Below are positions 1-29,133 of a stretch of 29,133 nt of DNA, piece after piece (within the stretch, counting starts at the first letter, position 1; each line of letters starts with the position of its first letter). Both the position numbers and the translations under genes were made by a program. Origin of the DNA: a virus (Duplodnaviria > Caudoviricetes). The notes beneath the pieces are model-generated. The model was not told the origin of the DNA, did not search any database, and was given only the letters and a program-made list of their open reading frames with translations. Location of the stretch: positions 1 to 29,133 of the IMG/VR virus record IMGVR_UViG_3300016667_000262; one strand, 5' to 3'.

Positions 1-864
1 TTGTATATCAGCAGCATTAATAAATGCTTGAGCATCAGAATCAGATACAGTTTGAGTTCCAATACTACGACCTAACATTGTTTGAAAGTTTTGAATTATT
101 GAATTATACATAGGATAATCAGTACTATTTAATCTTATCCCTATACTTGCATAAGCACATTCTTTATTATCATAATATGCTGTTCCTGTATTTTTCCAAG
201 CACTCAGTAATATATTTGCATTAGGGTAAGTATTTACTGAAACTGCAACTGTACTTTGGTTTAAAATTACTCCATTTTTAAGTATATTATTACCACCTAT
301 TCCTGATCCTGTTTTATTTCCAATATAAAAACCACGACTATCTGTATTTGATACAATCGCAGATTCTGCTGCTGCTCCTGTTGCATTATAATAAATAGCT
401 TGATTAGATACTGTTTTTAAAAATAAAGCTAAAAATGGAGAAGATGGCACTCCAGCACCTGTTGCTGCACCTATTGAGCAACCATCTACAGCTGTTGCAT
501 TTGTTCTTGAGTAAAAAGATAGGTGATTGCTACTCTGTGTTAATACCGTACTAGCATTAATACTTGTATCTGCATAAGCATTAGTTCCGTTAGGTAATGC
601 ACCTGTTAAAGAATGAGTCCATGTTCCTGTAAATGTTAAATTATATTGTGCAGTATTTTTTAAATTATAAGTATGAGTAATATTTGTTCCACCTACCATA
701 GGGTAAATAGCAGTACATTTTGCCCATAAACCAAAGTTTTTTAAATCAACAACAAGGCTATTAATAGCATAACTTATTGTTTGATCTGTAATACTTGCTG
801 TTGTAAGAAAAGTCTGCGCATCAGCATCATTCTTACGCATTGATGATATTATTGCAAAACTCAT
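1..864 (-). CDS. Putative tail/virion protein, 3'-truncated by the window edge
   Basis: Absent from the ORF track. ATG at 864 lies 1 nt after the upstream stop (TAATATG junction) and the frame is open to position 1: MSFAIISSMRKNDADAQTFLTTASITDQ...LWAKCTAIYPMVGG... The N-terminal motif recurs at the cut end (DSDAQAFINAADIQ). Confidence 0.8.
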   Translation of the reverse strand, partial: MSFAIISSMRKNDADAQTFLTTASITDQTISYAINSLVVDLKNFGLWAKCTAIYPMVGGTNITHTYNLKNTAQYNLTFTGTWTHSLTGALPNGTNAYADTSINASTVLTQSSNHLSFYSRTNATAVDGCSIGAATGAGVPSSPFLALFLKTVSNQAIYYNATGAAAESAIVSNTDSRGFYIGNKTGSGIGGNNILKNGVILNQSTVAVSVNTYPNANILLSAWKNTGTAYYDNKECAYASIGIRLNSTDYPMYNSIIQNFQTMLGRSIGTQTVSDSDAQAFINAADIQ

Positions 865-865
865 A

Positions 866-2542
866 TTATGCCTGTTGATTATAACCAATTATATCCCACG
901 TTGAATCAGTTGCATTGTAGATAATACCTAAGTAAATAGTCTTATTGATTACTGTTGCTGTTGGTCTTGTAACACCAATGGCTCTATATCCTGCACCATA
1001 GGCTATAGTTCTTGAAGTACCATTATCTTTAATTCTAATTATTAAAGATTGACCTTCAACCCAAGTACCTGTAGGATTTGCTAATGTCAGTGCTGCTGCT
1101 TGTGCTGTAATAATTACCATGTCATCATTAACTGTAGGTGTAACTGTCGCTGCTGATGTTACTGATTGTATTCTTGGGGTTAATGGTTGTTTAGTATCTG
1201 CATATGTTTTAACAGCATTTTGAGTTGGGTATAAAGTATTACTTGTACCTAAAGATGTATTAGTGCTTTTATTAGCTACATCTTCAGGTGTATAACCTAA
1301 TATTCCTGTAATACTATTAGTTTTCCATTGACTATCAGCTGTATCATAATATAATGTATCTTTTAATGCAGGTGACTGCGCTTGAACATTATGCAGTTCA
1401 TCTAATTCGTAACCATTTTGAATACGAACATACATCCTACCTGATGAGCCATTACTTGCTGTAGTCACTGTTGCAACATATACTAAATGATTAGGTGCAT
1501 AAGGTTTAGTTTTAGTTATTGCCCCTGCTGTTGCACCTAAATAAATGCTATCTCCATCACTATAAGTTGATGTAGGTAAAATACTTAAACCATCAAGTAA
1601 TCCTTGTATAATAATAACACCTTTTTGATTTACTCCAATACTTGTTGAAGCTACAACACCAACTGTTTTAGCTGATGTGGCATCTCCTGTGTTATTAGCT
1701 AATTTAACTGTCATTCGGTCTCCTGTACCACCAAAAGCATATACTACTTGACCTTTAGTAATTGTTACTGAATCATCATTAGTTACATAAGAAAATAAAC
1801 TATTAGGTGATGTTCCAATACATTGAAAACCACCTGTTGTACTATTATAAATACATAACATTTCTGCACCTGTCCATATATCACCACCTATAAGTGGACC
1901 ATCATTATTTCTATATAATGTAACAGCACCAATACTATTAATATTTAATGTTGCACTTGTAGTATTACCATTAGGAAATCTAACTAAATAAGCATCACCA
2001 TCATTATAAGCAGTAACTCCTGTAACTGTTGCTGTATAAGTATCTGTACCACTTGCAGTAGTATGTGGTATACCAGCACCTCCTCCACCTCCACCTGTAG
2101 CATCAAATGTTATATTACCTAAACCATCATCTGTAATAGTCATGTTAGTTCCTTCTACAAGATTTAGTAAATTTTGATTACCATTTAAAACACCATTAGT
2201 TTCTAATGGTATTCTAACAGTATCCCATTGAGTACTATTATATAAAGTTTTTGGACTAACAAATTTATCATCAATAACACCAGCATCAACTTCAGCTTGA
2301 GTAGCTTGAATAGGAGTTTCCATATACTCCCAAGTAGTACCATTAGAGTAATATAATCCTCTAGGATAATATGTACCTCCTAATGATCCAGGTAACCAAG
2401 CAGTACCTTGACTATTTTCACACCAATAAAACTTATCTCCTACAGTTGTGGGATCAGGTAAAGCAGCATAATTAGCTACTACTGTAATCTCTCTACCTCT
2501 AATATAAGGTACAAATGTAGATCTTTTGTTAAAAAATATCAT
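866..2542 (-). CDS. Tail fibre / receptor-binding-type virion protein
   Basis: 558 aa, Thr/Gly/Asn-rich and modular with a poly-Gly hinge; located in the tail gene cluster. Confidence 0.7.
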   Translation of the reverse strand: MIFFNKRSTFVPYIRGREITVVANYAALPDPTTVGDKFYWCENSQGTAWLPGSLGGTYYPRGLYYSNGTTWEYMETPIQATQAEVDAGVIDDKFVSPKTLYNSTQWDTVRIPLETNGVLNGNQNLLNLVEGTNMTITDDGLGNITFDATGGGGGGAGIPHTTASGTDTYTATVTGVTAYNDGDAYLVRFPNGNTTSATLNINSIGAVTLYRNNDGPLIGGDIWTGAEMLCIYNSTTGGFQCIGTSPNSLFSYVTNDDSVTITKGQVVYAFGGTGDRMTVKLANNTGDATSAKTVGVVASTSIGVNQKGVIIIQGLLDGLSILPTSTYSDGDSIYLGATAGAITKTKPYAPNHLVYVATVTTASNGSSGRMYVRIQNGYELDELHNVQAQSPALKDTLYYDTADSQWKTNSITGILGYTPEDVANKSTNTSLGTSNTLYPTQNAVKTYADTKQPLTPRIQSVTSAATVTPTVNDDMVIITAQAAALTLANPTGTWVEGQSLIIRIKDNGTSRTIAYGAGYRAIGVTRPTATVINKTIYLGIIYNATDSTWDIIGYNQQA

Positions 2543-2850
2543 GCTTGTAAGTAAAAATATTGTACATTTAAAAGAGGTGTACCTATTGTACCAATAGCTC
2601 TAAAGTTAAGTAAGTTTTGTCTACCTGTAACATCAAATGCTTGTAAAGATAAACCATTAGTAGCACTAGGATTATCACCTGTCCACCATACTCTACCTTC
2701 TCCACTATCTATAGTCATAATTGCATAATTAGCATTTTCTGGTATAGTTAGTAAAGATATATATCCAGTTCCTAGTAATATTGTTTCATTACCAAGAGCT
2801 TGTGGATAGTCTAATAATTTTTTTATGTTTAATAGTATATCTGTAGTCAT
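2539..2850 (-). CDS. Small hypothetical virion-associated protein
   Basis: 103 aa; ATGA overlap with the downstream gene and TAATATG junction with the upstream gene. Confidence 0.65.
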   Translation of the reverse strand: MTTDILLNIKKLLDYPQALGNETILLGTGYISLLTIPENANYAIMTIDSGEGRVWWTGDNPSATNGLSLQAFDVTGRQNLLNFRAIGTIGTPLLNVQYFYLQA

Positions 2851-2851
2851 A

Positions 2852-4822
2852 TTATAAATCTATTATTCTGTATGATCCATAAACTGTTGCACTAAGATCT
2901 CCAGTAGTTGGTCCAATTGTCCAAAATACTTTAGCACTTAAACTTTCATTTTCAAAAATATTAGATGCTAAACTTGCATTATGAGTGTTTGTATCTGCCA
3001 TTTTATACATACCGCCTATATTAGTTTGAAAAAATGTATTATCTTTTGAATCAAACATTTTTTTACTACTACTACCACTAGTAGTAGGATATATACATAA
3101 TAAACCAGTTGCTCCAGAATAACCTGTTGTTCCATTAAGTTTAAATGATGCTTCAATAACACATATTGCTTTACCTACACCAGGAGCTGGTAAAATTGAA
3201 ACTGCATTTCCAGTTTTAAAATCTGCCATTGTTATTTCTTGTTTAAAAGTTTTAACAACAGGAAGATCAACTTCTGTAATACTACCATCATTTTTAACTC
3301 CTAATAAATAATTAGTACCACCAATAAAATTACCAAGACCATACTTTTCAAAATTCATCATGCCTGATGTAGATTGATTTGAATTAAATGTAGCAATTCT
3401 AGTTGGTATTCCATTTACATATGCCCAAATTTCCATTTTACTATTACTAGTAGAAGAATTATTCCAAACACAACTTATTCTACCATTTTGATCACCAGTA
3501 AAATTACTACTATTAGTTTTTAAATAAAAATCAATAGCACCACCTAATTCATCATAAGTTCTAGAATTAGTTGAACTATTTCTTTTAAGTTCTAATATTG
3601 GATATGTACTTTGTGATGAATAATTATTTGATTCATATACTCCAGCTACACCATCTTCTACATAAACACTAATGCCATCACTTGTTAAATCTAAATTATA
3701 ATTTCCTACTCTAAATGGAGCACCGTTTAATGTACTACTTTCTATTGATAAATAATTAGTATCTGTATCAATAACAGTATTTTCTATTAAAGTACCACCT
3801 AATCTAAAGTTATTAGTAGGATTTTCATTTAAACCATTATCAACAGTATATTTAGTAGCATCTGTAATATAACCAGCATCATTGTTTAATAAACTAATAT
3901 TACATCCTTCTAAATCAGAACATTGAAAAGCAGTTCCTCCACCACCAGTTACATTTACAGTAACATTACCATTACCATCATCAGTAGCAGTAACATTAGT
4001 ACCAATAAAGTTAATACTTTTAACATCATTAGTTATTTCAGTACCTTCATCTTCAACAGCTATCATGTTTTTTTCAACAGTAGCTAAATAGTTAACTAAA
4101 TCAGATTGATTACCTATATTACCAGTTATACTACCCCAAGTACAGCAATTACTATCTTGTGTAGTATTATTAGTACTACTAGGAGCAGTTATTTTTTTAG
4201 AAGATTTAGCTGCAGTTTCTTTATACTTATGAGTAAACTCATATAATACTTGTAAATCTTGTGGAGTAATACAATTTAATTCTTCTTCTGTATAATCTAC
4301 AGCAGTATAACTACCTAATGCTATTGCAGATGTAACACTAGATGATTCATCATTTCTAGTAATATAAATTATATCATTTGATTCATATGCAATTACAATA
4401 TCTTGTAAATTACTATATTGAGCTAATAAATAAGCAGGTATTTGTAAAAGTTGACTATTACTATTAGGACCAAGATTAGCGTTATCTCGCCAACCTAAAC
4501 TTATTAAATAATAATAAAGTTCTTGTCTACTAAGGTCTGTAGCAACTTGTTCTCCACCAATAAAAACACTAAATAAAACACCTATACCAGCAACATTAAT
4601 AAGAAGACTACTATATGTAGAATTAAAATAAACAGTTTCACTAAGATTATACTTACAAAGCAGTTTATTCACTTCGTGCATAAGAACAGACTTCTTGTAT
4701 ATATCATCACATTTAAGACCTTGTTGAGCCTTCATAGTGAGTTTATATACAGCATTAGCATAAGAACAATTAGCAGTTCTTTTTAATGTTGTAAGTGTAG
4801 ATTCTGTAAAGTTTATTCTCAT
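2852..4822 (-). CDS. Tail hub/fibre protein (Cys-containing N-terminal region plus fibre-like C-terminus)
   Basis: 656 aa. N-terminal Cys-containing region, WGSITGNIGNQSDL fibre-type motif, GGGG hinge, and Asn/Ser/Gly-rich C-terminal part. Confidence 0.65.
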   Translation of the reverse strand: MRINFTESTLTTLKRTANCSYANAVYKLTMKAQQGLKCDDIYKKSVLMHEVNKLLCKYNLSETVYFNSTYSSLLINVAGIGVLFSVFIGGEQVATDLSRQELYYYLISLGWRDNANLGPNSNSQLLQIPAYLLAQYSNLQDIVIAYESNDIIYITRNDESSSVTSAIALGSYTAVDYTEEELNCITPQDLQVLYEFTHKYKETAAKSSKKITAPSSTNNTTQDSNCCTWGSITGNIGNQSDLVNYLATVEKNMIAVEDEGTEITNDVKSINFIGTNVTATDDGNGNVTVNVTGGGGTAFQCSDLEGCNISLLNNDAGYITDATKYTVDNGLNENPTNNFRLGGTLIENTVIDTDTNYLSIESSTLNGAPFRVGNYNLDLTSDGISVYVEDGVAGVYESNNYSSQSTYPILELKRNSSTNSRTYDELGGAIDFYLKTNSSNFTGDQNGRISCVWNNSSTSNSKMEIWAYVNGIPTRIATFNSNQSTSGMMNFEKYGLGNFIGGTNYLLGVKNDGSITEVDLPVVKTFKQEITMADFKTGNAVSILPAPGVGKAICVIEASFKLNGTTGYSGATGLLCIYPTTSGSSSKKMFDSKDNTFFQTNIGGMYKMADTNTHNASLASNIFENESLSAKVFWTIGPTTGDLSATVYGSYRIIDL

Positions 4823-4823
4823 A

Positions 4824-5513
4824 TTAAGTTCTTTCTGTTATAATTGCTACAGTTCCTTTACCACCAGCAGTTATTTTACTTTGTCTTAAAGTAACATAAC
4901 TAGTTATACCTGAAGGAGGTGTGTATGAATAATTAACACTTGAGTTTTGTACAGATGTACCTAATGTAGTACTCATAGGTACAGTTAAACTAAATACAGT
5001 AGTGCCACCATTATCATCCATACTAACATTACCATCATCAGTACCAGCAAGTGCTTTAGTAGCTGTAAATATTACAGCTTTAATTGTACAAGCATAAGGT
5101 AAATAAATTTTAGCATTACCTTGTTCACCTGATTCAAAACTAACAGGTGCAGTAATAACATCATAATTACCTCCAGTAGCTTGATCTGTTGGTTTTAACC
5201 AACTAGCTGATTGAGTATTAATTCCAACATTAAGATCCCAACTAACACCATTATATACAGCTGTAATAGTTGATTCTCTATTTAATTGAGTACTAGTTAA
5301 ATTAGTACCTAATATATTAAAATTATAACTAGCTTTATCAACAACACCTTTATAGTAAAAAGTAATTGTATTTCCAGTTTGAGGAGTTCCTAAAAAAGCA
5401 ATAGTATAATTAGAAGTTAATGTACCAGTACCATTAATAATAAAATTATTAGTAACATAAGTATTGTATATATTATACGTACTTCCTGCAAAATTTATAT
5501 TTATTTCTATCAT
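4824..5513 (-). CDS. Putative tail-associated structural protein
   Basis: 229 aa, Thr-rich and beta-strand-like; 1-nt gaps to both neighbours. Confidence 0.6.
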   Translation of the reverse strand: MIEININFAGSTYNIYNTYVTNNFIINGTGTLTSNYTIAFLGTPQTGNTITFYYKGVVDKASYNFNILGTNLTSTQLNRESTITAVYNGVSWDLNVGINTQSASWLKPTDQATGGNYDVITAPVSFESGEQGNAKIYLPYACTIKAVIFTATKALAGTDDGNVSMDDNGGTTVFSLTVPMSTTLGTSVQNSSVNYSYTPPSGITSYVTLRQSKITAGGKGTVAIITERT

Positions 5514-5514
5514 A

Positions 5515-6603
5515 TTATTGAATTGTAAAAGTTATTTGACCAGTATATATATAATCTCTACCTGTATTAGTAGTAAGAATACCTGGATAAAATGTACCAG
5601 TTGGTAATGTAGGACTACCTACAGTATTAGTAAATGCAGCTATACTAAATGTACCAAATGTTAAAAATCTATCATTTGTATAACTTGTAGTAATAATACC
5701 AGGCCATTGAACATAGTTTAATCCATTATTAGTATAACTTGGACTTATTATTGTAATTGAATTTTTTTCATAAACATTAAGTCTTTTTTCATTGTTTGGT
5801 ATTACCATTAAAAGTTGTATTCCAGCACCATTACCACTTGGTCCAGGATCACTATATCTTATATTTATTTCAAAATTTAAATACATTTTATTACCAATAA
5901 TACTCCATTCTATCCAACTTGGTGCCCAACTACCAAAACTTGGTATTGTACTAACTGAACCAAAATTAATATATTGAATATCTTCATTAGTTGTACCTAT
6001 AGATAAAGGATTTACTGAATCAGTATTTTTTTTAATAGTTGGTGTAGGATTTAAAGCTGGTAAATCATTTAATATATTAGTAAAAGTAGTTGTACTAGTA
6101 AAAGCATTAACTAATCCAGTATTAGTAAATAAATCATTAGCATCAATAGATACACTATATATTGGAGCACAAGGATCAGTATTATCAATATCAACTGTAT
6201 ATTCTACAGCAGGATCTAATGCTTCACCATTATTAGTAAATTCAAAAGTTAAATCAGCAATTGGAGTACAACCTGGATCTCCTTGAGGACCTTGAGGACC
6301 AGTAGCACCTGTTGGACCAGTAGCTCCAGGAGTACCAGCACTACCACCAAGTGGTACAGCATCACATATATCAGTTACAAAACCAGTTGCTCCTATATAA
6401 ATAGGATTAGCAGCTAACCAAGCATCAGTCATTATATCACCATTATAGTCAGGTTTAGTACCTGAACCATCAATCCAACTTACTAATTGTTGAACTGTTA
6501 CAGAGGTTTCACCACAGGTACCTTCATATAAAGCTAGAACAGGTGACCATCCATCTGAACCAGTATTACCTACAGTTATTATTTCATTGCAATCTAAGCA
6601 CAT
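5515..6603 (-). CDS. Tail fibre-like protein with short collagen-like segment
   Basis: 362 aa; starts MCLDC and contains eight G-X-Y triplets (GSAGTPGATGPTGATGPQGPQGDPG). Confidence 0.7.
   Translation of the reverse strand: MCLDCNEIITVGNTGSDGWSPVLALYEGTCGETSVTVQQLVSWIDGSGTKPDYNGDIMTDAWLAANPIYIGATGFVTDICDAVPLGGSAGTPGATGPTGATGPQGPQGDPGCTPIADLTFEFTNNGEALDPAVEYTVDIDNTDPCAPIYSVSIDANDLFTNTGLVNAFTSTTTFTNILNDLPALNPTPTIKKNTDSVNPLSIGTTNEDIQYINFGSVSTIPSFGSWAPSWIEWSIIGNKMYLNFEINIRYSDPGPSGNGAGIQLLMVIPNNEKRLNVYEKNSITIISPSYTNNGLNYVQWPGIITTSYTNDRFLTFGTFSIAAFTNTVGSPTLPTGTFYPGILTTNTGRDYIYTGQITFTIQ
6271..6345 (-). repeat. Collagen-like (Gly-X-Y)8 coding repeat
   Basis: Read directly from the translation of 5515-6603. 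Confidence 0.85.
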
Positions 6604-6624
6604 TATAATATTATTTTTAAATTA

Positions 6625-7194
6625 TTAATTACAGCAATATTCTAATTTTAATCTAGAGAACATATCCATTAAGCTTGTAGCTCTAATAATATCTCCACAT
6701 TGAGCAGCTGACTTAGCAGCATCTAAAATCATTCTAGCTTGAGTATATTTTAATACACTACCATCATCCTCACAAGTATCACAAAAGTCTTGTACAAGTC
6801 TTATAAGTAGGTTATCCATTAAACATTCAGCTGCACATTGGAATACAGTCCAATATCTTTTTTCATAGTTACCAGAAGGTGTTTCAACTCTATAAATAAA
6901 TTGATATACACCATCACTAAACTTAGACATAGCAGTATCAAAAGCACTTGCTAGTATATTTATTTCATAAGTTGTATCACTTGTAGGAAATGTTGCAGAC
7001 AAATCTACAGTACCTAAACTGTTACCGTTAACATCTTGCATTTCTAAAGTACAAGCTGTAGCATCAGTAGTTTCAGGATTAGGTGCACCCCAACCTGTTA
7101 GGTTAGCTGGTGAATATAGACCAGTTAACTCTTTAAAAGTTAACCATTCTTGATTTACGTATTCAGTTATATTTATATTTAATTGTAAAGCCAT
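6625..7194 (-). CDS. Putative tail hub protein (crAss-like), Cys-rich C-terminus
   Basis: 189 aa with CAAEC, CDTC, QCG and YCCN; follows the auxiliary capsid gene as in crAss-like gene order. Confidence 0.55.
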   Translation of the reverse strand: MALQLNINITEYVNQEWLTFKELTGLYSPANLTGWGAPNPETTDATACTLEMQDVNGNSLGTVDLSATFPTSDTTYEINILASAFDTAMSKFSDGVYQFIYRVETPSGNYEKRYWTVFQCAAECLMDNLLIRLVQDFCDTCEDDGSVLKYTQARMILDAAKSAAQCGDIIRATSLMDMFSRLKLEYCCN

Positions 7195-7208
7195 GGATTG
7201 ATTATATT

Positions 7209-7245
7209 AAAAAAGGCTACAGCTATAACTAGCCATAGCCTTTTT
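7209..7245 (-). terminator. Intrinsic terminator after the auxiliary capsid gene
   Basis: Minus strand GGCTATGGCTA-GTTA-TAGCTGTAGCC-TTTTTT. The 11-bp stem has two G-U pairs that work only on the minus strand. Confidence 0.85.
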
Positions 7246-7266
7246 ATTAAAGTTTAAAAGTTATTA

Positions 7267-8739
7267 TTAAATCAATGTGTTTACTGTTAAATCAAGAGCA
7301 ACTTCTAAAATATCAGCTATAGAATCTAATTGATTAACTCTTGTTTGACTATTAACAGCAATTCTAATTTGCTTACGAGCAATAGGATTATTAATAAAGC
7401 TCATAGTACCAGATTGAGTAGCTACTTCAAAATCAATAATTGAATATTTACCAGTAAGTTCAACATTAGAACGCATTGTTACAGGAGGAACCTGAATCAA
7501 GTTAGCATCATGCATACCTTCAAACAATTGGAAGAAGAATTCTTCTTCAGCAATTTGCTCATACACACCAGAACCTTCAACAGGAACTACAGCAGCATTA
7601 GTAATAGGAACAATACCAAAATTAGTACCACTAGTTACAAACTTAGAAGTTTCATAACGGAAGATATTTGGAGCAAATTTAGTTTGAGGAAGACCTGTAA
7701 AACGAATACCTATTGAATCAGCACTAGTAGAAGCTGTAAAAGTACCACTACCAGCAATTGATGCTGTAGCATTAGTTGTACCAGCATATGCTGTAGATAA
7801 TGTAATAGCAGCAGAAGCACCAGCAGTACCTGTATAAAGTACACCAGCAATCCACAATGTTACAGCAGTACCAACAGTAATACCATGGTTAGCTGATAAT
7901 GTTGCAGATGTTGAACCATTAGTAACACTAATTGTATGTGGAGTTGTTGCAGATGATGCAATAACTACACCAGTTGATCCTTGGTAAGGAGCATCAAGTG
8001 TAATTGTAGTAGTACTAGGAACAGTAGCTACTTTATAAAAATTATCTCCTAATTTTACATAAGAACCTACAGATAAACCATGTGCAGTAGCATATGTAAC
8101 CATAGAAGATTTAAAAGTAACTGTTGCATTTTTCCAAGCAGTTGTTCCAGCTAATGAGGTTACAGAAGCACTAGTAAGACGTTCAACTTTATAAGGAATA
8201 TTTACATATTTTTGTACATCTTGAATAGCATATTTAGTTAAAGTATTAACTAAAGCATACTGATCATCACTAACACCTGCTATACCAACTTTAACACCAA
8301 CAATTGATTCAACTAGTTTATCACTAAATTGAAAAAAGTTAGTTTTAAAAGTGTTACGCAAGATAAGATTTGTACCTGAAGATATCATTGGAAGAAAACT
8401 TCCACTGGTTCCATTATATCCTACATAAGATACTTGTTGAACAGCAGCTGAATAAAGTTTACCTTTAGATACTAAAACTTGACTTTTGCTAAAAGGGGCA
8501 GATTTAATTAAAGGTTTGCCTGGACCTTGACTTTGAACAATTACAATAGGAGTATTAGCAGCAGCAACAGCACCTGCGCTACCAGCACTATTATCAAGTA
8601 CTACACCATCTACAGTAGTAACTGCAACTACACCAGCAGCTAAATTATCTGGAGTAGCAATAGTTCCTGCAGTTGGATAGCTTGGGTTAGCTGTACCTAT
8701 GAATAATTGTTTGTGATTACTTACATTTTGTAATGACAT
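7267..8739 (-). CDS. Auxiliary capsid (decoration) protein, crAss-like, with inserted beta-rich domains
   Basis: 490 aa, downstream of the MCP/ring genes and followed by a strong terminator; Ala/Thr/Val-rich with two internal repeats. Confidence 0.6.
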   Translation of the reverse strand: MSLQNVSNHKQLFIGTANPSYPTAGTIATPDNLAAGVVAVTTVDGVVLDNSAGSAGAVAAANTPIVIVQSQGPGKPLIKSAPFSKSQVLVSKGKLYSAAVQQVSYVGYNGTSGSFLPMISSGTNLILRNTFKTNFFQFSDKLVESIVGVKVGIAGVSDDQYALVNTLTKYAIQDVQKYVNIPYKVERLTSASVTSLAGTTAWKNATVTFKSSMVTYATAHGLSVGSYVKLGDNFYKVATVPSTTTITLDAPYQGSTGVVIASSATTPHTISVTNGSTSATLSANHGITVGTAVTLWIAGVLYTGTAGASAAITLSTAYAGTTNATASIAGSGTFTASTSADSIGIRFTGLPQTKFAPNIFRYETSKFVTSGTNFGIVPITNAAVVPVEGSGVYEQIAEEEFFFQLFEGMHDANLIQVPPVTMRSNVELTGKYSIIDFEVATQSGTMSFINNPIARKQIRIAVNSQTRVNQLDSIADILEVALDLTVNTLI

Positions 8740-8777
8740 TGTTTGAAAAATTTAATGTTTATAAATAATTTGATTGG

Positions 8778-9113
8778 TTATACACTTCTTAATACTATAT
8801 ATAAATTACCTACAACAGCAGCTTGTCCTAAAGTACCAGTTGCTGATGGTGTAATAAAATCTGCACTACCAGCTGTTGCTGGAATCATAACTACTTTATC
8901 AGTAGTTAACAATACTCCAAAATCAGTTGTTTGTGAAGTAGATGTAGCTACAATAGCTGCAGCAACTACCAATGGATAAGTAGATACTCTATCATTTAGA
9001 GTATTAACAGAATCAACAATTGGATTAACATCACCACCTGTAGCAAGTTGAGCGTCGTCTAATGAGCTTCTAACATCAGCTCTATTAGCACTTGAAATTT
9101 TATTTAAAGCCAT
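8778..9113 (-). CDS. Small virion protein (possible head fibre/decoration)
   Basis: 111 aa in the structural operon, with an A-rich Bacteroidetes-type translation initiation region. Confidence 0.55.
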   Translation of the reverse strand: MALNKISSANRADVRSSLDDAQLATGGDVNPIVDSVNTLNDRVSTYPLVVAAAIVATSTSQTTDFGVLLTTDKVVMIPATAGSADFITPSATGTLGQAAVVGNLYIVLRSV

Positions 9114-9195
9114 TTCTTTGTTTATTTTTAATTAATATATTAATAAATTAGTTTATTGTTATTGTTTTAATAGAATTAATTAGTGTAACTATAGC

Positions 9196-9915
9196 TTATT
9201 CCCTATATGTATTGTTTGTACTAATTTCAGCTTGCATTCTGTTGTAAGCTTCAATATCTTTAACAGCTATTTCTACAGTCTTTCTAACTAACTCTCTATG
9301 AATATGATCAGATAATTGACTTACTTGATCATTTAAATTAGCAGTTAAATCAATTGGTGTTGGTTTTTTAATATACCTAAAAATATAACTTTGTACATTA
9401 TAACTACCATCTGTAATTAATTCATGCTTTCTACCTTCAACCCTCATCCTCCAAACTCTATTCTTATTAGGTTTGTTATAAGGATTATCTAAAGCTCTAA
9501 TATATTCACTATGATTAATCTCTAGAACATATTTGCGAGGTTTACACTTATCATTAGTTAATACTTCTTCATAAACAGTAAACCAATGAACATCACTATA
9601 GTCTGTAGGACCATTAGTAACAAGTGTATTAGGTAACTCTACAAATACACCATTAGGCATATTTAGTAGAGGATTATATACCATAGGTGTTAGTATCTTT
9701 TGTTTAACTAACTCACCTAGATCTTCTATTCGTTTCTCAGTTTGTTCAAATGATTCACGACTTGAGTTATTACCTGTATAATAAGTAACAACCAAGAGTT
9801 CTTGAGCCTCAGTTGCCATGGCTGAAATTTCAGGAGGCTCATAGCCAGGCAAAGCTTGACTTGCCAGTTTATCCATTTGTAGATAAAAGTTGTTCAAGAA
9901 CTCTTGTTTTGTCAT
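9196..9915 (-). CDS. Head-tail connector / tail ring protein (crAss-like conserved structural protein)
   Basis: 239 aa with YxxxEIS...AQE and YIKKPTPIDL...LSDHIHRELV motifs; two genes downstream of the MCP. Confidence 0.7.
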   Translation of the reverse strand: MTKQEFLNNFYLQMDKLASQALPGYEPPEISAMATEAQELLVVTYYTGNNSSRESFEQTEKRIEDLGELVKQKILTPMVYNPLLNMPNGVFVELPNTLVTNGPTDYSDVHWFTVYEEVLTNDKCKPRKYVLEINHSEYIRALDNPYNKPNKNRVWRMRVEGRKHELITDGSYNVQSYIFRYIKKPTPIDLTANLNDQVSQLSDHIHRELVRKTVEIAVKDIEAYNRMQAEISTNNTYRE

Positions 9916-9978
9916 TGTTACTTAATTATATATTAACTTAGGGTCTATTTAAGCGTTTCACTCCTAAGTGGTTAATAA

Positions 9979-10833
9979 CTACTTTTTACTATTCTCTATC
10001 TGAGCTTTAAGTTTCAGATAAATATCTTGGTTTTTAGGAGATTCTAGGAATTCTACAGTTTCTTGTAAAGTTCTACCTATTTCATCACCACCTTTAAGAG
10101 CATAGCCACCTTTAACAGTTCTATCAAGTGCTTTTGCATCAATAGCTTTGCTAATAAATGCTTTAGTTCCAAAATGTTTATCTTCCATAACTTCAACAAA
10201 TCCTTTAATATTTGTATCAATTAATTTCTGAATTTCTGATTTTAAAAACTCAACATCACTATTTTTAACTATCCTATTAGTAACAAGTCTGATAACCATA
10301 CTCATTTCTTCAATAGAATCTTCAATCTTACCAAAATACTTATAAGCTTTCTTATTAATTTCAGTTTTAGTTATATTATCTTTAATAGTTTCATCTTCAT
10401 CTACTAAAGCAAACTTATATTCTCCACTCTCATATTTAGCATTCCAATTAGGAGCAATTCTTCTATCTCCTTTTAGTACTAAATACTCTAAGTATTGAAG
10501 TGGGTCACTTAGATCTAAAGTCTTGCCTTCCTTATTCAACTTAACTCTAAATGTAGCCCAAAAACCATTCTTTTTATAAAAAGACATATTACCTGGTTCA
10601 AGATTAAGAGCATCTTCAAATGCTTTTCTCTCAAATTCATTTAGTATGGCTTTGTATCTGGTAGTACCTGGTTCAGGTCTTAGGTCTGTAGACCATACTG
10701 TATCAGTGTACATAAACTCTCCGTCATGTCCTTTAGGAAAGTTACCATTGTTTCTAATAATTGGTTTTACTAAAATTTTTTTGTTTCTTAAAATACTGTC
10801 AATTGTGACAGGTTCTTTTTCTACTATCCCCAT
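9979..10833 (-). CDS. Conserved crAss-like protein encoded directly downstream of the MCP
   Basis: 284 aa (LDLSDPLQYLEYLVL...IAPNW...YKFALVDE); synteny with the crAss-like capsid module. Confidence 0.7.
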   Translation of the reverse strand: MGIVEKEPVTIDSILRNKKILVKPIIRNNGNFPKGHDGEFMYTDTVWSTDLRPEPGTTRYKAILNEFERKAFEDALNLEPGNMSFYKKNGFWATFRVKLNKEGKTLDLSDPLQYLEYLVLKGDRRIAPNWNAKYESGEYKFALVDEDETIKDNITKTEINKKAYKYFGKIEDSIEEMSMVIRLVTNRIVKNSDVEFLKSEIQKLIDTNIKGFVEVMEDKHFGTKAFISKAIDAKALDRTVKGGYALKGGDEIGRTLQETVEFLESPKNQDIYLKLKAQIENSKK

Positions 10834-10870
10834 AGTTTTTATATATAATTAATTTGTTTCATTTTTATAT

Positions 10871-10904
10871 AAATAAAGTAGAGTGGGTTTTACCCCACCC
10901 TACT
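10871..10904 (-). terminator. Intrinsic terminator after the MCP gene
   Basis: Minus strand AGTAGGGTGGG-GTAAAA-CCCACTCTACT-TTATTT, about 10 nt after the MCP stop. Confidence 0.8.
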
Positions 10905-10914
10905 AAATTTTAAA

Positions 10915-12402
10915 TTATAGATTAGGAATGAAACGAGCCAATCTCATTGGATTATGTACTTTAATACCAAGGGTACAAGCACGAACTACTTCATAACCAT
11001 CAACCTTAGATACAGTCATACCAGGTTTAGTACCACTATTAGATGGACTAAATGGATCACGCAATCCAGGGATATATTTGTAAACATCTTGAGAACCTTT
11101 TACAGTTACTTTTTGAATGTTTGGTTTACCTTGTGAAGTACCAAAGTCAAGAATTAAGTATTCATATGAACTTAAGATACCACCATCAGGATGTTGAATA
11201 GCACACAAACTAGGATCATCCAAGAAAGGAATATGCATCAATTCAATTTCAATACCATTGATAAATGAATACTTCTTGAATTGACCTCCATAGTGTAGGT
11301 TATTCATTGTACCAGCAATACGAATTTCTTCTCTTGAAGGTGCAAAAGTTACAGCCTTAGTTTCAACAGCTTTGTGGAACTGACGCATACCATATTCACC
11401 AGTACCCAGTACAAACCTACGTTGATCTTCAGGTAATTTACCAACAGACAAACTCATCAAGATTTCACTCAATACATCAATGTTAAAAGTTGTATAGTAG
11501 TGTACATTTGAAGGAGAAATTTGATCCAAAAGCCCGTAACCAGTTTTGATTTCATATCCTGAATCACCCTTCATGGTATAAGAACCTTGAGAGTTTTTCA
11601 AAGATTTTCCATACAACTGAGCCATAGACTTCATTCTCTTCCAAGATACCATAAAGTCATAGTCAAGTTTACCTAACCAGGTAGTATGACGTTTACCAGT
11701 AGCATCTACAAAGAAAAATCCAAGTGGAGCATTTTCTTTTTGATCAATCATATCACCAGGTACTAAGTACTCAGAACGCATAAATGAGCAACGATTTTGC
11801 ATTCTAAAAGGTGAACTGAAGTTCAATGAACTAGAACCACGCTGAGAAAGAGTTTGTTCAGCTAGAGCATACATTTTAACAAAACGTACACCATTAGCAA
11901 GTTCAGTAACAGGTACATACAAATTAGCATCACCAGATACTAATTGTACTTCATAGCACCAGTTAGCACCATTTGGCTTAGGATCAGACATTACACGCAT
12001 TTGGTAAGTTTCTTTTGCATAGCTAGCAGGAGCAATTACATCAGAATACTCAAAAATACGATCAGGAAATTCCAAGTAAAAACTTGAATTACCAATACCA
12101 GGAGTAGTACCTTGAGTAGTTAAAGCTACGTCAGTGTAATACTGAAGCATTGGGATGTTTTTGAAAGGTGATTGAGAGTTAAGCATCCACTCAAAGGGAG
12201 CATCTCTTTCAATTTCCATAGTTTCAAATTGCTCCATAAATCTATCGAAATCTAAACCTAAGTTTATATCGTAGATGTTACTGATCAATTCAGACACCAT
12301 GATAGGTTGTTCACCATACATAGCCCCGATGTGATTTTTTGTAGTTAAACCACTCCAATCCTTAGGGCTAAATTTCTGTAAAGGACTAATAATTTGACTC
12401 AT
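10915..12402 (-). CDS. Major capsid protein (crAss-like)
   Basis: 495 aa with WSGLTTKNHIG, FEWML, LGTGEYGMRQFH and GGQFKKY...NGIEI...PFLDD motifs typical of crAss-like MCPs. Follows an acidic scaffold-like gene and precedes a terminator. Confidence 0.92.
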   Translation of the reverse strand: MSQIISPLQKFSPKDWSGLTTKNHIGAMYGEQPIMVSELISNIYDINLGLDFDRFMEQFETMEIERDAPFEWMLNSQSPFKNIPMLQYYTDVALTTQGTTPGIGNSSFYLEFPDRIFEYSDVIAPASYAKETYQMRVMSDPKPNGANWCYEVQLVSGDANLYVPVTELANGVRFVKMYALAEQTLSQRGSSSLNFSSPFRMQNRCSFMRSEYLVPGDMIDQKENAPLGFFFVDATGKRHTTWLGKLDYDFMVSWKRMKSMAQLYGKSLKNSQGSYTMKGDSGYEIKTGYGLLDQISPSNVHYYTTFNIDVLSEILMSLSVGKLPEDQRRFVLGTGEYGMRQFHKAVETKAVTFAPSREEIRIAGTMNNLHYGGQFKKYSFINGIEIELMHIPFLDDPSLCAIQHPDGGILSSYEYLILDFGTSQGKPNIQKVTVKGSQDVYKYIPGLRDPFSPSNSGTKPGMTVSKVDGYEVVRACTLGIKVHNPMRLARFIPNL

Positions 12403-12436
12403 TAATTTTAAAATTTATATTGTTAAGGGTTAATGT

Positions 12437-13585
12437 TTATTTTTTAAATACTGTCTTTAAAGCATCAAGTACATTTGTATTTTCATCTGCACCTCTAGAA
12501 TTAGCACTAGACTTATTGATTCTTGATTTCAAATCTTCTTCTAGTTGTTTTTCTAGTTTATTTAATGCTTTAGTTTCACTCTTCTTAGTTATTAAATCAA
12601 ACCTAGGGTTTTCATCAAACAATCCTAACTTTGCATAATAATTAAGTTTTACCTCAAAACCGATAGGATCTTTTTCTCTAAGTAACATTACTTGTGAGTA
12701 ATTAACACCATCTTTTTGAGTTGCAGGTTTTGTAATCATGTTGAAAAGCTCTTTCTTAGCTTTATCATCAAGTTTAATACCTGGAATAATCTCTTTGGTT
12801 TCTTTTATAGTATCATTGAGATTATTAATAGTTTGTTCATAAGCAAGACGTTGAGCTTCTTGTTCTTGTTTAGTTCTTTCTTTAAGTTCTTCTAACCTTT
12901 GACTTTCAAGTTCTTTAAGTTCACTTAAAGCTTCAACTGCTTCTTCTTCTAGTTCATCAAGTTCTAAAGATTTAGTAATCATTTTTTCAATCTTAGACTC
13001 ACTGAAACCTTTATTATAATAATAGTTTCTAACTAGATTTTTTTGCAATTCAAGGTCTTCAGTTAAAGATTCCTCATCAATTGAATTTAATCTGATTTGA
13101 TTAGAAGTAATATTAAGTAACTCATCAAAAGGTACTCCTTCTTCATAATTCTCAATAATAGTTGTAATCTCTTCAGGCAAACTATTTTTCCACTCTTTTA
13201 TTTCATTTTCAGCTGCTGTTTTAAAGTAGTTGAATAATGAATCTTTATCTTCAAATACTTCATCAACTATACCTTCTTCTTTAAGAAGTTCTGATAAAGT
13301 TTTGTAAATTGTTGAACCTTTATCTTCTTTACCAGGTTCTGTAGATTCTTCTGCTTCATCTGTAGATTCAACAGTAGATTCTTCGTCAGTAGTTTCTTCA
13401 GCTTGTCCAGCTAGATCAGCCTCTAGTTCATCTAGTGTAACAGCATCAGACTTGGGTTTCTCTGTAGTAGTTTCTTCCTCAACAGCAGGTGGTGTATTAT
13501 TACCTTCTAGTGAGTCAACACTTACAGAGTCTTGATTTAAAAGAAAGGACCCTAACCCTTCAAATAATTCATTTTTCTCGTTCAT
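12437..13585 (-). CDS. Acidic scaffold-like protein upstream of the MCP
   Basis: 382 aa with a very Glu-rich, probably disordered N-terminus and a coiled-coil core; conserved position in crAss-like phages. Confidence 0.75.
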   Translation of the reverse strand: MNEKNELFEGLGSFLLNQDSVSVDSLEGNNTPPAVEEETTTEKPKSDAVTLDELEADLAGQAEETTDEESTVESTDEAEESTEPGKEDKGSTIYKTLSELLKEEGIVDEVFEDKDSLFNYFKTAAENEIKEWKNSLPEEITTIIENYEEGVPFDELLNITSNQIRLNSIDEESLTEDLELQKNLVRNYYYNKGFSESKIEKMITKSLELDELEEEAVEALSELKELESQRLEELKERTKQEQEAQRLAYEQTINNLNDTIKETKEIIPGIKLDDKAKKELFNMITKPATQKDGVNYSQVMLLREKDPIGFEVKLNYYAKLGLFDENPRFDLITKKSETKALNKLEKQLEEDLKSRINKSSANSRGADENTNVLDALKTVFKK

Positions 13586-13663
13586 ATCAGTTAATATATT
13601 GGTTTATTTATGTTTTGTATAACAATTATTTATTTTATATTTTTGTGCTAAATAGCTTAATAC

Positions 13664-13957
13664 TTAGTTTTTATTTTGTGAAGTTAAGAATTCATGCAAG
13701 CAATTGCCTAGTAAATCAACTAATTGCTCATCATCAGAGAGCTTATGATAGTTACATTTATCTAACCAAGCATGTATAATTTCATGGCAAGTAGTTTGAT
13801 TAATTATATCATCATTAAGAGGATATTTATCAGTATTTTCTTGTACAAGAATTCTATTTTCATTAGATAACCACATACCTAAACACTTCTTTTTGTATAA
13901 AGATTTACGACTTTCTATCTTAATAAGTTGTCCAAATATGTTGAAGTTAGTTATCAT
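13664..13957 (-). CDS. Small zincin-like metallopeptidase (HExxH)
   Basis: 97 aa; HEIIH at 13772-13786 with a downstream Glu (DDEQLV) as candidate third ligand. Confidence 0.75.
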   Translation of the reverse strand: MITNFNIFGQLIKIESRKSLYKKKCLGMWLSNENRILVQENTDKYPLNDDIINQTTCHEIIHAWLDKCNYHKLSDDEQLVDLLGNCLHEFLTSQNKN

Positions 13958-16641
13958 TATTTTTCATTTAATTTATCTGTAGCTACAGCTGCTCCTGCTA
14001 CAATAGGAGTTTTATTTAATAATGAACTAAGTCTTCTATGTGTTATAGGTGAATCTACATTTAAAAATCTAGCAAATCTATTACCTGGATTTTCTTTTAA
14101 AAATCTTTTAATTGTTTCAGAATTTATTTTACTATAAATATCACTTATATAACCTTTATTTTTCATTTCCATTTTAGTTTCTCTAAGAAAAGGTAATCTT
14201 TCATGATGTTCAGTTCCTTGAAAAAAATAATCAGCATCTTCATGCAACATATCTTTTGTTACAGGAGCAAGTAATTGTGCACTTTCTTTATCTAATGGAG
14301 TAGAATAAACAAGTGTTTCAGGAGCTTTTCTACGGTTAAGAGCTTCCATTACTTCATTATACTTTTTAACAGCTGGTGAATTAAAACCTCGTTGCATTCT
14401 ATGTCCTATTTCATGCGCCATAACAGATTCTACATCTAAATTATAACCTAGTTTTTTTAAATATTTTAATTGATCAAAATCAATATTAATTTGACGCGAA
14501 TCATCCCAACTTCCTGCATTTCTTATAGAAGAAACTTTAGTTTTATTTAATTGGTTTAAAAAAGATTTAGGATCTATTCCTTGATCACGTAATCTTTTCC
14601 ATCCTTCAGGATTATTAATTTGTTGTAAAAGTTTAAATTTAGTTGGTTCTAAATTTTTTATTTGATTTTTATATTTAATATTATAAATAGCATCATCAAT
14701 TTGATCAGCAGCAATTTTAGCAGTACGTTTAATAAAAGGTTTTGCTGAGTTTAATAAATATTTTGATGCTGGTAAACTAAATAATAAATTAGCGTAATCT
14801 AATGTTTTTCCTTTACCTTTTATTATATTATCACTTGATTCAATTAGACTTGGAATATTTGTAATAGCACCTAATGCTGGAGCAATAGTAGAACCATATA
14901 TCATACCTGGAGCATACATTAAAGGATTTTGATATGCTTCTTCAGTAGATTTTTGTATATATTGTTTTCTTAATTCAGGATTAGTAGCAAATCTTTCTTT
15001 TTGTGAAGCTTTACCATATTCTTTAGTACTCATTATTTGAGTTTCTTCAGGAACTTCAACTTTATTTTTAAGTTTAATTAATTCTCCTGTATTAGGATTG
15101 TAACCATGAGTACCAGCATATACTGATTTTTTAATTAATTCATTATATTGAGGATTTTCATGAATAACTGCTTTATTATCAAAATACTCTGGATTAGTTT
15201 GATATGTATAAACTTGATTATTATTTTGATCAATATTATCAGTTTCTCCACCTTCTTGATACTTTTCAACTAAACCACCTTTAGCTTTTTTATTTCTTTT
15301 TAATATAATATCTTTATTTTCTTGTTCACTTCTATTAACAGCTTCTTTAACTTGTTTAGGTAATTCTATATCAGAATAATTTACAAAAGGTATTATTTGA
15401 GAAAGTATACTTTTATTTAAATCAGCTCTATCACCTCTTTTAACTGCATCATATATACCATAAGCATCTTTTATAGAACTAAATGGTTCCATATGTTGTA
15501 AAATCCAATTGTTTGCATTAAACATTGGTTCAGATTCTCTTGGACTTTCACTTCTAAATATAGGTTTATCTTTTCTAAATCTAGTTGCTGTAGTACTTGG
15601 TTCAGCTACATACTTATCAGTTTTACCACCTATAGCATACTTTTCCATAGGGTTTTCTTTATGCCATTTCTTAGTAGCAGCAACACCTTGTGCTACAGTT
15701 TTAGCATTAGCTTTTTCAGTAAGATCAATAGTATCCCATTTACCTTTATCTTTAGTAGGATGGTTAACCATTATATGACCTTTCTTACCTTTACCCATAC
15801 CAGTAGGACTTTCTTTTTTATAAACAATATGCTTTTCACCATCAGTACTAAATGTTACTTTACCACCTTTAGATTTTTTAATTGGAATATTTGTAACTTT
15901 TTTATAACCTTCACTAGTAATATAATCTGCGTATTGATTAGGTATTTTAATTGCCTCATTATTAGGATTCATTATTTCAGGAAACATATAAGCTTGTCCT
16001 TTATCATCTTCTCCCCAAGACATTAAATGTGAATTTTTTTGACCAAATTGATCAGGATCAAATCTTGTAAACATATTAGATTCTGGATATTGTCCAACAG
16101 CATAAGCTCTTTTAACAAAATCTTTATCTTTATTTCTATTCATAATTACTTTAGAAATTAAATCACCTTCTAAAGTATTTGTTTTACCACCATCAGCAAA
16201 AGTTTTAGTAATACCAATACTAAAAGTATTATTACCTTTAACAGGTATTGGTAAACTAAAATTAATATTTGTATTTTTATTTTTACCTATATCTTTATTT
16301 AAATTTAAATAAGGGTATATTTTTTTACTTTGAGTATCTAACCAAGCTTCACCACCAATATTACCTCTATCTACATTCATGGTAGCATAATTCTCATCAC
16401 TACCCATATAATTTTTAATTATATTTGTAGAACCAGAAGTTTCTCCACCAAATTTGTATTTCTTAACATCACTATTAAAGTAATCAGTTCTACCACCAAA
16501 TTGATAGTTTTCTACTTCACTATTAAAATGTTTAACCATATCAGTATATCCCATATTAGGGTATACTTTTTTATAGTGTTTCCACAAGTTTTTTCTTTCT
16601 TCTGGAGGTAGATTATAGTAGTGCTTATTGTTTAATAACAT
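13957..16641 (-). CDS. Large modular protein with seven xxGG motifs and a C-terminal HExxH domain (putative virion cargo/polyprotein)
   Basis: 894 aa containing YQFGG, YKFGG, FADGG, KSKGG, YAIGG, KAKGG, YQEGG; HEIGH at 14401-14415; lies between portal and scaffold. Confidence 0.65.
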   Translation of the reverse strand: MLLNNKHYYNLPPEERKNLWKHYKKVYPNMGYTDMVKHFNSEVENYQFGGRTDYFNSDVKKYKFGGETSGSTNIIKNYMGSDENYATMNVDRGNIGGEAWLDTQSKKIYPYLNLNKDIGKNKNTNINFSLPIPVKGNNTFSIGITKTFADGGKTNTLEGDLISKVIMNRNKDKDFVKRAYAVGQYPESNMFTRFDPDQFGQKNSHLMSWGEDDKGQAYMFPEIMNPNNEAIKIPNQYADYITSEGYKKVTNIPIKKSKGGKVTFSTDGEKHIVYKKESPTGMGKGKKGHIMVNHPTKDKGKWDTIDLTEKANAKTVAQGVAATKKWHKENPMEKYAIGGKTDKYVAEPSTTATRFRKDKPIFRSESPRESEPMFNANNWILQHMEPFSSIKDAYGIYDAVKRGDRADLNKSILSQIIPFVNYSDIELPKQVKEAVNRSEQENKDIILKRNKKAKGGLVEKYQEGGETDNIDQNNNQVYTYQTNPEYFDNKAVIHENPQYNELIKKSVYAGTHGYNPNTGELIKLKNKVEVPEETQIMSTKEYGKASQKERFATNPELRKQYIQKSTEEAYQNPLMYAPGMIYGSTIAPALGAITNIPSLIESSDNIIKGKGKTLDYANLLFSLPASKYLLNSAKPFIKRTAKIAADQIDDAIYNIKYKNQIKNLEPTKFKLLQQINNPEGWKRLRDQGIDPKSFLNQLNKTKVSSIRNAGSWDDSRQINIDFDQLKYLKKLGYNLDVESVMAHEIGHRMQRGFNSPAVKKYNEVMEALNRRKAPETLVYSTPLDKESAQLLAPVTKDMLHEDADYFFQGTEHHERLPFLRETKMEMKNKGYISDIYSKINSETIKRFLKENPGNRFARFLNVDSPITHRRLSSLLNKTPIVAGAAVATDKLNEK

Positions 16642-16642
16642 T

Positions 16643-19213
16643 TTACTTTTTAGTTGAAGATTTAGCTTTAGATTTAGCTGCTTGTAGTTTTATTTTTTCA
16701 ATCTCTTTCTTAGCGTTAAGTTCTTCTTTCTTCATCTTAACATCAAGCTCTTTTAAGTATTCTTGATTTTTATTTTGTACTTCAATTTGCTCTAGTTTTT
16801 TATTCTCAATCTTCATCCTTTCTTCAAGTTCTTTACGCTTAAGATCAAGTTCTTTATCTTTAATCTCTTTAGCATGTCTAAGTTTTTCTTGCTCATTAAA
16901 TGCTTTTTGAGATATCTCTTGTTGTTTATATGCAAATTCTGCAGTCCTATCAATTAACTCTGGAGAAGATCCTTCATCCATAGCATAAGCCTGCATTTCA
17001 GCAATAGCAATCTTAGTCTGATTGTTTTGATCAATTTCATATTGTTTAAGTCTAAGTTTTTCCATCTCAACTTGAACTTTCTGGTTCTCAATAGCTTGTT
17101 GCTGTTGCATCTGCATTTGCTGTTGCTGTTGAGCTTGTTCTTGTGCTTCAGCTACAGATTTCTCAATCTTTCTTCTAATAGAAGCTAATGATTGATTACT
17201 ATAAATATCCATTAGTTGTAAGATATTAACCTGACCAGTCTGTAAGCCTATTTCTGTTGCTCTACGCAGCATTTCTATAGCTTGTCCATCTTCTACAGCA
17301 TCTCTAATAAATAAATCGTATTCTGATTCATTTACAAGCTCTCCATCAATCTGATATATCTTAGTAGTATAATCATCCTCTATATATTGGATATTCTTAT
17401 TACCATTACGTAAACAGTATTTAGCTGTTTCTAATAAATAAGTTAATACCCTAACTTTAGTATTGTCGTGTACTTTATAATACCACTCAGTAATATTACT
17501 ACTAGCTAGTTTATTTTCTTGTGTTACACCTAAACCTTGATCAGCTGAAGTATATTGTCCACGTCTTTGTGGAGTAATACCAGTTACTAGATCAAGTTCA
17601 TTCTTAATATATTGTAACATCTCAATATGTTGTTGAATATAGTTACCCATATCCAAATCTAACACAGCTTGATTACTAGACATATTACCAGCTAGTTTAC
17701 CAGTAGCTGCACCTTTTTTAGCTTCATTAAAACTATCAGTTACAGCTAATCCCATCTCCCTCATATAGTATAACCACTTATCAGGTTCCCAACCAGCAGG
17801 CATTTTAGCTAAATCTAAGTTAGCTACTTTACCAATATTCTTAGCAAAAGCTAATTGAGTTCTATGATAAATAACATTATATAAGTATTGATAAGACTTC
17901 ATAATGTCTAATAAGGATTGAGGTTGAGAACTATTAGTTTTGTAAATAGTACCAACATATCCACTAGCACATTTAGATAAGTTATTTAAAGTTCTAAACT
18001 GAACTGGTCTGGGTTGCATCTTAATATAGATTTCATTAGCAAGTTTAGTACCTTCCCACCACTCACCAATCCAAATCCATTTAATTGACTCTCCAGCTTC
18101 TTTATTTACTTTATAATCTTCATTAACATAAGTTTCTTGAGGTTGTCCTAACTCATCTATATAAGATAGTATACCTACCTTTCTAAGACTTCTCCATACA
18201 ACCTTAACACGTCTTACATTGTTTTGTGAATCAAATGCAAGATAACTATTAGCAGATACGTTTACTTGGTTAATATTAATACTATTAGTAAAACCAAAAG
18301 GTATTGCAAAGGTAGGATCTTGTAACTCATAGTTAACAGGTCCACCATAAGTACCTTTAGCTTTATACATAGTACGTTCACCTAACCAATCTATTTCAGA
18401 TGGTTTAAGGTATTCATAGTAATCATCTATAATCTTACTAACAGGAACATAATCTTCTTCAATAATAATATCACAATCCTCTACTCTATTAGAGTTAGGA
18501 GGTAGTAAGAAATAAGTATTTAATGGATTACATTTATAAACAACAGGCTCGTTGTTCTCTACATCTATTCTATAAATCTCCTCAGCACAAATTAAACTAT
18601 CTTCAAACCCTCTCATAAAGGCTTCGGTTAGTTGATTCTTTTGAGTATAATATTTTAATAACCTAGTACCAGCAATTTCTCTAACATCTTGCCACTCAAA
18701 GGTCATGTATTGTTTCTTTTGTCTAAGTCTTTTCTCAACCTCAGCTTCAAAAGCTGCTTTAGCTTCCTCAGTTTGTTCTTGAGGTTGCTCTAAACCTTCA
18801 AGTAATATTTGTTCAATTAATTGTTGGTAAGATTGTATTTGAGCTTTCTCTTTTTCACTAATAGCATCCTCATTATTAACTTTAAGATGGTAATCAAACC
18901 TTCTTTTAATCTCCTCACCTACTAAAGTCTTAATATAAGGGTTAATAATAGAGTGATTTAAAGGTCTTGCAGGAAAATGTACATCTTTTAATCCTAATGG
19001 ATTCATAATAAGTTCCATATCACTTGGATGGAGCTTACCTGCATATAAATCGTAGTTAACCAGCTTAGCGTACCTAGAATTTCTTGTATATTGGTTTTGA
19101 TTCAATATTAAAGTTTCAGCAGCATCTACATTTTGCTTACGCCATTCCTCATTTTTAGATGATTCAGGCAATTTCTGGTTAGGAAAAGTAATATTTAAGT
19201 TGAATTTATTCAT
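16643..19213 (-). CDS. Portal protein
   Basis: 856 aa directly after the terminase, with FPNQKLP, LVGEEIKR, WIGEWWEGTK and GITPQRRG motifs and a long C-terminal coiled coil. Confidence 0.92.
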   Translation of the reverse strand: MNKFNLNITFPNQKLPESSKNEEWRKQNVDAAETLILNQNQYTRNSRYAKLVNYDLYAGKLHPSDMELIMNPLGLKDVHFPARPLNHSIINPYIKTLVGEEIKRRFDYHLKVNNEDAISEKEKAQIQSYQQLIEQILLEGLEQPQEQTEEAKAAFEAEVEKRLRQKKQYMTFEWQDVREIAGTRLLKYYTQKNQLTEAFMRGFEDSLICAEEIYRIDVENNEPVVYKCNPLNTYFLLPPNSNRVEDCDIIIEEDYVPVSKIIDDYYEYLKPSEIDWLGERTMYKAKGTYGGPVNYELQDPTFAIPFGFTNSININQVNVSANSYLAFDSQNNVRRVKVVWRSLRKVGILSYIDELGQPQETYVNEDYKVNKEAGESIKWIWIGEWWEGTKLANEIYIKMQPRPVQFRTLNNLSKCASGYVGTIYKTNSSQPQSLLDIMKSYQYLYNVIYHRTQLAFAKNIGKVANLDLAKMPAGWEPDKWLYYMREMGLAVTDSFNEAKKGAATGKLAGNMSSNQAVLDLDMGNYIQQHIEMLQYIKNELDLVTGITPQRRGQYTSADQGLGVTQENKLASSNITEWYYKVHDNTKVRVLTYLLETAKYCLRNGNKNIQYIEDDYTTKIYQIDGELVNESEYDLFIRDAVEDGQAIEMLRRATEIGLQTGQVNILQLMDIYSNQSLASIRRKIEKSVAEAQEQAQQQQQMQMQQQQAIENQKVQVEMEKLRLKQYEIDQNNQTKIAIAEMQAYAMDEGSSPELIDRTAEFAYKQQEISQKAFNEQEKLRHAKEIKDKELDLKRKELEERMKIENKKLEQIEVQNKNQEYLKELDVKMKKEELNAKKEIEKIKLQAAKSKAKSSTKK

Positions 19214-19245
19214 AGGAAAAATTATAATGTATTACTTATATATTG

Positions 19246-21240
19246 TTATCGGTATTCATGACCAAAAGTAATTCCAGTGGGTATATAGCTATTGTTTGTG
19301 TTAGTATATCTGTTAAAAAAAGACCTAAATTTGTCTTCCTCTTCTTCCTCTTCTTCAACAACTAGCTTAATTCTATCCTCTTTAAGGATTAAAAGCATAC
19401 CTAAACTACTAACTCTATCAAAGTTACCACTTTCATTCCAATAAACTATCTCTTTTAGCAAGGGAATACTAGGAATTGTGTGTGTATTTGTAAGTCCTGG
19501 CTCTTTATTGTAGGCTTGATCAAGCATATAGCTCCTAATTAGCTGTCTTGCGTACTTATTTACCTCTTTAGAAGCATTAGTACCCTTACTAGTGTTACCA
19601 GAATCCCTTATAATAGTGATAATTTGTTGATCTTTAAGGATTTTAGGGGTACTACATAGCAAATGTAGGCAATTTCTTTGCTCAAAGTAGGCAAATAGAC
19701 CCTTTTTATTGTTCTCATAGTTAGCTACAGCGTTATAATACACTAATAACTTCCTACAAATCTCAAAAAACTCCTTAGCAGTCTGTGGTCTACCTGTATA
19801 TTCAGCTACTATTCTACTTGTTAGGGAGTGCATAACTAGTATACTACCTAATGAATCAGTACTAGACTGGTCATCATCATAAGGGTCAATACCAGCAATA
19901 TACATACCAAAGGCAGGTTTATCAGTATAGGGTTGTTCAAAGATTTGAACACAACCTTCTCTATCATCATCAGCTTGTAAAGGGAACTTTGCAATAGGTA
20001 ACTTATCAGTTAATCTAAATTCTACACCAGTTTCAGTTTGTTTTAGATCAGCTGACCAATAAGAGTCAGTAATTATCTTGTTAGACTCTAATTCAGCTAG
20101 TCTATCTTGAGCTAACTCAGTAGGAAATATGTTATTACCTCTAACTAAGAATGCTTCCATTGTAGTAAGAGGATACTGGGTAATACTATCTCTATAGGCT
20201 TTCATATCACCTTTCTTACTCTCTCTATTCTTTAGTACAGATAAGGTAGCTAACTCTTGATTAGAGTTACCATCTTCATCTATCATAGGAGTTAACTTAT
20301 TGTTGTTATTAGGATCAGGGAAATTACCAAACCTTTGTCTACTAGCAGGTAAGAACCAACCACATTTAGTACCAGTCTTTTCTTTATCCCAAATATTATC
20401 AAAAGATAACAGATTAAACTTTTCAGGATTATAAAACATCTCAGAGAACTGTAAAGAGCCTTTATCCATATCACCAGCTGTACCATATAAGATAGGTAAT
20501 CCAATCATATCATCACCATCTTTCCAAGTAGGTTCAGATATATTATAAGACTCCTTAATATTAGCAAATAGACCAGCCTCTTCAAATAAGAATATATTAG
20601 CACTTAAACCAATTGAGGAGAAAGGGTTATCTTGGAATGTTAGACGTCTAATCTCTGAGTTATAGCCTACCCATTGAGGTACACCATCAACTACTTTTTG
20701 ATGTCTAGCCATAACATGTTCCTTAGTATCAGGATTACGAGGTTTAAACCATACAGTATTCTTACCAAGAAAGTTTAATCCTTCTAAAGCCATATTCATT
20801 GTATTCTCAGAATACTTTTTTTCATAACCTCCAATAATACATTTAGCATCTCTATAGAAATTATATTCATGGACTACTACAGCAGCATTCTTATAAGAGA
20901 AACCTGTACGTCTAGGTTTAGTCATAATAACACCTTTCTTTTGTTTCCTAGCTTCTTCTAATATAAGAAAATACTCTAAGTCGACATCAGTAAATTTAGA
21001 AAATACTTTTTTCTTTCTACCAGTAACTTCATCCTTACCTAGGATTGGAAAGAAGTTTAAATAAAAATAATAAGGACCAGGTATATATAAATCACCTATT
21101 TGGTATCCTTTCATACATCTATTTACTTGTTCATCCCAAAACTCTTTATACTGATAAGTACCAGGTAAAGCCTTAGTATATATATCATGCTTTTCAAAGA
21201 ATTCTCTAGTTTCAAGAAATTGTTTAGTTCCTATTAACAT
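19246..21240 (-). CDS. terL: Terminase large subunit
   Basis: 664 aa. Walker A-like KPRRTGFS, Walker B FLFEEAG, coupling motif GTAG, nuclease AGIDPY...DSLGS and GNFDRV. Confidence 0.95.
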   Translation of the reverse strand: MLIGTKQFLETREFFEKHDIYTKALPGTYQYKEFWDEQVNRCMKGYQIGDLYIPGPYYFYLNFFPILGKDEVTGRKKKVFSKFTDVDLEYFLILEEARKQKKGVIMTKPRRTGFSYKNAAVVVHEYNFYRDAKCIIGGYEKKYSENTMNMALEGLNFLGKNTVWFKPRNPDTKEHVMARHQKVVDGVPQWVGYNSEIRRLTFQDNPFSSIGLSANIFLFEEAGLFANIKESYNISEPTWKDGDDMIGLPILYGTAGDMDKGSLQFSEMFYNPEKFNLLSFDNIWDKEKTGTKCGWFLPASRQRFGNFPDPNNNNKLTPMIDEDGNSNQELATLSVLKNRESKKGDMKAYRDSITQYPLTTMEAFLVRGNNIFPTELAQDRLAELESNKIITDSYWSADLKQTETGVEFRLTDKLPIAKFPLQADDDREGCVQIFEQPYTDKPAFGMYIAGIDPYDDDQSSTDSLGSILVMHSLTSRIVAEYTGRPQTAKEFFEICRKLLVYYNAVANYENNKKGLFAYFEQRNCLHLLCSTPKILKDQQIITIIRDSGNTSKGTNASKEVNKYARQLIRSYMLDQAYNKEPGLTNTHTIPSIPLLKEIVYWNESGNFDRVSSLGMLLILKEDRIKLVVEEEEEEEDKFRSFFNRYTNTNNSYIPTGITFGHEYR

Positions 21241-21305
21241 CCGTACTCAGGTTCAAAGTGTTTAGTTTGTTTAGCTTGCTTAGACTTACGTCTTAGCTTA
21301 CTCAT
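21234..21305 (-). CDS. Unannotated 23-aa basic micro-ORF bridging the putative terS and terL
   Basis: MSKLRRKSKQAKQTKHFEPEYGC*. Its start overlaps the upstream stop (ATGAGTAA) and its stop overlaps the terL start (ATGTTAA). Confidence 0.45.
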   Translation of the reverse strand: MSKLRRKSKQAKQTKHFEPEYGC

Positions 21306-21819
21306 TATAATCTGTATTAACTTGTATATCACCACGATTTCTAGAAGATTGTTTTTCTACCTCTTTCTCAACAGCTTGTTGTAACTTATCAAAATTACTT
21401 ACAGCAGTTGATATATTTTTATATACCTCTAACACTAGTTTAATTGATTCATCATCAACACTAGTAGTTTCTAAATAAGTTGCTATATCATCTATCTTAT
21501 TCTTAGCAGCTTGCATTAACCTTTGTAATGGAGTTTCTTGTAACTGTTTATACTTAGTTAATGCCTTAGTAACTTTATCACTTACTTTATATTCAGGATC
21601 ACCAAGCATATCTTGCTTAATAGAGTCATCCTTCTTATCCTTAGGATAGTTACTATAAGGAGAGTTATAATCTACAGTATGATAGATATAGGTAAAGGCT
21701 TTAAAAGCCTCTACCTTATCTTTTGTTTTATCTGCTTTCCATATTGCACTAAACTCTGGAATAGTTAGTACTTCTGGAGAAACAATAATATTATTATCTT
21801 TTTGTTGAAAGATCCTCAT
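21298..21819 (-). CDS. Conserved protein upstream of terL, probable terminase small subunit
   Basis: 173 aa, helical, immediately 5' of terL; function inferred from position. Confidence 0.55.
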   Translation of the reverse strand: MRIFQQKDNNIIVSPEVLTIPEFSAIWKADKTKDKVEAFKAFTYIYHTVDYNSPYSNYPKDKKDDSIKQDMLGDPEYKVSDKVTKALTKYKQLQETPLQRLMQAAKNKIDDIATYLETTSVDDESIKLVLEVYKNISTAVSNFDKLQQAVEKEVEKQSSRNRGDIQVNTDYNE

Positions 21820-21821
21820 AA

Positions 21822-22157
21822 TTAATCATTATGACCTGATTCAATAGTACCAAAGTAAGCATCATCTACAATATCCTTATCTATAACAGTATAGATAGCA
21901 GACTTATATACTTGAGCATATTCTGTTTTCTTACCATGGAAAGTAACAGTTAGAGGCATAACACTACCAGCACCTAACACATAGTCACCTACCTTAACAT
22001 TCTCTACATCAGCAGCTACGGCTACTACTTTAAACATACCTTGATACCTATTAACATCGGTATTCAATAAAATACCACTTGCAGTTTTAGTAGGCATTTC
22101 TAAAATCACTGTTCCATTTAAAGGAGTAATACCTTTCAATTCATTTTCTTGTTTCAT
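21822..22157 (-). CDS. groES: GroES/Cpn10-like co-chaperonin
   Basis: ITPLNGTVILE, mobile loop KTASGILL, KVVAV and VKVGDYVL motifs. Confidence 0.8.
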   Translation of the reverse strand: MKQENELKGITPLNGTVILEMPTKTASGILLNTDVNRYQGMFKVVAVAADVENVKVGDYVLGAGSVMPLTVTFHGKKTEYAQVYKSAIYTVIDKDIVDDAYFGTIESGHND

Positions 22158-22168
22158 TCTAATATAAT

Positions 22169-22465
22169 TTAATTATTTGTTTTGCTTTCTAACCATTTAC
22201 CTAAAGGACAACTAGAACTCATACTCCTAGTCTTAGTAGCTATTGGACAACCACAACCACCATACTCTTCTCCTTGTTTTCTTTGCTCACCTCTATAAGT
22301 AAAATCTCTTATTGCTTTACCTTTCTTTAAAGGATTACATATACCTGCATTATATAGAGTACATTCACCACAAAGAATAGCACGCATTTTAGCTTCATAT
22401 TCTACCTTCTTATTAGGGAATAAGAAATTACCCCAACCTTCTACTATCTCAGTATATTTACTCAT
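22169..22465 (-). CDS. Small Cys-rich putative metal-binding protein
   Basis: 98 aa with CGEC...C...CGC...KTRS...CPLGKW. Confidence 0.7.
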   Translation of the reverse strand: MSKYTEIVEGWGNFLFPNKKVEYEAKMRAILCGECTLYNAGICNPLKKGKAIRDFTYRGEQRKQGEEYGGCGCPIATKTRSMSSSCPLGKWLESKTNN

Positions 22466-22889
22466 TATACCACTCTTCTAATAAAGTTAGTAATTGTTCT
22501 TGTATTTCCTCACTCTTAGTCCTAACATTAATCACATTCCCATAAGTAATAATTTGTACAACATACTCTAGTTCAGTTTCTTCATCAGGTAACTCAATCT
22601 TATTAACTATACAAGATATATTAGTAACAAACTCTTTCTTACTAATCCAAGTACCTTTAGTAAAGAAATTCTCATCTCTTTTAATAGTAATACCTAGATT
22701 CTCATCATACCCATCATCAGTTACATTAACATCAATATTCATAGTTACCTTAATCTTATTACTATTTAAAGTAATAATAGTAGGGGTAACTACATTAGGT
22801 TGTTCATCTTTATAAAACTTAGGATATACAGATATAACTATCTTACCCTCTTGCTTATCTATATCAATTGTCTTATTGTTTTTCATCAT
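22458..22889 (-). CDS. Hypothetical protein
   Basis: 143 aa overlapping both neighbours in the operon. Confidence 0.65.
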   Translation of the reverse strand: MMKNNKTIDIDKQEGKIVISVYPKFYKDEQPNVVTPTIITLNSNKIKVTMNIDVNVTDDGYDENLGITIKRDENFFTKGTWISKKEFVTNISCIVNKIELPDEETELEYVVQIITYGNVINVRTKSEEIQEQLLTLLEEWYNE

Positions 22890-23136
22890 CTAATCTTTTA
22901 ACATTATTAATATGCTCACCATTCTTAACCTTATTAAGAATAGTTTTGTGAGGCATAAACTTACCTAATCCATTTATTAAGTAAATCTTCCAGTTACCAA
23001 ACTTCTTAGTATCTTCTTTCATAAACTTAAAAGGAGAATCATATATCTCCTCAATAACATATAAAGGTAAGTCTTCTTCCTCAGCTACTTCCTTAAGAAT
23101 AGATTCAATAAACTTATTACTCATCGCTATTAACAA
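22873..23136 (-). CDS. HU/IHF-like DNA-binding protein
   Basis: ILKEVAEEEDLP...VIEEIY...IYLINGLGKF resembles the HU/IHF helices and the GLGxF motif. The true start may be the second Met. Confidence 0.6.
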   Translation of the reverse strand: MLIAMSNKFIESILKEVAEEEDLPLYVIEEIYDSPFKFMKEDTKKFGNWKIYLINGLGKFMPHKTILNKVKNGEHINNVKRLDDEKQ

Positions 23137-23500
23137 TATTAAGTCTAATATCTACATTAACCTTATTATCCTTAATAGGAGGTAAATACAATATCTTAGT
23201 CTTGGTAATTAAATTCTTCTTTCTAAGACGAGATAAGATAGCTTCATGACTATTCCTACTAAAAGCACTTTGTAAGTCTTTAGCAACAGCCTCTCTAATT
23301 TGTTTTCTACTTTGTGTGTGGAATAATAGAAGATTTGCAGCGTCATCTCCTAAATGTTGATACGTATTATATATTAAAGCCATTTTACTCAAGACTTTAA
23401 TCTCAACAGGACCCAATTTATCCTTACCTAATAAAGGATTAACAAGAGTATAGTATTGCTCTATAATCTTATCACGAGTATTATTAATTTCTATTTTCAT
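23117..23500 (-). CDS. Putative winged-helix DNA-binding protein, first gene of the late block
   Basis: 127 aa, basic; SRNSHEAILSRLRKKNLI resembles a wHTH recognition helix and wing. Confidence 0.5.
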   Translation of the reverse strand: MKIEINNTRDKIIEQYYTLVNPLLGKDKLGPVEIKVLSKMALIYNTYQHLGDDAANLLLFHTQSRKQIREAVAKDLQSAFSRNSHEAILSRLRKKNLITKTKILYLPPIKDNKVNVDIRLNIVNSDE

Positions 23501-23519
23501 TTCCCTAAGTTAGAATATT

Positions 23520-23840
23520 AATACTCTTATATACTACCCAATAAGACACACTTACCCCTAGTAGTTTAATTATTCAGAATTAAGTTTTACTTCAGGTATC
23601 CGTGTTTAGCCTACACACTCAATCATGACCATTAGGGGAGTATTTCTACTACTGTTGTTTTTTACCCTAGAGTGCCATACCCTACTTTACTTAGTTCCTT
23701 GTGTACCTATTGGAGAAACCTCGTCTGCTATGTTTACCTATTATCTCAAGGTTGCGGACTACTATCCAACTTCTAAGATCCTACTTATTAGTATTCACTG
23801 GTATAATTCGTAAGCCATCACCTCACTAATTATGGTACGC
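23520..23840 (-). ncRNA. Candidate structured 5' leader / ncRNA upstream of the late operon
   Basis: No minus-strand ORF in the track. Several stems have G-U pairs valid on the minus strand (AGGGT/ACTCT, GTTTCT/AGGAAC, TCTTAG/TTGAGA), plus CCCCTA/TAGGGG. Confidence 0.4.
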
Positions 23841-23844
23841 TTAC

Positions 23845-23872
23845 AATATATATCACAAATACTAAAAGTCAA
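23845..23872 (-). promoter_or_regulatory. Candidate leftward promoter
   Basis: Minus strand TTGACT-N16-TATATT(G), just upstream of the structured leader. Confidence 0.35.
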
Positions 23873-23914
23873 GTGGTTTGTTGTTAAAGAATGTTAAGAA
23901 CTTTTATAGCTAAA

Positions 23915-24035
23915 TGTAATTTTAAAAAAAAATTTTTTTAGAAAATTTTAGAAAATTGTTTTGGGGATGTGTGAGAGTGGACCTCCTCCAAAAAGCCCAC
24001 TCACCCTAAATATTGCGGGGCAAGGTGCCCTGCCT
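23915..24035. other. Strand-switch element: A/T tracts followed by GC-rich inverted repeats
   Basis: A9T7 tract and duplicated TTTTAGAAAATT, then TTTTGGGG/CTCCAAAA, GAGTGG/CCACTC and GCGGGGCA/TGCCCTGC, between the divergent gene blocks. Confidence 0.5.
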
Positions 24036-24064
24036 AGATTATTAATAAATTAATAAATAAAATT

Positions 24065-24340
24065 ATGGCAAAATTAGCCACAACTACCGTTGCAAAACTT
24101 AAAACCTTTGCTGAAGCTGCAGGTTTTAAAGTAAGTTTAAGTGAGTACACTGATTTGGTGCAAATTAGCGACCCTGAAAATCTTCCCGAGCCTACGGCTG
24201 GGAAGAAAGAAGATAGTTACTATTTGCAAATGCCAGGCGGCTGGCGCCTGGCTGTTAAGAGTGGTGCAGACATAGACGACCTTTCAGGTCTTGTCCAAGT
24301 CTGTAAGTTTAAAGAGTTAGAGTTTTTAGTAGTGTCCTAA
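24065..24340 (+). CDS. Hypothetical protein, first gene of the rightward block
   Basis: 91 aa with an A-rich leader, followed by a terminator. Confidence 0.75.
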   Translation: MAKLATTTVAKLKTFAEAAGFKVSLSEYTDLVQISDPENLPEPTAGKKEDSYYLQMPGGWRLAVKSGADIDDLSGLVQVCKFKELEFLVVS

Positions 24341-24362
24341 CGGACATTACTAAAACTTTTTT
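24324..24362 (+). terminator. Intrinsic terminator
   Basis: TTTTAGTAGTGTCC-TAAC-GGACATTACTAAAA followed by CTTTTTT; the stop codon lies in the loop. Confidence 0.75.
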
Positions 24363-24404
24363 ATCTATCTATCTAAAAAACTAACCATCTAAACATATAG
24401 CACA

Positions 24405-24614
24405 ATGAAAACACTATCTTTCAACCAAGTCAGACTCATTCGTATGAACAGAGCTTCAGTATGTATCAATATTGATAATACATGGGATACTTATTTTATC
24501 TCTCGTAAACATTTTAACAGTTTACTTGCAGGTAACAATATCCAATATGTTATTGTTGATAAAGAACATAATGGTTCTAGATTACAATGGGTTGCTGTTC
24601 CAAGCATCTTTTAA
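24405..24614 (+). CDS. Hypothetical protein
   Basis: 69 aa with an A/C-rich leader ending CACAATG. Confidence 0.7.
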   Translation: MKTLSFNQVRLIRMNRASVCINIDNTWDTYFISRKHFNSLLAGNNIQYVIVDKEHNGSRLQWVAVPSIF

Positions 24615-24676
24615 ATAACCAACTGCTCTGAGGTTCTCACTTATGTGAGTTTAGTAAGAGCACAACACACAAAACA

Positions 24677-24889
24677 ATGGCAAACAAAGAATTACTAGAA
24701 TTAGAAAGACTTTTGACTAAATATCATATAGAAACAGAATCAGTAGCCGCTTTAGAAAAAATTAGACCATGTTTATTTATGGTTAAAGAAATATTGGCTT
24801 TAATAGGTGGTGGTTATGCTTCAAAAAATTATGATATTGATCTAGCTACGTTAGCTGATCAACAAGAAGAGTCAAAGTATCAACAATAA
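24677..24889 (+). CDS. Hypothetical protein
   Basis: 70 aa with leader ACACACAAAACAATG. Confidence 0.7.
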   Translation: MANKELLELERLLTKYHIETESVAALEKIRPCLFMVKEILALIGGGYASKNYDIDLATLADQQEESKYQQ

Positions 24890-24945
24890 CATTGCATGGT
24901 TTAAAGGACATCTCTTCGTGAGCTCTGTCCTACCATGTTTCCCAC

Positions 24946-25102
24946 ATCTCAATGCACAACTCTTTAGAAAAGTTGTAATAGTTTTCCTAGGCACAGTAAG
25001 GTTCGCAACCTTATGTCTTTTAAGTGTGACTTTCGTATAGACAAACACTTACATTCGTCAGCCTATAATGGAATTAACTATTACAACTCAGTGCAAAGAG
25101 AT
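24946..25102 (+). ncRNA. Hairpin cassette 1 (conserved closing stem, variable interior)
   Basis: ATCTC-AA-TGCAC...AGTTGTAATAGTT pairs with AACTATTACAACT..GTGCA-AA-GAGAT; internal hairpins TAAGGTT/AACCTTA and TAAGTGT/ACACTTA. Strand inferred from flanking genes. Confidence 0.6.
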
Positions 25103-25232
25103 TATTCATTAAGATTTATTCTTTGGAAGCAAAGACTATTAAGGAATCATAGTTAACATTCATATTGTCTGATGTATCAGAAATGTTCTACCTTTTTACC
25201 TATGGCTATAAACTCTAAGAATAAATCTTTTT

Positions 25233-25349
25233 ATCTCAATGCAATAAGTTGTAAGAAATACCTGGTTTACAGCCTTCGTGTACTAAGCAGATCACGATTT
25301 AAACTGTAATAATATTTGCCAGGCAGACTCACAACTATTGCAAAGAGAT
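25233..25349 (+). ncRNA. Hairpin cassette 2
   Basis: ATCTC-AA-TGCAAT-A-AGTTGT pairs with ACAACT-ATTGCA-AA-GAGAT; inner stems CCTGG/CCAGG, TTACAG/CTGTAA and TCGTG/CACGA. Confidence 0.6.
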
Positions 25350-25350
25350 T

Positions 25351-25480
25351 ATCTCAATGCACAAAATTGTAATCTTAGAAACATAGGGTATGAACCTGTG
25401 GTGAAGATCAAAGATTAGTTCTTGAGTCATACTATAAGGAACTTTTCTCTTCTGTAGATTACAATTAAGTGCAAAGAGAT
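25351..25480 (+). ncRNA. Hairpin cassette 3
   Basis: ATCTC-AA-TGCAC-AA-AATTGTAATCT pairs with AGATTACAATT-AA-GTGCA-AA-GAGAT; abuts cassette 2 with a 1-nt gap. Confidence 0.6.
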
Positions 25481-25936
25481 TATTCTAAACAATAACCTAG
25501 GTAATCCAAGGTAACTTAAAACACGTTGTTTTGAGTTTTAAAATCAAGAGGTAATATACCTCATTATGTACCCAATCTTCAATTTTTAACACTTACACTC
25601 ATAAGATTTGACCGTCTTATGGGTAAAAATGTAAGAAATTGCTGCAATTTGTAATCCGCAAGGATTACTGGGCTAAATAAGTCTTGGTCAACAAATAGAT
25701 AATTATTTGTTAGATTTATGATGCCTATTGCAGCAAGTTAAGTAGAACTGTAAAATCTGCTACTGTTTAAGTCTGTTCAGTTACCACAGATTAGTTGATT
25801 GATAGTGATTATCCACTTGATATTAGCGTAAAAAACTCAATAACTTTCCAAGATGTTGAGGACACCAGTTTCTATAATACTTCAAGTATCCACGCAAAAG
25901 GAGAAAGAGTAATGAGAGAAGATTATAGTTTTAGGT

Positions 25937-26498
25937 GTAAAACACAAATTAGGTTTGCTCAATAAAAATTAATTAAACTATTTAAACGATAAAGACAGTA
26001 TATTAATTTTCCTAATTAGTTGAAAAACAGTTATTCTGATGTTCCTATTGTTGTAGGTTTAGTAAGAATAGTTTGTAATCGTTAGCGTATTTATACGAAA
26101 GGTAGCTCCTTTAATTACAAACAACAGTGTGTCCTAAGTACTTAGGTAATTAAAACTTCTCAATATTGAGAAAGAGAGTAGATTTTATTAGGAAGAAAGA
26201 AGTAATTAATCTTTCGTTTTGTATCTCTCACACACTGTTTTTTAAAAAGAATTAAGTAAAACACAAAAAGAAGAATAGAGTAACTCTGAAGCTATCCAAT
26301 TAGTAAGAGGTATGGTAAATCTTCTATCAAAGGAAATATTGCATGAAAGCCTTTGATATATTAAAAAATCAGTAGTTGATGCAACAACTAGATTGGATAT
26401 AATTCAGGAGTTACCGAGCCTGAATTTACTAATGCAGCCAAGTATTTATACTTGAGAGTCCAAAGCCTCTATAAATTTGCAGATGGGTAAAACACAAA
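25937..26498 (+). repeat. Three dispersed exact copies of GTAAAACACAAA
   Basis: Copies at 25937-25948, 26256-26267 and 26487-26498. Confidence 0.8.
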
Positions 26499-26528
26499 CA
26501 ATTAACTAACAATCAAATAAAAAACACA

Positions 26529-26759
26529 ATGAAAAAACTATTAAACAAAGTATTAGAAGCAACTATAGTATTGCTATCTATCTTATTCCTAGGCTCATTA
26601 GTACCATTTGTAATTGCATTCTTTGTAGCTATTAGCACAAAATATACACTTGCAGATTGTACAATATGTAATCCTGTATTCTGGCTAATCAGTTTAGTTG
26701 GTTGGATTGCTGCAAGTCATTATGTTATGGAAGTCTTAATTGAAGAAAACCACAAGTAA
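26529..26759 (+). CDS. Small membrane protein (two predicted TM helices)
   Basis: 76 aa with two long hydrophobic segments flanking CTIC. Confidence 0.75.
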   Translation: MKKLLNKVLEATIVLLSILFLGSLVPFVIAFFVAISTKYTLADCTICNPVFWLISLVGWIAASHYVMEVLIEENHK

Positions 26760-26766
26760 ACTCAAT

Positions 26767-26806
26767 ATGTAGTGTTGTTATCTAATAATGACACTACATT
26801 TTTATT
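26767..26806 (+). terminator. Intrinsic terminator
   Basis: ATGTAGTGTTGTTA-TCTAA-TAATGACACTACAT followed by TTTTATT; the G-U pairs fit the plus strand. Confidence 0.8.
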
Positions 26807-26833
26807 ACTACTAATCCTTTAATCAAATAAACC

Positions 26834-27055
26834 ATGGAAAAAACAGCTAAACAATTAGCACAAGATCTTCAAAATCAAATAGATCTATTAAATTCTGATT
26901 ACAATCAAATGATTGGTATTACTGAAGAAGATTACCAAGAACAAATGAACTTTTATATCGACAAACTAAATGAGTTAGAAGATATACAAAATCAATCTGA
27001 ATTAGAACTATTAGATTATGAAGACATTATTGCTAATAGCATCTCTCAACTTTAA
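26834..27055 (+). CDS. Small highly acidic hypothetical protein
   Basis: 73 aa, Asp/Glu/Gln-rich, with an A-rich leader. Confidence 0.7.
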   Translation: MEKTAKQLAQDLQNQIDLLNSDYNQMIGITEEDYQEQMNFYIDKLNELEDIQNQSELELLDYEDIIANSISQL

Positions 27056-27227
27056 TCCTGATACAATATGTATGGATACTATCTATATAGATAGACCTGA
27101 ACTTGTACAATTATTTAAAGAGTTTTGGAAGAGAAATCCAATAGACACATTAAAAACACCAGTAATAACAATAAATCGTAAACAATGGATCAGATCTTAC
27201 TCACAATTCTCATCGTTAACCAAGTAA
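27018..27227 (+). CDS. Hypothetical protein
   Basis: 69 aa overlapping the upstream gene; short hydrophobic N-terminus. Confidence 0.55.
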   Translation: MKTLLLIASLNFNPDTICMDTIYIDRPELVQLFKEFWKRNPIDTLKTPVITINRKQWIRSYSQFSSLTK

Positions 27228-27277
27228 TCACAATTTCAATTTTAACATCAATCATTAAAAAACTAAAAGACAAATGA
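27185..27277 (+). CDS. Unannotated 30-aa single-TM peptide
   Basis: MDQILLTILIVNQVITISILTSIIKKLKDK*; leader AAACAATG; its stop overlaps the next ATG (ATGA). Confidence 0.55.
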   Translation: MDQILLTILIVNQVITISILTSIIKKLKDK

Positions 27278-27540
27278 AAAACGTATTAAGATTACCAAAT
27301 GACCCTGAATTAGTTAAATTAAGAGTCAACTGTGCTAATGATGCACAAATGGTTAAGGAAGGTTTAAGACCACCAGTTGTAATACCATCATCAGGTTATA
27401 AGAAATCTGATTATGAGAAATCAATGGTGAAGAAGTTTAAATATAGTAAACCTAATAGCACTCTACGAGATGAGTTTATTAGCACTATTTTAGGCTTTAA
27501 GAACAAGATTAAGTTCAATATTATACTCAAAGTAGTATGA
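27274..27540 (+). CDS. Hypothetical basic protein
   Basis: 88 aa with ATGA overlaps at both ends. Confidence 0.7.
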   Translation: MKNVLRLPNDPELVKLRVNCANDAQMVKEGLRPPVVIPSSGYKKSDYEKSMVKKFKYSKPNSTLRDEFISTILGFKNKIKFNIILKVV

Positions 27541-27782
27541 AAGAGCCCTTGTTCATAGACACTAAAATGACTGTTAAAGCAGAAAAATGGAGTGATCTAA
27601 AACAATATGGTACATCAATAGGGGGTATATTATACCTTCCTATTGGTTTATCTGTTAATAGATTACCTATTTGGAAGACTAAAGCAGCAGAATTAGAAGA
27701 ATTAGAAACCAATCAACAAGAAATAGTTGATATAAAACAATTAGAAAATAATGAAAACTACTCAACAAACACCGAAGACTGA
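27537..27782 (+). CDS. Hypothetical protein
   Basis: 81 aa, ATGA-coupled to the upstream gene. Confidence 0.65.
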   Translation: MKEPLFIDTKMTVKAEKWSDLKQYGTSIGGILYLPIGLSVNRLPIWKTKAAELEELETNQQEIVDIKQLENNENYSTNTED

Positions 27783-28080
27783 AACTGGTCTAATGAGAAA
27801 ATTAACTCAATCCAGTTATTGGAAATGGAGTGACCAAACAGTTAAGTTTATGGATACTAACCACATTAGAAGTTGTATTAAACAGCTTCAAAGATATAGT
27901 GAAGGTAGTACACATGGACATACTAAAAAAGAATGGTTAGAAGCATTTAAAACTGAATTAAAGTTTAGAAATGAACTAGCCGATTGTTACATGTTTATGA
28001 AATTTCCTGAATTTCAAAAAAAGTTTAAACAAGCAGTTAAAATTGCTATACAAGAAGAACAAAATCAAACTAATTATTAA
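27751..28080 (+). CDS. Hypothetical protein
   Basis: 109 aa (MDTNHIRSCI...WLEAFKTELKFR). Confidence 0.7.
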   Translation: MKTTQQTPKTETGLMRKLTQSSYWKWSDQTVKFMDTNHIRSCIKQLQRYSEGSTHGHTKKEWLEAFKTELKFRNELADCYMFMKFPEFQKKFKQAVKIAIQEEQNQTNY

Positions 28081-28099
28081 TTATTAAAATCAAATCAAG

Positions 28100-28696
28100 A
28101 TGAAAACAACTGTAAATGGAATCAGCAAAGAATTTAACGCAATTACTGTAGATGGTATTGTAGATTCATTAAAAGGACCTGAATTTAAGCAGGCTCAAAT
28201 TAGACAAACAATTATTTCTACCTATCCAGGTAAGAAAGTAGAGAATAGTATGTCTGATAGTTTATTTGATATTGAAGCATTTAATATCGAAGGAACTGAG
28301 TACAAGAGTACTCGTATGGCATGGGTATTAGTTCCAAATGGTGTAACTAAAGAACAAGTAGAAGCAATGCTTGCTACTAAACCTAATGCAAGAATCTGCA
28401 AGAAATACAGCAATAAGCTTGTTGATGTATTAACTGATGAGCAAAAATATGCTCTTAGTGCTGGTATTGTAACTAAAGAACAGTTGCAAGAAAAACATGT
28501 AATTAAAGACAGTAATGGTAATGTAGTTCAACCTATTCAATATTCTACAGGTTTCTTTGTAAATGATTATACTAATCATAAAGAATCTGCAAATGCTAAT
28601 GTATTTGGTGATGTTGATATGAGGACTGAAACTAAAGTTAGTACACCTGCTACATCAGCAGTTACTACTAAAGCTGTATTAGAGTCTTTAATGTAG
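28100..28696 (+). CDS. Hypothetical protein
   Basis: 198 aa with an A-rich leader, followed by a strong hairpin. Confidence 0.8.
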   Translation: MKTTVNGISKEFNAITVDGIVDSLKGPEFKQAQIRQTIISTYPGKKVENSMSDSLFDIEAFNIEGTEYKSTRMAWVLVPNGVTKEQVEAMLATKPNARICKKYSNKLVDVLTDEQKYALSAGIVTKEQLQEKHVIKDSNGNVVQPIQYSTGFFVNDYTNHKESANANVFGDVDMRTETKVSTPATSAVTTKAVLESLM

Positions 28697-28705
28697 TCAA
28701 TTAAT

Positions 28706-28737
28706 AGAGAGTAGTAGAAATACTACTCTCTTAATTT
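28706..28737 (+). terminator. Terminator-like hairpin with GAAA tetraloop
   Basis: AGAGAGTAGTA-GAAA-TACTACTCTCT-TAATTT; perfect 11-bp stem with a weak U tract. Confidence 0.65.
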
Positions 28738-28742
28738 AAAAC

Positions 28743-28860
28743 AAATAATGGCGTATGTATGAATAAGAATTTAATTTTATTATTAAATTACCATTGCTAG
28801 CAGTTGATCTCTTTGTATTATAAATACAAGATGGGTGTTACATTCTACATAACATTATTT
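28743..28860 (+). ncRNA. Closed multibranch stem-loop abutting the tRNA-like element
   Basis: AAATAATG/CATTATTT, TATGTA/TACATA and GAAT/ATTC close a domain containing AATTTAAT/ATTAAATT and TTGTATT/AATACAA. Confidence 0.4.
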
Positions 28861-28929
28861 AGTCAGGTAGTTTAATTAAAAAACAGTGGAGATTTCCTCA
28901 AGATACAGGGTTATTACCTGTCCTGACTA
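28861..28929 (+). pseudogene. Degenerate tRNA / tRNA-like element
   Basis: Acceptor AGTCAGG/CCTGACT-A, D stem GTTT/AAAC and T stem ACAGG/CCTGT are intact. The T loop is GTTATTA, the D loop lacks GG, and the anticodon arm is shortened with no readable anticodon. Confidence 0.65.
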
Positions 28930-28963
28930 CAGCATAATTATTAACAACTTAAATTATAAAACA

Positions 28964-29026
28964 ATGGATGAAGATGAAATTCCAATGGAAGTAGGTATTA
29001 CTGATATTGATACAGGAATACTTTAA
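28964..29026 (+). CDS. Unannotated 20-aa acidic micro-ORF between the tRNA-like elements
   Basis: MDEDEIPMEVGITDIDTGIL*, preceded by AAATTATAAAACA, similar to the leaders of the other plus-strand genes. Confidence 0.4.
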   Translation: MDEDEIPMEVGITDIDTGIL

Positions 29027-29033
29027 AAAAAAC

Positions 29034-29133
29034 AGTCAGGTGGCGAAATTGGCAAACGCTTGGTCTTATCAACCTATTAATAAACCTCTCCGAGGTTGTG
29101 AACCCGTGTGGGATACAGGTTCGAATCCTGTCC
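29034..29133 (+). tRNA. Atypical tRNA(-like) gene with expanded central region, truncated at the window end; isotype not assignable
   Basis: AGTCAGG-TG-GCG-AAATTGGCAAA-CGC class II-type D arm, canonical ACAGG-TTCGAAT-CCTGT T arm and start of the 3' acceptor (CC). About 55 nt lie between the D and T arms, with extra hairpins. Confidence 0.65.

Follow-up and report, generated by a model that had tools for sequence, protein, structure and literature searches.

The closest described systems are the type-P1 twister ribozymes with an optional P5 (RF03160, clan CL00120). Relatives of the locus analyzed here share the features of these ribozymes, reviewed in PMC5408937, in the right order: a UAA motif, a P2 of 4 bp, a P4 stem closed by an L4 loop containing UCCCAA, both pseudoknots, and a GAGGG motif. 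The three units found at this locus keep P2, P5, and their spacing; they differ from the described twisters in standing in tandem and lacking the catalytic core. In the branch of twisters to which they are related, T2 is CC/GG, the structure contained in P5 spans 25 to 365 nucleotides and is exchangeable and under selection, and 29 of the 186 units listed carry a further module in L4. A second point of comparison is provided by self-cleaving ribozymes linked to phage genes: according to the accessible portions of PMC6765202 and PMC10085705, twister, hatchet, and pistol ribozymes cluster and probably process a long transcript. The present locus is similar in that several ribozyme classes occur together in phage DNA. 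It differs in that non-coding inserts are framed rather than genes flanked, and in that the frames outlast predicted catalysis. The third comparison concerns RNA anti-CRISPRs, which include Racrs (PMC10651486) and rAcrIIA1, a mimic of sgRNA (10.64898/2026.06.03.729762). Like these, the elements analyzed here are small structured phage RNAs that could be decoys for host defence proteins.

The window, that is the whole stretch of DNA that was analyzed (29,133 nucleotides), is a contig of a crAss-like phage. The genes encoding the major capsid, portal, and terminase proteins occupy the minus strand as far as about position 23500, and the closest named matches of the capsid protein belong to Crassvirales (31–33%). 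Small plus-strand genes follow, and then a gene-free block (24890–26528), which was found for the most part in freshwater sequencing runs. By analogy with the genome layout presented in the available part of PMC10136315, the block would belong to the early region. A scan for sigma-70 promoters gave matches at chance level (18 versus 16.5), and ARAGORN detected no tRNA in the window. At the divergence point (23917–24040), A/T tracts precede a G/C-rich motif that is kept in close relatives and has similar counterparts in gut crAss-like phages; this motif is a candidate early promoter or origin. A second short non-coding stretch (28700–29035) contains hairpins and precedes a tRNA-like frame (29035–29133), cut by the window end, in which intact D and T arms surround a long unrelated insert. 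Frames of the same type occur in L056 (5286–5396) and L110 (69–161). In the non-coding regions of relatives, hatchet, pistol, twister, and tRNA-like RNAs adjoin the motifs of the array, which are co-oriented 305 to 2, a count that includes the handle matches used for orienting. Hatchet ribozymes with variable interiors were present in 5 of 20 loci scanned (L027 at 1781–1913, L031, L034, L042, and L055), and a weak pistol match was found in one such region (L109, 28–85). A short hairpin followed by an A-rich leader lies right before the ATG of the first gene after the block in L018, L019, L023, and L198, and is absent from the window.

Table 1. Features of the gene-free block (positions in the window).
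Feature	Position	Strand	Basis or remarks
Conserved hairpin, anchor of the orthologous site	24895..24938	+	Near-identical in L010, L023, and L213
Unit 1, reduced twister frame, 157 nt	24946..25102	+	Both-end pattern, fold, intact-twister model
Unit 1, closing helix	24946-50/25098-102		
Unit 1, P2	24953-56/25092-95		
Unit 1, P4 remnant	24958-70		
Unit 1, P5	24971-79/25080-88		
Unit 1, payload, 100 nt	24980-25079		
Fourth module, different closing stem	25110..25232	+	Moves as a block
Unit 2, most reduced frame (without P4), 117 nt	25233..25349	+	Both-end pattern, fold
Unit 2, P2	25240-43/25339-42		
Unit 2, P5	25247-52/25331-36		Payload of about 78 nt
Unit 3, reduced frame, 130 nt	25351..25480	+	Both-end pattern, fold, intact-twister model
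Unit 3, P2	25358-61/25470-73		
Unit 3, P5	25365-73/25458-66		Payload contains two hairpins
Further multi-hairpin module	25488..25829	+	Homologues in L101, L161, L194, and L295
Second frame with variable insert	25829..25945	+	Twister-like parts in non-standard order (L4, P2, GAGGG, P1, UAA)
Canonical type-P1 twister	26426..26490	+	Rfam RF03160; TGCA/TGCA P2 as in the units

The initial annotation had proposed that three units with paired ends enclose unrelated interiors. A two-ended 11-nucleotide pattern gave exactly three matches, at the positions of these units, and no match in 100 shuffles. Units 1, 2, and 3 folded better than all of 200 shuffles (z scores of −5.1, −5.75, and −5.12, respectively). 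In a context of 1.07 kb, each unit paired its own ends (p of 0.65–0.98 for the outer helix and 0.90–1.0 for the TGCA helix), and cross-pairing between the three units had a p of at most 0.01. Two sequence differences had been regarded as compensatory. The exchange of AGTTGT/ACAACT for AATTGT/ACAATT is a true compensatory change, whereas TGCAC/GTGCA and TGCAAT/ATTGCA result from a different extension of the stem in unit 2, without substitution. The interiors, which had been considered to be themselves folded, were only weakly so when taken alone (z scores of −1.7, −2.2, and −1.0). The two hairpin loops of unit 3 are complementary over 6 nucleotides (25388–93 with 25427–32) and are predicted to kiss. 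Searches of the whole window with Rfam at gathering scores returned no match; with E values up to 5, units 1 to 3 gave weak noise of the miRNA type only. A coding role was rejected on two grounds: the only frames overlapping the units have 40 to 47 codons, and the modules undergo shuffling.

In IMG/VR, the two window ends in their exact form were not found around interiors of 81 to 141 nucleotides, and GenBank phages contained no match to units 1 to 3 or to intact forms. Close relatives, identified through a neighbouring protein, had variant ends. A pattern for the 3′ arm listed 120 and 123 stretches in two collections, with estimated totals of about 310 and 330, and at least 186 distinct units were recognized in relatives. 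Of these, 114 have an L4 loop, 29 bear an additional module within L4, and 43 are short units, 10 of which failed a stricter filter, leaving 33 reduced forms. The 114 units with an L4 loop have the architecture UAA-P2-CC-P4-UCCCAA-GG-P4′-P5(insert)-P2′-GAGGG, comprising successively UAA, UGCA, CC, UUCCCAAGG enclosed by a stem of 5 bp, the insert enclosed by a stem of 9 bp, UGCA, and GAGGG. This order maps onto the twister consensus of Rfam as P2, T2, P4/L4, the optional P5, P2′, the general-base G, and T1. In the 29 units with the extra module (L033, L036, L041, L060, and others), the module is conserved and adds two stems that likewise carry inserts; the two loops of the module are reminiscent of interleaved T-loops, which recognize the elbow of tRNA.

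A descriptor of the ordered twister features (P2, P4, L4, T1, T2, and GAGGG) fitted 113 of the 114 intact forms listed, 106 of which had the UAA. All five pairs of P4 were changed on both sides among 20 sequences, and none of 500 shuffles reached the covariation score. For T1, the six loci with GA-GUG on the 3′ side all carried the matching UCAC in L4. Two of the five loci with GGA had the matching UCC, two were mismatched, and one was a short form; the single locus with GAG was mismatched. When the 5′ half only was used for scanning, the matching downstream pseudoknot triplet was present in 104 of 111 distinct copies. P5 covaried too. The intact relatives depart from known twisters by an invariant CC/GG at T2 in place of the conserved GC and by one additional base in L4. 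Their P1 is weak (62.5% paired) yet above shuffles; P1 has been reported to be dispensable in twisters in the part of bioRxiv 10.1101/2024.07.11.603121 that was available. The Rfam twister models gave no match on P5-bearing intact units in 13, 1, 20, and 20 loci. The intact relatives are an uncatalogued branch of twister ribozymes of crAss-like phages and are predicted from their sequence to self-cleave at the U-A step. Literature searches yielded no account of this branch or of its disarmed frames; ZWD and phage RNA catalogues may hold the motifs.

A homologue of the window capsid protein was encoded by 20 of the 33 carrier records (9 of the 13 near-complete ones). Fifteen of 16 long records hold a single copy and the other holds two, so the three-unit array is not the rule. 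GTDB genomes contained 19 matches to the 5′ half, five of them with the P4 signature of the family, all in metagenome-assembled genomes; these five probably come from binned phage contigs, and the remaining 14 were judged to be chance matches. Two family members are located in Bacteroidota bins, L273 (a 117,852-base contig of a Chitinophagaceae bin) and L274 (a Sediminibacterium bin). They provide a weak hint of the host, and are possibly mis-binned phage contigs.

A covariance model built from 20 intact forms retrieved unit 1 (E of 0.0026), unit 3 (E of 0.008), and the canonical twister as its top matches in the window, unit 1 ranking first; unit 2 on its own was not matched by this model. 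The TGCA/TGCA helix of the three units is the twister P2, identical to that of the Rfam twister at 26426, the upper stem corresponds to the optional P5, whose loop accommodates the payload. The handle, which had been proposed to be a new shared stem for a nuclease or a binding protein, is therefore derived from the P2 and P5 of a known ribozyme class. The catalytic core has been lost. In comparison with L037, L4 is deleted in unit 1; P4 is absent from units 2 and 3; T1 and T2 have no partners left in any of the units; and in all three AAGAG replaces GAGGG, with loss of the general-base G after P2, and CAA replaces UAA, with loss of the U-A cleavage site. In the twisters tested in PMC5408937 and bioRxiv 10.1101/2024.07.11.603121, cleavage is reduced or abolished when L4, a pseudoknot, or the general base is lost. 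For this reason, units 1 to 3 are predicted to be inactive: they are reduced copies without a catalytic core and are likely not to cleave. They descend from the twister fold but fall outside the twister family itself.

Among the matches listed, the 5′ flank of the 33 reduced forms pairs with the T1 purines freed by loss of the pseudoknot (100, 100, 97, and 88% at the four positions). A plain helix therefore replaces the pseudoknot. This rebuilt closing helix shows covariation of its own, and the reduced frames span phages whose capsid proteins display from 93% to 27% identity with that of the window (L019, L039). The homologues of the upstream hairpin in L010, L023, and L213 are each followed by the same reduced 5′ handle. 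The set L099, L256, L029, L045, L157, L164, L209, and L230 comprises P5 helices without the twister halves as well as reduced frames in which P2 varies in a compensatory manner (TGTA/TACA, TGGA/TCCA).

The inserts are diverse, the 179 payloads listed forming at least 142 groups. The payload of unit 1 displays 92% identity over 78 nucleotides with that of the intact twister L037, and P5 and payload of unit 2 display 90% identity over about 100 nucleotides with those of the intact twister L030, including one compensatory pair. The same insert is thus present in a frame predicted to be active and in a disarmed frame, which would allow cleavage and cargo function to be told apart. More generally, 21 of the 30 multi-member payload families among the matches listed occur in more than one frame class, the class labels being assigned by pattern with a few nested cases mislabelled. 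Certain inserts were also encountered within different stems or without any frame. Conservation of the folds was assessed in 21 homologous payload pairs harboring 144 substitutions, the reference structure being that predicted for one member, with an artificial stem added as a clamp. Compensatory pairs numbered 20 versus 3.1 ± 1.6 expected from 500 permutations, and broken pairs 13 versus 48.8 ± 4.5. Nine of the 30 families were left out since they contained no pair with 75–98.5% identity and similar length, and unit 2, missed by the arm pattern, was added by hand for this analysis only. The folds of the inserts look to be kept by selection.

The proposal that the payloads might be guides or match host sequences is unlikely because selection acts on the payload fold and not on complementary sequence; no meaningful match was found in 302 Bacteroidota genomes. 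A host origin or an antisense role was rejected, as only scattered short matches were obtained, in 12 of 151 genomes of one set and 9 of 151 of the other (best E of 0.001). Anticodon-like loops of 7 nucleotides were more numerous than expected (11 versus 3.2), only three having a pyrimidine at position 32, and loop-loop complements of at least 6 nucleotides were present in 5 of 176 payloads versus 0 to 3. Anticodon mimicry and kissing loops are, by these counts, weak as a general rule for the payloads. No shared motif or binding partner was found among the inserts.

These observations bear on the possibility that self-cleavage is the only useful property of the family, P5 tolerating any hairpin and the units of the window being decaying copies in a recombination-prone island. 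P5 is optional and variable and has little effect on cleavage, as reported in the accessible text of bioRxiv 10.1101/2024.07.11.603121, most of the units listed are intact (114 of 186), and most genomes have one copy. However, the inserts keep their folds by compensatory change, persist where the core has been lost, and are transferred from one frame to another, and the reduced frames rebuild a covarying closing helix in phages as distant as indicated by their capsid proteins. We consider this explanation to be unlikely.

The rebuilt helix raises another possibility, that a host nuclease of the RNase III type has replaced self-cleavage, the closing stem acting as a processing site for the release of small RNAs. 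RNase III needs a helix of about 20–25 bp. The closed helix has this length, interrupted by small loops, and is rebuilt in all 33 reduced forms among the matches listed. The geometry of the internal loop is, however, not kept. The AA/AA loop had been taken to be invariant, which holds in this genome only: among the reduced forms listed, the corresponding positions are base-paired in 16 of 33, the rest being AA/GA or AA/AA, and AA is found on the 3′ side in only 9 of 33. In addition, a contig of 563 nucleotides from RNA library X16 extends without interruption from a 3′ arm across the fourth module into the following 5′ arm, although it may represent a precursor or DNA. Processing of this type would be compatible with the explanation that we prefer, but appears doubtful.

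P5 could alternatively mimic a CRISPR repeat of Bacteroidota, or a repeat:anti-repeat duplex, and jam Cas13b or Cas9. Arrays with repeats of 36 or 47 nucleotides starting with GTTGT and ending with TACAAC are present in 3 of 401 Bacteroidota genomes, the P5 helix exists without the twister halves, and the Racrs and the sgRNA mimic provide precedents within what their sources describe. Against this, only 5–6 terminal bases are common to P5 and some of the repeats, there is no full repeat or sgRNA architecture, and P5 begins with GTTGTA in 77 of the 111 unbiased copies from the 5′-half scan and otherwise covaries freely. The inserts are also far more diverse than RNA anti-CRISPRs and much longer than a repeat interior. 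The Rfam CRISPR families gave no match at E values up to 5, and units 1 to 3 contain no full CRISPR repeat and no regular unstructured spacers, the inserts being folded. An anti-CRISPR role of P5 is quite improbable.

A constant handle combined with a variable payload, as initially suggested, was supported by comparison of strains, in which copy number, order, and payload differ and homologues covary. Among contigs from four DNA runs, unit 3 was seen in first position, and unit 1 was either absent or exchanged for 228 other bases. In run X4, unit 3 is followed by the fourth module and then by a new cassette; in run X2, unit 1 is missing from one contig. Other inserts (120 and 122 nucleotides) occupy the same arms in runs X2 and X5, the 122-nucleotide insert of X2 being located in the arms of unit 2. 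Three unrelated inserts occur at one site, behind the same upstream hairpin, in the window, L023, and L213. Chimeric assembly at the shared arms may account for some of the rearrangements in the DNA runs, but several long independent contigs agree.

The neighbouring modules are mobile too. The gap of 130 nucleotides between units 1 and 2 is occupied by the fourth module, which is placed elsewhere in DNA runs X2, X3, and X4 and in RNA run X16, and the core of which is present in L042, L145, L165, and L185. The module at 25488 was found in contigs of RNA libraries X16, X19, and X20. RNA-library contigs from four studies contained the neighbouring modules in other orders, strand, ends, and level not being readable from contigs; none of the three window payloads was covered in the four RNA runs, an absence that carries no weight. 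The pseudoknot triplet of the frame at 25829 covaries (CCC/GGG, TCC/GGA, CTC/GAG, CAC/GTG, and TGC/GCA) in 20 complete copies among 22 listed, and this frame is also present in Suoliviridae of the human gut. It could be a non-circular permutation of the twister, a form that was not detected in PMC10085705. The twister at 26426 scored 54.7 bits (E of 4.6e-11), below the gathering score of RF03160 (67.2); its predicted cleavage site in the transcript follows position 26430.

The 16 carrier records examined (13 at least 90% complete) encode no tyrosine integrase (PF00589, detected in 14 of 14 controls) and no reverse transcriptase (PF00078), the enzyme of retrons and related RNA arrays. RecT, ERF, Rad52, and RtcB, the latter for circularization, were each found in 0 of 16 carriers. 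TROVE (PF05731), considered for a system of Y RNA with Ro60, was not found in the 16 phages and is present in a Bacteroides control, and could therefore be provided by the host. Divergent versions of all these proteins could escape detection. General recombination at the arms probably moves the cassettes. Integron attC cassettes are variable tandem modules whose number and order depend on the strain. The array is similar in these respects, but no integrase was found, there are no genes inside, selection is at the RNA level, and the hairpins enclose the cargo rather than separating it. Single-stranded DNA hairpin cassettes moved by a dedicated, integron-like site-specific recombinase, which the initial annotation had envisaged, would account for changes of order and content at the arms but are very improbable, since neither integrase nor reverse transcriptase was found in the 16 carriers, the ends do not have the attC arrangement as commonly defined, and inserts move between different stems too. 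An RNA-level function is also suggested by the presence of G-U pairs, by the covarying pseudoknots, and by the strictly uniform orientation of the motifs.

The explanation that we prefer, and consider to be the probable one, is that units 1 to 3 are former twister P2/P5 frames surrounding exchangeable folded inserts, which would most likely act as protein-binding decoys in early infection. The block would be transcribed as a single early RNA, the motifs being co-oriented, and the intact neighbouring ribozymes would trim the transcript at about positions 25937 and 26430. The closing helix would insulate the fold of each insert, and crossovers in 20–40 nucleotides of shared frame sequence would exchange the inserts. 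A frame with an active neighbour could lose catalysis and still isolate the fold of its insert and supply homology. The inserts are likely to be the target of selection because they are conserved in structure, diverse, and kept after loss of the ribozyme. Binding of host proteins by the inserts as decoys is, taken by itself, a tentative proposal. An extension of this proposal, which is somewhat unlikely, is an RNA display of crAss-like phages, in which active and former ribozyme frames would present a recombining library of at least 142 families that neutralize host proteins involved in defence or RNA handling. Such a display, if it exists, would be an RNA counterpart of the variable islands of anti-defence genes, in which the fold of a ribozyme has been domesticated to serve as a carrier devoid of catalysis.

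The role of P5 in twisters is stated to be unclear in the available part of bioRxiv 10.1101/2024.07.11.603121, and the locus offers a direct test of this role. If the inserts are not effectors, the intact relatives still constitute an uncatalogued twister branch that is worth adding to Rfam. If they are effectors, the locus would provide a natural example of the conversion of a ribozyme into a scaffold, and an abundant order of phages would possess a large group of exchangeable non-coding weapons that has been overlooked.
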